59,907 bases of DNA, from IMG/VR virus record IMGVR_UViG_3300029906_000160; one strand, given 5' to 3'. How positions within the stretch are numbered: the first letter of the stretch is position 1; each line of letters begins with the position of its first letter. The position numbers were made by a program, and so were the translations under genes. The notes beneath the pieces are model-generated. The model searched no databases. It was not told where the DNA came from and worked only from the letters and a program-made list of their open reading frames with translations. Below, one piece after another: positions 1 through 59,907 of the stretch. This DNA is from a virus (Duplodnaviria; Heunggongvirae; Uroviricota; Caudoviricetes).

Positions 1-924
1 GATAATTTTTATTATGATACTGGGATAAAAATTAGATTTAATACTCCATTATCTGTAAGTAAATCTTATTTAGAAAAATATACTTCTGGTCCTTTAATTA
101 ATACTAATTCTGAGTATATTTTAATAGATTCTATATCTAAAGATAATATTGTTACAACTATAGATGGATCTCAAATTTTGATAAATAATTATAAAACATT
201 TTTAGATAATATATCTCGTAAAACTGATATTAAATTTAATGACAGATTTTTTAGAGACTTAATGTCTAATTATATTTCTGATAATGATTTTGTTAATAAT
301 ACATGAAATCAAGCAATTCAGAATATGTGAGATTTAGATAAAATAAATCTTGCTTTAAATGATATTAAATATGATATAGGAGTTCAATTAATATTAGATG
401 AAAATTGAAATATGCAAACTACCATATCTGACGATATAATTGCAAATTATTTAGCGAGAAAATTATCTTTGAAAAATCAAATAAAATCTGTATCTTTGGA
501 ACAAAATGATGGAATTAATAAAAGAATTGTCGTTATATTAAATGATAATTCTACAAAAACATATCAATTTAAAACTAATGACTTTAATTATAAAGAATCT
601 CAGTATTATAAATCTAAATGAGAATATAATGAAGTAAATAATACTGATAATTCAGAAAGTTTTACAAATGATACTGTTGAACAATTAACCAGAGATTTAG
701 ATGATGAGATTTTATTTAAAAATGGAGATGCTCAAGATATTCGTACTTATTTAAGATTATTATTTAATAGATCTACTGATGCAAAACGATATAGAAAACA
801 GGCGCAAGAATTATTAAAAACTTATAGAGAAGGAGATCCAGATCAGCAAGCAATCTATCAAAAATACGACGAATTTATGAGTAGATGGAGACAGATTAAT
901 GATAGTAATAATAAAAAATGTTAA
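1..924 (+). CDS. C-terminal part (5' truncated by window) of a large virion/RNAP-module protein, TGA=Trp
   Basis: Frame 1 is open from base 1 to TAA 922-924 when TGA is read as Trp. It includes track ORF 412..621, and its end overlaps the ATG of the next giant gene. Confidence 0.7.
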
Positions 925-3900
925 TAATGGCAAATAATTGCAACACTAAACTTTATTATCCAGAACAGTTTGATATTATCGATGATTTAATTACATTTCA
1001 TCCAGAAGCAGTAGAAGATTATATTAATTCAACATATGAACCAAAAACTGCATCTAAGATTCTTAAAGCTATTAATAAAGGAGAATTTGATGAAAATTGA
1101 GGAGTAACAACTGTATCTACAATTGATAATCCTAAAAATGGAAAACGATTAGAAAACGATACTATATTTTCTCAACCAAATACTTCTCAATCTGTTAGAA
1201 GTTATTTTGAAGGAAATCGAACTGGAGGAGATATTGCTTATAATAGACTTTTAAAAGATTTTAAAAATAAAGTTATATCATTATTAATATTTGATAAAGA
1301 TAGTCAGAAAGGAGTTGTAAATCCAAATGTTACAACTCCTTCTGGACTTTCTCTTATTAATAATGAACTTTATAATTATAAAATGGAATTAGCTAAAGAA
1401 TTAGCTGAATTTCTTGGTTTAAATACAAATTGAATTGGAAATACTAATTTATCTAATCAAGAATTTACTAAAAATTTATGGTCTGTAATTGGAAAATTTG
1501 AATTAGTAAAAAATACTAATATTCCAAATTGAAATTCACATTATGGATCATATGTCTTACTTAAAAACTTTGATAAATTAATTAAAGATCTATTTGATTT
1601 TGTTCAAATTAAAAAAGGATTTGGAGAAGATCTTAAAGGTATAGATATGTATGATTATACTGGTGGAATTGCACCTCAAGATATTAGTTGAGGTACAGAA
1701 GAAGCCGCAGATATAGCAGAATATACCTCTCCTTTAGTTAAGCTTTTACTTGATTATTTGCCAGAAGTAGAATTGGCGCAAAATAAAGAAATTGATTCTC
1801 CTAATTCTATAACATTTACTGGATTTAATCGAGTTATGACAAAACTTATAGATTATGTCAATAACAGCGATAATGTTCCTCCTTATTTAAAATCTGAAAT
1901 AGATAAAGGTGTAAACGCTAATTGGGATTTGTTAATAGATGAATATATTAAAGTTCTTACTGGAAACGATTCAACTAGTCAAAAGATAAATAGTAACTAC
2001 AAGACGATTTTAGTAGGAAAACTAAGAGGAATTAAAAAATATATCCTAGGAAAAAACGCTCCTTTGCCAGACAATATAAAGAAAACTTTTTTAGCGCAAG
2101 TAAATAAAACTGTAGATACTCAATATATTGTTTATAGAAAACAATATAATTCTAATACTAAACAATACGAAATTTATGCTCAAAATCTACATGATGATTT
2201 TATAAATGTACAATCTAATTCATTACAAAATTCTATTAAAGCATCATTATATAGATTTTGGCATAATCCAAAGCAATTTGAAAATCTATTAACTAAATAT
2301 GGTATTGAAATAAAAGATGACGAGATTATTATTCATCACGACATGATGAACAATAAACCAATTCAAAGAAAGTTATTTCAATCTACTAAAAATATTAGAA
2401 TAACTCCAGCTAATAATAAATATAACTTTAGTATAGATTCTACTAAACAGAATTTAATGGATGAAAATAGTGAAAATGTAGTACAATTAATAGAAGATTT
2501 ACTTCAAATTAATCTTCCTTCAGATTATACTAATTATATTCCAATTATATCCGATAATTCTAAACTATTTTCTATATTTTCAAAGCCGTTATGTTTTGCA
2601 TTATATGCTGGAAATGATACTGCTAAAAAGAATTTTGAATACGAATATCAAGATGAAGTTATAAAAACTTGAAGATATAAAAATGATTTCTCAACTGCAG
2701 CTCGATATTTAAGTTATATTTATGGATCTGATACTTTAAATGTATTAAGAAACTCTAAAGGAAATAATTTACCTCTTTATCAATTAGGTTCTTATATTTA
2801 CGATTTTAAAAAATTACTTAGAGAATTTGATGAAAAATATCAATCAAATACTGGTGAATTAGTAAAAGCAATAAATGTTTTCTTAAATAATCCTTTATAT
2901 AGAAATAGAGATGTTGTAAAAAGAGTTTATATTAGATCTGAATTTAATATTGGAAATAAACAAAAAGAAACAAGAGATTTAACATTCTCTGAAGTTATGC
3001 AATTAGCTTTAGTTGATGATTTTTATAATAATCTTTATAAATCTTCTGGTAATTTCTTATTACAACCAATTGTATATTCAGATAAAAGAACACATTATTT
3101 AGTAGAATTTGATACTAGTAAACTTCTTTTAAATTCTGGTATAAGCCTAAGAGATGCGCTTAGAAAAATTGGAGAATCCTTTAATTCTAAAAGTTTAGAG
3201 AATAGTATTATTGATTATGTTGCAGAATATCGTAAGGATAAAGTTAAATCACAAATAATTAATTTAGTAAGAAGATTTAGTAATGCGTTAAATCTTAATT
3301 TAGATATTTCTAAAAATAGTACTTTAACTGAAGTTACGCAAACGTTAAATACTATTCTAAAAAAAATACAAACAAATTATCCTACGGTAAAAGAATTAAG
3401 ATCTGCTTTTCAAAATTCTCAATTATATGAAGAATTTGATATTAAAGTAAAAGATGGAAAGATTGTAGGATTTAATGAAACACTTTTTCATAATGCAGAA
3501 ATGTATTGGGATTATAATAAAAATAATCAAAATACAACTAAATTATTTAAAAATCGTATAGAAAGAGAGAGATTTCAATTTGCTAAAGATTTGTGAAATT
3601 CTGATTTTTCTTTAACTGCTTTAAGAGATCCAAAACTTCAAGGAATTTTTGATAAGCTAAAAGATAAAGATCCTAAGGTATTTAGTAAATGATATGATTC
3701 ATATAGTAAAACAATGCAATTGTTTAAAATATATGATAAACAAACAAATGAAGAAGTTATACCTACAAGTGACGTATTTGATTATAATAAATACACAATA
3801 GAATTAAATCCAATTCTTAATTCCTACTATTATGCAGAATTAACTTTATCTCCAGCTTATTCAGAAATATTATTTGGTGATGTTGCTGGATATCCGTCTA

Positions 3901-6900
3901 AATATAAAAAAGAAGATGGGATTTCAAATGAAGATTATTATTTATTTTCCGAAGCGAATAGACTTACTGCACAATGTAAACGTACAATGGTAGGAGGATC
4001 TACTAGACATTCTTATCTCCAAGGAACTAGATATGGAGTTGGCTCAAAAGTAAAAATTGCAGTTATAGATGATCCAAGAGGAGAAATATTTAATCCTCTC
4101 GGAGAAAAAGATAGTAAATTGGCGTTACATGATGGTGGAGGATGAATTAATCCAATATACGCTATTATGGAAAATGAATCTTTGGTAGATGCAGCAGTAG
4201 CTGAAGATAAGAAAACTATTTGAACATTTACTGATAAAGAAACTGGAGTTTTAACAGAAATTAAATGAGCAGCTTATTCATTAAATAATACTCGTAGACG
4301 TTTTTCTCAGTTCCCAGCAGATAATTCTGCGGAAATAATGTTTAGAAAAATGAATTCTATTCCTATTAATAAATCTTTAGCAAAAGGAATTGACTTTAAT
4401 AAGTTTTATGATCCAACGAATAGATCAAATAGTAATTACAATCGAAAAGTTGAAAATTTTATTTATTATTGGGATCAATTAAACGATATTACCTGAAGAA
4501 TTGATTATATTAACAATAATAATGGAGTAGCGGAAATTCATGAAACAGCGGTAGATAAATATGGAAATATTCGAACTATTATTGATGAGAATGGAAATAC
4601 TCAAAATATTACTAGAACTCGAAATCAGGAAATTACTAATTTATATTCATTAGATCAAATATTTGGAGGAGCTTATACTCAAACGTTAAATCCAGAATTA
4701 AAAGTTCTTGAATGAAGCAATACAAATATAAAGATGTTAGCAAATATGGTAGGTGTATATCAAGAACTTAAGGAAAACATGGTTGGATATATAGTGAATC
4801 ATAGTGCTATTAAGGTAGGAGTTAGACAAAATAATAGTTTAGATACTTTAAAAGATCTTTCTGTTCCATTTAAGACTTTTGAAATGTCTACTAAATTTGG
4901 TGGAGTTCAAATGGATGCAAGCCATGATGTTGAAGCAGGACATGTATCAGAAATGTCTCAAATGATTTCTTCTCTTATTCAAGCTGGATTTTCTACAGAT
5001 CTTGTTGATCAAATATATAAAGATATTGGAGAAGTTGCTAAAGCTGGTATTGATGAATGAGGTATAGCTATTGATTCTAATGATAAAGATCAAATTTATA
5101 AAATTCTTGGAAAAGCTCTTATAGATTCATTTAATTCTACTAAAAGAACTGGATTAGGACTTACTGAATCATTTATTGTAATTGCCGAAAACGAATTTCA
5201 GAAGAATAATATTCAAATAAAAATTCCATTTAGTTCTCCAGATGTTAAAAACGCATTTGTTACAACAGTAATGTCTCAACTAAATAAAGACAGTATTAGA
5301 AGAAAATATGATGGTTTAGCCGCAGTTTTAACTCCATCTGCAGGTGTAATGATGTATTATAACTGACCTGGAGTAAATGGAACTTTAACGTATCAAGAAT
5401 TTGTAAAAAGTTTATATAATGGAAGTGGAGCAATAGGTAAAAAATCATTAGCTATTAGACAAGAATATATTGATATTGCAAGAAATAATGGATTATCTGA
5501 AGAAGAAGGAAAATTACAATTTTTAAAAAATATATTTAACAAAACTATTTTATTAGGTAAGTATATTAATCCTACTTTAGTTGAACCAAGAGCTAAATCA
5601 GATATTGATTTTTATGATACTATTGTATATAAAGGAGTTAATGAAGATTGAAAACAGGCAAAAACAATTAGACTTGATACTATTGCTAAATATGATTATA
5701 TTAAAAATCAGTTAGATCCAAGTCAGTATAATTTTGCAATATGAACAGCTAAACCAAAGGATTTAAAATTTGGATATACTAAATTTACTGGAATTGTAGG
5801 AGATCAATCTTTTAAATTTAATGACTATGATTCAGATATTGTCCGAAGTAATTTCTATTTAAAAGATATAAGACATTATATCATAAACCTTCTTGAAGGA
5901 AAGCCAGATGATTCTGCTATTACTAAATTAGGTATGAATTTAGATATAATTGCTAAATCTTTATCTGGAGTACTTCCAAGTCAAACAGTTAATTTGATAT
6001 TTAGATATATAAACGAATATAATCCATTAGATCCTCCATCAGAAGCATATACTAATTTAATATTAGGAACGATTAATAATCTTATTAAAACAGCCGAACA
6101 AAGAACTCAAGCTTTTTATACTGCTTTATCTGATTATCAACATGGAAAAACTAATGATTTATCTATAACTGTAAATGGAGTTAAATTAGATAAAATTACT
6201 AATATTACAGTTAAATCTGGAGAAATTATGCTTGGAAAAGCTAACGCATCTAAATTAGGATTAAGAAAAAATGATACTATTGCTGATGTTAAAGCTGCTG
6301 GACATAGATTTTTTAGGGATAGAATTCTAGAAGAGACGAGTCTTCCTATTGATGTAGATGAATCTTTATTTGATGCTGTTGGATTCACATCTGATAATAA
6401 AAAAGTTCTAATTTCTATTGGTTCCTTTAGCGAAAATATTAATAGAATAAATAAAACTTTCTCTTCTGAAGATTTTAGAGAAACAAACGGAGATATTTAT
6501 TATAAAGATGAAGAACTATGTAAGTCACAAGGTAAAATATTTAGAGAATTTACAACAAGAGATGGACAAAAATATTACTTTATTAATATAGATAGTTATG
6601 ATCGATTAAAAGAACTTAATAGAACTGAGTGATTTAATACAATTAGATTAAATTATAATACTCATAATTGAAAGAAACTTTTAATCGCGCAAAATCCAGA
6701 TGTATTTGATAAACAAGGTAATATTAATCAAGGAGAATCTCTTGAATTAAATCTTCCAGATACTTTAAATATAAATGGAGAATTAACTTTAACTCCTGGA
6801 GGTAAATATTTAATAGATAAAAATTTAAATCAATTAAATCCAAATTTATTACTTAAAATCTTACAAGAAAACGAAGATGATAGATATTTTGATTATGTAG

Positions 6901-9900
6901 AAAATCTATCAAAACGTAAATATCAGTCATTCTTAAATCAATTAAATTATATTGCAGCTCGTATTCCAACTCAGAGTATGCAATCTTTCATGCCACTTGA
7001 AGTTGTAGCATTCACAGATAGTGATACTAATGATGTATATGTTCCTAGAAGCTTAACATGACTTGAGGGTGCTAAACAGAAAAATTAAGGTCAAGTCTTG
7101 TTAAATTCAAATATTTTTCTTATATTTGTAAAAATATAAAATTATGAATATAGAAAAATTAAAACAATTAGCAGAACAGGGTTTATATTATTCCCAAATA
7201 GCAGAACAACTTAATTGTAGTGAATCAACAGTTAAAAAATACGCTAGAAAAAATAATATTAAGATTGCTACTAAAATTATTAGAGCTAATAATGAAGAAA
7301 CAAAAATTCAAATTCAAAATTTACTAAATCAAGGAAAAACAAATTTAGAAATAGCTAAAGAATTACAAATTTCTCCAACAACCGCTAGACGATATACAAA
7401 AGAATTATTAAAAACTGAAACTAATACAATTAGAGCAAAAAAGATTAAGAATGTTTCTTTATCAGAAGAACAATTAGAAATCTTATATGGATGTTTATTA
7501 GGAGATATGTGTATAACTTTAACACAAGCGGGAGCTAGATTATATATTGGACAAGGAGGCCAACATGAAGTATATTTTGATCATTTATGTGAAAAATTTA
7601 AAGGGTTACTTGGCAAAATATCTAAAGCACAAAGATTTGATAAAAGAACTAATAAATATTATTCAAAATATTCTGTTAGATCATTAGCTAATGTTGTATG
7701 AAAAGATATTTATGATCAAATTTATATAAATGGAATAAAAACAATCACTCAAGATTGAGTAAATAAACTTACATGAAAATCTATTGCTTATTGATTTATG
7801 GACGATGGCACTGTTAGAGGATTATTTGCAACTAATTGTTTTTCTTTAAATGAAATAAAATTACTTCAAGAAATGTTTATAAATAAATTTAATATCAAAA
7901 CAAGAATTAAACAAGTAACAAATAAAAAAGATCAATGATTGTTAATTGTTGAAAACGAAGATTTAGAAAATTTTGAAAAACAGATAAAACCATATATTTT
8001 AAATTCAATGTCTTATAAACTTGTAAAAGTTAAATAATTGGCACCTAAAATCTCGTGAATTCAGGGAAACTCCTCATAGGACAATCCTGATCTAAGCTTA
8101 ATTGAAAGAGCAACGACTAGTCGTAAGACGTATTAAAAGGAAGCGCGAGATCTCATAAAGAGAAAGATATAGTCTGAACTTATAAGTAATTATAAGTTAA
8201 CACATTAGGATTATGATATTGATAAAGAGTATATGATGGGATATTCACTTATGGATAATGGTGATGTCCCTACATTATCTGCTTTAGATAAATATAAGAA
8301 TTATGATATTAAAGAACTTTTAAGATTGCCAATTCCAAAAGAAAGAAAATTTGAAGTTAATTCAAATAATGCAATATTAGTAACTATTGATGATTTAAAA
8401 CTATTTGATAAGGACTTAAGCGTTATTTCTAGAATTTTAAAAGACGGTAGAACTAATATTATATTTGAAGAATGAAATAAAGATTCTAAAATATCTGATA
8501 AAACTTATTATAGACTCCAGAAAAAGTTATTAAAGAGATTAAAAGAACATGAATCTACTGATCGTTCTGGAGAATATCATAAAAAAGCATTACGTAATGT
8601 TGTAGTACAAGGAATTTTTGATGTAATCAAAGATCCAATAAATCAAGTTAATCTTCAAAAGCCTATTGCAATGGATGAGCAAAAGGAAGCAGGTAAAAAA
8701 TCAACTCTTGGTAAAGAAGAAAAATATATGACTTTTGATAATCCTGCAACTAAATTTAAAATGCAAATCCAAAATATGGTTGGTAGAGAGGTTATTGGAG
8801 TTACAGCAGTATCTCTTAAAGCATTTTTTGCTGCATCATTATATTATGATACGCAAATGCAATCTATTGCAAATTTAGTTAAATTAGAACCTATTTCAGA
8901 AAACATTCAACAAGTTTGAACTAAAATAAAAGATTTAACTTATGATGGAAAATTTGGAAGAGGTGAAGAACTAAAAACTTTATCTAACGCTTATATAAGA
9001 CCAATATTATTAGCACTTATTGATAATCCAAGTTGATCAAGAGTAAAATTATCAGATACTAATATTACTAGTTCTATAAATACAAATCTTCAAGGACATT
9101 TATTAGATTATATAGATATAGAGTTAGATGGAACTTATTTAAGATTTGAGGATTTAATAAGTCAATTAAATGAGACAGCAAATAGAAACGATGCTCCTAT
9201 GTCAATATCTGGTTTGTTGTCATCAGCGACAGATAATGCTAAAGAGCTTCTATTGGCAAAAATTAATGCTACTACGAAATTTGCAGATATTTATACTTAC
9301 TTACTTTCAACTGGAGAATCTTTTGCAGATATTGCTAATTTTATGATTTCTCCAATCTTTAATATAGTATCAAAATATAGTACAGATAATATATTTGATG
9401 CTTCTCCAAAAAATGTTAGATTATTAGATGCAATTAAATTTATATTAAATGAAAGAACACTACCTATAATAGATAACTTTGTATTTAATAATTGAATGTT
9501 ATATACTGGATATCAATCTGTATCTAATAATTCTGATAGATTTGAAGTAAGTAGTAAATCTATTTTAGCTAAAATATTATTTAAAAATAACGATAACGGT
9601 GTTAATACAGCAGAACTAAACCCATATACTGTTTCTTTAATTGATAAAATTTTACTTAACGTTGGATATCAAGATATTAGTACCCCAGAAAACAAATATC
9701 AAGCTGTTAGAGATTTAATAGAAAATTTAGGAAAGAAATGAGGTGATGGAATTTCTGGAGAAGCAAGACAATTGATAGTTAAAATAATTTTAGATGAATT
9801 ATCTGATCCTACAAATGGACAATATTTACAAACTTTAATTATTAATCATCTTAAATCTAACATTAACACAGAAACGATTAAATATAGAAGTAATATAGAG

Positions 9901-12330
9901 GGGGATGTAGAACAAGATATTATAGATCAATGAGAATGGGATCCTTATGCTGATGATGTAGCATTATATGATGAATTAAATAATGCAAATTTATCTGAAA
10001 TTACTTTTGATATTGAAGATATAGATTCAGATCAGTATCGTCAATTATATAGATATTTTACTGATTATGTATTTAAAAAAGAATCACAATTAAACTCGTT
10101 AGCAGACAAAGAAGCAAGCTTAGCCCAATTAGAAGATATAAGATCTAAAGTTATTCCTGGAGCTAAAGAATTACAATTACTTGGAAGATTCTTAGGAATT
10201 AATCAAGGAATGAAGACAAATGATTTTCAAGAATATTCTTGGATTAAAAATCTAGAATCGGAAATCAATAGAATTTATGTAGAAGCTGGTAAAGATGAAG
10301 AATTTATGCCATTTGATCTTCTTGAATTTATGGAAAATCCGCAATACAGACAAAAACAAATAGATCAATACGAACAAGTAAAAACAACATTTAATATTCT
10401 TAAAGTTATTACAACTGCAAGTAATTTCTTTGAAATGTTAAAAACATTAGTTATTGCTCGTAAATCTCTATATCAATCTGCAGCAATTCAATTAGAAAGA
10501 AAGTTTGCTAGAGAAGTTATAGCTAAGGGAGAAAAGACAGTAATATATAAAGGAAAAGGAAATCCTGAAGGACATTTAAATATAACTTCTGCAAATACTT
10601 CTTCATTAAATCAAAAAGAATTTAGAGAAGTATCTAAATATGTTCAAGATGTATTAATATTAAATTGAATTTCCACATTACAGGGAAGAAGTATTACATT
10701 GCCAATTGGAGCAACTAGATATTTTGGAGATGGAAAATCTACTAATGCTACCGAGAGTTCACGAATAGTTGATATAAATAATACTGAAGGGTTAGCTACT
10801 TTTAAAAATTGAATGGAAAATATAGTTATTCCAAAATTGAAAGAATTAAACGATAATGGATTTTTTGGAGATAAAGGTCCAAACAGATTTTTAAAAGGTT
10901 TAACTTCTGGATTTAGTATTAATAGAAGATTAAATGCTATTAGAACTTTCTACACTCTTCCAATTCAAATGAATAAGATTTCGGATGATTTAAAAACACA
11001 AGAGTTATATAACGGATATTTAGATGATTTTTCAGCCATATCTAGTAAAAAATTACCTAATGATTTATATAGCGCAGATGATTTACTTATTCAATATCCA
11101 AATATGCAATCTTGAACAATTGGAGAATTATTTTTCTTATATAATACCATAGTTCATAAAAATTCAATGTCTGGTAATTCTTTAAGTAGATTGTTTGTAG
11201 ACTTAAATACTCAAAATGATTATGGAATTATTAGAAGCTGGCATATGTTTTTAAGTAGATTAGATAATGGAGAAATAAATATAAATGATCTTAAATATGA
11301 TAAAACTATGAAAGATCTTAAGTATCGATTATCTGATAAAAATACTAAACTTAAATTTAAAGTACAAGATAGATACGAATATGGAAAATTAGTGGCAATA
11401 GATTTTTATGATTTTAATAATCCTAATGATATACAATCTATTGCAGTTAAAAAAGATGTTTATTATTCTGACTTTACTTTTGATATGCCATATATGGATG
11501 GAATAAAACTTATCGCTCCTTTATCTAGTAAAACTTTAGTTGATGAATACAATCAAGATTATAAACCAGCATTAAATAGTAAAGAAACTATTCAAGAAAT
11601 AATTAATAATTTCTCAAGAATAGCTCAATATTCTACTACTACAAAAATAAAAACAATTACTGATGCAGATTTAGATTCTTGATTTGAAGCTGAGCAAAAA
11701 GGAAAATACACTCCAATTCAGTTTAATAATGTTAATGCGTTAAATCGAATGAAAGCAAGTTCTGCATTTATATATAATAATACGATTTATGTAAACGTAG
11801 ATCATGCAAAAGCATCTTCTCCAATACATGAATATTTACATGTAATTTTAGCTGGAATGAAGTTTAATAAAGATGAAAAAATCAAAAATAAATTCTATGA
11901 TATTTTAGCTCATATTAAAGATACGCAAGAATATCAAAAAATGTTAGATGATATTAGGGAGAAAGATAAAGCTACTGGACTTTATTCTAATTTATATGGT
12001 TCTGATTTACAAGAAGAAGTTTTAGTACATTTACTTGAAAATGAATTTTTAACTGGATTTAATAAGAAATGAGATAATCCAGTTCTTAAAGATTTAAAAC
12101 AAAGTGTTGTAAATATTCTTGAACAACTATTAGATATAGATTCTATAAAGGATCAAAATCTAGATAATTTAGGTAATACTTCTTTACAAGATCTAATGTT
12201 ATTTTTTAGTTCAAAATTAATATCTCCTACAGAAACAATAGATGAATTAGCTATTCCTACTAATCAAACAATAGCTAACATTAAAGCTACATTAGCTAAA
12301 AATAAGCAAATAACTTGAAAAAATTGTTAA
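918..12330 (+). CDS. Virion-packaged RNA polymerase, crAss-like, join(918..7073,8209..12330), ~3425 aa, with C-terminal zincin-like domain
   Basis: Track ORFs 918-6632 share one frame and 8233-12072 share another; the breaks inspected are TGA. Splicing gives ARIPTQSMQSF...WLEGA|DYDIDK (RNAP DxDxD motif). IHEYLH...QEEVL near the C-terminus is an HExxH zincin motif. Confidence 0.9.
7097..7128 (+). promoter_or_regulatory. Bacteroidota sigma70-type promoter for the intron endonuclease
   Basis: CTTG-N20-TATATTTG (consensus TTTG-N19-21-TAnnTTTG), 15 nt upstream of ATG 7144. Confidence 0.7.
7144..8037 (+). CDS. Intron-encoded LAGLIDADG homing endonuclease with N-terminal HTH repeats, 297 aa
   Basis: Motifs LYGCLLGDMC and AYWFMDDG. 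The frame reads through TGA to TAA 8035-8037. Confidence 0.88.
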
Positions 12331-12331
12331 T

Positions 12332-15300
12332 ATGCCAAAATGTGAAATTACTATTAATATAGACGGAATAGTTAATTCTAAACCGTTTAATTCAGAGAAA
12401 GAACTTGATGGTTGGTTATACGACCATCAAGATTCTCTTTCTGAATATATCGATCCTGAAACTGGATTAATTACGTTTAGTTTAAATCTTAAAGAAGGAA
12501 CTAGACAAAAATTAATAGAAGAAAATAAAAAATGAAAAGCTTTAGGAGAAAGATCAATTCCTAAAACAGATAATCCAAATAGTATTGAAGAAGCTAGTCT
12601 TGGAGTAACTTTATCTATGAATTTTGCTGGTAATAAAATTTCAATGGATAAACCAATTGATACTTATGACGAAGAATCTCAAAAAACTCGATTTATAGAA
12701 AGACAAGAAACTAAATATATTCAAGAAGGTGTAAAACCAGAAGATGCTAAAATTGATGCGATTAAAGATTGGGAAAGACAGCAAAAAGAATATAAAACTA
12801 TAAATGAACTCGGAACAGCAGCTCATAATATTGTAGAAGATATCTTTAAAAATCAATTTACTAATCCAAATAGTAAAAAATATGGAATTTTAGCTGGAAA
12901 CACAGGAGATGTTAAAAAAGTATCTGATATTGCATATAAACTACAAGGAGTATTAAGAGATAGATTTAAAAATATTTCTTTTGATTCTGATGTTTTTATA
13001 GAAACTGATATTTATTCTAAAGAAATTAATTCTGAGTATAAACATGTAATTCAAGGGATAAAAACTGCCCAGTCTAAAATAAACCAAATGTTAAATAGTG
13101 GAAAAGCTCCTGATAAAAAAGCAGCTTTAAATCTTCAAAATATTTTAGCTGGTGGAAACTTTAATTTACATGGAAAAATAGATATGCTCGTTATTGATGA
13201 TAACGGAGCGATTAATTTATACGATTTTAAATTTTCTTCTACTCCTTTTAATGAGTGGCATCCAGTTAAACTAGATAAATCAGAAATGCAGTTACAAATG
13301 TACGCTGCAATGCTTCGTCAAGCAGGTTTTAAGGTGGGAGAAGTAGGAATAATTCCAATTTATGTAAAACCAGATCCTAAATCATCTGATGGACATATTT
13401 ATGAATTATCTGGAAATACTTATTCGTCTATTGTAAAGCTATGTGACGATTTTGCAACTAAAACAATGGCAGATTTAATTATTCCAAATAATATAAAAGT
13501 AGATTTATCTAGTTTAAATAAGATAAATAAAGAAATTGGAGAATTATTTCCTGGCAAAGATCTTGATAGAGTATCAAAGAAGAATGCATTAGATATTGCT
13601 TATTTTAGATCAGAAATGTGTAAAGCAGTTACAAGTAATGATCCAAAATATGATCCTAATATAATGCAATGATACTTTTATGATAATGTATCAAAGCTTG
13701 ATTCTGGCGGTCGTGCTCCAAAAATATATTTTACTAAAGAAAATGCAGAAAAAGTTATTGGAGATTATCTAAAGAAATATAATGAAAATCGAGCTAACAT
13801 TAATATAAGAATAGGAAGAAAATTTAAAGACATTTCTAAACAAAGTCAAGGTAAAAGACAAAGTTTATTAAACTTTTTTAGAAATTTTAGTGCAAACGAA
13901 GATATTGTAGAAGGAAATTTAAATTTATTCTATCCCTTCTTTTTGAATGGATGAAATTTAGTCGGAGATACAAATAATGATGAGGCCTTATGAGCTAATG
14001 GAATATATATGTTTGAGAAAGATAATGTTGTTCAAATCATATATATGGATGCCACTAGAAATTTAGGTGAAGTTATAAAAATAAACAATCAAACGTCAAT
14101 ATTTGGAAATACAAAGTTAGATAGTGAGATTGATAAAACACAAGATTTAGAATCTACATATGCTAATCTGTTAGCTATGAAAGTTATGTGTTATATATCA
14201 GAAACTCCATATTTTGATACTAAAAGAGTATTAGGAGTTACTGTTAAAAATTTTGAAGAAGCTCCAATATTTCAAATAAGTAATGATTTATTAATTAAAA
14301 ACTGAAATAAATTAGTATTTGAAAATTCAAAAATTAGCGGTCTTAAAACTATAGATAATCGTAAAATGTTAGATGAGATTAGTGCATCGTTATTTATGGC
14401 TAATCAATGGATATCTACAATAAATGGAGGAGAATCTCTATCTACTCAAATTAAAAGTACAGCAGCATATAAAGATTCTATTGCAAAAACTATCGCAAAT
14501 GTAGAACTTATACTTAACCAATTAAAGAAAAAATATTTTAGATCAGTGCCCATAACAGAAGTAAAGGGAGATGATGTAAATTCACCTGCATATAAAGCTG
14601 TAGTAGCTTTATCTAAAACTTTACTCTCTTTAACTAACATTTATATGGTTAATGAAGCAGATGTTGGTAGAACTTGAGAACCAGAAACCAGATCTCTCGG
14701 AACTAATTTTTCTCCTCATTTTATGTCTGAATCATCTAATCTTAGAAATCTAGATAAAATGAGTTCAGCTTATTTTGATGATTTAGCTACTAGATTTAGA
14801 AAAGATGCTTTACCTTGACAAAAATTAATGAAAGATGCTATAGAAGAATGACAATCTCATCCAGAATTACATTATTCTTCTAATGTAGGAGGAGAATTTA
14901 CTGTTTTTAATCAATGATTTAGAAGAGATCCCATGGATGAAAGTAAAATTGATAAAAATCTTATTTTACGAGATCCTAACGATGCTTACTTTAGAAATCT
15001 TCCTGCTTCTAGAAAATTATTAACTTATTTTCTAGAAAAATTAAATATAATGAGATATGGATCAGAAGAAGAAAGTTCTATGGCAAAAGCTAATAACGAA
15101 GAAGTTTGGTATTCTGTGCCATTAATGAGATCTGGTACCGTTGAACAAATAGGAAAATTTAACGATATAAATGATTTTGTTACCGCGTTAGAAGCTTGGT
15201 GGAAAAGAAAGACTCAAACTGGATTAGAAGGATACGATGATGCAGAAATAGAAGAAGAATTAATGAAACAGTTAAATGATCTTGATTCTGCAAGATTAAA

Positions 15301-17053
15301 AAATGTCTATTTTCAAATAAATAGTAGAAAAAGACAAGAATTATTAGATAAACAAGATAACATCTATGAAACTAACCTTGACGTAATTTTTTTAAGAGTA
15401 TTAGCTGAAAATTCTAAAGTAAAAGCAAGTGAAACTTTTCTTCCAATGTTTACTGCATATAGAACTATATTGTATTATAATTCTATCGTAAATCATCAAC
15501 CAACTACTCAAATAATGGAAGTAGCTAATGATTTCATTAGAAGAAGAGTATTTAGGCAAAACATTATCGACTCTAAGTTACAAGGAATTGCTATGGTTAC
15601 TGGAATGTTAAGAGCAATGGTATCATCTATTACTCTTGGTATTAACATGCGTAACTTTGTAAGAGAAAATCTTATTTCTTTTATTGATTCTGCAAAAGAA
15701 ACATTTTTAAAATCTGGTTATATGGTATTTCCTGTTCCAGCTGGAAATATCAACGAAAGAAGAAAATATTTTAAATATTATTCTGAAAGTTTAGCTAATG
15801 TTGCCTCTCATACTTTTGACATGAACGATGTGATGTCTGAAGTTCAACAATTAAACGCAATGTATCGTATGGTAGATTATGACCAAAGAAAAATGGCTCA
15901 TACCGCTAGAACTAATAGATTTGCTCCTTTAAACTTAACAGAGGATTTTCTTTATATAACGTCTAATTTACCAGATTATTATCATAGAAATGCGATTTTA
16001 ATTGCTTCCTTAAAATATTTAGGTGCATGAGAAGCTCATCAAATTAATCAAGAAACTGGAGAACTTGAATATGATATGACAAAAGATAAACGTTATAAAA
16101 TATTATTTGATTATAATTTTGATCGAAAGAAAGTTCCATATGATAAATTTGATGAATATTTAAAAGCAGAAAATGATTATCGTGTTGTTCTAAATGAATG
16201 AAATAGTGCTGGTTGAAGTTATAAATTTGGAGATAAATTTGAATTAGCATTATCTCCTAGAGAAGCAGCAAATGTTCGTAATTTTGGTCATACAATGTTT
16301 GGTTGTTATGATACTCAACAAAGAGCAATGATTAACGAATATTTCTTAGGATCTTTATTCTTCCAATTTAAAACTTATGCAATGAATCAAGTCATTAAAT
16401 ATACAAGAGCTGGAGGAGCTGTAAACATTATTCATCCAAGATATGTTATTGATGAAGATTCTGGAGAACAATTATATGATGTAACTACAACTGCAAAAGA
16501 ATATCAAAGTTCTGGAGGAAAAGCAATAAAAAGAGTAAAGTACAGTGAGGTATCTAAAGATGATCTTATTTCTGGAAGAGCGAAATCAGTAGTTGAATAT
16601 ACGGGTGCTTATATGGAAGGAATGTTTAGAACAGCTATTGCGATTCCCGGTGTAATTATGCATTGAAATCAAGAAGAGTTAGAAAAATACTGAAATCAAC
16701 CACATGTTCGTGCTAATATTTTAGGTTCATTATGAGATAATCTATTTATGTTAATGATGTTTTTACTTATATCTCAAATGTACGGAACTGATACAGTAAC
16801 AGATATGGATGAACAATCATGATTAACTCAATGAACTTATGGAGTATTAACTGGTATTGCTAAAAACGGATTAATATGAGAAGTTGCAAATAGTGTTTAT
16901 GGAGATGGATTACCACCAATGGTAAGTTCTTTAAAACGATATTATACAACTATTCATAATGTAATTTTTGGAGATACAAATTTACTATATGCAATAACAG
17001 ATACCTTTGGAGCAACAAGAGAACTTAGTGGATTGTTTAAAACAGAAGACTAA
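12332..17053 (+). CDS. Large virion RNAP-module protein (~1573 aa) with an N-terminal PD-(D/E)xK nuclease-like domain
   Basis: Track ORFs 12332, 12617, 14009, 14366, 14933 and 16295 share one frame, ending at TAA 17051-17053. Motifs GTAAHNIVE, GKIDMLVID...YDFKFS, QLQMYAAML. Confidence 0.85.
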
Positions 17054-17065
17054 TAGAAAAAAAAT

Positions 17066-17095
17066 ACCCCTGAGCGACAAAAGTCACCCAGGGGT
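17066..17095. terminator. Bidirectional intrinsic terminator between convergent operons
   Basis: ACCCCTG...CAGGGGT stem with inner GAC-AAAA-GTC, an A-tract on the left (U-tract for the - strand) and TTTGTT on the right. Confidence 0.8.
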
Positions 17096-17120
17096 TTGTT
17101 GTATATATTAAAATGTAACG

Positions 17121-17279
17121 TTATTTATTTTCTGTTTTAGTACCGCATACAGTACAAGTCATTTTCTTTTCATCTTCACTTACATTAAATATTCTTATGA
17201 ATTTACCATAGGTTTTATCTTGAAATTCATGAGTTATGTTTTTAGAAGAACAGTTAGAACAAAATTTAGTTGTAGTCAT
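17121..17279 (-). CDS. Small Zn-ribbon protein, 52 aa
   Basis: MTTTKFCSNC...TCTVCGTK contains two CxxC motifs; below the track size cutoff. Confidence 0.65.
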   Translation of the reverse strand: MTTTKFCSNCSSKNITHEFQDKTYGKFIRIFNVSEDEKKMTCTVCGTKTENK

Positions 17280-17994
17280 TTTTAATTTTATTTAAATTTG
17301 CTTTAAGTAAATTAAATAATTCTTTTAAACTTATGTTTTTATTATCTATAATTAAATCAAATTTATTTTGATTTAAAAGAGTTTGCATTTCAGATTCACT
17401 TTTATGTAAACCTGGAGTCAATCCTCTATCTATATAAATAATAAATCCATTTCTATTTTTAATTTCTTCATATTCAGTTATAAATCTTAAATCGGAAATA
17501 ATAAGATTCTGATTATATGATCTATTTAAAACGCAATTAATCCAAATTTTATCATCTATAGTATTACGCATTATTTCTGTTCCAAATAATTGCATAACTT
17601 GTCTTATAGATAGATAATATTGTTTAGATAATTCTGGATTTCATTCTTTTGCAATCTTAGAAAATTTAGAATCAGAAAGAAGATTATATGCTTCTACATC
17701 ATAACCATTAGTATATATCTTACTAAGATTTTTTAAACATACAATACAATTTTCTTTTATGTTTCTTGATTCAAATTCTCAACGATCCATATTTAAAAGA
17801 CATGATAGCATTTCTTTAATTGGATCTGCAAAAGCTATCGTTTTATATAATTTTTTCTTTGGAATTAATGTTTGATGTTTATAAAAGAAATATGAATGAA
17901 ATATTTTAGGTGTATTTAAAAAGAACTCAAGCATACTGGCTACTGTTGATTTACCAGCATTCTTGAGTCCACTTATAGCTATTATTTTACTCAA
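17266..17994 (-). CDS. Deoxynucleoside monophosphate kinase, 242 aa
   Basis: SGLKNAGKST P-loop, FADPIKE, RQVMQLFGTE, ISDLRF and HKSE motifs. Two track ORFs are joined through TGA. Confidence 0.9.
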
Positions 17995-18982
17995 TTTCTA
18001 TTTCTAATTCTATTTTAAACGGACAATTGTCCAAGTTAAAATTACAAGCATCTTGTATTGTTTGTCTAATCCAAGGTTCAATTAATTTTTTTGCAAGTTG
18101 CCGATCTTTATCACATTTTATAGCGTGCTCTTTAAAAACATAATCAATATATCTATACCCACATAAAGGATAATTTAATGCTTGTAAAGAGGACTTAAAT
18201 GTTGTTGAATTAGCACCTTTGTTTTTAATCCAATTATTTTGAGTTAAAAACAAAAGCATACTAGTAGCTAATGGAACTTCAAATACATCAAAAGAACTTA
18301 ATAGTTTACATCCCAGTTCTATTGAAGATTCATCAGAAGATTTTAACATATCATAAATTGACATTAATGACTCTTCATCTAGTTTTTCAAGATCTTTAGA
18401 TATTAATTGTTCTAAATCGTCTTCATATATAAAAGGTTTATTATATACAAATTCAATATTATATAAAGTTTGAGCGGAACTTTTTGTTGAGCAATATACT
18501 AAATCCTGAAAATCTATAGGAACACAAAGTTCTCGTAAATTTGGATAGAAATTATAAAATTCAGTAGGAACTAAATATTCACAGTTATCATGTTCAAACT
18601 TGTATTTAAATTTTGAATTAATTGAATAGTCTGTATAATCGTTAAGTACATTTCTTGGAATAACAATATAATCTGCTTTAGCTGGTTTTACGCATCTTTT
18701 AAAATCAGTTCCTTGAAGTTTAAACCGAGGAAAAGTACAACCCTTATCAAAATATAACGTTGCAGATAAATTAATTTCTTGTTTATCTGTAATATTTTGT
18801 AACTTATCTTTTATACTTTTTAACGTTGCATTTTTAACATAATAATATCCACAATAAACTCCAAGACTTGTTCCAAATTTATTCGTAATATCAGAAATAG
18901 TATCTGAATTATCAAAACTACTTGATCTGAATTGAGGCTTAGACAAACCTCTTAAATTTTTGTCAGTTTCTATATTAATCAT
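17987..18982 (-). CDS. Hypothetical protein, 331 aa
   Basis: Long open frame overlapping or abutting both neighbours. Confidence 0.75.
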   Translation of the reverse strand: MINIETDKNLRGLSKPQFRSSSFDNSDTISDITNKFGTSLGVYCGYYYVKNATLKSIKDKLQNITDKQEINLSATLYFDKGCTFPRFKLQGTDFKRCVKPAKADYIVIPRNVLNDYTDYSINSKFKYKFEHDNCEYLVPTEFYNFYPNLRELCVPIDFQDLVYCSTKSSAQTLYNIEFVYNKPFIYEDDLEQLISKDLEKLDEESLMSIYDMLKSSDESSIELGCKLLSSFDVFEVPLATSMLLFLTQNNWIKNKGANSTTFKSSLQALNYPLCGYRYIDYVFKEHAIKCDKDRQLAKKLIEPWIRQTIQDACNFNLDNCPFKIELEIEIE

Positions 18983-21900
18983 TATAATAATTTTTTACGA
19001 ATTTTAGGATGGACTATCACTTTATTCATTCTACTAGCGTAATTCGTAGCAAGTTGTTTAATTACATTATATATAAGATCCTCAGAAAATAACATTTCTT
19101 TAGAATCTATAATTTCAAGCAATCTCTTCTGAACAGGATCGGATTTAGAACCTTTTTGATCAAAATACCAACTTGTATAATTAAGAAGTCTTGTAGAAAG
19201 AACACTCGCTATATCGGGTCTAAAATTACCAGAATTATCATATACACATTTCTTAATTTCTTCGGATACTTCAGACCACTCTCCTGTTAATAATCTTTCT
19301 GGAGATATAAGCTTATCCAGTCTATTAGCTATAAACATTGTAAAAAGATTTCCAACAATATTATCTTTATCATCGAAACAACCTTTAGCTATATTAAGAA
19401 TCATAGCTAATGTTTTACTATCAGACCAGTCTTTTAAACCAGATATTGCATTACAGAATGTAGTATATGATCTTGGATTGATGGTTTGATTGTTTTCCTG
19501 TTCAAATATTTCTGAAGAATACATTAAGCCGAAGTTAATTGCACGTGAATCAAGTTTAGCATTCTCTGCCCATCGACTCCATGCTTTAATATCGAACTTA
19601 ATTGGAAAATTAACAAGTCTTGACATTTGAGCAGCATCTAGAGAAGATACTTGATACGATCCATTATCAAAATTACTTGTGAGAAGAATATTCGTGTATT
19701 TTGGTAATTTCCAAGATATATATTTCCCGGTACAGATAAGTTCCATTATTGCTTGTTGAAACAAAGAATTAGCCTTTTTAGAATTTTGTTATCGTATTAG
19801 CTTTTTATCTAATACCTCTTTATATTACTATAAAGTTCAGACTATCTCTTCAATAATCGTTTAACTTTGGTAAGCATAAATTATTGCTTAGCACTCGTGG
19901 ATATTTCGTCTCCAACACCACTTGGTAAGATTACTTTATCTAGTCGTTGATCCTTCAATGTATTTCTACAAAGCTTGGATTAGGATTGTCCTTCTTTAAG
20001 GAGTTTTCCAGATTCACTAAGTTTTATACGCGCACTATCTACTACATAAACCCACTCAACATTATTTTGGTCTATGCAGCTTTGTTTCAACTTATATTCA
20101 GAAATTCCAGTTTTTTCTGAAGCTTCTTTTATATTAGAATAAAATGTATTATTATTTATATTATATATAACAGTTTTTCTTTTTGGCAGTTTAAATTTAT
20201 CGTTATAACTAGCTAAATATTTATACTTAAATATCGATCCTAATTTACAACAAGAAGATAATGTAGCACAATTACTATCAAAATTATTACTATTTGTTAA
20301 TTGACGAACAGCTTCAGCAATACTTTCAAATTGAAAATATTTATTATCAATAATATCAAATACAAAAATACTAACAATCTTAGCTTTAGCACTATTGTTA
20401 ATATATGGATCAATTTTCTCTTTTTTGCTATAACTTCATTGATATCCAAATGCTGTTTTATTATTTGTTCCTTCTCTTGCAGCATTAGCTACAGCTCCAG
20501 TTGAAGTTGCGCCCATTTGTCTATCAGCTTCTGCGGCAGAAACATATTCTTTAAGAAAATTACCATCTAAATCGTATTGATATACTTTAACAGACGCTTT
20601 TAGATTAGGACTAAATTTTGGAAGATTTAATACAGGATTTTCTTTATACTTTATTGCTAAATCTTTTGGAGCTTGAGTAGTTCAATAACAGTTTTTATAT
20701 AATTCGTTTGTATCTAAATATTGCTTTATGGTATTTCGCATTATGCGTAATTGAGCTTCAATGTCAGAAAGTTTATTTCAAATGGCAATTAAATTTTTAT
20801 TATTATCTAATTGATAAATTGTTTTAGATTTGATGTTTTTTACTAATTTTGGTAATTTATCACACTTTTCATAAGATCAACGATATTTTCTTGCGGTTTT
20901 AGTTCTTCCATTGCATACCGCACATATATCGTTTGGATCCGTTCTTCCTGTAGCTTTAGCAGCATCAGTAGCTGTTTCGTATACATTTAAAAAGTTTCCT
21001 TCTAAATCGTACTGATATACTTTTTTGCTATTTACTGGACGATGTGTTTCGTAATACTTCTTTTGTGAAATTCTTGTTCTTTCAATAGTTTCTTGATCTC
21101 GTTCTATTCTTACCGCATCTAAAATATGATTCATATCTGGTTTTAATGTTTGAATATAGTAAGTTTCTCGAATTAAAAGATCATTAATATCACAATATTC
21201 AAGAATTTCAAAAGTAAATAAATCTAATCCATATTTATTAAATACATTTTGGACAGTATGATTGTGGTGTGTTCCACGTATCATTGTGTTAATATGTATG
21301 TTTAAACGATGTTTAAAATCTTTTGCACTTCCAATATATGAATGCTCGTTGCATCAAAAACGATAAACGCCTGATTTTCCTTTTACTTCTGGTAATTTTA
21401 GATTTTCTTTTGTTAAATTTCACATAACTTTGCTTTTTTTTATTAAAATTTATATATGATTAACGTTACAAAGATATGTTAAAATTTTCAAAGAAACAAA
21501 TATTATTAGATGATTTTTGTTGAGATTTTCTTTTTTATTTACGCGTATAATCATCTAACAGAAGGATTGTACCATTCTCATTTTCCTCTCTTGGGAGCCA
21601 AGCTGGAGTGGCATAACTCATTCTAACTTGGTCTGTAAGCTCGAAATCTTCACAAGCAGAACGAAGGTACAAATCTAAAAGATCATGTGCTACCCAGGTA
21701 TCTTCAAATTTACCTTCAGAATTCTTTACACGTAGTTTATATTCTTTAATGGGAAAACCAGTAAGATCACTTATCTCTTCAATTTCACTAAGATTAAGTT
21801 TAATAAAAGTCATTCCTCTTATTTCAGCAATTTGTTGTATTACTGAAGTTTTTCCCATACCAGCGTCTCCTTGACAAGCGATTGCTGTTGGGTTTTTACC

Positions 21901-21984
21901 TTCATCTACAAGTCTTTTATTATTATCAAGAAGATAATTACAAATATCTTTAAATTCGTCTAATGTTATTGTATTAATATTCAT
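18982..21984 (-). CDS. MoxR-like AAA+ ATPase, join exons 21541..21984 and 18982..19773, 411 aa
   Basis: Walker A GDAGMGKTS; Walker B LLLDDYTR is spliced to ANSLFQQAIMEL; lies next to a vWA gene. Confidence 0.88.
19980..21425 (-). CDS. Intron-encoded GIY-YIG endonuclease with NUMOD1-like repeats, 481 aa
   Basis: GVYRFW...YIGS motif and repeated VYQYDLxGNFL units. Open with TGA=W from ATG 21425 to TAA 19980. Confidence 0.85.
21469..21500 (-). promoter_or_regulatory. Bacteroidota sigma70-type promoter
   Basis: TTTG-N20-TATCTTTG upstream of the intron endonuclease. Confidence 0.75.
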
Positions 21985-23164
21985 TTGGTATATAAATTGC
22001 ACGACCTGGATAATCCTGATGTTGTCCACCTGAAGTAATTACCCAGATTATTTGATTATTTCTAACTCTAATTGATGGAATAGGTGCGTATCCATCCGTA
22101 AAATAAACCATTGTTGTATAGTCACGATGCTCGTTAAAATATTTTATAGGAGCCGTAAAGTCTGTACCTCCGCGACCTGAGATAGAGCCATCCCATTTAC
22201 CAGTATATTTATAAATACGACCTATTCCAGTATCACATTCACAAATATCTACATCAACGTTAGCTCTTAATATATGATTTATTTCACTAAAAAAATCGCA
22301 TAATTCTTTATCATTTACTGAACCAGAAGTATCGATTGCTACAAATATTTTTGATTTCTTTCTATATTTAACAGCAGAACTATCTGGAAATCTAATTGAT
22401 TCTTTCTTTCTAGTTTTCTTTAAGTCAATAGAAATTTGGGTTCCAATTAATCTTCTAAAATACTTTTTCCAATTAAATACAGGACGCTTTTGTTTAAATA
22501 ATCCTTCTATATATTCTTTAAAACATCCTGGAATAGTACCTCGTTGTTTTGTTGTTTGCTCTGCTGTATTTTTCGCTATATGGTCAATCTGATGAGAGAT
22601 TAATTCTCTTTCAGCGTCTGTTAAACCATCAAATCCAGTATCTCCATCATCTTGCATTTTTGAATGATCATCAACTGACTGTCCATTTAAACTTTGTGGA
22701 TCAATCATAGAATCACCATTACCTTTTCCTGCGACATATTGCACCTTAAGAGAAGTCTTATTATTAATTATAAGACGATAATATTCTCTTGATCCTAATG
22801 CAGGTGGAGCTTGGATTGAATCAGGATAAAAATATTTACCTAAATAAGTCTTATGAGGATCTATCCACTGGTTGATTTCACAATCCATAGCAATATTAGC
22901 TATTTCGCGATTACTAAGATCTTCATAAAGAAACATATGCTTAAACATCACATGAGAAACTTCATGACGTAACACAAATAGTTGTTCTTCATCATCTAGT
23001 TTATCTCAATATTGTTTATTTATGAGTAAACGGCAGTTGATACCATTTCTAGCAACAGCTGCCGTAGGAACTTCTTCACTATATTGTTTATCAAGACTTA
23101 ACAGAAATAAACCATAAAACGGATCTTTATAGATTAATTTTTTTAATGCTTTTTCAAGATCCAT
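21974..23164 (-). CDS. Metallopeptidase-vWA domain protein (DUF2201-like), 396 aa
   Basis: RHEVSH HExxH motif; AIDTSGSV MIDAS motif; GRGGTDF and YFTDGY. Start extended to ATG 23164 through a TGA. Confidence 0.88.
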
Positions 23165-23165
23165 A

Positions 23166-23447
23166 CTAATTACTATTTTTATTTTTTAACCAAGTAAAGA
23201 ATTCCTCAGCTTTTTTAAACCGAGGAAATTCTTCACGATTAACTACAAAATATTTATTTTCAGATTTTTCATTGTCTTCTCGATACTGATTATATTTATC
23301 CATTATATTAATAAGATTCATATAATCATCTTCAGATATTGCATCTAAAAGATCTTCTATCTTAAAGACAAAATACTTACAATCAATAGATTTATATAAA
23401 CGATTTACTCGTTCCTTAAAATCATCTTGAAGTGGTTTATTACTCAT
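23166..23447 (-). CDS. Hypothetical protein, 93 aa
   Basis: Track ORF in operon context. Confidence 0.65.
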   Translation of the reverse strand: MSNKPLQDDFKERVNRLYKSIDCKYFVFKIEDLLDAISEDDYMNLINIMDKYNQYREDNEKSENKYFVVNREEFPRFKKAEEFFTWLKNKNSN

Positions 23448-24003
23448 TTTCTAAATTTAATTTATCTAAATCTAATTTTCTTAGAGTTTGATTAAAAGAT
23501 TCTCCGTCTTCACGTCCATCCAAATATCCTTGAATATAATCTTCATAATTCTCTATGTCTTTAGGAAGCGGAATAAAATAATTATTTTCAAAAAGATACC
23601 AACGTCCACGCATAAATACATAAAGATATTCAGAGTCATCAGATACTTTTTGAATTATATCTAATTGTCTAGGTTGTATATATTTCCATTTTTCTCCTTC
23701 TCTAGTAGCATAACGACGTACACGGTTATCTAATATAACACTACAATCTCCTCCAAGAATTAAATTAAACGCTTTACTAAAATCTAAATAATTATTAACT
23801 AACTCTTTTCCAACACCATCTGGATAACCATCAAAGTGACAATAAATTCCAAGATATTTTTTATTTATACTTACATCTTCAGATTTTTCATCACAAGTTT
23901 CGGTATCCCAATCTTCCTCATTAAACATAGATGAATCATATCTAAATATTCTTTTAATATATTTATCTGGAACTTCAATTAAAATACTACTTCTTGTGCT
24001 CAT
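23440..24003 (-). CDS. Conserved phage hypothetical protein (MSTRS...YCHFDGYP type)
   Basis: Track ORF; MSTRSS start inferred. Confidence 0.7.
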   Translation of the reverse strand: MSTRSSILIEVPDKYIKRIFRYDSSMFNEEDWDTETCDEKSEDVSINKKYLGIYCHFDGYPDGVGKELVNNYLDFSKAFNLILGGDCSVILDNRVRRYATREGEKWKYIQPRQLDIIQKVSDDSEYLYVFMRGRWYLFENNYFIPLPKDIENYEDYIQGYLDGREDGESFNQTLRKLDLDKLNLENE

Positions 24004-25936
24004 CTTTATCAATATGAATAATTGTATGAAAATCTACACCATTATTTATAAATTCATTACGAATCATAAAAGCCAACTCTCTTGCTGTTGGATGTGCTCC
24101 TTCTCCCATTCTTAATTCAAAGAAATGTTCCCAATCAGATTCGAACCCACACATCATTATTTCTGTTTTAAGTGCATTTGGAAGTACTTGCCTTGCTTGT
24201 TGTGGTTTCCAACCTTCGTTTAAAAGATCAAAATAATAAGCTTCAGAATCTAGCAAAGCGTTGTAAAATGTTGTATCTAGTTCATTTGTTTTAGTACATT
24301 CTCCTTCACTAAGATTAGTTCAAGATGGAATAATATATGTTATTTGATTTCCAAATTTATCTCCACTATAATTACAATATCTTGTAGATTCCACACAAAA
24401 ACTCCATTTGTTATATATAAAAATTTAAATTTATATTCTCTTCTTTTCAAAAGAGTGTCGGACTATATCTTCGTCTTATTTTTAAAGACGTTCGGCGCTC
24501 GTGTTTCCATTATATTCTCTTTTTTAGAGTTTCAGGAATTAGTCTCTGAACTTTTTAAAGTTGTTAAGCTTTAACTTAGCTGCTGGTTAGCATGTCTTAA
24601 AACCTTTTTGCAAAATTCATATAATTCTTCCATAGACATTACGTGTTTACTAACATTTGCCTGCTTAGTTACCCATTGAACATTTCCTTTAACGTAACCT
24701 TTGGTAGAATCAATTCTGTCTAAAGATGCATCACTTATGTGTGTAATATAATCTCCAGTAATAGCACAAGTTTGTTTTTGATCTTGGAATAATTGTCATA
24801 ACTCTTCTAAAGATAAATTAAATTCATACCCTCTTGTTTTAGCAGAACGTTTTAATTTTGTATATCTTGTTTTATCTAATTCTCCAATCATTCCGTTTTT
24901 TATTTTACTTTGAAGACCTCTTTTCTTTTGCGCACAAGCTTGACATTCAAAACACGCATCTTTTTTAATCAGCTCGTTTGGTTGAAATCATCTAGTAGCA
25001 CCACATTCACACTGGCATAAATATAATAAGCAACCTCTATTATCGTGTTTTGTTTCTGATAACACAGTTCATGATTTATATTTTTCTCCAGGTTGAATAG
25101 GAATTCTACGATACTTTGCTACACATCTTTTGCATTTAGAACTTCTTCCATGTATAAGATCGCTTAAACATAACATTTGTTCTGTTCCACAAGTACAGCG
25201 AACTTTAACGGCAGTGTGTCCATTTTTAACGATTGGTGTATTATCAATTACAGTTCAATCACCAAATACATCTCCGTTTTGACAAGTTAATCTTCTCATA
25301 TTTTCACAAGTTTTTTAAAAAATTAATAATCTTCTATTTCTTGTAAAAATACAAAATATTTTTAAATTTTGCAAATTTATTTTTAAAATTTAGCTTTCCA
25401 GCAATTCACCGAATTTTCACTAATATATTACTATATTATGCGACAAGTTTATTTATCGTTCGATGTCTTGTATATTCGGCAAGTATATCCCTTGAAGTAA
25501 TTAACTTTACGCAATACCTACGTTCGTGCTTAGTAGGTTCACAAGCATAGTGGAGATCTTCGAGTCTTTCGTTTTCAAATATAACTCTAAGATTAGTAGT
25601 TATATAATAAATAGTTCCAGTATGCGTAGAATTATCTTCAGATTTAACTTTTGAATATTTATTTCAACGATAAAAGTGTGCTAAATCTGTTTCTTCTAAA
25701 TAATTAGGATTAGTAAATGGACTTCCAGTATCTACAGTTAAATATATAGTACCAAATTCAAATGGAGAATAATGGTGTTTACCTTGAAGCATTTGAATAA
25801 ACTTGATTCAAGAATCTTCTGTGATTTTTGATTCACTTTTATAGCATGTTCTACCAGCACGTTCAATAAGTTTAAATGCCCCTAATATAGTTGGATCTTG
25901 TGGAATATATTTAGCACTTTGTTTAATCAGTTTCAT
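23987..25936 (-). CDS. thyX: Flavin-dependent thymidylate synthase, join exons 25455..25936 and 23987..24404, 299 aa
   Basis: Splicing restores RHRTMSFCVES (RHRx7S signature). IERAGRTCYKS, QQARQVLP and FFELR motifs. Confidence 0.9.
24405..25454 (-). mobile_element. Group I intron in thyX, endonuclease ORF between the P and Q elements
   Basis: IGS AAACTTGTCG pairs with both exon 1 end (CGAU) and exon 2 start (GAGTTT). Core: GGTGAATTGCTGGAA, AACCAGCAGC, TTCAGAGACT, AAGATATAGTCCG. Terminal G at 24405. Confidence 0.92.
24571..25299 (-). CDS. Intron-encoded HNH-like homing endonuclease with Cys-rich N-terminal repeats, 242 aa
   Basis: CxCG repeats and SLDRIDSTKGYVKGNVQWV...AN motif; TGA read as W. 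Confidence 0.82.
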
Positions 25937-26186
25937 ATTTATCGATAATTGCATTAATTTGATCTAAAGTCTGAAGTCCAACTGTACGTTCAAGAACGTT
26001 TCCTTCTGAATCTAAAAATAAAAGTGTTGGTACATTTCTAATATTTGCTTTAGAAGCGGCTTCTACATCTTCATCACAATCTATCTCTTCTACTGGAACT
26101 CTCGTAAAGTTAACTAAAGTGGCTTTTAACACTTTACAAGGATTACATCAGCTTGTTGAGTATTTAACAATTTTACTTACACTCAT
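25923..26186 (-). CDS. Thioredoxin/glutaredoxin-like protein, 87 aa
   Basis: STS-W(TGA)-CNPC active site and VPTLLF cis-Pro motif. Confidence 0.9.
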
Positions 26187-26466
26187 CTTTCTTTATTACT
26201 GGATTTACATTATCAAAATATCCCTCAATTATCGTATTTAACAACGATTTAAGAGCTTTTCTTTTATAGTTAAAATCTGGCTTATGCTCAACATTTCTAA
26301 TCCAAAAAGTATGAAAAGGATATTGGTTCATATTATTATCTTCAAACCAAACCTTAAATTCATACATATCTTCTTCACTAGAAGGCATAATTTCTTGATA
26401 TTTAAGAACTAATCCTCTACGTGAAAGAACATCATTTATTTGCTGTTCAAGATTAAGAATCATCAT
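26173..26466 (-). CDS. Hypothetical protein, 97 aa
   Basis: Track ORF in operon context. Confidence 0.65.
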   Translation of the reverse strand: MMILNLEQQINDVLSRRGLVLKYQEIMPSSEEDMYEFKVWFEDNNMNQYPFHTFWIRNVEHKPDFNYKRKALKSLLNTIIEGYFDNVNPVIKKDECK

Positions 26467-26671
26467 TTATACTTATTAAATGAATTTCGAAGTTATCGTA
26501 TCTAAAAAATTCTTCGTATCTCTTTTTAATAATCTTATAAGCTTCTTCGTTAAGTTTAGGTTGTTGTATTTCTTTATTTAAAGTAAAACTTTCATATAAG
26601 TTTTTACATCTAAAATCTAATCCTCCAAAATGTCAGATTAAATAAAATACAATAGTATATGTTTTAGTCAT
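26453..26671 (-). CDS. Hypothetical protein, 72 aa
   Basis: MTKTYTIVFYLIW(TGA)HF...; fills the gap and overlaps both neighbours. Confidence 0.6.
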
Positions 26672-26975
26672 CGTATTCTATTATATGATTAATAGTTTCT
26701 TCATCATAGTAATAAGAATCTGTATAAATAAATTCAAAATTACCATAATATAAAGAACCTTTTAAAGAAATCCAATCTTTTGTTTCTGGATTATAATAAT
26801 CTTCACAAAAATCTATTTCCCATCCATTAGGATCCCAATCTGAAATTTTATGATAACCTTGTTCTTTTAAGAAATCATCATAAATACAAAGAGGAGCAAA
26901 AGGGCAAGATGTTATATTATGTGTTAGCTTAAATTCATTAAAAGCTATAATAATTTTATTTAACTGCGTTTCCAT
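26664..26975 (-). CDS. Hypothetical protein, 103 aa
   Basis: Track ORF trimmed to the METQL start just after the pnk stop. Confidence 0.65.
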   Translation of the reverse strand: METQLNKIIIAFNEFKLTHNITSCPFAPLCIYDDFLKEQGYHKISDWDPNGWEIDFCEDYYNPETKDWISLKGSLYYGNFEFIYTDSYYYDEETINHIIEYDD

Positions 26976-26976
26976 A

Positions 26977-27863
26977 TTAAAAATCTCCATAATACACTTG
27001 ACAAGATAATAAACCTTCTGAGCGTTCCATATCAATTACCTTTTGACGATCATCAAAGACTGCTATACAATAATATTTGTTGTATATTTCTGATTCAAAC
27101 AGCTCTTTTTTAATTACTTCATCTGGACGATAATCCTTCTCTTTTCGCATATAAAGCTGATATGGAATTCCAACATTATCGTTAAGCCATTTAGCTGTAT
27201 CTTGACGACATTGTTCTGTTCCTTCTCTACCTGAGAAAAAGATTATGTCTACAGATCCACTAAGAATTCTAAGCAAATCTATGAGAGGATCATTAGGTTT
27301 ATCTGCAAGAACTCTAGTTAAATCGTAAGGATTTCTACCTCCATTTAAGCACAATGTTCCGTCTAAATCGCAAACAATGCATTTTGGAAGAGTTTTATCC
27401 TGTTGTTTTATGTATCTATTATCCAATTTAATATCTTCTTTTAGATACCTATCGTAATAATACTGCTGATAAAATCGTTTGAGAACTTTTTCTCCAACAG
27501 ATCTTTCTCTATTTTTATCTCGTTCAAGAGCTTCTTTAAATGGAATATAAAATTCTTTAAATTCAATAAAGGAATTAGTTTCTTTTGCTAATTTATTCCA
27601 TTTATCTATAGTTTTAGGATTAAGATTTGTTGCGTCAATTATTACATTATACCCTCTTTTAATAGCAGCTCTTACAGAAAATTCTTCAAGATCACTTATA
27701 TAATCTTCCTGAGAGGGAATCCAATATTCACCTCTGCCTTCTCTTAAACTGTCTCTATTAACTATAACCCAATCCAAATTACTTTTAACGAATTTTCGAG
27801 CAAAGGTACTTTTTCCAGAAGCCGAATTTACGGAGGGCCCTGTAATACTAATATCTTAGACAT
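26977..27863 (-). CDS. pnk: Polynucleotide kinase-phosphatase (T4 PseT-like), interrupted after codon 11 by an 8-nt insertion; 292 aa if the gap is skipped
   Basis: MSKILVLQGPP[TAAATTCG]ASGKST P-loop, VNRDSLR, IIDATNL, HAD CDLDGTL, FDDR. Exons 27863..27831 and 27822..26977. Confidence 0.85.
27823..27830 (-). other. 8-nt coding gap TAAATTCG (in-frame stop first) within pnk P-loop codons
   Basis: Seen by comparison with the uninterrupted upstream duplicate at 28874-28918. Confidence 0.8.
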
Positions 27864-27873
27864 ACAGAGCCCT
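27834..27873 (-). promoter_or_regulatory. RNA hairpin covering the pnk start region
   Basis: AGGGCTCTGTA (27873-27863) pairs with TACAGGGCCCT (27844-27834) over 11 bp with one G-U; inner CTAA-GATA-TTAG stem. Confidence 0.7.
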
Positions 27874-27881
27874 CCTAGTAT

Positions 27882-28769
27882 TTAATTTATTTTGTTTCAT
27901 TTTCTATTTAATATCTGTAAATTATTCTTTAGTATAAATTGTTTAAGAAATTGTAAATTACTTTGTTTACCAGTTCTAATGCAAATGGTGTCTGTATTAT
28001 TAATATAATTTATATGAAAATCCATATTAATTTTATTTATTAGACTATTATAAAAATTTTCCCAATTTTTATGTGCTGTTATTGAAACATAAAGTGCGTT
28101 TCCAGATTTGGATATACAACCATCTCCATCAATAATTCCAATAAGTAATGCTAATAATTGTTCTTTTGAATAATTATCAAAACTACTAAAATCGCAAGGA
28201 TCATAAGTTTTTCTATAATTAAATCCAAAAAATTGCATAAATTTTGGAATAGAATTTCTATTAGAAAAAGATATTCTATAGCTTTTTGTAGACTGACGAT
28301 GTTTAATAGCTTTATTATAATTAATATATTCTTTAAATCTTTCTAATTGTTCTAAATCAGATTCTTGTAACCCTAATTCAAATCTAAATTTCGAGAAAGA
28401 TCCATCGGCAAGAATAAATCCAACTCAATAAAAAGATTGTAAAGATAAATCTAATAATTTATCTAGACTATTTTCTGCTACATTATTAGAAGTTATATGT
28501 AGTTCTCCTACTTTAAATTTTCCAGAATTGTTGGAACAAGATAAACATTTTGTATTATGTTTAGTTGCCCAATTTAAATCACTTTTTCTTTTATAATAAA
28601 TTAATTTTCCACATTCTGGACACGGACGATTATATTCTCCAGCTTCGCCTTTTACTAAATCTTTACAATTAGAGCATAAGGAATTTTCTTTTTCTGCTTT
28701 TTCTCAACTTCATTTTTGTTTATATACAATTTCTTTATTACATCTTGGACAAATATGAATATATTCCAT
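27882..28769 (-). CDS. Free-standing LAGLIDADG homing endonuclease with two N-terminal Zn-ribbon repeats, 295 aa
   Basis: CPRC..CSNC and CPEC..CLSC; motifs YWVGFILADG and LLIGIIDGDG; TGA=W. Confidence 0.87.
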
Positions 28770-28826
28770 AAAATTTTTTGTATTAGCAATTAATAAAATC
28801 TTTTAAATTTAAAATCTTTACTAATA

Positions 28827-28858
28827 CAAAGTTAAGTAAAATTTTATTAATTTCCAAG
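28827..28858 (-). promoter_or_regulatory. Bacteroidota sigma70-type promoter
   Basis: CTTG-N20-TAACTTTG upstream of the LAGLIDADG ORF. Confidence 0.65.
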
Positions 28859-28918
28859 GATTTCCATGAAAATTTTTCCACTAGCTGGAGGACCCTGAAG
28901 TACTAATATCTTACTCAT
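28847..28918 (-). pseudogene. Orphaned 5' remnant of pnk (23 aa)
   Basis: MSKILVLQGPPASGK, then unrelated IFMEILGN-stop. The first 15 aa are identical to the downstream pnk copy. Confidence 0.85.
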
Positions 28919-29549
28919 CTTGTTTTACAGATTTAATATAATATTCATATCGTCCCTTATTCTTTTCATAAAACTGATTTCAAATCTGATTTATAAAAGC
29001 AATTCGTCCGTCGACATCAGAATTAGCAATATCCTGATAATATTTGTTTGCTTCTTTAAAGTCAGTAATTTTATGAAAGTCAATTATTTGTTGTGTGAAT
29101 AAAATATCTTTAATAAAATACCAAACTATTTTTGAATCAGTAATATAATTAATAATTGCTGCTTTTCTAATCATTAAATCTTTAATAAGTTTAATTAAAT
29201 CTGTTTTTAGAATTAATTTTACATATTCTTTTTTAATGAATTTTTTATTTAAACAAGCACATTCCCAAGCTGGTATTTTATTATCAAGAACCATTTTAAA
29301 CCAATTCTGAATAAAAACAAACATAAAATCAGAATTTTCATATTTAATATTTTTACGATCGTTTATATATCCAGAATTATATTCATAAGAGAGATATTCT
29401 TCTGGAAGTTCATATTCAGAATCAATTATAACTAAATAATCAATATCACTATCTTTTGTATTCAATCCATAAATAGAAGATTCTCTTTGGTATATGTAAT
29501 ACACTTTAGGATCTTCTATTAAATGTTGAAGAAATTTATTAGTTTCCAT
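28911..29549 (-). CDS. Nucleotidyltransferase-like protein, 212 aa
   Basis: RESSIYG...SDIDY resembles the GS..YG..SDxD Pol-beta superfamily motif. Extended through a TGA to TAA 28911. Confidence 0.6.
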
Positions 29550-29988
29550 TATCTTCAGCTACCTTTTCTTGAGCTGCTTCAAACTTTTGTTCTGTTGTTT
29601 TAGGTTCTGCATGGTTTTTAATCCATTCTTTAATCCTAGATATATTTGAAATTTGATAATTTTGAAATATTTGATAAATAATGTGATCTACTTCATTTAC
29701 TTCAACAGGATTAAGATCAATTGGATAATCAACGTCATTTATACACATTACATAAGCTCGCTTTGTAGGTGTATCCTTATCTTTGGGAAATAACCTATAA
29801 AAGTTATCTACTGTAAATGGAAATTTAAGAGACATTTCTATTTTTGCAGACTCTTTAATATCAAACCACTTGATATCTACATAATCATATTCGTTATCGT
29901 TTTGCTTATCAAACTTATAAGTTATACGACCTTCACATATATAATGTGGAACACATTTAGTAAGTAAATCAATAAATAACTGTTTCAT
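29539..29988 (-). CDS. Hypothetical protein, 149 aa
   Basis: Track ORF. Confidence 0.7.
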   Translation of the reverse strand: MKQLFIDLLTKCVPHYICEGRITYKFDKQNDNEYDYVDIKWFDIKESAKIEMSLKFPFTVDNFYRLFPKDKDTPTKRAYVMCINDVDYPIDLNPVEVNEVDHIIYQIFQNYQISNISRIKEWIKNHAEPKTTEQKFEAAQEKVAEDNGN

Positions 29989-30000
29989 ATTATTTTTTTA

Positions 30001-30825
30001 TTAATTATTATCCTCAATATTATCTTCTCCTGCATCTAACTGTTGCTGCTCTTTATTTAAGAATGCAAATGCTTTAAGTTTTACAGCTGCAGGAATCATA
30101 TCTTCTTTCTTAATTACTATTCCTTCGTGAGGAACTTTATTAGTACAATCTGGAGAGTTTAATTCCATATAGAAGTTCTTATCATTAGCAAGTCTATCTA
30201 TAAAGTTTTCCTGCCAATGCTCCTGCTCATTAAGATCCTTATATAAATCTTTAGCATATCCATAATAAAGTTCTTCTACTGAAATTAAACCATTAGTTTT
30301 ACACCATTGTTGAACTTCTCGTGCAGAAAATTCATGGACTTGTCCATCTACATTAGTTAAAGTAATTCTATATATTCTTACTTTAAAATTAATTTCTGGT
30401 TTATAATCTTGTTCATTTTTCGGAGGAATACATTCATAATCATAATTCTTTTGAATATAACCTCCATTTGGAAGAAAACCAACTATCTCATAGTATGCAG
30501 TCATTCCCTTCTGTAAAAACGGTTTAACATAATCATCTGCATATTTCCATACATCACAACCATAAAATCCTTTACTAACCGTTTTGTTATAGTTAGCATT
30601 TTTAATTACAGATCTAGATGCATAAAGATAATCATAATCTATGTCATATTTCTTCCAGAATTTATACCATTTAACTGGTTTCTTACATAAAACATAAGCA
30701 GAAATTCCTGATGTATTATGAATTAATATTCCATTTGCAAAAAAATTATGTGTAGAATTAACTGTTAAATCGTAACGATCTTTAGTTGGAATTTTCTTTA
30801 TTGATTTTATTTTCAGATATTGCAT
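30001..30825 (-). CDS. C-terminal split-intein fragment (37 aa) fused to the C-terminal half of an Rnl2-type RNA ligase
   Basis: MQYLKIKSIKK...YDLTVNSTHNFFANGILIHN|T (intein blocks F/G). The extein has YYEIVG, FKVRIY and HEGIVIK ligase motifs. Confidence 0.9.
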   Translation of the reverse strand: MQYLKIKSIKKIPTKDRYDLTVNSTHNFFANGILIHNTSGISAYVLCKKPVKWYKFWKKYDIDYDYLYASRSVIKNANYNKTVSKGFYGCDVWKYADDYVKPFLQKGMTAYYEIVGFLPNGGYIQKNYDYECIPPKNEQDYKPEINFKVRIYRITLTNVDGQVHEFSAREVQQWCKTNGLISVEELYYGYAKDLYKDLNEQEHWQENFIDRLANDKNFYMELNSPDCTNKVPHEGIVIKKEDMIPAAVKLKAFAFLNKEQQQLDAGEDNIEDNN

Positions 30826-31903
30826 AATCTAATAATTCTTTTTTTATTTTTTCTAATTCTATTTGATTAATGATTTCTGATTCTCAATAATATTTAATTT
30901 GAAATCCGTTAGTAATAGCTAGATTTTCTTTTATTTTATCTTTTTTTCAAATATCTTTTGCTAATACACCGTTCGTTCCTGGAAATTTAAGAATATCATT
31001 TTCTTTATATTTTCGAGGATCTGCGTGTCAAAATGTTCCATTTAATTCAATTAGAATATTTCCGATTTTAAAATCATAATATCGCGGTTGAAAATCAGTT
31101 TCTCAAAGAATATATTCAGATTCAAATTCAATATTAGAAATTTTTAAGAATTCTCCAATAATTCGATTTAAACTAGATATTGATGCTGATTTAGAATCAT
31201 AATGTTTACACATTGTTTGAATGTGTTCTTCTCATTTTTTAGAAGCGTCTTCTCCATATTTTTCAACGTAATATTCGTATCGATTACTTTTACCTCGATC
31301 ATATCTAATTTTATTTCATATATTAATACCTTTTTCTTCACCATAGCGTCTAATACAATATTCTTCGGTTACCTTAAATAAATCTGACTGTGCAGGATGT
31401 TCAACACCATATTTTTTAAGTAATGTTTGTTTACTTTTTTCTTGAACATCCTTTCGTTGAAAAACATTTGTAATACCCTCTTCTTCTAATAAACGTTGTT
31501 CTCACTTTTTTCTAGATTCTGATTCTTTACAAAAATTATGAGGACATCCATATCGTTCTAAATTTGTTTCTTTTCTTCTCTCTTTTGTTTTAGAATTAGA
31601 ATTGGCACGTTTAATAGAAGTATCAATACCAAACTCCTTAAAAATCTCTCTAATATTATTATCTCCAATAGTATATCCATCAGTTAATGGAATATACTTT
31701 TTACAAAATTCTATAACACTTCCTAAAGAATCTAATTCTTGTTCTAACGTTTCTTTTGTTCAATGAAACTGTTCTATAAATTGATGTTTACTTTTACATT
31801 TAATATTATGTTTAAACATCGCTGTCTTTGGATTCTTACTATTATTTGAATCATAAATTCGTCCACAATAAGGACAAGTTAAACTAATAAATTTTTTACT
31901 CAT
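30782..31903 (-). CDS. Vsr/DUF559-like homing endonuclease, 373 aa
   Basis: YDFKIGNILIELNGTFW(TGA)HADP, KDKIK, YYWE. N-terminal CPYC and LERYG/LKKYG repeats. Confidence 0.82.
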
Positions 31904-31931
31904 ATTTTTATAGATTTTAAAATTAACATTA

Positions 31932-31963
31932 CAAATATAAGTAAAAAATTTCATGAATCCAAA
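31932..31963 (-). promoter_or_regulatory. Bacteroidota sigma70-type promoter
   Basis: TTTG-N20-TATATTTG between the IntN stop and the endonuclease ATG. Confidence 0.78.
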
Positions 31964-31970
31964 TAATTTT

Positions 31971-32912
31971 TTAGTTATCTGAAAATAAAACTGTATCTCC
32001 TTCTATAAGTTCATCGACTCTTCTGTAACAATTTAATTCTGGAAGCCAAACTGGATTATTTCCAGTAATTTCAATTTTTTGTCCATTTTCTAATTCTATT
32101 TCATACCAATCTCCATCATTTTCTTTTAAATAATAATTATCGATTGGAACAAAAACCTTTTGTTGTGTTTCTATGTCAAATGCTTCAATCAATATATTTA
32201 ATTTATTATCAACAATTTCTTTAATTGTTTTCTTTCCTAAATTAGTATTAATTATAGTATTTGCATCAACACAGCCATGAATTTTGCTTGTAATAGAAAT
32301 TAAATCATCTGGCTTAATTGGATTTACAAGCTTTTTAAGTATAGCGGTTTCATAATGAAATCTAAATTGAGTATCTATAACTCTATTAAATTTCTTTACT
32401 TTCTTTTGATAACGAGATTCTTTAGCTGTATGCGAGATTTCAGTTTTAATTATATATTTCTTACATATCCAAAGAACTTTATCTCCACATTTAATAGAAT
32501 CAAATTCAGTATTAATCTGAGGTTCAATTGTTTGAAGAGTATTATCTATAAGAAAGTTATTAAAAATATTCCATTCAAGTAAAAATCCTTCCGAAACTAC
32601 TCCACGAAGTTTAATAGCCTTTACTCGTCCATTATCTTCAAAAAATCCCGCTTTAGTTTCTGGTTCATTGTTCTTTTCAGTATGCCTATAAAGATTTCCA
32701 TAAGCTAAGAGTTGAGGATTTATTTCACAAGAAGTTGGAAAGTAAACATAAATTCCTGGTTCAGAATCAATACCCACAACAATATTAAATCCATCTACAT
32801 GAGCTAATTTTAATTTAGTTGTTTCAGGATCTGGATGAGGTGTAAAATTTTGTATATCTATTATTTTTGCTAAATAATTAATATTAGCATTTTTTGACTT
32901 TACAAATTTCAT
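31971..32912 (-). CDS. N-terminal half of an Rnl2-type RNA ligase (213 aa) fused to an N-terminal split-intein fragment (100 aa)
   Basis: PHPD...LKLAHVDG and KLRGVVSEG motifs. Motif I ITSKIHG is followed by intein block A CVDANT (Cys codon 32273) and then TAA. Confidence 0.9.
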   Translation of the reverse strand: MKFVKSKNANINYLAKIIDIQNFTPHPDPETTKLKLAHVDGFNIVVGIDSEPGIYVYFPTSCEINPQLLAYGNLYRHTEKNNEPETKAGFFEDNGRVKAIKLRGVVSEGFLLEWNIFNNFLIDNTLQTIEPQINTEFDSIKCGDKVLWICKKYIIKTEISHTAKESRYQKKVKKFNRVIDTQFRFHYETAILKKLVNPIKPDDLISITSKIHGCVDANTIINTNLGKKTIKEIVDNKLNILIEAFDIETQQKVFVPIDNYYLKENDGDWYEIELENGQKIEITGNNPVWLPELNCYRRVDELIEGDTVLFSDN

Positions 32913-32914
32913 AA

Positions 32915-33085
32915 TTAATTAAAAAAGAATTTTTCGTAATAGTCATCGTACTCTGACATATACTCGTCTTTGACTTCTATTTTTTCTTCACCATTTTCAG
33001 AAATAGTTGTTATTTTCCAATTATTTCCGTATTTAGCGTTCATAATATCTTCTGCTTTAATCGCAGCATTTTCTATCTTACTCAT
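32915..33085 (-). CDS. Small acidic hypothetical protein, 56 aa
   Basis: MSKIENAAIKAEDIM...; fills the gap between genes. Confidence 0.55.
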   Translation of the reverse strand: MSKIENAAIKAEDIMNAKYGNNWKITTISENGEEKIEVKDEYMSEYDDYYEKFFFN

Positions 33086-33839
33086 TATTTTTATTTTTAA
33101 TTAATTCATCATACAATTCTACAGCTTCATCATATTCTTCATATCTTTCTGGTTTAATATAGCTTTTAGATAACGCGAAAAATTCTGTATCTTTATTATT
33201 TTTACTCTGAATCCACTTACCACAATCAGCTACAGTTTGTAGTAAATCTCCAGCATGTTCTCCATAAACATACGTTAAAAGACTTTCCCAATAATGATCT
33301 GGAGAATCTGTTTCTAGTTTACATTCTGGATATAACCAAAAAGATAAAGATAATCCAAAAGCAACTATCGTAAATTGAGGTGGAAATTCATATCTAAAAT
33401 CATAAGCATGCCATTTTGTTTTCCATATTAAATCATGATTAAATATGTAAAATCCCATCCAAATCGGAAAATGTATATATGCTTTAGCTATCCTTAAACC
33501 AAATTTTCTAAATAATCTACGATATTTACTTTTCCAAACTACATCCCAAGGCTTTAAGTTACCTGGAAGTTTATGCACAGACGATTCGTAATAATCAAAT
33601 TGATAAATTGTACCGTCAGGTTTTAAATCGCCCTTACTATGTATTTTAACTGGAACTTGATTATAAATTTGATAACATTTTGAATTCGCTTTATAACTAG
33701 AACCTCCAATTCGCCAAATAGGACCTCTTCTCCAAACTGGAAGACATGGATCGTTTTTCCACTTACCAAAATACCAATATAATTTAGGCTTTACGAATAC
33801 ATCTTTAGCTTTATTATATGTTTGATATAATTTTAACAT
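33078..33839 (-). CDS. Hypothetical Trp-rich protein, 253 aa
   Basis: Track ORF; all 12 Trp codons are TGG. Confidence 0.8.
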   Translation of the reverse strand: MLKLYQTYNKAKDVFVKPKLYWYFGKWKNDPCLPVWRRGPIWRIGGSSYKANSKCYQIYNQVPVKIHSKGDLKPDGTIYQFDYYESSVHKLPGNLKPWDVVWKSKYRRLFRKFGLRIAKAYIHFPIWMGFYIFNHDLIWKTKWHAYDFRYEFPPQFTIVAFGLSLSFWLYPECKLETDSPDHYWESLLTYVYGEHAGDLLQTVADCGKWIQSKNNKDTEFFALSKSYIKPERYEEYDEAVELYDELIKNKNNE

Positions 33840-33950
33840 ACTTTAAAATTTTGACTATTTTTAGCCGATTTAACAGGATTATAAAATAAAATGGATAACT
33901 TATACAACTTTAATCTTAAAGCCGCTCAAAAACGATTTTAGATAGCAAAT

Positions 33951-34370
33951 TTACGAATTTATAAAGTCAAGTATAAGTTGTGAATTTACTTTTTGTCCAA
34001 ATTGACTTTCGCAAGAATCTTGAAATTTCTTAAAATTCTTTTTAGACTTTTCTATACTAAGAGTATTTAAATAAGTAATTACATCTTTATCTGCAGGAGC
34101 TGTAGGAATAAACTGTTTAAGAATATTCATTTCTGCAACTTCTTGCATGTAAAGATCTGATCCTTGCTCATAGAATTTAGAATTTTCCTCTCGTTCTTTA
34201 TATAGAGACTTAAGTAATTCTACTTCTGATTTCTTAGGATCCTTTGAATGAATATAATTAAAGTCACTTTTAATATTTCTCAAAGCTTGCAATTGTCTTA
34301 CATCTTGAGTATATCCAAGTCGCATTTGTACTTGAATTTGTGTATCTATATAATCCGTAAAATTACTCAT
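33951..34370 (-). CDS. GatB/YqeY-like domain protein
   Basis: Helical pattern LQALRNIKSDF...KEREE...EMNILKQFIP resembles YqeY. Confidence 0.55.
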   Translation of the reverse strand: MSNFTDYIDTQIQVQMRLGYTQDVRQLQALRNIKSDFNYIHSKDPKKSEVELLKSLYKEREENSKFYEQGSDLYMQEVAEMNILKQFIPTAPADKDVITYLNTLSIEKSKKNFKKFQDSCESQFGQKVNSQLILDFINS

Positions 34371-34623
34371 AAATTTCTAATCTATCACAAAGTCCTTCAA
34401 AAGTTAAATCACATTCATCAAATAAAAAAGTTTCTATCAAATCACATTGATCATTAGTAAAAATTTGTTCGAACAATTTTCTAATTATATAATTATAATC
34501 GTGATAAAAACTTTCTTTATTTGAGTTATATAGACAAATTCCAAAATTCATATCGAGAAGTCTTACTTGATTTTCAGCTTCTCGATATGTATCTAGAATT
34601 AATTTGAGTTCTCTTTTTTTCAT
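34363..34623 (-). CDS. Hypothetical protein, 86 aa
   Basis: Track ORF. Confidence 0.65.
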   Translation of the reverse strand: MKKRELKLILDTYREAENQVRLLDMNFGICLYNSNKESFYHDYNYIIRKLFEQIFTNDQCDLIETFLFDECDLTFEGLCDRLEIYE

Positions 34624-34624
34624 A

Positions 34625-35830
34625 TTATAAATCTATTCTAACAGATTTAAATACAGGCTGGAGAGGTACACCTTCATCAGATAAGTAAAAGAACGTACAA
34701 TCTGCCTTTTTACCTATTAATTCGTTCATATGAGCCATATAATTTTCTTTTACTTCACGAGAGCCCATTGGTTTAGCTAAAAACTCAATATTACCTTGAG
34801 TTTTCATTTTAAATACCATATCTTCAACTCCACGAAGTCCTAGCTCATATCCAACTATAGTAAAAGTTTCTTCTTGTCTTTCTTTTACTTTTATCATATT
34901 GTTGGTTCTTCCCCCATATTTATAATTCTTAGATGGATCTCGAATTACAAGTCCTTCCCAACCTTCGTTAACATATTTATCATGTAATTTTTTGATATTA
35001 TTCCATCCAGATACTTTTTCTTGGGGAACCATTTGAATACGTAAATCATCAGGATTCCATTCTCTTTCTGGTTCAAATCCAAGATTAAGTTCTTCCTTAA
35101 TCATTTCAAGTTCTTTAAGACGATCTTCAAACTTTTTATCTGATGTCATAGTATCATATATATAATATTCTAAGTCATATTTTCCATCACTAAGTTCAGT
35201 TCTTATACAACCAGATATTTGTTGAAGAGATAAACCAAATTTATACATTTCTCCATCAAGTATTATATCTGGATGTTTCTTAAAGAACTCTATAAATTTT
35301 GGATGATTTATAAAGTCTTGACATGCTGCATCATAATCTCCTCCACCTCGACTAGCAGTATGTATTTTATCATCTTTCCAATAAAAGCTGCATCTACAAC
35401 CATCTATCTTTCTGCTAGCTCACCAATAATCTAATCTATCAAAAATACTTGTTGCTACATCATTTGAAGATTTAGCAAGCATGTGTTTTTTAAATCCATT
35501 TGAATCAGTTTGGTCTTTAGATAAAACTTCATCTGGATTAAATTCATCAAGACTAGAATAGCCAAGATCTTTTATGTTTTTATATCCTTTATCAAGATAT
35601 TTCTTTACATTAGACTTATATTGTAGCAAAGCTTGTTCTGTAACTGTTCTTGATGCCAATCCGCGCTTAATTTCAATTACTGGTTGCTCAGAAATCTTTC
35701 CATCTTGTATTCCAGTCTTTCTTTGAATTAAATATGCGTGTAAATCATCATTCCAATCCAAGCTAATATCTACAACTCTAATTTTACCAAGACTATCTCG
35801 ATTAATTAAAATATCGTGTTCTTTAGCCAT
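34625..35830 (-). CDS. ATP-dependent DNA ligase with N-terminal WGR-like extension, 401 aa
   Basis: MLAKS, SRKIDG, ILDGEMY, WEGLVIR and MIKVK motifs. Two track ORFs joined through TGA. Confidence 0.9.
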
Positions 35831-36165
35831 TACTTAAAAGTTAATAGCATTAATTCAAGAGTTTTAATAAAAAGTTCTTTATAACAATTATTAGTTTGTT
35901 TTGAATTATCTTTTGTATAACAAACTTTATCAGTTTTAATTCTATGTAAAAGAACTTCAATTAATTCTTTATCTGTAATTCCAGAATTATACCAATCATC
36001 ACCATTTACGTCAGTTTCACATACTTCTGTAAAATGTAAATAATGATACTTATTGTCTGGAATATCATCAAAATATTGCTGTAGAAAGTACTCTTCCCAA
36101 TTAGGATTTTTAGTAACATCCTGAGTAACTTCTTCTAATAATTGATCACACATTATTATATCCAA
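35830..36165 (-). CDS. Hypothetical protein, 111 aa
   Basis: Track ORF. Confidence 0.65.
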   Translation of the reverse strand: MDIIMCDQLLEEVTQDVTKNPNWEEYFLQQYFDDIPDNKYHYLHFTEVCETDVNGDDWYNSGITDKELIEVLLHRIKTDKVCYTKDNSKQTNNCYKELFIKTLELMLLTFK

Positions 36166-36252
36166 AAATATGGAAAAGCATAAGATATTTGACTTAACTT
36201 ATATCTACACTTTTCCATAAATAAAATTATATTAGCTATTATTAATCTCATA

Positions 36253-36765
36253 TTAATTTCCACTCATTCCAAAACCACTAGATCCACGATCAGTTTCAGA
36301 AAGTTCATCTGTTTCAACTAAATTAATTTCTGGATAAGGAATAATTACTAATTGACCTATTCGATCTCCAACTTTATAAATATAGTCATCACGATATGCT
36401 AAAGCAGGAACTTCTCGTATATTAGCTGCGTCTTGTATTGGATCTCCAGTAGGAGGAGCGATTCGAACTTGCTGCATAACTGGCATCATAATTCGTTTAA
36501 AACGAAATTCTACATCTCCTCTATAATGACTATCAATTACTCCAATAGAATTAGCTAATAATAGATCTTTCTTACTATTAGATGATCTTGGGAATAAAAG
36601 GCCTACATAACCTTCTGGAATTTCAAGAGCAATATTTGTTTTATAACTAACGTAGTCTTCTGTTATCTTTATTTCTGCAGCAGTCATATCAAATCCAGCA
36701 TCAGTAGGGTGAGCTTTAGTTGGAATTACTGCCTTATCACTTAATTTCTTAAACTTAATTTCCAT
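36253..36765 (-). CDS. dut: Trimeric dUTPase
   Basis: AGFDM, FPRSS, GVIDSHYRG, GDRIGQL and RGSSGFGMSG motifs. Confidence 0.95.
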   Translation of the reverse strand: MEIKFKKLSDKAVIPTKAHPTDAGFDMTAAEIKITEDYVSYKTNIALEIPEGYVGLLFPRSSNSKKDLLLANSIGVIDSHYRGDVEFRFKRIMMPVMQQVRIAPPTGDPIQDAANIREVPALAYRDDYIYKVGDRIGQLVIIPYPEINLVETDELSETDRGSSGFGMSGN

Positions 36766-36767
36766 TA

Positions 36768-37154
36768 TTAATAACTATCATAAAATATTACTTTTGCATC
36801 TGAGTGCTCTAACATATAATCATATAACCACATAAGATTAAATATCTGTTGTCTCAACGTATCTTTAAACTCATCCCATTCCCAAATAGAATCAGCGTCT
36901 TCTTCCCATTCAGTTTGACCATAAAAATCAAACAAAATCTTAATTATTACAGGAATGTCTTCTATGTCAAGTTTGGATTCTTCACCATCGTTAAAATGTA
37001 ATTTTTCAACAATTGCATTACGAATTCCCCAACATTTTCTCCAATAACAAATTTCTACTGATGTATCACCTCAATTGTCTAAATTTATTAGTTTATTTAC
37101 TACTAATTCTTTGGAATTTACATCTCTTAATATTATTCCATTATCTAGTCCCAT
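36768..37154 (-). CDS. Hypothetical protein, 128 aa
   Basis: MGLDNGI...YWRKCWGIR...YDSY; open with one TGA=W. Confidence 0.7.
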
Positions 37155-37155
37155 A

Positions 37156-37611
37156 TTATTTCCAAAATTTGTTAGTTATGTCAATTAATTTATTTTCTAT
37201 AACTTTATATAATCGCTGATTAGTCATAGAATTATTTAATGGACCATATTTAGAATCAAATGGACCAATTTTATAATAATCTAGATAATTACATAAAGTT
37301 AAATTTATATTTTTATCTCCAGAATAAAAAGCTATTTTTAATTCCGGATATTTACTTCTGATTCGGTTTGATAAAAATTTTATATAATTTTGATCGTTAT
37401 CGCCTCCACCAAAAACAATACAAGTAATTCCTGAATTTTTATCTATAATTTTGGATAACTCTTCAAAAGTAAGTTCTGTACCAGTATCTTCCCAAAGCCA
37501 TTTAGAATTACATTCTGGACAATGAATAGGACAACCAGTTAATGTTATATATAAACAAACTTCATCGGGAATTTCTTGAAAAGTAATATCGTAATTATCG
37601 TACTTTAACAT
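37156..37611 (-). CDS. nrdG: Anaerobic RNR activating radical-SAM protein
   Basis: GCPIHCPECNS CxxxCxxC motif; adjacent to nrdD. Confidence 0.92.
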   Translation of the reverse strand: MLKYDNYDITFQEIPDEVCLYITLTGCPIHCPECNSKWLWEDTGTELTFEELSKIIDKNSGITCIVFGGGDNDQNYIKFLSNRIRSKYPELKIAFYSGDKNINLTLCNYLDYYKIGPFDSKYGPLNNSMTNQRLYKVIENKLIDITNKFWK

Positions 37612-39797
37612 TATTGAATGATTTTTAATTCGTTAACTCCATCAGATAATACTCTTCGTACAGCTTCATTATATCTAGCTTTATCATATGCAGATAATGG
37701 TCGTAGATATCCAATAATTCTTATCCACCAATCAATATTTTTACTATGACATATAGGACATTCTTTAATTGGAGCATTAACTACATGACCACAATCTTTA
37801 CATTCACTCATAGGAATATTAAATGTAAAATAATTTACTCCTTCTTTTATAGCAATATCAATTAAATATTCATATTGCTTAGAAGAAAGATGTGCATTCA
37901 TATGAAGGTGGCAGGCTTGTCCACCGTCGGTTGAGCTATTTATATAACTACCATGAAGCTTTAATTTATCTAGAATAGATATTTGATCATCCCACTGTAA
38001 GAAGAAATAGCTAGAATAAAGATTCTGATTTTCTGGTACGTAGTATCCATCTTTCTTATCTCAATTATAAAGCTTAGTAGCCAATCCTTCACCTGGAATT
38101 GCTTCACTGTTGAATAAGAATGGATGTTTAGTATCATGAATAGCATGTTCCTTATTTGCATTCTTAACTATCTTAAATACATATGCTAAGAAATCTTTAT
38201 AAGATTGATTATTGGATACCTGGTATCCCAGGAACTGTGCGGCTTCACAATATCCAATTAAACCAATAGTTGAATAAAGTTTTTTCATATAAATATATCC
38301 GGCGTTAGAATCAGAGTACATTCCTTTTTCTTCTTCTTCATAGAGCATTGTTTTATATGCAATATGATACTTATATACTCTTTCTAAAATACTTAACATA
38401 TATTCTTTAAGAGAAGGTCCATATTCATTAAGACTAAACGGATTTGGAGATCCAATTGATTTGTACCAATCTTGTATAATACGATTTAAATTCAAAGTAA
38501 TTACATTACAACTTCCAGTTTGTATACCCATTAAACCTAATGTAGAATTAAATGTATTATCTTGTATTTCATTAAGTACTCTACAGCAAGATGCTAACGA
38601 AGTTGGATTATCACTTATATATAAAAAGAAACTACCACCTTTTGCTCATTCATCTGCACAAAGTTTCTTATATTCCTTATCTATAACATCTGTTCCATCA
38701 TGAACAAGTGCCATAGTTGTAACGGGAAATGTAAGTGGTTTAATAAGACGAAGTTCTCTATGTAATTCCATAAAAATTCTTTGAAGAGTATCTATTGCTT
38801 CCCATTCAGGTTTTGTTCCATCCGGATATACAAAATCTTCAAAGAGCGAATTAAAATATGTCTTATCATAGTAAGAAATATTACTAAAAGGAGAATTATA
38901 TGAACGGTTGCCGGCTGGTTGGTTTACACCATATATAAACTGTTTCATGCCTTTACGAATACAATCTTTTATAGTCTTAGGTTTAGTAGAAACACTAGAA
39001 GTTACAACATCATTTAAATGTTTATACCAATCTTTACCAAATTCAGCAATTACATAATAATTAAGAGCAATCTGATAATCTCCAAGAGCGACAGCACCTT
39101 TACATTGTGAACTAAGTAAGAATACAAGATTAGTTACTTGTCCACTAAATGATTGGATGTCGTTTGGAGCAGAAGGAGTAACTCCATCTACATTTCCAGT
39201 ACCTTCAATCATCATTGGATAAAGAGTTACAGCTTTACAATAAGGTTTCCTTACTGGAGTTGAAGCTTCATCATGAACGTATATGATTTTATTTTCTAAA
39301 TCTTTCTCATATTGATTTGCAACTTCTGGATAAAGTTTATTTAATTCGTCTTTCATACACTGCCTTTGTATAAGACGATTCATCGTTTTATAAACTTCTC
39401 CTTCTAGATTAGCTGCATTTTTCATAGTCACATTTGCATTAGAATCTGTTTCAGATGAAGTTGAAGCATTATCATGAGAGTTAGAATAGTTTTGCATATA
39501 ATTTATTCTTTCCCTTATAAATCTAGCTTCTTTGTGTGACTCACGATATTTAATATAAGCTTTAGCCGTTTCATAATATCCAAATTTCATTAATCCAGTC
39601 TCAACTAAATCCTGAATTACTTCGATATTAATATCTTGAGATTCTAATTGAGAGCATTGATCATATACTCAATTAGACACTTTATATATATCTATTTCTT
39701 TATCTTTTTCTGATGCATGAAACGCTTTACTTATTGCTTGCTTTATTTTATTAAGATTAAATTCTTGTATTGTTCCGTCTCTTTTAATTACTTTCAT
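37611..39797 (-). CDS. nrdD: Class III anaerobic ribonucleotide reductase with ATP cone, 728 aa
   Basis: MKVIKRDG ATP cone, SCCR, GSCNVITLN, CKDC/CPIC Zn site and RIIGY glycyl-radical loop. Joined through TGA codons. Confidence 0.95.
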
Positions 39798-39798
39798 T

Positions 39799-40569
39799 TT
39801 AAGCTACTAAATCAAATAATTGTCCTACTAACAAAGTTTTCTCATATCCGGTCATAAGATCTTTTTTGTTAGCATCTCTTACAAGTTCTGTAAATGCATT
39901 GTAATAGTTAAATACTGAGCATTCTTCAGATTCTTTTACATAATATGGAGAATCAGTATTTACATAAACATTTTCATAAGCCTTTACTACAGTTGCAGGA
40001 CTAAGTTTTACTTTACCAGCTTGATTATTCCATTCATATAATAAAGACTTTTCAATCATTGATCCAAGTAACTTTTGTCTATCATCAACATCTGATGATA
40101 AAAAAGTGTTTTTCATTTTCTTAAGCTTAAACTCAAAATCACTTGTCATTTCCATTAAATTTTTAATTGAATAGACAAACGATTTCTCTGGCTCAAGTTC
40201 ATATACTGATAAAAATTGTGGATTAAATATACAAAGATTTGTACAAGCCATATTTACATATCCACGAGCTATTTTATAAACTGGCTTTTTGACATCTAAA
40301 CCATATACTAAATGATAACATTCTCTATGATTATCAATAGCATGATCTTCTGGCATTAATGCTTGAATTCAAACTCTATTAAATGTGATATCTTTATCTT
40401 CTCCAGATAAAGTCATTTGATTTGGAGTTTGAACTCTAATAATAAAATTATCCGTAAACTTTGACATTTCATCAAAGAACGGTTCTACATATTCTTTAGT
40501 AGATAAATAATTTTTGTTTTTAATTATTGTACTTTTACCTTCTAATAAAAGGTCTTTAGTTATTTCCAT
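39799..40569 (-). CDS. Conserved crAss-like protein (DUF932-like), 256 aa
   Basis: Two track ORFs joined by one TGA; ARGYVNMACTN and VFNYYNAFT patterns. Confidence 0.65.
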
Positions 40570-41127
40570 TTAACAATAAATTTTTTCTGTTGTTAATTCG
40601 TTTTCTAACCTAAGAATTTGATTACATCGCTTTTCTCAGGTTAATTCACGTCTTTTATTAATTAAATCTCCAATTATATGTTTTGTTGATAAAGAAAATC
40701 CAGATTCACAAAGATATTGAATTCATCTTGCTTCTAAACAAGATGCTTCGTTCTCTGTCATGCCATTTTCAAAAATTATACATTCATAGCGATTTGGATC
40801 TGCTTTTAAAATGCTAGATAGCAAGTCTCTTTGGTGTCTAACTGCTCTGGCTTTATCTTCTTTTTCTGAATTTCAATGTCCTTTACCAACATAAATCGGT
40901 TTATAATTAAGACTTACGTTAAATGGAAGTACAATAACTCCTGGTTGCATCTTGTCTATAAATAGATATACACTTTTATCAGTACATTGTCCCTGCATGT
41001 ATATCTTTCTTTCATTTACATCTTCTGGTCTGTTAAATACCGCAAGGTCATCTAAATATTTATTACGAACTATATAACCGAGCTTATCCTTACGGATTTT
41101 TGGAATTTTGATATCCACTATAGACAA
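40570..41127 (-). CDS. Free-standing GIY-YIG (LEM-3-like) nuclease, ~185 aa
   Basis: SVYLF...IYVGKG...RAVRH...EASCLEAR..LIN pattern. Read through TGA to TAA 40570. Confidence 0.6.
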
Positions 41128-41130
41128 AAC

Positions 41131-41162
41131 AAGGAGAGTAGAAACTAAATTCTACCCTCCTT
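41131..41162 (-). terminator. Intrinsic terminator
   Basis: AAGGAGGGTAGAA loop TTCTACTCTCCTT followed by GTTTTG. Confidence 0.8.
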
Positions 41163-41183
41163 AGAATATTTTACTTTAGTTAA

Positions 41184-41717
41184 CTAAAAATCTGCTCTTT
41201 CGTTTCCGAAGACAATGTAAGTTCCGAGAACAGCATTGACAGAAGGAGTATACTTAACCTCGAATGCAAGAGCCTTTCCTTCCTCAACACGATAAACGAT
41301 TTCGCAATAAAGATCAGTCTTTACAGAAACCATTGCCTTCTTAGCAGCCTCTTCTGCATCAGCCTTTGTAGAAGCTGTAGCAACAAGCTCATCGGTATCC
41401 TTTCTACGAACCTCAAATACACGACTTACCTGCTTCTTACCCTCAACAACGTTATTAACTACTGTATAAGGACGCTGACGTGTATCCTGTGAACCGGGAA
41501 TCATACAAACAATCATTCCAATACCCTCTGCTTCAGAAAGACGATTCTTCTCAAGCATATCTACTGCAAAAATCTTAAAATCCTTATCGGCAATAGGAGA
41601 CTTTGCGTTCTTCCAAGACTGTGTTACATTACGAACAACGGTAAGTCCCATCTCTGCTGCCTTTTCCTTTGCTTCTTCAAGGCTATAAGCCTTAATTTCA
41701 AATTTCTTCATAAACAT
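41184..41717 (-). CDS. Hypothetical protein, 177 aa, probably highly expressed
   Basis: Track ORF with AAG/GCT/CGT-rich codon use, flanked by its own promoters and terminator. Confidence 0.8.
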   Translation of the reverse strand: MFMKKFEIKAYSLEEAKEKAAEMGLTVVRNVTQSWKNAKSPIADKDFKIFAVDMLEKNRLSEAEGIGMIVCMIPGSQDTRQRPYTVVNNVVEGKKQVSRVFEVRRKDTDELVATASTKADAEEAAKKAMVSVKTDLYCEIVYRVEEGKALAFEVKYTPSVNAVLGTYIVFGNERADF

Positions 41718-41775
41718 TAATTTTTAAATTGTTAAACTTATTATTTCTCTATCTATTATCTACCTCTTTCTGATG

Positions 41776-41807
41776 CAAAGATAGATAAAAAGATTTTATT
41801 ATGCAAA
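41776..41807 (-). promoter_or_regulatory. Bacteroidota sigma70-type promoter
   Basis: TTTG-N20-TATCTTTG. Confidence 0.8.
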
Positions 41808-41854
41808 TATTTTTTGTAAATTTTTATTTACATATTTTCTGAGTGATTGAAATA

Positions 41855-41886
41855 CAAAGATAAGATAAAATTTTTAAATCTCCAAA
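41855..41886 (-). promoter_or_regulatory. Bacteroidota sigma70-type promoter (tandem copy)
   Basis: TTTG-N20-TATCTTTG, 79 nt upstream of the other copy. Confidence 0.8.
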
Positions 41887-41900
41887 TTTATTTTTGAAAT

Positions 41901-42935
41901 TTATATAAATTCTACTTCTTCTTCGTATCCAAATATTTCATAATAAGCTACCTCAGATAATAGCCTATTAAAGTCGTTCATTCCTCTTATAAGCTCTGAT
42001 CGTGGAACATTAAAACAAGCTGACATATGATCTGTATCTGTTTCAACTACTAACATATTAGCTTCCATCTTTCAATCTTTATTATAGCCATATTTTTGTC
42101 TACAATATGCTGAAAGTACTAAAGAGTAACAATACATCTGACGATAGTATCTAAAATCGTTTCACGATGTTTCCATAAATTTACTACACCAATGTCTAGT
42201 AGTCTTTAAATCATTTAAAGTAACTATTTTATGTTCTTCGTCTACAGTTCAATTATCAGCCTTCATTTTAAATGGAAGAATAATTTCTTTGTCTTTATAT
42301 ATTATTTTAAAATCCATAAAGAAAGTATCTTCATTAAATGAAGGAAGTTCTATTCCAAATTCATCAGTTGGATGGAGCTTTTTTTGAATATGCTTATTTT
42401 TTCGAATAGATTCAATACAAGCATTAACTATATCTCAATCAGAATCACAAAACAATAAAATTTCTTCTCCAAAATCTTTAGTTTTTAGATAATAAGCAAG
42501 ATTTTCTTTAGTTAAAAATTTACTTATCATTTTATCTAAATCTACTTTTTGATAATAATCTGCTTTTTGCCTTGCTTTATCAATGCTTTCTCTTATAGAT
42601 AAACCTTGTTTTCTAAAGATTTTAACAAAATCAAGACAATATCCTTGTTTAGCAGACGGTTTACCGCATTTTGGATAAAGAGTAAATGATTCTGGCTGCA
42701 AAGTTATACAATGTACTCCTGACCCAAGAAGAAAACTAGGATTAAATGATGATTTGAGTCCATTTTTATATTTTTCAGGACTTCCACCTTCTTCAGAATC
42801 GATTAGTTTAAGTCTACTATTAGATATATAAGATCGATATTTATTTGAAAAATATTCTTCATCAGAAATCTTAGCATGTCGAACAGTGTTGTATAGAGGA
42901 ATTATTTGAAAATCAAATAAACTAATCTGCTTCAT
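41901..42935 (-). CDS. PD-(D/E)xK exonuclease (RecE/ExoVIII-like), 344 aa
   Basis: ISNSRL, LGSGVH, KMKADNW, LNDLKTT and YYRQM motifs; TGA=W. Confidence 0.82.
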
Positions 42936-43200
42936 TTAAAATTTCTTCGATTCGTCTAATAGGAAAATGTATATTAATTTTTCCATTTTCTATTTGAATA
43001 ATTGTTTCGTCGTATTCTGCAAACGCTGTCTCAATTATTTGTTCTATATTATCATTAAATTCAATACAGCTAAGGTTATCTAAATCAAGATTTGCTAAAT
43101 CTTGATGTAACAAATTCCAAATTTTTGCAAATTTATTCCATTGTGATTTTGTATACTTAACTTGAAAAATATTATTTAAAAAAGTATATATTTCATCCAT
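42922..43200 (-). CDS. Hypothetical protein, 92 aa
   Basis: Track ORF. Confidence 0.65.
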   Translation of the reverse strand: MDEIYTFLNNIFQVKYTKSQWNKFAKIWNLLHQDLANLDLDNLSCIEFNDNIEQIIETAFAEYDETIIQIENGKINIHFPIRRIEEILNEAD

Positions 43201-43967
43201 TACTTTATATATTTTAATTCAGAAACACTTTTAATACGATGATGACCTACATCATATCTTTTATTTGCATCAGTCGTTACTAGATAACAAAAAATTCCAT
43301 TTTGTTTACATTCTTTATATGTAGAAAATTTATCATCTATATGTACTGTTACACCAAGCTTTTTTAGTGTTTCTATTTTAGATACATTCCAAGGTAAACT
43401 ATAGATTGGAGCTTTTGGAAGATTATTTTTCTGAATCGCTTCTTGAGTCCATTCTACTGGAATACTACGAGCAGTAACATAATAATCTACTTCAAATGGA
43501 ATTTGAGATTTAATTGGCATATTAACCCAGAACTCTTTATCCTGTTGAAGTTCTTTTAAATTATCTGGCATATTATAATCAGCATTCCAATAACTAGATA
43601 GTTTAACTCCAAATCTAGACTCATAAGATCCTAGAAAATCAAACACTACATCATCAAGATCACAAGAAATGACAGGATTATTAACTTGTTTTATTATTCG
43701 ATCATCTCCTTGAGGAAAAGTTTGATAATAATCAGCAAGAATAAGAGCATTCATAGCTACTTCTGCTATATTTAACAAACCTTCTTTATTATAATCATTT
43801 CCTTTCTTAAATTCCATTAAATGATATTCAAGAGAGTTTAATACATCACTCCATTTAAGTCCTTGAGTCCATTGATTTTTCTGATACTTATTTAATTTAT
43901 CAGTAAAAACTTTATGTACTTCTTCAAGTCCAAAATTTGGGATTAAATCATATCTAATTTTGCTCAT
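43200..43967 (-). CDS. dATP/dGTP diphosphohydrolase-like (DUF5664) domain fused to a HAD 5'-nucleotidase-like domain
   Basis: KIRYDLIP...KY..NQW..G..WS....SLEYHL N-terminal pattern; SCDLDDVV and HIDDK HAD motifs. Confidence 0.7.
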   Translation of the reverse strand: MSKIRYDLIPNFGLEEVHKVFTDKLNKYQKNQWTQGLKWSDVLNSLEYHLMEFKKGNDYNKEGLLNIAEVAMNALILADYYQTFPQGDDRIIKQVNNPVISCDLDDVVFDFLGSYESRFGVKLSSYWNADYNMPDNLKELQQDKEFWVNMPIKSQIPFEVDYYVTARSIPVEWTQEAIQKNNLPKAPIYSLPWNVSKIETLKKLGVTVHIDDKFSTYKECKQNGIFCYLVTTDANKRYDVGHHRIKSVSELKYIK

Positions 43968-44181
43968 TGATTTCTATATTTTCAGGAGTATTTTCTCCTC
44001 CATGTAATGCATCAATAAATACAGAGGATAAAGTTTTAATAAGATTATTATTTGCTTTTGGATCTTTTACTTTAAATACTGGATTATAATCCAAAGTATC
44101 TGCTTCTTTATCAAACTTAAAGTTAAAGATTACTTTATCTCCTGTATCTGGATTTAAAAATGTAACAATTGCTTTTTCCAT
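43954..44181 (-). CDS. Hypothetical protein, 75 aa
   Basis: Track ORF. Confidence 0.65.
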   Translation of the reverse strand: MEKAIVTFLNPDTGDKVIFNFKFDKEADTLDYNPVFKVKDPKANNNLIKTLSSVFIDALHGGENTPENIEINEQN

Positions 44182-44186
44182 ATAAA

Positions 44187-44219
44187 TAAAGGGAGAGAAC
44201 TTTTACTTATTCTCTCCCT
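44187..44219 (-). terminator. Intrinsic terminator
   Basis: AGGGAGAGAA loop TTCTCTCCCT followed by TTATTT. Confidence 0.75.
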
Positions 44220-44593
44220 GTGCATAAGGTTTAATTAATTCGTAAAATAGTTCTTTATCTATTATTACGCATTCTCCAACAGTACAGATATTTACTTCTT
44301 TCTTCTCTTGTTTTGCTCAAATAATAGCAAATTTTTTATTATCTACAGAAGATTGTTCTCTAATCTTAAAATATTGAGGAATTGCAATAGTTCGTTTCAA
44401 TTGAATTTCAACTGGGAGTTTACTATCTTTATCAATAAGATCTATTTTGTCGTCATCTTTAGATTTTGATTCTGACCTTGCTGTAACAACTCCTGTGAAT
44501 CCAATATCACGTAATTCTTTGGCTATTTGACGCTCATAGTTGCTTCCTTTTTTTTTTAGAGTAAGATCCACTACGAGACCTCACTCTTTTCAT
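44203..44593 (-). CDS. Holliday junction resolvase-like PD-(D/E)xK nuclease, apparently frameshifted at an A10 tract (44548-44557)
   Basis: KGSNYERQIAKEL...KIDL...VEIQLK motif. The upstream ATG frame MKRVRSRSGSYSKKK is one base out of phase. Confidence 0.7.
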
Positions 44594-44622
44594 ATTTGTA
44601 TCTGTATCTGTATTTGCCTTTA

Positions 44623-45714
44623 CTAAATTTTCTGTAATTGTTCTAGATTTTGTATTACCTTTCATTTTATTGTACATTTTTGATTTTGATATAAAACATT
44701 CTTAGTTATTCCTTTTAAATTATTAATAATGTTTTGTTTAGGAATTTTTGCTAAATTTGAAAAAACCGTTAATCCTTTTTCAGAACAAATTAAATTATCA
44801 TTTTCATCATATAATTCCAATTCTAATATTCTAGAATCACGTTTTATATGATTCGTATCTTTTGGATAATATGTAAATAAATATTTATCTAAATACAGTT
44901 TATTAGTTTTTGCTAAATCCGAAATTTGAGCTTTATAACCATCAATAGAAGATCTATTTCCTAAAGGAATATTATGGTTTTTACAAAAATTAACCATATC
45001 TATTAACGATATAGCTTCGAACAATAGTTTATCATTACAATACAAATAAACGTTATTACAAATAAGTAAATTATCTTCTAGTTTAATTATTTTTGCAATA
45101 TCACAATGTTTATAACCTTTATTATTATGAGAATTTAGCGTTTTTGTATATGGTTTAATTTTATCGTGTTTTTCTAAAGATCACATAAAATTTTTATATT
45201 TTTTACGTTCACCTTTTAAACAACGACACAATCCTGTACTAGATAATACTAATTTCTCTTCTGCTTCGGCTGTAGAAGATCATTCTTTTATTAAATTTCC
45301 ATCTAAATCATATTGATAAAGTTTTGGAAGTTTTTTTCTATTTGTTTCCTTTCGTTTATTAATTGTTTTTTCTTGTTGAACTCAACCTAAATTTCCTTCT
45401 CCACCTTCAGTAGCATTAACTAAATTACAACCTAAATTTTTATAATATGAAATTCAATATGTTTCTTTTGCTTGACTTTCACATCATTTACATTCATCAA
45501 TTTGTTCAATAACTGGTTTTAAGTTTTTATTAATGATAGAGAGAATTCAGTTAGTTCTATGATTTTTCTCTCTTTTACATGCAGAAATATGTTGTTTTAA
45601 ACGATATTCTAATTTTTTAACTGTTTTCCCAACATAACGAATTTCTTCTGTTTCTGGATCTTTTAAAACATACAAAAAAGTTTTTGTATTTGGATCATTT
45701 GGAGTTTTACTCAT
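44623..45714 (-). CDS. Free-standing GIY-YIG homing endonuclease with NUMOD1-like repeats, 363 aa
   Basis: FLYVL...IRYVGKT...R, ETYWI, LVNATEGGEG and LYQYDLDG motifs. Confidence 0.85.
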
Positions 45715-45750
45715 ATTTTTAGTTGTTAATTATTAAACTTATTCCAAATA

Positions 45751-45782
45751 CAAAGGTAATAAAAATTTTTGTAAATTACAAA
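45751..45782 (-). promoter_or_regulatory. Bacteroidota sigma70-type promoter
   Basis: TTTG-N20-TACCTTTG upstream of ATG 45714. Confidence 0.8.
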
Positions 45783-45830
45783 AAAAATAAATACTATTAA
45801 ATTAATAAATCTTAGAGATAGATAATAGAT

Positions 45831-46829
45831 TTATAATTTATAATATTCTTTAGCTTGTCGTATTAATTGTTGAGTTTTCTTATCTCCATATGTTTTTCTA
45901 AAGTCTGAAAAATCTTTACATCCAGAACTTTTTGGAATTAGAAGTATGTTTAAATCAGGATATTGATTTCTAATTTTAATAGAAGCTTTTAAACCCGGTC
46001 TATCATTATCATAAAGCAAAAATATATGTTTAAACTTAGATTTTAATCGCCTATATTGATTTTCGGTAACAAATAAGTTTTCAGAACAAGGTGCAATAGC
46101 GGTTATACCATATTCATATAAACACATCACATCTTTCATAGACTTAGTAATTACTAAGATGTCTCCACCGTCTCTTGGTAATTGTTGTGCGCCTTGAATC
46201 TGTAAACTTCTTCAATTAGATATAAATCTCAGGGATTTGCGACCTGGATAATAAATTCTTCACTGTTCAATATCTTGTTTAATGCCCCCATAGTATCCAA
46301 AAACGTATTGGTTATCTGAGACTATTCCAAATAAATTCCCATTTAAAAACACATTTTTACAAGAAAACACTTTAAATTTTTTCAAAGTTGGAACTGTTAT
46401 CCCATATTTAGCTCACCATTGAATATCAGATTCTGTAAAATCTCTGATTTCAACTTGTATAATAGCACCCTGTTTATCTTCAAGTGTTTCTTTTGGCTCT
46501 ATTATTTTATTTTTTTCTAATTTAGGAAAGGATTGAATTCCAAAATCGTTGGCTGCAATATTTAACGCTTTTTGATATGAACACTGATATTTATTCATAA
46601 CAACATAAATCCAATCACCAGTATAATCAGAACCAAAATCTTTTACTATTATACGTCCTTTAGAGTTTTTATAATATGAAACAGTTGGTCTATGATCAAC
46701 ACGATTTTTTGCTTTAAATAAACCATTTTTTATCGGAACACCGTAATACGTTGACATTAATGTTTCTTGAGATATTTTAGATTCAATTAATTCTTTTGTA
46801 ATCTTAATTGGAAATTTAATCTCTAACAT
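45831..46829 (-). CDS. DNA primase (TOPRIM), crAss type, 332 aa
   Basis: ITKSMKDVM, YDNDRPG and KDFSD motifs; joined through TGA codons. Confidence 0.88.
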
Positions 46830-47704
46830 AATTTAATGTAGTAACCTCTACAAATAGTTCCTAATTTAGCATGTTTTCGTAACATACCATCTTCTTTATA
46901 ATTTAAAAAATGCGAAGCATCTGTAACTGTATTAAAAATAATTTCTTCAGAAGTATTTGCATCAATTAAAATAATTTTTCGAGTGTTTTGTTTTTTAAAC
47001 TTAATCAAAAGTAATTTATTTAAATCCTTTTCTTTAATTCAATAAAAATCTCCGCCTCTTGTTTTTCTACTAATTGCGTTTTCAATAACTTCTCTATTTA
47101 AATTATTTTCATTACTAGCTACTGCTATTGAAGCATAGATTTTGATAATATTTAGATTCGTATCTAATTTAACAACATGCTTTTCCATGATTCTTTGATT
47201 ATAATCTTGTATGATTTTATCTTTTATTTTAAGTCCGTCAACAGAAAAGAAAAAATATCCTTTACAAATACGTTTATCTACAGAATGTGAAATTACCGCA
47301 GGATCAAATTGTAAGTCTTTTGCAGCATCTACAATACAATCATAACGCTTAATGAAAGTATTATTAGTTGTATATAAATATACTTGTTTTAATTGTGATT
47401 CAATACGATATCCTAACATACCTTCTCCACCATCAGTAATATTATAAGAGATATTATGGATTTTATATCACCGTATTAAATAACGTTCAGTATATTTTGC
47501 TTCTGTCTCAGAAACATTCTCTAAAATAATTTCGTGTTTAAAATTACTTCATCCATATTTTTGAATTGCAGCATTAAAATGTGGTTGATTATTTTTTGTA
47601 TAACCTTTTCCGTTTTGTCAACGTTTTGTTACTTTTTGTGCTGTAATTCCAATATAAACTTTACCAGATGGAGAAGTATGTCGATAAACTAGATACGATC
47701 GCAC
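46823..47704 (-). CDS. Free-standing GIY-YIG homing endonuclease, 293 aa (GTG start)
   Basis: LVYRHTSPSGKVYIGIT...R, KYGW, YNITDGGEG motifs and NUMOD1-like repeats. Confidence 0.85.
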
Positions 47705-47717
47705 TTAAATTACAGTC

Positions 47718-48371
47718 TTAAAACGGAAGGTCATCGTTTTCATCCTCTCCAAGATCCTCGCGAAGCTTATCTGCTACAGAGGTATCCTTAGTCTTCATAT
47801 CAGTAGGCTTAGCTTCCTTAGCTGCCTCAATCATCTTAAGTTCACGATCATTAAGTGTAAGATCATGACCTATAAAACGAGTACGAATAGTAAGATTACC
47901 ATTCTTAGAAATACCTGCTACGAAAGTAGGAATTCCATTAAATCCATTATTCTGAGGAAGAAGCTTAACCTCTACTTCATCTCCAATGAATTCATCAGTG
48001 AGCTTCTTAATAGTCTTAACAATCTTAGCAAAAGATCCTTCAAGAGCAATCTTACCTTCATCGAGATCCTTTACAAGCTGAAGATTAAGTGCTTCGAGAA
48101 TCTGACGAACAGAAATCAAGAAATGATCTACCTGAGAAGCAGAAGGACCCCACTGCATTTCCTGTCTTTCATCGCTCTGTGGCTCAAAGAAATTATGCTT
48201 AAATTCACCATAACCATCAACGTCAAGTTTGAGAACCATTACGTTTGCTTCACCATTCTTAGTATTAACAGTATCATACTCTATACCACTAAACTGTGCC
48301 TTGTGAATACCTGCACCAAGAAACTTGCCACCTTCTGTAGCACCTTTTGTCTGACTAAATGAAAAATTCAT
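47718..48371 (-). CDS. Putative ssDNA-binding protein, 217 aa
   Basis: OB-like beta-rich body and acidic DENDDLPF C-terminal tail; replication cluster. Confidence 0.6.
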   Translation of the reverse strand: MNFSFSQTKGATEGGKFLGAGIHKAQFSGIEYDTVNTKNGEANVMVLKLDVDGYGEFKHNFFEPQSDERQEMQWGPSASQVDHFLISVRQILEALNLQLVKDLDEGKIALEGSFAKIVKTIKKLTDEFIGDEVEVKLLPQNNGFNGIPTFVAGISKNGNLTIRTRFIGHDLTLNDRELKMIEAAKEAKPTDMKTKDTSVADKLREDLGEDENDDLPF

Positions 48372-48404
48372 ACTTTAAATTAATTTTAAACGTTTAAACT
48401 TTAA

Positions 48405-48917
48405 TTAAAATGGCAGATCCTGATCGTCCTCTGCCTGAGACATAATATCATTGATCTCTTCATCTATTTCTGATGAATTAAGATCTTCAAGCTCTTTCTG
48501 TTCATTCTCTATAGAATCATTTTCTTCTTCTACTTTAACGAGTTTGAACATGTTTTCTTTAAATGGTTCAAGCTTGAATAAATTTCCATATATTTTAAGT
48601 GTTGAGTTTTTATTACCACGGAAAGATACTGTATTACTTCCTGTAAGTTTACATCCCTCCTCTTTATCGGTAAAAACTTCACTTCTCCCTATTAATGGGA
48701 ATGTATTATGATTGTTTTCAGTCCAATAGTTTACTTGTATTCTATCGCCGACTTTAGCGCCAATCATTTCAACAGTTTTTGGAGTTAGCTTTATCTTGTT
48801 ATCCATAAGTTGAACAAGAGGCTCTCCTTCATCTAAATTTACTTTAGACAAAGAAGTAACTTTAAGGTTAGATACCTTTTGAGTTACTTCATCAAAATTA
48901 AATGATATATTTAACAT
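48405..48917 (-). CDS. Hypothetical protein with acidic DLPF tail, 170 aa
   Basis: Track ORF ending EDDQDLPF. Confidence 0.7.
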   Translation of the reverse strand: MLNISFNFDEVTQKVSNLKVTSLSKVNLDEGEPLVQLMDNKIKLTPKTVEMIGAKVGDRIQVNYWTENNHNTFPLIGRSEVFTDKEEGCKLTGSNTVSFRGNKNSTLKIYGNLFKLEPFKENMFKLVKVEEENDSIENEQKELEDLNSSEIDEEINDIMSQAEDDQDLPF

Positions 48918-48922
48918 TTATA

Positions 48923-51148
48923 CTAGTTATTTTCTAGACTTTTATATATTCTTTCCCAATGATATTGTATAGTTCCATCTTCTTGCATTTCGCCTAATAC
49001 AACATCTTTATTACGAAGATGTTCTGGTCTACTACCACATTCTATGAATTTATCATTAGAATTAAATGAAAGTATAGTATTAGAATCATCATCTCTAGTA
49101 AGATAGCCAATAGCGTCTGATTTAGAGCTTAAAACGCGTCCTGTCTTCAATTATGTTATCTTTAAAGTTTTTTATCTTTAAATTCTTACAATTTCTTATA
49201 AGTTCAGCGTACATTTTTAACTTATATTAAGTTATCGGGCACTCTTGGAAGTATTATATTCTCTATATAGAGTTTCAACTTCTACGCGTTACGATTCTAA
49301 AAAGTCGTTACTCTTTTTAGTTATCTCGATATTAGCATACTCTGAATCTACATCAATATTTAAATTATCTTTAATTCATTGTTTAGCCTTTACCGATATT
49401 GTCCGATTATGATCTACGTAATCACTTACATAGACGGCAAAATTATTATGTTCTTTAAAAAAGTTATATTTTGAATATTTTCGTTCTAGATAAATTTTAG
49501 CATCTTTATATATATAATTTAATAATCTAACACTACAAGTTTTATTACATTTTATAGATCAAACATTATCATCATGTCTTTTATCATGATGTCAACTAAA
49601 ATGAATGTTTTCTTTTGATAAAATTTCTTCTAAACTTTTACAAAATTCCTTAGTTCCTACAAAAGATGTACATATGGTAAATCTTTGTTTTTTAGTATCT
49701 GAATAAGTATGTGATAAACATCCATCTCCGTCAAAATATCCTCGAATAAAAGCTGCATATAATCTTTCTGGAAGAATATCTTTTGATGGAAATTTTAAAG
49801 TTAAAGATTTTTTTGGAGTACAACCACATTTAATTAAATCCTCTTTAAATTGTTTATTACTAACATTTATTCTACATCTTCTAATTTTAAAGTCTAAACG
49901 AACACTAGAAGAAGATTTTAAAAACGTTTTAAATTTATTTAAATGTTCTGCATCTAACAATTGTAAAGAAAGTTCAACTTCATTATCTCTTGAACTCACA
50001 GCTCCATCAGCATATAAAAATCCCAACCAATATGCTTTTTCTTCTGAATTTATCTTATTAAATACTGTATTATCAAAAGAAACTGGAGTTGTGTTTCCTC
50101 CATTTTCATTTATTATTTTAGCTAAAGCATTTTTATGAAATCCATATTTTTCTACAAGTTTATAAATTGGGATTCCAGAATTAAAATCATCGAGTAATTC
50201 TTTAATATGTTTCTTTGTTCACACAGAATAATCAAAAGTTCCAGATTTAGGAAAATCTAAGTTTAATAGTTTCTTTTTATTTGTTCATAATGCTGTAGAA
50301 AATCCTAATTCTTTACAACTTTTATTAAAAGAAATTCCATTATAAAAATTTTCAACTAATTGCTTCGCTATATCTTTTGTTAATTTTGTTTGAGATTTAT
50401 GTTCGATATTTTCTATAAAATATTTATCTATTATATATAAATCTACTAATTTTTTATCTAAATTTAGTTTATTAGCTATTTCTGTAGAATTTAATCCTTT
50501 TGTATAATAGCTATTGATGTTTTCTTTTTGTAGTTCAGTTAAATTCATATTTTTTATATTATTATTGATTAACAATACAAATATATGAATTTATTTTTAA
50601 ATATCAAAATAAAAATTTTAACAGAAATAAAATTTACCTAACAGGTCGATTTGCTTGACTGTAACGTCACTATTAGCTATTGCCGCGTCTTTAACGTGAC
50701 AAACTAGTATGATATTAGGAGCACATTTAGCAACAGAATCAATTACTGTTTCCATTGCTTTTCTAAGATATGAATATCCTGCTCCCATACTAGCATCGAG
50801 AACATCATCACCAGTAAACTTGCTACCTGCAGGTGTTTCTTTAAACATCTTAAGGGCAAGAGGTTTAACCATATCTTCAAGAGCAGTTATAGTATCAATC
50901 ACAATAAACTGATAGGGATTTCCAGCCTTTTTAATAGCTTTACAAACTTCTCCAATATCAGAAATTGTTTTACATTCAACCTTCATTGCTTCAATATATG
51001 CATAACCACTCTCCAAATCTAAGATTAAAGCGTTTGGAAGGGATGCTAAAGCTGTAGATTTACCTATCTTACTTTTTCCGAATATAATTAAATTACGTGG
51101 ATCCTGTACAGAAGCAGGAATTTTACTAGTTGGTAATTCTATTGACAT
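48923..51148 (-). CDS. AAA_24/Sak4-like ATPase, join exons 50636..51148 and 48923..49147, 245 aa
   Basis: FGKSKIGKST, LDLESG and VIDTIT motifs. Splicing gives IDLLG|KTGRVLSSKSDAIGY. Confidence 0.88.
49289..50548 (-). CDS. Intron-encoded LAGLIDADG endonuclease, 419 aa
   Basis: AYWLGFLYADG and FIRGYFDGDG motifs. Open with TGA=W to TAA 49289. Confidence 0.87.
50578..50608 (-). promoter_or_regulatory. Bacteroidota sigma70-type promoter
   Basis: TTTG-N19-TATATTTG upstream of ATG 50548. Confidence 0.75.
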
Positions 51149-51151
51149 TAA

Positions 51152-52279
51152 CTAAAACTTTAAAATAAGTTCTTTTTTCTCAGATTTATTCTGAGTTTCA
51201 TCTTTTACAGCTAAATCTTCTTTTTGTTTATTTTCTTGTTTTAATTTACATGGAATGTTTGTTGACTCATCACAGTATTGTGTAAAATCAGTTATATCTT
51301 TTCCAGGTTTCAGCTCATTTCACCAACCAACTGAACCATAGAATGCCATGCCTATTACTTGATTTGCGATTCCATATCTATTCTTGCTAATTATACATGA
51401 CCTAAAATATTGTTTCATTCCATCATTTCCTAGTATCTTATAATCACGATAGCTAGTAAGTTTTTCTCTGAATGGAAAAAATAACTGAAGAACTACATCT
51501 GCGTCTTGAATTGGACCACTTGAATCGCGAACGTCATTCAATCCTGGCTCAGAAAGATCTGCTTTTCTACGATCCATAGAAGAAGATTCTCTATTTTGTT
51601 GCATAAGAACAAAAAATGACATAAGATACTTTCTTTTTATGGTAACCATATAAGAAGATTCTAAATCCATTTCCTCTTTAAGAGATCTTCCGTCTTTTGG
51701 TTGACTTAAAGATAGATGATCTATTACTCCAATTAATTTTTGTTTAGAATTATTTGGAATATATTTAGATTTACCATCAATTGTTTCATAATCTCCATGT
51801 TCTTCTGCAAATTTAATAGTTTCTCTATATAAAACGTTTGCATTTAAACCAGCATCCAAAATAGTTAAATATTGACTAATTGATTCTAACCATTTTTTAG
51901 CCTTTTGGAGACATTCATATTTATAATCGTCTAATGGTTTTTCAAAAGACATTATATCATTAACAGTTAAATAAATTCCAAATTCTTCTGCACAGTAAAG
52001 TCCCATTAATTTAGCTAAAAGTATTTCACTAGAAATCTCTAAACTAAAATAAAGAAAATACACTGGTTTATCTGGAGTTATATTCTTTAAGATATTATAC
52101 ATCATAAAAAGAACATATGCAGTTTTACCTACTGAAGACGCAGCTGATATTACATAATATCGTGATGGTTGAATTCCACCAATTAATTTGTCGAGTTTCG
52201 AAAGACCTGTAGATGTACCTAAATTATTACCTTTACGACCTTTCTCAATCATATGCCAGAGAATATTAAGATCACTCAT
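51152..52279 (-). CDS. dnaB: DnaB-like replicative helicase, 375 aa
   Basis: SAASSVGKT, FSLEIS, VIDHL, LMQQNR, QDADVV and SKNRYG motifs. Confidence 0.92.
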
Positions 52280-52875
52280 TATATACTTTCATATACATTA
52301 AATGAACTAGATATCTCTCCTTGCATATTATTTTCTTTTAAATATTTTAGTTCATCTCACTTATGACTTGCAACAAATTCTAATAGTCCTATTCGTATTT
52401 GATCGTTTTCTTTACCTCATTTTACAAGTTCCATAATCTCCTTATGTTTTTCTGGATTATGCCCAATTGTAGCAGAATAGTAAAAATAAAATTCATCTAA
52501 CGAATAAAATTTCTTAGCAATGTTGCGAAGTGACATGAGTTTCCCATTAATATTTAAAAATGGAGGATACTCGTTAAAGAGTTCCTGTCCCATTTCTCCA
52601 GATTGTTTATACCAAGACTTTATAAAGTTTTTATTAAACTGTATATCATTTGGTACATAACTTTCTGCATTATATGATTTAAGAATGATTCCTTTATTTT
52701 TAAGGGAATTAAATAATTCTCTTAATTTTTCTTTTCCTCCATTAGAAAATCATTTACCAAGATATTCAGAGTGATTTTCTTCATCTCTTGCTAATAGAGT
52801 CATATAAATAAGGAAAAATTCATCAAATGTTAAATTATGTGCTATACAAATATTCAAAATAGTATTTAATTCCAC
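52279..52875 (-). CDS. Conserved crAss-like protein upstream of DnaB, 198 aa (GTG start)
   Basis: Open only with TGA=W (three TGA codons); the stop overlaps the dnaB ATG. Confidence 0.75.
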
Positions 52876-52950
52876 TTAAATAAATTTAAAACATTCACAT
52901 AGCAAAATTGTTTAACGTCGGTTTATCGACTTTATCAATATTTTAAAAAG

Positions 52951-53307
52951 CTATTCTGATATAATTAATTTTCCAGAACACCAATAACCATCAAAAGTTC
53001 GATGATAATCATCCCACTCTCCTAATCCAAACCATCCTCTATCAAGAGTACGTGCAAAAATTTCAACTTGTGGATACCATCGTTCATAAGACACAGCAAA
53101 AATAAAATAATCAGTTTCTTTATCATATAACCAATCATATTCTTTTACTGTTGTTTTCCAAGCCTCAATTAAATCTGGGTCTGCTTCTTCAAATAGAATA
53201 ATATCTGTTATGAGAACTTGATATTTACGAGATTCAGTAATTTTACCATCATCATAACAATCATATTTCTTATACAATTCTGGAAGTTTAGTATCTATTT
53301 TTGACAT
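52951..53307 (-). CDS. Hypothetical protein, 118 aa
   Basis: Track ORF. Confidence 0.7.
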   Translation of the reverse strand: MSKIDTKLPELYKKYDCYDDGKITESRKYQVLITDIILFEEADPDLIEAWKTTVKEYDWLYDKETDYFIFAVSYERWYPQVEIFARTLDRGWFGLGEWDDYHRTFDGYWCSGKLIISE

Positions 53308-54514
53308 CTTTTGTTATTTTTCTTTCTCTTACTTCTAAAGGTTCGTTATTTAAAACTTTTTCAAGCTGTTGCTCATTAATAACTATATAATTTCCAGATG
53401 CACTATTTGCGAATCACTTTTCTTCAACAGTACCTTTGATTACAAGAGTAAATAATTCAGCAATTTTACCTGGTTCATATCTCAAAATTCTCCCAAAACG
53501 TTGATTTTTTCGTATTTGAGAAGAATCTGTACTAAGAATAATTCCAACAGACAAACCTTTAATATCTACTCCAACATCACAAGCTTTAGATGTATTTAAA
53601 ACTCCTGTTTGCTTAGAATTAAATTCTTCTAAGATTGCATCATTCTGTTTTTTAGATTTTTTAGAATGCAAAACATATTCATTTTTAGTAGCTAATTTTT
53701 CAGAATCTTTGATTGTCGCACTAAAAGTAATACATTTCTTATCTTTACGAGCATCAAGAATCTTTCTAGCTATTTCAAACTTTTTTGGATGTGACTGAAC
53801 AAACATTTTACGTTTACGTAACCTATCCATTCATCCAAAACAAACTGCATCAAATTGTTTTTGATCTAAACCAAGTTTTTTAGCATATTTACGTCTTTCG
53901 ATTATATTCGTGGTTAAAGTCATTCCTAAATTGAAGTCATATCCCATTTGAGAAAAGAATCCAATAAATTCTTGATTTCACTTATTATAATCAGAAAGAT
54001 CTACGTCTAACATAACAACATATTCTTTTGCTGGAGAAGTTCATCCGTATAACATTCCTTCTTCTCTAGTAATTTTGTCAACTACAGGAGCATAAGCTTT
54101 AACTAAAACTTCTTTTCCATCTAATCGTTCAAGAGTTCCAGTTAAACAAAGAATCATATTATAATGAACACAATTAAATACTTCTGAAAATGTTACTGTT
54201 GGACAAATATGACACTCATCTTGAACTAAAAGATCTACATCTCACTCGTGTTTAACTACAGTATTAATAATTTGAACTTGTACATTATTTTGAAATCCAT
54301 ATTTATTAATAGATTCTAATCATTGTTCTTTAAGTACATCTGTAGGAACACTTACAAGGATTTTGGCATCAGGCTTAGCTCTAATTACTTTATTAATTGC
54401 AATAAGAGCACATCTTGTTTTTCCAAAACCAGGGAAATAACACAAAGTACCTTTACAACCAGCTTGAATTCATTTTTTGATACCTTCTTTTTGCCTATCT
54501 GTTCTAGATATCAT
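53288..54514 (-). CDS. SF2 (DExH) helicase, 408 aa
   Basis: PGFGKT, QDECH, LTGT, DVGVDI and QRFGRILR motifs; multiple TGA=W. Confidence 0.9.
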
Positions 54515-56406
54515 TAAAATAGACTTAATTCTTTAATTTTTAAAGGCATTAATATCTTTTGGGCTTCACCTATATAATAATGATAATTAATCCTTCTATC
54601 CGCTATTGGAACGGGTTCATCTTCGAATTTATTTAATATTGTAACTCCTGAAGAGCTATTCATTAATATTCGAGCTAATTCATGTCGATTTTCATCATAT
54701 TTAACTTTATATAGATAATAGCCATTATAAGACATATAATATCTATTTATATGCTGAATTGTTTTTCCAGCATATTCGACTTCAAAATCTTTACTAACCT
54801 TTTGATAAGTCAAGAACATTTTTATATCTTGACAATTTTTAATAGTTTCTTCACATGGAATTCCTTCAACGAGTTCTTTATTTACAGCATGAGCAATGAT
54901 TCTTGGAGCCATACCTTTACCTAAAGAAAGTGATTCAAGAAATGCACCTTTACGCTTAATAAAACTAGGATCATGAGTTTCTGACCATCCTTTCATTACT
55001 CCAACATAATCATTAATTGCTGATTGATAAAAGCGTTCAAAATACTCAGTTTCCAATCCAATTTTAGTTATCTTACTTCATTCGGCAAATCTCTGTTTTA
55101 GGTGTTCTTCTTGATCTATTTTCATTATATAAAGAACACCATCTGTATTAGTTTGACAGATTTTACAGTCTTCTTCGTCTAATATTTCAAGTAACATCAT
55201 CATCATTAGTTGCCCATTAATACGCATAGTATATGCAACATTATAATCACAACACCAAGAATAATCAGACTGAAGATTCCCACTTAACCCATTTATACTA
55301 AGTTTTAAAGTTGCGTCTTTAAGTTTTTCTTTAGCTCTTTTAGCTGCGACACGTTCTTCTTTGATTTTTCTATATACTTCAAGAAACTTGGGTCCTAAAT
55401 GAGCAGGATATAAGTTATGCTCAATTAAAATCGTGGGATATAGACTCGTAGCATCACTATCAGCAAGAATATAACCTTCTTCTGGTTCAAATCCTTCAGG
55501 TTTATTAACACTATGAAGTCCTCCAACACCAAAAGTATGTAATAATCCACCTATAATAAATTTCCGTTCAAATGAATTATCTCCAGGTGTTAAAACTTGT
55601 TCTTTTAGTTCTTCAAGTAACTTTTGTAAATCTGGATTTTTAAATTTTATAAATGGAAATATAATATCTTTAAAGACAATTTGCTTCGGTTGTGTTCTAA
55701 GATCTTTAATTTGATCTCAAGATAATCCAGTTTCAGCCAAATACCTTTGTTTAAGAATTTCCATTCCAAGATTTACGCCGTCTTTATTAAGAGCTTTTAT
55801 ATGATATTCTTCTTCAATAGATAATCTAAGCTCTATATCTTTTTGACAACGATAGAGTAGTTCTTCAGTACTATTAACATCATTAATATTATAAAAAATC
55901 ACATTATCGATATCTGATTGTTTTACAGAACTATTAAAATCTCCATCGTATTGAAGAACATTAGGAAATTCCATTGTCACTTGCATTTCTTTAAGTCCAA
56001 TTCTAAGCTTGTTAGAAAATAACATAGCTAAAAGGTCAAGAGATTCAAAAAGATGAGCATATTTATATTTTTCAAGACCATTAAATCTATTTTTCTCAGA
56101 AGTTATAATTTTATCACTAAGTGCTTTTATAGATTTGATGATCTCTCATACAGGTTTTCTTATGAGTTCTTTTGCATGTATTAATAAAAAATTAATTAGT
56201 ATGTCATCATAATGTTCGTTATTATATCCACACATCATTAATCTTTTATTTAAAAACACTTGAACAATCAAAGATAAATCGTTTCTACGATCTGAAATTT
56301 CATAGGAACGAATTACCTTTGATTCAGTATTCTTTATAGTACAAGTAAAAAGGTTAGGAAATACTTCTACATCATATACGAATACTGTTTTACCTCTAAT
56401 TAACAT
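54514..56406 (-). CDS. polB: Family B DNA polymerase, 630 aa
   Basis: Exo YDVEV; DATSLYP, KLSINGLSG and NTDG polymerase motifs. Three track ORFs in one frame. Confidence 0.93.
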
Positions 56407-57250
56407 CAGAAGTGGTTAATACAAAGTTTTTCTTTTCTGCTACTTTCTTGATATTAGACATAAGATTCTCTCACTTAGCAATATGATATTCTACATCATA
56501 ATCAAGCAACAGAAGAATTTTATCTCTAAGAAGTGTAAGAGTTGCTGTTGGAAGACTAGATATTTTTGGATATTGATCAAGCTTTACAAGACTTCTAAAT
56601 TCATTATAGCTTAAACCTTTACGATCAATACGAAGTTTTAAACTATTATTAAGTATAAGTCTCTCCTTAATAACATCCATAAAATCTCTCTGTTTTCCAT
56701 CAACAAATTCTTGCAGTTCTTTCTTCTCTTCATTTGTTAGCCAAATACCTTGAGAAACGATAAACTTATCTGAAATAATCTTTCGATTAAGAGCATCAAG
56801 TTTATCAAAACAAGCTGAAAGTAATCTATCAATTGTTACTTTCTCAAATATTGTTGGAACATTTGTAAAAATAGTTGTAACGTAATCAGAATCCTTTAAA
56901 TTAAGAGATGATTTCTGAGCAATAATAAAATCAAAAAGATCTTTATTTGTTTTAAACATCTCCAAAGTTAATTCATGTAATATATAACGCATAAAGAGCT
57001 CTGCATTAACATTTTCATAGGTACGATTAATGATTTGTTTAATAATATATTTACCAGGAGTTGTTTTCGTTTTACTATAAAGCATACTATTACAATGATC
57101 ATAGCATTTCTGTAATTCGTCCTGATCCATGTCCATTAATCGTTTAGATGTTCCATTCTTATATTTTCATACAAGATTATTAACATCTGTTCTTGCTCGC
57201 TCTTTACTTGTTTCTATTGCTCTATTCAAGGTATCGCCAAAATCTGTCAT
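56396..57250 (-). CDS. Conserved crAss-like hypothetical protein, 284 aa
   Basis: Track ORF extended at both ends through TGA codons. Confidence 0.75.
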
Positions 57251-57256
57251 ATATAT

Positions 57257-57568
57257 TTAAAATTTAAATTCTTTATTATTAATCTTTTCTTGTTCTTTTA
57301 TGAAGTTCAAAAAATAGTTTGCTGTATAGTTATAATCAACTAATGTTCCTGTATCTCGTCTATAATATTTTTCTCCTGCGTTAACTATATCTATTTGAAC
57401 ATAACCTTTATCTCCAATTTCTGGAAAAGGACCATTTCAATTTGGAAGTTTGCAAACCATTATATATTTATCTATACTATCATTCGGTTGTTCTAAATCC
57501 GAAAATACATATAGCGTATATTGACCTTCTTGTTTCTCTACTAATTCAGCATGAAGTGTTTTAATCAC
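57257..57568 (-). CDS. Hypothetical beta-rich protein, 103 aa (GTG start)
   Basis: Open with one TGA (PNW); fills the gap between genes. Confidence 0.65.
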
Positions 57569-57569
57569 T

Positions 57570-58187
57570 CTAATCGTTATCTCCAGTATATACGTTCATA
57601 ATAGATTTCTCCTTTCTGAGCCATGAACCCTCAGATTCAGCTATATCAAGCGCTGTTCTGGATATACTCTCTTCTTCTACCTGTTCCGGAAGCAATTTAC
57701 CCTCTATGGGGCTATTTCCCATAAGCCAAGCAAAAGTAAACCAGTCACGTTCTGCAAAAGAGTTATCTACCATTTCTTTTATAAGATTTGTCGTTTCAAT
57801 TTCTTTATCGACAGTCATCTTAAATGGAGTTACTGGATCATCCCAATCTTCTTTAATTTCAGGAACTTCGGGATAAAGAACTGCTGCATCATTATAATTA
57901 AGATAGTTAATTATCCAATCATGATGAAGCTTTTCTTCTTCAGCTCTCTTTATATAATATGCTTCAAGAACTGCAAGTCCATTAATTCCATAATAATTGG
58001 CAAATGATCTGTAAAGATTGTGATTATAAAGTTCATGTGAAAGCTGTCTTAGAAGAAGATCTATAGTTCTATCACTAAGTGTACAAATTCTTCTTTTAAG
58101 ACCTTCATTTTTGGCATTTGTTTCAGGTGCCATTTCCTGTGTAGGCTGAGGACTATCCATGCCCTCGTTTTTTTCTTTTAGTTTCAT
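57570..58187 (-). CDS. Ferritin-like protein
   Basis: HELYN..Y, EEKLH, KEIETT and EQVEEE ferroxidase-centre pattern. Confidence 0.88.
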   Translation of the reverse strand: MKLKEKNEGMDSPQPTQEMAPETNAKNEGLKRRICTLSDRTIDLLLRQLSHELYNHNLYRSFANYYGINGLAVLEAYYIKRAEEEKLHHDWIINYLNYNDAAVLYPEVPEIKEDWDDPVTPFKMTVDKEIETTNLIKEMVDNSFAERDWFTFAWLMGNSPIEGKLLPEQVEEESISRTALDIAESEGSWLRKEKSIMNVYTGDND

Positions 58188-58356
58188 CTATATTATCAAT
58201 TTTAGATAAAACAAAATACTTATTACCCTTGTAATAAGATAAATCTTTTACTTCTTTCTCTGATGTAAATGTTTTCGAGTCAGCTAGATGATAATATTTA
58301 AATCCATTATCATTAACTGACTCAAAGATTTCCATTAAATAGTAAAACATTACCAA
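58153..58356 (-). CDS. Hypothetical protein (start uncertain)
   Basis: Track ORF in operon context. Confidence 0.5.
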   Translation of the reverse strand: MVMFYYLMEIFESVNDNGFKYYHLADSKTFTSEKEVKDLSYYKGNKYFVLSKIDNIDETKRKKRGHG

Positions 58357-58709
58357 ATTTCAATTCGGTAAATATTAATATGAAAATTAAAACTATATTG
58401 CTGTTCTAATAAATTATATAAATCAGAAGACATGATAAATTGATGTCCATCTACATAAAAGCGCATATCAAATGCATCATCTGTAGTCATATATCGATTT
58501 ATATCTTCTTCATTAAATTCAAAATTACCTAGTTCAGCAATAACATCATACTGTTCATAAAAAACTATTTCAATTTCATCTCTATCTTTAGCAAACCAAG
58601 CCAGTATATTTTCAACTCTTTCATCTAATTGAATTTCATTAGCATAAGTATGTTCAACAACTGGATACCAATGATTAGCTAATTTCTTTATTTTTATCGG
58701 AATAATCAT
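58350..58709 (-). CDS. Hypothetical protein, 119 aa
   Basis: Track ORF. Confidence 0.7.
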   Translation of the reverse strand: MIIPIKIKKLANHWYPVVEHTYANEIQLDERVENILAWFAKDRDEIEIVFYEQYDVIAELGNFEFNEEDINRYMTTDDAFDMRFYVDGHQFIMSSDLYNLLEQQYSFNFHINIYRIEIW

Positions 58710-59166
58710 ATTTAATATTTATTGGATCTTGTGGCAGATTCATACATGTTGCAGCATGACAAGCAAGACGATCTGCATATTCATTCATAGAATGATTATT
58801 GTGTCCTTTTACTCATTGAAAAGTGACAGTATGATAATTTAATAAATCTACAAGTTGAAACCATAAATCTAAGTTTTTCTTACTTAAATCTTGTTCCTTA
58901 ATTCATTTTTTGTAATACTCTCCATTAATAGAATTTACAACGTATTGAGAATCTGAAACAATTGTTAATTCAGTTGGATTTGGAAAATATTTAAGTGTTT
59001 CAATCACAGCAAGTAATTCCATACGATTATTTGTTGTATTTAGATAACCTTGATATATTTTATCTATACAACGCCCATCATAACAAATTACTGCTGCGTA
59101 TCCTCCTCGTTCTCCGTTATTGATACAACTTCCGTCTGTATAAACTTTTCATCTAGTTTTAGACAT
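58675..59166 (-). CDS. rnhA: Ribonuclease HI, 163 aa
   Basis: VYTDGSC, TNNRMEL, SDSQYV, NLDLW, W(TGA)VKGH and NEYADRLA. Missed by the standard-code track. Confidence 0.95.
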
Positions 59167-59510
59167 TGATCAAGTATGTATTCAAAAAGATAACAAACTG
59201 CTTCTTGATCTCTTACATCTACTCCAACACTATTTAAAATATAAAAAGTAGCATGTAAAATTTCATGACATTTTGTTTTTAATGATGCATCAGAAGGATA
59301 TCAAATATAAATAGTTGATTTAGGTTGAAATGTTGATCCTAAAGATACACCACAATAACAATTTTCTAATTGACAACATTCTTTAGTTTCAATTAGATTT
59401 AAAGCAGTATCTTCTTCTCCAATCAAAAGTACAACTGTTCAATCATAAATAGGAACCGTAAACGGCCTAATTAATAATTCCTTTTGTTGTATTTTCAGAT
59501 TCTCCTGCAT
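59088..59510 (-). CDS. Small protein with HExxH motif, ~140 aa
   Basis: CHEILHA...QEAVCYL; open with TGA=W by coordinates. The displayed line at 59341 seems one base short, so the middle is uncertain. Confidence 0.55.
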
Positions 59511-59673
59511 TATCAAATTCAATTTTTGAGTCATCTACATATCCTGGATCAGTATAAGATAAAACTTGTCCAAGATATGTAGTATCTGTTTCCTTTAGAA
59601 TTTCTTGTAGTTTATCTATAAATTCTGTTAAGTTTTCTGTTTCAAAATGTCCTTTTAAAAAGAATGTAAACAT
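59467..59673 (-). CDS. Hypothetical protein, 68 aa
   Basis: Track ORF. Confidence 0.6.
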   Translation of the reverse strand: MFTFFLKGHFETENLTEFIDKLQEILKETDTTYLGQVLSYTDPGYVDDSKIEFDNAGESENTTKGIIN

Positions 59674-59907
59674 TTAGAATTTCAAAGTACGTTCCTTCTC
59701 ATAACGTTCCATAAGTCGATAAGCTACATCAACAGTAACGTCTGAGATCTTTAAGCTTTCTGGAACATGAATTTCGCATACTGGATTGTTAAGTGCCCTC
59801 TCATAGCTAAGATTACGTCCAACTTCCTTACTGAAAGAATCCTTAGATGAACATCTTGCTACTCCAAAACGCAAAGTTCTAGTTCCTTCATCAAGAATAC
59901 TACAAAC
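59674..59907 (-). CDS. Hypothetical protein, 5' truncated by the window
   Basis: Frame is open to the window edge; GVARCSSKDSFSKEVG pattern seen in phage proteins. Confidence 0.65.
   Translation of the reverse strand, partial: VCSILDEGTRTLRFGVARCSSKDSFSKEVGRNLSYERALNNPVCEIHVPESLKISDVTVDVAYRLMERYEKERTLKF

Follow-up and report, generated by a model that had tools for sequence, protein, structure and literature searches.

To our knowledge, programmed translational bypassing in nature is well established only for gene 60 of phage T4 and its homologues, and in the mitochondria of one yeast. In T4, the homing endonuclease gene mobA and the 50-nt translational bypass of gene 60 form one mobile cassette (Bonocora et al. 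2011, as cited in bioRxiv 10.1101/2022.08.31.505936). In the mitochondria of Magnusiomyces capitatus, translation bypasses a large number of mobile coding gaps, the byp elements (Lang et al. 2014). Much shorter hops are described for Escherichia coli, in which low-level stop-hopping allows 9 nt to specify a single amino acid (Weiss et al. 1987; O'Connor et al. 1989); unstimulated stop-hops are described as being of low efficiency. A different solution is found in the so-called fractured genes, i.e., host genes that are split by a free-standing homing endonuclease and whose products are repaired by split inteins (Dassa et al. 2009, PMC2677866).

This study concerns a 59,907-nt stretch of DNA from a Caudoviricetes virus (IMG/VR virus record IMGVR_UViG_3300029906_000160; hereafter the window). 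A sequence-only reading of the window had proposed that its polynucleotide kinase gene, pnk, carries a homing cassette with a short stop-containing gap of its own, analogous to T4 mobA/gene 60 but much smaller, and the comparative data obtained here support that proposal. A LAGLIDADG cassette interrupts the P-loop codons of pnk and supplies a rebuilt 5' end, and from these comparisons it is probable that the 8-nt stop-containing gap in this 5' end is hopped by ribosomes. No published description of such a cassette was found in the literature.

Results

Layout of the pnk locus

All parts of the locus are encoded on the minus strand. A nucleotidyltransferase-like gene (28911..29549; 212 aa, one TGA read as Trp) lies upstream, and its stop codon overlaps the ATG of the native pnk start. 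That pnk starts twice, at 28918 and at 27863, was confirmed to the base. Copy 1 (28874..28918, ATG at 28918) is the native 5' end, comprising codons 1-15 (MSKILVLQGPPASGK), and is separated from the remainder of the gene by the cassette. It runs into a cassette-derived tail (28847..28873) that encodes IFMEILGN followed by a stop, giving a 23-aa relic ORF, and similar short tails are found in relatives. The left junction of the cassette falls after approximately nt 45-46 of copy 1, as judged against the uninterrupted relative L001 and copy 1 of L005, L008, L016, L017, and L021. In L001, the same upstream gene is followed directly by pnk, and the endonuclease is absent.

Next come an AT-rich endonuclease leader (28770..28846) with a putative, promoter-like TTTG ... 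TAAATTTA picked out by eye, and the LAGLIDADG homing endonuclease gene (27882..28769; 295 aa, with N-terminal zinc ribbons). Copy 2 (27831..27863), the cassette-borne surrogate pnk 5' end, starts at the ATG at 27863-27861 and encodes MSKILVLQGPP up to the presumed take-off codon CCG (Pro11, 27833-27831). The two copies differ at 8 of 45 nt, and all differences are synonymous (AGT/TCT twice, CTT/TTA, GGT/GGC, and CCA/CCG), as had been read earlier. Copy 2 is followed by the 8-nt coding gap TAAATTCG (27823..27830), which opens with TAA (27830-27828) and closes with the candidate landing triplet TCG (27825-27823), a near-cognate. The pnk body (26977..27822; 281 aa, stop at 26979-26977) resumes at GCT (Ala12) within Walker A (ASGKST), in the -1 frame relative to copy 2, and continues with the kinase domain and then the HAD phosphatase domain. 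The second start thus reads CCG-TAAATTCG-GCT, and removal of exactly 8 nt restores the Walker A motif (P-loop), in agreement with the original observation.

The presence of a LAGLIDADG gene between both pnk starts was borne out by an ORF that requires Trp at each of four in-frame TGA codons to stay open, and by profile matches to Pfam LAGLIDADG_3 (28 bits; cut-off 22.5), LAGLIDADG_WhiA, and the PHROG 4645 endonuclease (4e-16). The motifs LADGSF and IDGDG are invariant among the endonucleases of alignment A1. By its sequence, the protein is a double-domain LAGLIDADG protein with two LAGLIDADG-type motifs and predicted cleavage activity. The pnk body matches HAD_PNKP (1e-41), AAA_33 (1e-13), and phrog_505 (5e-80, from profile position 12), and, among PDB structures, 4xrp (Pnkp1; 6e-43, from residue 22) and 1ltq (T4 Pnk; 1e-30, from residue 13). 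As these alignments start at profile or structure residues 12-22, the body begins inside Walker A; the first half of the P-loop is available solely from copy 1 or copy 2. The DLDGT phosphatase motif is present, and on these matches the product is assigned as a T4-type polynucleotide kinase/phosphatase with an N-terminal P-loop kinase and a C-terminal HAD (DxDGT) phosphatase. In relatives, gene callers report pnk as fragments of 163-267 aa or start it at the TTG of the landing site. Such kinase genes are truncated or split by gene callers, which affects the annotation of large recoded gut phages.

Gap-bearing leaders in related phages

Relatives were collected via a protein cluster database with contig look-ups, a profile scan, and looser sequence patterns; matches to the loose patterns were mostly due to chance and were dropped if they lacked the hairpin and the kinase. 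A search for the window cassette in the 'phages' collection gave no match, nor did searches of IMG/VR with a single endonuclease protein or with the exact 8-nt pattern. In total, 25 distinct leaders with the same architecture were found in dozens of independent phage contigs from many samples, paired with endonucleases that are 46-100% identical to each other. Every lineage has an ATG-started surrogate ORF that stays in frame up to the gap stop. The gap measures 6, 7, or 8 nt, the take-off codon is CCG or CAG, and the stop follows it directly in all 25 leaders. In all lineages, only exact removal of the gap restores the P-loop of copy 1 and of the uninterrupted genes.

The gap stop follows the genetic code of the phage, being TAA in phages that read TGA as Trp and TGA in the others. 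The exception is L017, whose gap stop is TAG although the endonuclease of its phage requires TAG to be read as Gln, which speaks against a hop. Cognate landing codons (CAG to CAG, CCG to CCA, CCG to CCT) occur in all 6-nt and some 7-nt gaps. They are present in every type B leader (CAG/CAG) and in L016, L158, L264, L165, and L166 (CCG to CCA or CCT). The remaining landing triplets are mostly one mismatch away from CCN (TCG, TCA, ACG, CTG, and CTA), and that of L021 is TTG, another point against a hop. In the window, TCG is a non-Pro codon that would need a G-U pair at the first codon position, which also counts against a hop.

A conserved hairpin beside the gap

Directly upstream of the gap, the window contains a 13-bp RNA hairpin (27832..27875; dG -28.9 kcal/mol, z -6.7) that ends 1 nt before the stop. 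Its 3' arm (27844-27832) consists of the codons for L-Q-G-P-P, and its 5' arm (27875-27863, GGAGGGCTCTGTA) includes an apparent Shine-Dalgarno sequence and the A of the ATG; the GGAGG that had been taken for a Shine-Dalgarno sequence is the 5' arm of this conserved hairpin. Across lineages, the corresponding hairpins have a dG of -19 to -30 kcal/mol and a z of -4 to -7 and end 1-2 nt before the stop. Since loop lengths differ, the MAFFT leader alignment A2 leaves the 5' arms out of register, and covariation was therefore counted on per-sequence folds of the 25 leaders, indexed from the stop. Compensatory changes are abundant, with 2-5 Watson-Crick pair types at each position of the stem between -3 and -14. 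Some changes in the 5' arm are non-synonymous in the N-terminal extension, and the partner changes in the 3' arm are synonymous. The small CCG/CGG hairpin suggested earlier for the gap itself is not conserved (L008 reads CCG TAAATC TAG); the large upstream hairpin is the candidate stimulatory structure instead. No conserved or significant structure was found 3' of the take-off codon or downstream of the gap (z -1.8 to +0.9).

Proposed hop over the gap

The cassette has inserted into the P-loop codons of pnk and consists of the endonuclease gene, preceded by a promoter-like leader and followed by a replacement pnk 5' end, while the old 5' end (copy 1) remains as a 23-codon relic. For its translation, the following model is proposed. 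Ribosomes would initiate at the cassette ATG, synthesize MSKILVLQGPP, and pause with peptidyl-tRNA(Pro) on CCG and a slowly decoded stop codon in the A site. The 13-bp hairpin, of which the 3' arm is formed by the codons just read, may then refold behind the ribosome and pull the mRNA forward; as a P site on CCG keeps the 3' arm inside the ribosome, this pulling step is speculative. The tRNA would re-pair 8 nt downstream at the near-cognate TCG, and decoding would restart at GCT to yield the canonical Walker A GPPASGKST and full-length Pnk. The gap would break the recognition site of the endonuclease in the rebuilt gene and the insertion junction would break it in copy 1, so that the cassette may be immune to its own enzyme at little cost to the host gene. 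We infer the hop, its efficiency, and this immunity role of the gap from the conserved anatomy of the locus.

Mobility of the cassette and selection on the kinase

The cassette is mobile and is transferred as a unit that comprises the endonuclease gene, the spare 5' end, and the gap. Identical endonucleases are found in Pnk genes that are 59-69% or 91% identical, and identity drops sharply just past the gap. Between the window and L005, the copy 2 leader matches at 61 of 62 nt and is better conserved than the endonuclease gene; the remaining cassette is 86% identical (cassette overall, 86-98%), with 87% for the endonuclease leader (28770..28846), similar to the endonuclease gene, and the backbone is 65-77% identical. 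Comparing endonuclease with Pnk divergence failed as a test of long co-residence, the cassette being horizontally mobile.

Descendants that have lost the endonuclease keep the gap. In one such clade (L157, L161, L163, L229, and L236), the gap-bearing leader is the only start of pnk. Among the pnk genes of this clade, 17 changes are synonymous and 7 are non-synonymous (P = 9e-8 for neutral evolution); for the kinase part alone, the counts are 11 and 3, respectively. Nine of the 17 synonymous changes cluster in codons 7-25 of one sequence and may stem from a single recombination event; without these nine, the ratio is 8 to 7 (P ~0.004, estimated by hand). On these counts, in which nine synonymous changes may be one recombination, the kinase appears to stay under purifying selection after loss of the endonuclease, with the gap retained.

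These data bear on the alternative that survives best, a selfish cassette beside a dead kinase, in which the gap merely guards against the cassette's own endonuclease, full-length Pnk is absent, and at most the phosphatase part is made from an internal start. Because the cassette is horizontally mobile, an intact pnk beside the endonuclease may only reflect recent invasion. Intact bodies next to identical endonucleases in Pnk genes of 59-69% identity fit this, as do L165 and L166, in which a leader identity of ~97% stands beside synonymous saturation of the kinase, suggesting recent transfer. Also, T4 pnk is dispensable on most hosts. However, even endonucleases that are only 46% identical are accompanied by the surrogate ORF with its ATG, by a conserved stop position, and by the geometry of exact restoration, the leader is more conserved than the endonuclease gene, and endonuclease-less gap alleles persist with few non-synonymous changes in their kinase part. 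A dead allele, which the sequence-only reading had also considered, is thus weakened by the endonuclease-less alleles under purifying selection and retains the argument from recent invasion; we regard it as unlikely.

Frameshifting, RNA-level removal, and artefact

Less likely still is frameshifting or read-through at a 'shifty stop' (+2/-1 for 8-nt gaps, +1 for 7-nt gaps, and read-through for 6-nt gaps), leaving 2-3 extra residues in the P-loop, e.g., GPPNSASGK or GPSVNSASGK. It is known that slippage in the P site is favoured if a stop codon occupies the A site, a minimal shift would by derivation add only ~2 residues in every lineage, and in the window the stop is preceded by G_GGC_CCU. The -1 slippage once envisaged on this heptamer is rejected: it is present only in the window and L005, and not in other lineages with 8-nt gaps (L008, CAA GGC CCT; L157, CAG GGT CCT). 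Moreover, tRNA-Pro would be unable to re-pair at +1 (CGU) or +2 (GUA), no stimulatory structure lies downstream, and the product would lack the canonical GxxxxGK[ST]. As gaps of 6, 7, and 8 nt need different frames, a single frameshift is ruled out; one conserved anatomy would require three different mechanisms, and the cognate landing codons at +6 and +7 would stay unexplained.

Removal of the gap at the RNA level, either as part of a group I intron that extends from copy 1 to the gap end or by gap excision and religation, is very improbable. In its favour, the phage encodes both Pnk and an RNA ligase, introns often carry LAGLIDADG genes, and the last base of the gap is G in the window; elsewhere, however, that base is A (L008, L016, and L160) or T (L166), so that no terminal G is conserved, and the 5' exon would end in A rather than U. 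Enumeration by hand of 5' splice sites after U and 3' splice sites after G gave no in-frame join. In the region 27300-29300, Rfam returned no group I match at E <= 10 and only a chance sRNA match. A group I intron was accordingly rejected. Just ~165 nt of the element, AT-rich and promoter-like, are non-ORF. An intron would have no need for the ATG-started ORF that leads into copy 2 in every lineage, the endonuclease-less alleles have no copy 1 to splice from, and there is no bulge-helix-bulge or other structure around the gap. Excision as raised by the sequence-only reading is weakened, and keeps the enzymes encoded by the phage in its favour. Finally, an assembly or sequencing artefact, with the 8 nt absent from the real DNA, is of negligible probability and is rejected, as the leader and the identical 8-nt gap are shared with L005, L006, and L007 from other samples and assemblers, numerous further contigs of independent origin carry homologous gaps, and a layout that recurs in independent assemblies from many samples reflects neither chance nor misassembly.

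Discussion

The hop-bearing cassette proposed here resembles the T4 mobA/gene 60 element in several respects. In both, an endonuclease gene, a coding gap, and a replacement stretch of the host gene are combined in one mobile block, the gap opens with a stop right after the take-off codon, and endonuclease-less descendants retain the gap. In both, the position of the gap, within a few bases of the nuclease site, would shield the carrier from self-cleavage. There are also differences. The enzyme of the window cassette is of the LAGLIDADG type and not MobA, which belongs to the HNH family, and the gene targeted is that of a pnk-type kinase, at its Walker A motif, rather than that of a topoisomerase. 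A gap of 6-8 nt, compared to 50 nt in gene 60, is too short to hold the A-site/take-off stem-loop or the mini-Shine-Dalgarno sequence; the hairpin abuts the take-off codon, whereas that of gene 60 lies 9 nt upstream; landing codons are in many cases no more than near-cognate; and the present cassette, known from sequence alone, has no known nascent-peptide signal. With no in-gap stem-loop or mini-Shine-Dalgarno sequence, the cassette is best classified, by its sequence, as an analogue and not a homologue of the gene 60 element.

The proposed movement itself is closer to the E. coli stop-hops in the accounts cited above, where peptidyl-tRNA detaches from the codon before a stop and pairs again a few nt further 3'; in the relatives, CAG-TGA-CAG and CCG-TAA-CCA have exactly this form. 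Those E. coli events are described as synthetic or unprogrammed and inefficient, the low efficiency of unstimulated hops being a point against the present model, whereas the sites found here are natural, conserved, and linked to a hairpin and a mobile element, and would include out-of-frame hops of 7 and 8 nt. The byps share with the cassette that they are natural, numerous, and mobile gaps, and tolerate an imperfect match between take-off and landing. Unlike the window cassette, they are described as GC-cluster-like mitochondrial inserts of 27-55 nt with no endonuclease gene attached, and the slow A-site codon is an unassigned sense codon in byps versus a stop here. As in the fractured genes, a free-standing endonuclease gene interrupts a phage gene at a conserved motif, and the means of product repair come with the element; unlike in those genes, there are no intein halves, and repair would be translational instead of by protein splicing. 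A split-intein fractured gene was considered for the window and discarded, as only 8 codons separate copy 1 from a stop and copy 2 is a pnk N-terminus instead of an intein C-half; no Hint/intein Pfam match was obtained in the scanned ORFs, with copy 2 and the copy 1 ORF judged by eye.

Taken across the 25 leaders, we lean slightly towards a widespread natural family of programmed short-range stop-hops, in which each cassette would rebuild the 5' end of the host gene and carry a gap that breaks its own site and a hairpin that, by refolding at the mRNA exit of the ribosome, would drive peptidyl-tRNA across the stop. If true, this would be a second natural family of gene 60-type bypassing and an independently evolved endonuclease-plus-bypass cassette. 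The pairing of endonuclease and bypass would then be a recurrent evolutionary solution, reached here with another type of endonuclease, in another host gene, and with a gap no longer than 6-8 nt, and the cassette would offer a minimal natural bypass signal, consisting of a hairpin, a slow stop, and a near-cognate landing triplet, with which to test what drives ribosome sliding.

Anatomy of the interrupted pnk locus

In the window, the polynucleotide kinase/phosphatase gene (pnk) starts twice, with an endonuclease gene between the two starts and an 8-nt stop-containing gap after the second, all on the minus strand, as the sequence-only reading had described. Copy 1 begins at an ATG at 28918, which overlaps the stop of a nucleotidyltransferase-like gene (29549-28911, minus), and its ORF (28918-28847), as read from the sequence, encodes MSKILVLQGPPASGK and reaches a stop after eight further, unrelated codons. 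The endonuclease ORF (28769-27882, minus; 295 aa) is preceded by an AT-rich stretch, matches LAGLIDADG profiles (28 bits to Pfam LAGLIDADG_3, where the cut-off is 22.5; PHROG 4645, 4e-16), and is open only with its four TGA codons read as Trp. Copy 2 starts at a second ATG (27863, minus) and encodes MSKILVLQGPP, directly followed by the gap (27830-27823), i.e., TAA and five further bases. Over 45 nt the two copies differ at eight positions, all of them synonymous, as had also been claimed. The pnk body (281 aa, minus strand from 27822, opened by GCT) lies in a different frame from copy 2 and joins a kinase domain to a HAD-type phosphatase domain (HAD_PNKP at 1e-41; phrog_505 matched from position 12 of the profile); because its alignment begins at residue 13 of T4 Pnk and residue 22 of Pnkp1, it starts inside Walker A. 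In L001, a 74%-identical relative, pnk is uninterrupted (MSKILVLQGPPAASKST) and directly follows the same upstream gene, so copy 1 represents the native start and the stretch from about 28873 to 27823 an insertion.

Besides the four in-frame TGA codons of the endonuclease gene (27882-28769), the nucleotidyltransferase-like gene (28911-29549) contains one, and the Trp codons of pnk (26977-27822) are all TGG; the same split was seen in all TGA=Trp relatives, and the endonuclease is probably made only under TGA decoding. The 3' end of pnk is overlapped by a 123-aa ORF (26664-27035, minus) matching PHROG 14479 (unknown function), and conserved counterparts lie downstream of pnk in both L001 and L005, a cassette-bearing relative. 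A second, distant LAGLIDADG-type ORF (49289-50575, minus; 428 aa, five TGA=Trp, 28% identity over the nuclease part) immediately follows an ORF (50618-51148) that resembles a P-loop ATPase.

A family of junctions with a conserved hairpin

Relatives of the endonuclease are numerous in public assemblies. From their contigs, an IMG/VR profile scan, and pattern scans, 25 distinct versions of the junction were recovered across dozens of independent contigs. Throughout these versions, a relic native start lies upstream of the endonuclease wherever the latter is present, a surrogate ORF with its own ATG restores the kinase's first beta-strand, and the P-loop continues exactly at the resume point, after a gap consisting of a stop and 3-5 more bases. 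The surrogate ATG overlaps the C-terminal R-K-W codons of the endonuclease in most lineages; in L005 and the window, where this ATG is out of frame owing to a 1-nt difference, a separate ATG serves as the start. The take-off codon is either CCG (type A; P-loop QGxP/ASGK, the slash marking the break) or CAG (type B; RGIQ/GSGK). Gaps of 6 nt (TGACAG, TAACCA), 7 nt (TAGTCTG, TAAATTG, TAATACG, TAAACTA, TAATCCA, TAATCCT, TAAGTCA), and 8 nt (TAAATTCG in the window and L005, TAAATCTA, TAAGTCTA) occur, and their stop matches the phage code (TAA in TGA=Trp phages, TGA elsewhere) with L017 as the sole exception. In L017 (region 3392-3463), the gap opens with TAG, which would act as a stop only without a suppressor, and the endonuclease gene of this phage needs TAG=Gln. 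In public gene calls, the break may be masked, e.g., from L021:2443 onward, where pnk (281 aa) is opened at the landing triplet TTG; in other relatives, pnk is called as fragments of 163-267 aa.

A hairpin in each of the 25 versions is strong, with dG between -19 and -30 kcal/mol and z-scores between -4 and -7; the last codons before the break form its 3' arm, and it ends 1-2 nt ahead of the stop; the apparent Shine-Dalgarno sequence GGAGG of the window is its 5' arm. When the stem is numbered from the stop, nearly all leaders are paired at positions -3 to -14, and each of these positions shows 2-5 Watson-Crick pair types. Compensatory changes (5' arm / 3' arm) distinguish the window (GGAGGGCTCTG / CAGGGCCCTCC) from L008 (GAGGGCCTTG / CAAGGCCCTC), and L020 (GGATCCCGC / GCGGGATCC) from L022 (GAATCCCAC / GTGGGATTC); in the latter pair, changes in the 3' arm are synonymous, and those in the 5' arm replace amino acids in the N-terminal extension. 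The hairpin is evidently under selection as RNA.

Mobility of the cassette and selection on the kinase

Identical endonucleases reside in kinases that are 59-69% (L036, L037, L038) or 91% (L008, L013) identical, and sequence identity breaks off within a few bases past the gap. When the window is compared with L005, identity is 65-77% in the backbone and 86-87% in the promoter-like region and the endonuclease, and the 62-nt gap-bearing leader matches at 61/62 positions, so the leader is under tighter constraint than its carrier, the endonuclease gene. Judged from these comparisons, the cassette is mobile. A 270-kb record (IMGVR_UViG_3300045988_069849) carries two cassettes (L027 and L028) with 100% identical endonucleases and Pnk genes that are only 65% identical, reflecting either two phages joined in assembly or one genome with two invaded paralogues. 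Copy 1 of L016 (about 2357-2440; MSLIKNSTKVPLK...), a relic native start, is similar to the leader (MSLIKNSEKNPLK...) of L264, an allele with the gap but without the endonuclease. This similarity hints that a site may be invaded, lose first the endonuclease and then the gap, and be invaded again.

Because the cassette is mobile, finding the kinase intact next to an endonuclease is of little evidential value, and whether the host gene still works is better judged from endonuclease-less descendants. In five alleles from different metagenomes (L157, L161, L163, L229, L236), the endonuclease gene is reduced to its last ~25 nt and copy 1 is absent, and the leader, hairpin, and 8-nt gap are kept; five others (L160, L165, L166, L255, L264) are likewise endonuclease-less, with the leader at the native start. 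In the first five, the 285-codon pnk is intact, with 17 synonymous versus 7 non-synonymous changes (170 and 685 sites, respectively; P = 9e-8 under neutrality), and 11 versus 3 in the kinase part, in line with the selection on downstream pnk that the sequence-only reading had proposed to check. Nine of the synonymous changes cluster in L229 at pnk codons 7-25 (a run of 19 codons just past the gap, with 0 non-synonymous changes) and may represent a single recombination tract resembling gene conversion from another allele; without them, 8 versus 7 remain (P about 0.004, hand estimate). A kinase-dead selfish cassette is considered unlikely.

Other explanations of the break

More doubtful still is a shifted product with extra P-loop residues, as a single frameshift would have to be 0, +1, or -1/+2 for gaps of 6, 7, and 8 nt. 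The previously suggested -1 slippage on G_GGC_CCU of the window does not hold: the heptamer is absent in L008 (CAA GGC CCT) and L157 (CAG GGT CCT), gap lengths vary, and no downstream stimulator of frameshifting was found past the gap. A group I intron was rejected, as there is no Rfam match, the non-ORF part (~165 nt) is promoter-like AT-rich DNA, the nucleotide preceding the resume codon varies (G/A/T) by lineage, all lineages retain a start codon and an open frame into copy 2, and descendants without the endonuclease lack the copy 1 that splicing would require. Assembly error is dismissed by the identical leader and gap in L005, L006, and L007 from other samples.

Proposed skipping of the gap and comparison with known systems

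Exact ribosomal skipping of the gap is the only reading under which every lineage would obtain a canonical Walker A. With the stop occupying the A site, the peptidyl-tRNA (Pro or Gln) would stay on its codon, and refolding of the hairpin as mRNA exits the ribosome could push forward sliding; in T4 gene 60, the 5' and extended stem-loops have been proposed to play such a forward-driving role (10.1101/2024.12.09.627546). A cognate landing codon is present in all 6-nt and some 7-nt gaps (CAG to CAG, CCG to CCA or CCT), and the landing triplets of the remaining gaps are mostly one mismatch from CCN, e.g., TCG in the window, where pairing is possible with G-U at the first position. How efficient the hop is, what the hairpin contributes, and the immunity function described below are all matters of inference.

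The T4 mobA/gene 60 cassette follows the same logic, yet is not a homologue: the pnk cassette has a different endonuclease family and host gene, its gap is too short for an A-site stem-loop or mini-SD, and its landing codons are often near-cognate only. Low-level stop-hops in E. coli are similar, but the pnk arrangement is natural and conserved. Full-text literature searching turned up no published account of this kind of cassette, whether in pnk or in crAss-like phages. Lastly, both copies contain a GCN-WSN-GGN-AA segment (between the gap and the left junction), each lacking one flank of the intact site, and the gap probably shields its carrier from its own endonuclease, in parallel to what is reported for MobA.

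Follow-up and report, generated by a model that had tools for sequence, protein, structure and literature searches.

A probable fractured RNA ligase gene with a split intein and a Vsr-like homing endonuclease gene in a TGA-recoded phage

Three minus-strand genes occupy the place of one RNA ligase gene

We analyzed a 59,907-nucleotide stretch of DNA (hereafter the window) from a virus of the Caudoviricetes (IMG/VR record IMGVR_UViG_3300029906_000160). At 30001..32912, on the minus strand, a 313-amino-acid ORF, a 373-amino-acid endonuclease gene and a 274-amino-acid ORF replace a single gene for a 450-amino-acid ligase. The first ORF (N-gene, 31971..32912) encodes the N-extein of an RNA ligase (codons 1-213, 32274..32912) followed by a 100-codon N-terminal intein half (IntN, C214..N313) and a TAA stop at 31971..31973, with IntN and the stop together spanning 31971..32273. 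[quoted passage not shown] This third ORF (C-gene) opens with a 37-codon C-terminal intein half (IntC, 30715..30825), which holds blocks F and G, and continues at Thr+1 into the C-extein of the ligase (237 codons and a stop, 30001..30714). In this order, IntN, the hairpin-bearing spacer, the EDxHD/Vsr-like homing endonuclease gene and IntC make up a mobile cassette of 1559 nt (30715..32273), inserted between Gly213 and Thr214 of ligase motif I (K-I-H-G/T-S).

The position of the insertion is defined by intact homologues. The N-extein (213 amino acids) and C-extein (237 amino acids) add up to 450 amino acids (1353 nt), the same as the intact gene of a syntenic sibling phage, L017, and sibling phages carry an uninterrupted gene that reads ...SKIHG-TSGISA... 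across the site. Homologues in MT835470 (SKVHGTSGISA), Lak-B8 and Synechococcus phage B3 likewise read across it without a gap; the junction is seamless in comparison to four intact homologues, and the blastn alignment to the empty L017 allele breaks at 32274. The initial annotation had placed the break inside motif I (SKIHG/TSG), exactly where these homologues join. A neighboring 1365-amino-acid protein has its sole match in the unannotated record MT835470, and a megablast search of the neighboring DNA against GenBank phages returned no match.

We asked whether the interval could instead be removed at the RNA level, as a group I or II intron carrying an endonuclease ORF, or whether the stop codon might be an assembly error in a contiguous intein. 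An intron has some precedent, as group I introns are reported to abound in Zeta-group crAss-like phages (PMC7886860). However, an Rfam search of 29500..33500 at E-values up to 1 returned no intron or other RNA family, barring one chance miRNA match outside the cassette, and HMMs identify the sequences that flank the interval as intein halves, which share the reading frame of the exteins. The 2912-nt locus is present in four contigs from four different samples at 99.9-100% identity with the same TAA in each, so this stop is not an error, and its position recurs in dozens of diverged alleles. We therefore give almost no weight to either explanation. Read-through of the TAA into an IntN-endonuclease fusion was also ruled out, since the two lie in different frames here; in the related locus L011 IntN and the endonuclease are parted by a single TGA in a phage that otherwise uses TGG.

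Every part of the locus is under purifying selection. In comparison to the split alleles L024 and L025, dN/dS was 0.13 for the N-extein, 0.06-0.11 for IntN, 0-0.06 for IntC, 0.13 for the C-extein and 0.10-0.12 for the endonuclease (at most 0.10-0.14 over its 373 codons, reading TGA as Trp), and dS of the cassette was lower than that of the exteins.

The exteins form an Rnl5-like RNA ligase

The N-extein consists of an N-terminal OB-fold domain, a linker and motif I up to K210-I-H-G213, in which K210 is the predicted adenylylated lysine, and it aligns with intact ligases as far as ...SKxHG. PF21189 and TIGR02306 match its OB domain weakly (residues 16-118). The RNA ligase family phrog_968 matches the N-gene with positions 4-195 and the C-gene with positions 205-397. 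The C-extein, which also matches PF09414 (E 2.5e-4), opens with Thr+1, the Thr of the motif I T-S-G, and follows directly on the N-extein in intact homologues; it contains YYEIVG, EGIVIK and KLK, which we take to be motifs III, IV and V of covalent nucleotidyltransferases (NTases).

A PDB sequence search with the intact ligase and the endonuclease gave no significant match; both proteins were placed solely by fold searches. The AF2 model of an intact sibling ligase (P0021, pLDDT 77) had its best fold match to the Rnl5 exemplar NgrRnl (E 1.5e-12, ~450 alignment columns), and T4 Rnl2 matched the NTase part only (277-308 columns, E 2.8e-6 to 2.6e-5). The protein has the Rnl5 order of domains, an N-terminal OB domain and then the NTase domain without a C-terminal accessory domain, and the presence of that OB domain departs from the architecture of Rnl2 enzymes, in which the NTase domain is joined to an Rnl2-specific C-terminal domain and an N-terminal OB domain is lacking. 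By sequence, TIGR02306 aligned with the OB domain alone and scored 24-28 bits, below its cut-off of 151. From the modeled fold, we propose that the ligase is Rnl5-like in build and working, yet belongs to a separate phage clade (phrog_968). The expectation of a ligase of ~450 amino acids thus holds (450, as in L017), while its assignment as Rnl2-type gives way to Rnl5-like, on the basis of the OB domain and the NgrRnl fold match.

A split intein without a block B histidine

Both intein halves were recognized by HMMs above their NCBIfam cut-offs: TIGR01445 (intein_Nterm) matched IntN at residues 214-288 with 35.1 bits (cut-off 24.5), and TIGR01443 (intein_Cterm) matched IntC at residues 18-38 with 30.7 bits (cut-off 15.6). 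PF14890 scored 23.8 and 30.3 bits on the separate halves, below its whole-domain cut-off of 35.8. IntN starts with CVDANT... and ends with ...FSDN; it has 20 acidic and 9 basic residues (net -11) and zero histidines. IntC has 2 acidic and 6 basic residues (net +4) and ends in HN before T38. The initial annotation had described a 100-residue acidic IntN closed by a TAA and a new ORF opening with a 37-residue basic IntC ending HN before a Thr, and all of its coordinates and counts were reproduced. The closest solved chain to both halves was that of NrdJ-1 (IntN, E 8.9e-7 with 8ubs; IntC, E 1.8e-5).

Class 1 inteins have a Cys or Ser at position 1 in block A, an Asp and a His in block F, a penultimate His, a terminal Asn and a Cys, Ser or Thr at +1, and the histidine of block B is normally required for the N-S acyl shift. 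The corresponding residues are present here in block A (C214), block F (D19 and H26 of D-R-Y-D-L-T-V..T-H-N-F-F-A-N-G), block G (H36 and N37 of I-L-I-H-N) and the +1 position (T38), and all are invariant in relatives; in IntC, R17 to T21, H36, N37, T38 and S39 are invariant in 9 sequences. The exception is the block B T-x-x-H histidine. Block B reads T-G-N-N (P0001 residues 283-286), with an Asn at the position of the histidine when aligned with T-P-D-H of NrdJ-1, and this His-less T-x-N-N is invariant in ~40 relatives, including the cis mini-intein forms. In 27 aligned IntN sequences this Asn is invariant (N96/N97). These comparisons suggest that the intein belongs to an NrdJ-1-related clade in which Asn invariantly replaces the block B histidine, so that the N-terminal splice junction must be activated in some other way. 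Steric compensation of the kind described for a DnaB intein mutant (PMC6333167) is not obviously applicable, because the -1 residue here is a small Gly.

The absence of this histidine raises the question of whether the halves are splicing-dead, serving as non-covalent dimerization tags for the ligase halves, or whether the ligase is inactive and the locus selfish baggage. Apart from the Asn at the block B position in a half that lacks histidines altogether, this reading has a precedent in the NrdA of phage Aeh1, a fractured enzyme which is assembled by mobile-element-derived domains without splicing (PMC3045599). We nevertheless consider it improbable. All other splicing residues are invariant across relatives only 47-81% identical, and T-x-N-N is itself invariant, unlike what is seen in decay. 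The same T-G-N-N intein is found contiguous in otherwise intact ligase ORFs (P0243; the P0244 cluster, 73 members), where, if unspliced, it would place 137 foreign residues in the active site, 3 residues past the catalytic Lys. Intein and exteins alike have a dN/dS of ~0.1, and a small natural group of His-less inteins, the Tko CDC21-1 orthologues, is cited in PMC6333167 as still splicing.

A model of the IntN-IntC complex is consistent with assembly of the halves. It reached an ipSAE of 0.80 (best control, 0.00), with at least 84% agreement of contacts between runs and a partner pLDDT of at least 73. Among solved complexes, 58 of 80 reach the ipSAE mark applied, as do 2 of 110 mismatched pairs; these counts are rough because our own alignments were used, and the pass may only mirror likeness to solved split-intein complexes. 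Splicing activity is in this way indirectly backed by purifying selection, the cis forms and the complex model.

A Vsr-like endonuclease with reassigned stop codons

In the free-standing protein, a zinc-ribbon-like Cys/His motif at the N-terminus is followed by helical DUF7487 repeats and, at the C-terminus, by a Vsr-like nuclease domain of the EDxHD family. It matches PF24308 (E 5.2e-12) and the 'homing endonuclease' families phrog_3339 and phrog_12131. In its AF2 model (pLDDT 88) the best PDB match was I-Bth0305I (3r3p; TMt 0.77, prob 1.00), followed by Vsr (1cw0, 1vsr); the Foldseek E-values are weak (2.6e-3 to 2.6e-2) because the nuclease domain makes up one third of the model. Residues E263, D277, E286, H293 and D322 are invariant, and W292 nearly so, among 34 sequences, and the catalytic residues and an F-W-H DNA-intercalating motif agree with those named in PMC2677866.

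The 373-residue form starts at the ATG at 31903 (start codon 31901..31903) and has the same length as homologues. A 390-residue form from the ATG at 31954 was ruled out by homologue length and by a 1-nt indel in L024 that shifts the frame. The prediction of a 373-residue Vsr-like nuclease therefore stands in length and fold, with the correction that the ORF is open only when TGA is read as Trp. The 44-nt overlap with the IntC ORF recurs in L004, L005, L009, L010 and L031. Searches of the 145.6-kb record with the endonuclease protein and PF24308 found the present copy as the only one; they missed the endonuclease of a second fractured locus, in an IMPDH gene, because it is too diverged.

Codon usage separates the endonuclease from the rest of the locus. 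All 8 Trp codons of the endonuclease ORF are in-frame TGA (0 TGG), whereas the ligase and intein parts have 9 TGG and 0 TGA (exact test, 1/24310), and the same partition is conserved in L024 and L025. In TAG-recoded relatives it is TAG that is confined to the endonuclease, which has 2-5 such codons, including one that encodes the invariant Gln in NVFQR; none occurs in the ligase halves.

The spacer upstream of the endonuclease gene is nearly invariant among alleles with coding DNA only 83-90% identical. Its predicted A/U hairpin has a stem of ~19 bp, with TATATTTG (31932..31939) in the 5' arm and the endonuclease start codon (31901..31903) in the 3' arm, and MFE z-scores of -3.5 to -3.7 in the window, -4.25 in L024 and -3.08 in L025. 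Of 16 endonuclease genes in fractured loci, 15 were reported to be preceded by a hairpin of this kind (PMC2677866). A promoter had been proposed before the endonuclease gene, but our scans did not bear it out: a sigma-70 scan gave 20 sites against 24.4 expected, and the Bacteroidota-type motif TAnnTTTG, matched at 31932..31939, occurs 129 times in the window (101 expected), too often to inform. Neither search revealed a promoter for the endonuclease gene or the C-gene.

Relatives record gain and loss of the cassette

Of 13 IMG/VR loci, 12 have the same architecture, as does a Lak-type contig of 549 kb; across these loci the intein halves are 47-81% identical and the exteins only 23-45%. Among the best 120 protein clusters, ~38 are split N-halves and the remainder are mostly intact alleles of ~450 amino acids. 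Contiguous mini-inteins occur in P0243, P0244, P0251 and P0252. The endonuclease gene is mostly deleted in L007, which keeps its last ~45 codons, and inverted in L012. In this one family all phases of a homing cycle can be seen: alleles with an empty site, alleles with the split intein and its endonuclease, the decayed endonuclease of L007 and the contiguous cis mini-inteins.

The exteins of the present locus are a recombination mosaic. Extein nt 1-270 and 1081-1353 match the intein-free allele L017 at 90-97%, while nt 361-810 match the split allele L024 at 92-97% and L017 at just 64-79%; the cassette arrived with ~450 nt of extein DNA around it, taken from a different split allele. The co-conversion tract points to recent homing and suggests site-specific cleavage of the element-free allele. 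The state of the gene in L007 and L012 could be taken to mean that the endonuclease is domesticated or dying, no longer active in homing, with the cassette inherited vertically only. This explanation is unlikely given the dN/dS noted above and the invariant catalytic E, D, E, H and D; in addition, the cassette is present or absent among siblings 85-92% identical, which together with the sharp tract indicates recent transfer, and cassette dS is lower than extein dS.

A model for splicing and homing

Taken together, these analyses make it probable that we are dealing with a 'fractured gene' as Dassa et al. (2009) use the term: a split-intein RNA ligase with a homing endonuclease. The HMMs, intact homologues, folds, selection and co-conversion tract all uphold the view in the initial annotation that the gene is fractured, with the halves of a naturally split intein on either side of a free-standing gene for a Vsr-like endonuclease. 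We infer splicing, ligase activity and DNA cleavage as follows. The two ligase halves, neither with a TGA codon, would be translated separately, and the acidic IntN and basic IntC would associate into the HINT fold. Protein trans-splicing via Cys1, the block F Asp/His, the penultimate His, the terminal Asn and Thr+1 would then yield a 450-amino-acid Rnl5-like ligase with its adenylylation motif restored and a predicted junction peptide ...SKIHGTSGISAY..., which would act with the polynucleotide kinase-phosphatase encoded nearby (26977..27777) in RNA repair. In co-infections, the endonuclease would cut intein-free ligase alleles and repair would copy the cassette in.

Expression of the endonuclease is probably restrained until late infection by two locks, the hairpin concealing its start codon and the eight TGA codons, which would require the phage's UGA-reading tRNA. 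Alternatively, the exclusive use of TGA for Trp may not be an evolved timing lock: in a genome of 26% GC, TGA could simply be under weaker counter-selection in a gene that early infection does not require. A further-reaching proposal, possible though doubtful, is that the rnl intein clade as a whole (split and cis, in TGA-recoded, TAG-recoded and standard-code phages and Lak-type megaphages) splices efficiently without the block B histidine, using the invariant Asn, with a small Gly in the -1 position and perhaps with help from the invariant extein His of motif I at -2, in a naturally evolved extein-assisted or otherwise new activation, and that the endonuclease is deliberately gated by the genetic-code switch of the phage, so that it homes late only.

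Comparison with known systems

The layout itself has been known since 2009; what sets the present locus apart is the RNA ligase host gene, the lack of a block B histidine and an endonuclease readable only in the altered code of the phage. Dassa et al. (2009) described fractured genes at gp41, IMPDH, NrdA, NrdJ, DnaE, DNA ligase and terminase loci from marine metagenomes (PMC2677866). As in those loci, adjacent co-oriented ORFs in a phage setting carry IntN at the end of the first and IntC at the start of the second, with a Vsr-like endonuclease gene between them that is preceded by a hairpin and overlaps the downstream ORF at its 3' end. Unlike in those loci, the host gene is an ATP-dependent RNA ligase, outside the eight enzyme types listed, the phages are gut-type and reassign TGA or TAG, the reassigned codon lies in the endonuclease, and block B lacks its His. 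The earlier suggestion of a new host gene holds as far as the searchable literature reaches. An RNA-repair ligase is added to the few genes known to be fractured in this way, and the phenomenon, described from marine phages, now also takes in abundant phages of the gut that use altered genetic codes. With its full homing cycle and clean co-conversion tract, the family is suited to studying intein mobility in natural phage populations.

The split intein shares its split point and similar lengths with NrdJ-1 (PDB 8ubs, 9omb), at ~36% identity in IntN and ~55% in IntC by a count made by eye. It differs in host gene, in its Thr at +1 and in block B (T-G-N-N in place of the canonical T-P-D-H). For protein engineering, it offers a compact NrdJ-1-related pair (100 + 37 amino acids) that has a Thr in the +1 position and lacks the block B His. 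The fractured IMPDH/GMP-reductase gene of the same genome (intein halves, G000:C1:115832-117295) has the same layout and a TGA-recoded Vsr-like endonuclease, with a canonical T-P-D-H in block B and ~26% identity to the present intein over the C-terminal part. The polarity of its charges is opposite (IntN +2 and IntC -6, as against -11 and +4 in the ligase intein), and the two split inteins are likely orthogonal to each other for this reason. The recoded endonucleases suggest that phages employ stop-codon reassignment as a timing lock on selfish endonucleases, or at least tolerate it in that role.

In comparison to Rnl5 enzymes (NgrRnl of Naegleria gruberi, PDB 5cot; DraRnl of Deinococcus, TIGR02306), the ligase has the same OB domain before the nucleotidyltransferase domain, while it is ~110 amino acids longer than NgrRnl and very low in sequence similarity. 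Its motif I is of the form K-x-H-G, like that of T4 Rnl2, rather than K-x-D-G. The nuclease domain has its best structural match in I-Bth0305I (PDB 3r3p), ahead of E. coli Vsr, with the conserved acidic and His residues in common. The gene for I-Bth0305I, the founding characterized EDxHD (Vsr-like) homing endonuclease, lies within a recA group I intron (PMC3239194); the endonuclease described here, in contrast, is free-standing inside a split intein, carries a zinc-ribbon-like motif and DUF7487 repeats, and uses TGA as Trp.

The ligase gene is fractured within motif I

The locus is encoded entirely on the minus strand. Its N-gene (31971..32912, −; 313 aa) runs through ...ISITSKIHG into a 100-aa segment, CVDANT to LFSDN, and a TAA stop, and the C-gene (30001..30825, −; 274 aa) opens with a 37-residue stretch that closes on ILIHN and leads into TSGISAY.... 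Against the RNA ligase family phrog_968 (398 positions), the N-gene covers positions 4-195 and the C-gene positions 205-397, and in uninterrupted homologues from MT835470 (human faeces, ...SKVHGTSGISA...), Lak-B8 and Synechococcus phage B3 the sequence continues directly through the break, which lies in motif I (SKIHG/TSG) as the initial annotation had placed it. The insertion falls 3 residues past K210, the lysine of motif I, and places the motif's conserved Thr at +1. The joined exteins amount to 450 codons, in agreement with the proposed ~450-aa product; L017, an intein-free sibling on a 174-kb syntenic contig, has a 450-aa gene in the same place. The two terminal segments had been read as IntN and as an IntC ending HN before T, and the HMM check upheld both: TIGR01445 (intein N-terminal region) and TIGR01443 (C-terminal region) score above their curated NCBIfam cut-offs on N-gene residues 214-288 and C-gene residues 18-38, respectively.

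Under the standard code, the 1.1-kb interval between these genes is closed in every frame. With TGA read as Trp, it holds one long ORF with 8 TGA and no TGG codons, and ORF coverage of the window rises from 67% to 93%. TGA makes up 144 of the 282 Trp codons in the window, clustered in some genes and missing from others. The Trp reading is directly supported for the middle ORF, since homologues have an invariant or nearly invariant Trp (F-W-H, D-I-W, Y-W-E) where it has TGA. We place this gene at 30782..31903 (−) because the MSK methionine is the start in its relatives, which have 373-374 aa, and because a 1-nt indel in L024, a diverged split allele, puts the upstream ATG, the other start considered, out of frame. 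Its 3′ end overlaps the IntC ORF by 44 nt.

The middle gene has matches to DUF7487 and to two homing endonuclease PHROGs, and some relatives carry DUF559 or bear the JGI name Vsr. Its structural model (pLDDT 88) best matches the catalytic domain of the homing endonuclease I-Bth0305I (TMt 0.77) and next E. coli Vsr, and its invariant E, D, E, H and D residues and F-W-H motif are those given for the Vsr-like family. The 373-aa Vsr-like nuclease first noticed here was correctly identified. Among relatives, L012:4294-4860 (IMGVR_UViG_3300005590_000001) has a Vsr-like endonuclease between IntN and IntC on the strand opposite to the ligase halves. In the standard-code relative L011 (4357-4400), IntN and endonuclease share one frame with a single TGA between them, so that one reassignment or read-through event would yield an IntN-endonuclease fusion.

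The split locus is recurrent and under selection

An identical N-half protein is encoded on 14 contigs. Four assemblies, each from a different sample, agree at 99.9-100% over the 2912-nt locus, and all keep the TAA, contrary to its being an assembly error. Split N-halves (303-345 aa) make up ~38 of the best 120 homologous clusters, the rest being mostly intact at ~450 aa. Relative to L024 and L025, another diverged split allele, dN/dS was 0.13 for each extein, 0.06-0.11 for IntN, 0-0.06 for IntC and, with TGA read as Trp, 0.10-0.12 for the endonuclease; these ratios indicate that ligase, intein and endonuclease are each under purifying selection.

The ligase is predicted to be Rnl5-like

The initial annotation called the ligase Rnl2-type. 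In its modelled build it is instead Rnl5-like, because it has an N-terminal OB domain: the AlphaFold model of the intact sibling best matches NgrRnl, the Rnl5 exemplar, over the whole length (E 1.5e-12), whereas T4 Rnl2 matches the nucleotidyltransferase domain only (E 2.8e-6). The phage ligase scores far below the DraRnl equivalog cut-off. Three cis-intein ligases (P0244, P0251, P0252; 695-738 aa) carry a helical, Lys/Glu-rich insertion of ~100-130 aa in this OB domain that is not present in the window's ligase.

Neighboring genes encode a polynucleotide kinase-phosphatase, a nucleotidyltransferase and an ATP-dependent DNA ligase. Pnk and RNA ligase have been proposed to act in RNA repair in mycobacteriophages (PMC3706429), and this setting fits such a role. 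In the sibling L025 (1-1311) the upstream DNA ligase is called at 721 aa, against 401 aa for the window's; it has additional faint domain matches (DUF723, DUF4379) and may carry an insertion of its own. No other TGG-only gene of the window is as extreme as the 253-aa ORF (33078..33839, −) directly upstream of the RNA ligase; this ORF has 12 TGG and 0 TGA codons and lacks a Pfam match.

The intein family is mobile

Compared with L017 (85-92% identity across 9 kb), the window has two insertions, the ligase cassette (30715..32273) and a LAGLIDADG endonuclease cassette in pnk. At extein nt 1-270 and 1081-1353, identity is 90-97% to the empty L017 allele and 67-82% to the split L024 allele; at nt 361-810, around the insertion at nt 639, it is 92-97% to L024 and only 64-79% to L017. 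This mosaic is the co-conversion tract that endonuclease-driven recombination would leave on bringing the cassette from an L024-like donor into an L017-like genome. Among loci further removed, identity is 47-81% for the intein halves and only 23-45% for the exteins, and synonymous divergence is lower in the cassette than in flanking exteins.

Every stage of the homing cycle is represented in this family: empty alleles, split inteins with endonuclease, an inverted endonuclease (L012), a remnant of the last ~45 endonuclease codons (L007) and contiguous mini-inteins in full-length ligases (P0243, 629 aa; P0244, P0251 and P0252, 695-738 aa). A 549-kb Lak-type contig also has this fractured ligase.

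The LAGLIDADG cassette (27890..28910, −), a 1021-nt insertion inside or adjoining pnk, has an ORF of 295 aa that contains 4 TGA codons and matches LAGLIDADG, and is a second mobile endonuclease cassette in the RNA-repair cluster. At L009:5401-7056 (IMGVR_UViG_3300031813_000072), the ligase has a second break, where the C-extein ends after ~46 residues (...VIKNSWM*) and restarts ~1 kb on behind a new Met. No intein halves are evident at this break, and any ORF in the interval must be on the opposite strand, as all three forward frames are closed; this ligase would be in three pieces.

The intein lacks the block B histidine

NrdJ-1, a split intein from Dassa et al. 2009, is the solved intein nearest to both halves. 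Where block B reads T-P-D-H in NrdJ-1, it reads T-G-N-N in the window's IntN, which contains zero histidines. Natural inteins without this His have been described as a small group, the Tko CDC21-1 orthologues (PMC6333167). The His-less block B is invariant across 27 aligned IntN sequences, 13 IMG/VR loci and the cis forms, which argues for a working alternative and not decay. Steric compensation is unlikely, as the −1 residue is Gly; one speculative candidate for the working alternative is the extein His at −2, which is invariant.

A complex model of IntN with IntC gave an ipSAE of 0.80 versus 0.00 for three controls, with at least 84% of contacts agreeing between runs and partner pLDDT of at least 73. 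Of 80 solved complexes, 58 reach this ipSAE mark, as do 2 of 110 mismatched pairs; these counts are a rough guide only, as our own alignments were used. Since solved split-intein complexes exist, the score indicates likeness and is not proof of binding.

Reassigned codons are confined to the endonuclease

The 66-nt spacer from IntN stop to endonuclease start is near-invariant among alleles whose coding DNA is 83-90% identical, and folds into a ~19-bp hairpin (z −3.1 to −4.3) with the endonuclease start codon in its 3′ arm. In 15 of 16 fractured loci, Dassa et al. found a hairpin, whose stem often holds a late-promoter element, and they also saw the 3′ end of the endonuclease overlap the downstream ORF (PMC2677866); hairpin and overlap both recur here. 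A promoter had been proposed ahead of the endonuclease gene. TATATTTG in the 5′ arm could be a late-promoter element, but this type of motif, counted in the genome, is too frequent to be evidence of one.

For Trp, the endonuclease uses 8 TGA and no TGG codons, whereas the ligase and intein parts, four in all, use 0 TGA and 9 TGG, a division also seen in L024 and L025. TAG-recoded relatives (L004, L005/L006 and the Lak-type L031) have 2-5 in-frame TAG codons in the endonuclease, one at the invariant Gln of NVFQR, and none in the ligase halves. Most simply, the ligase halves could be made ahead of a code switch and the endonuclease only past it. The confinement may have been selected as a lock, or may have come about through relaxed selection.

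Comparison with known fractured genes

The initial observation and its core interpretation are right: this is a genuine, selected, recently mobile fractured gene, with splicing, ligase activity and DNA cleavage predicted. Its architecture is that of the fractured genes of Dassa et al. 2009, whose hosts were gp41, IMPDH, DnaE, NrdA, NrdJ, DNA ligase, terminase and one unknown (PMC2677866); RNA ligase, the host gene here, is not among them. Yutin et al. 2021 described Zeta-group large crAss-like phages (145-192 kb) with TGA/TAG suppression, crowded with introns and inteins, and RNA ligase is unmentioned there (PMC7886860). The ligases listed in a 2025 actinobacteriophage intein survey are RtcB-type only, a different enzyme family. 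In the incompletely covered literature, we found no paper naming a split intein in an ATP-dependent RNA ligase, which is weak evidence of absence.

The same genome has a split intein in its IMPDH gene with a canonical T-P-D-H and a charge polarity (IntN +2, IntC −6) opposite to that of the ligase pair (IntN −11, IntC +4), a difference that would probably prevent cross-reaction between the two pairs within a cell. The ligase locus adds to a known kind of fractured gene; its biochemically unusual trait is a block B without His, and a second trait is linked to code reassignment.
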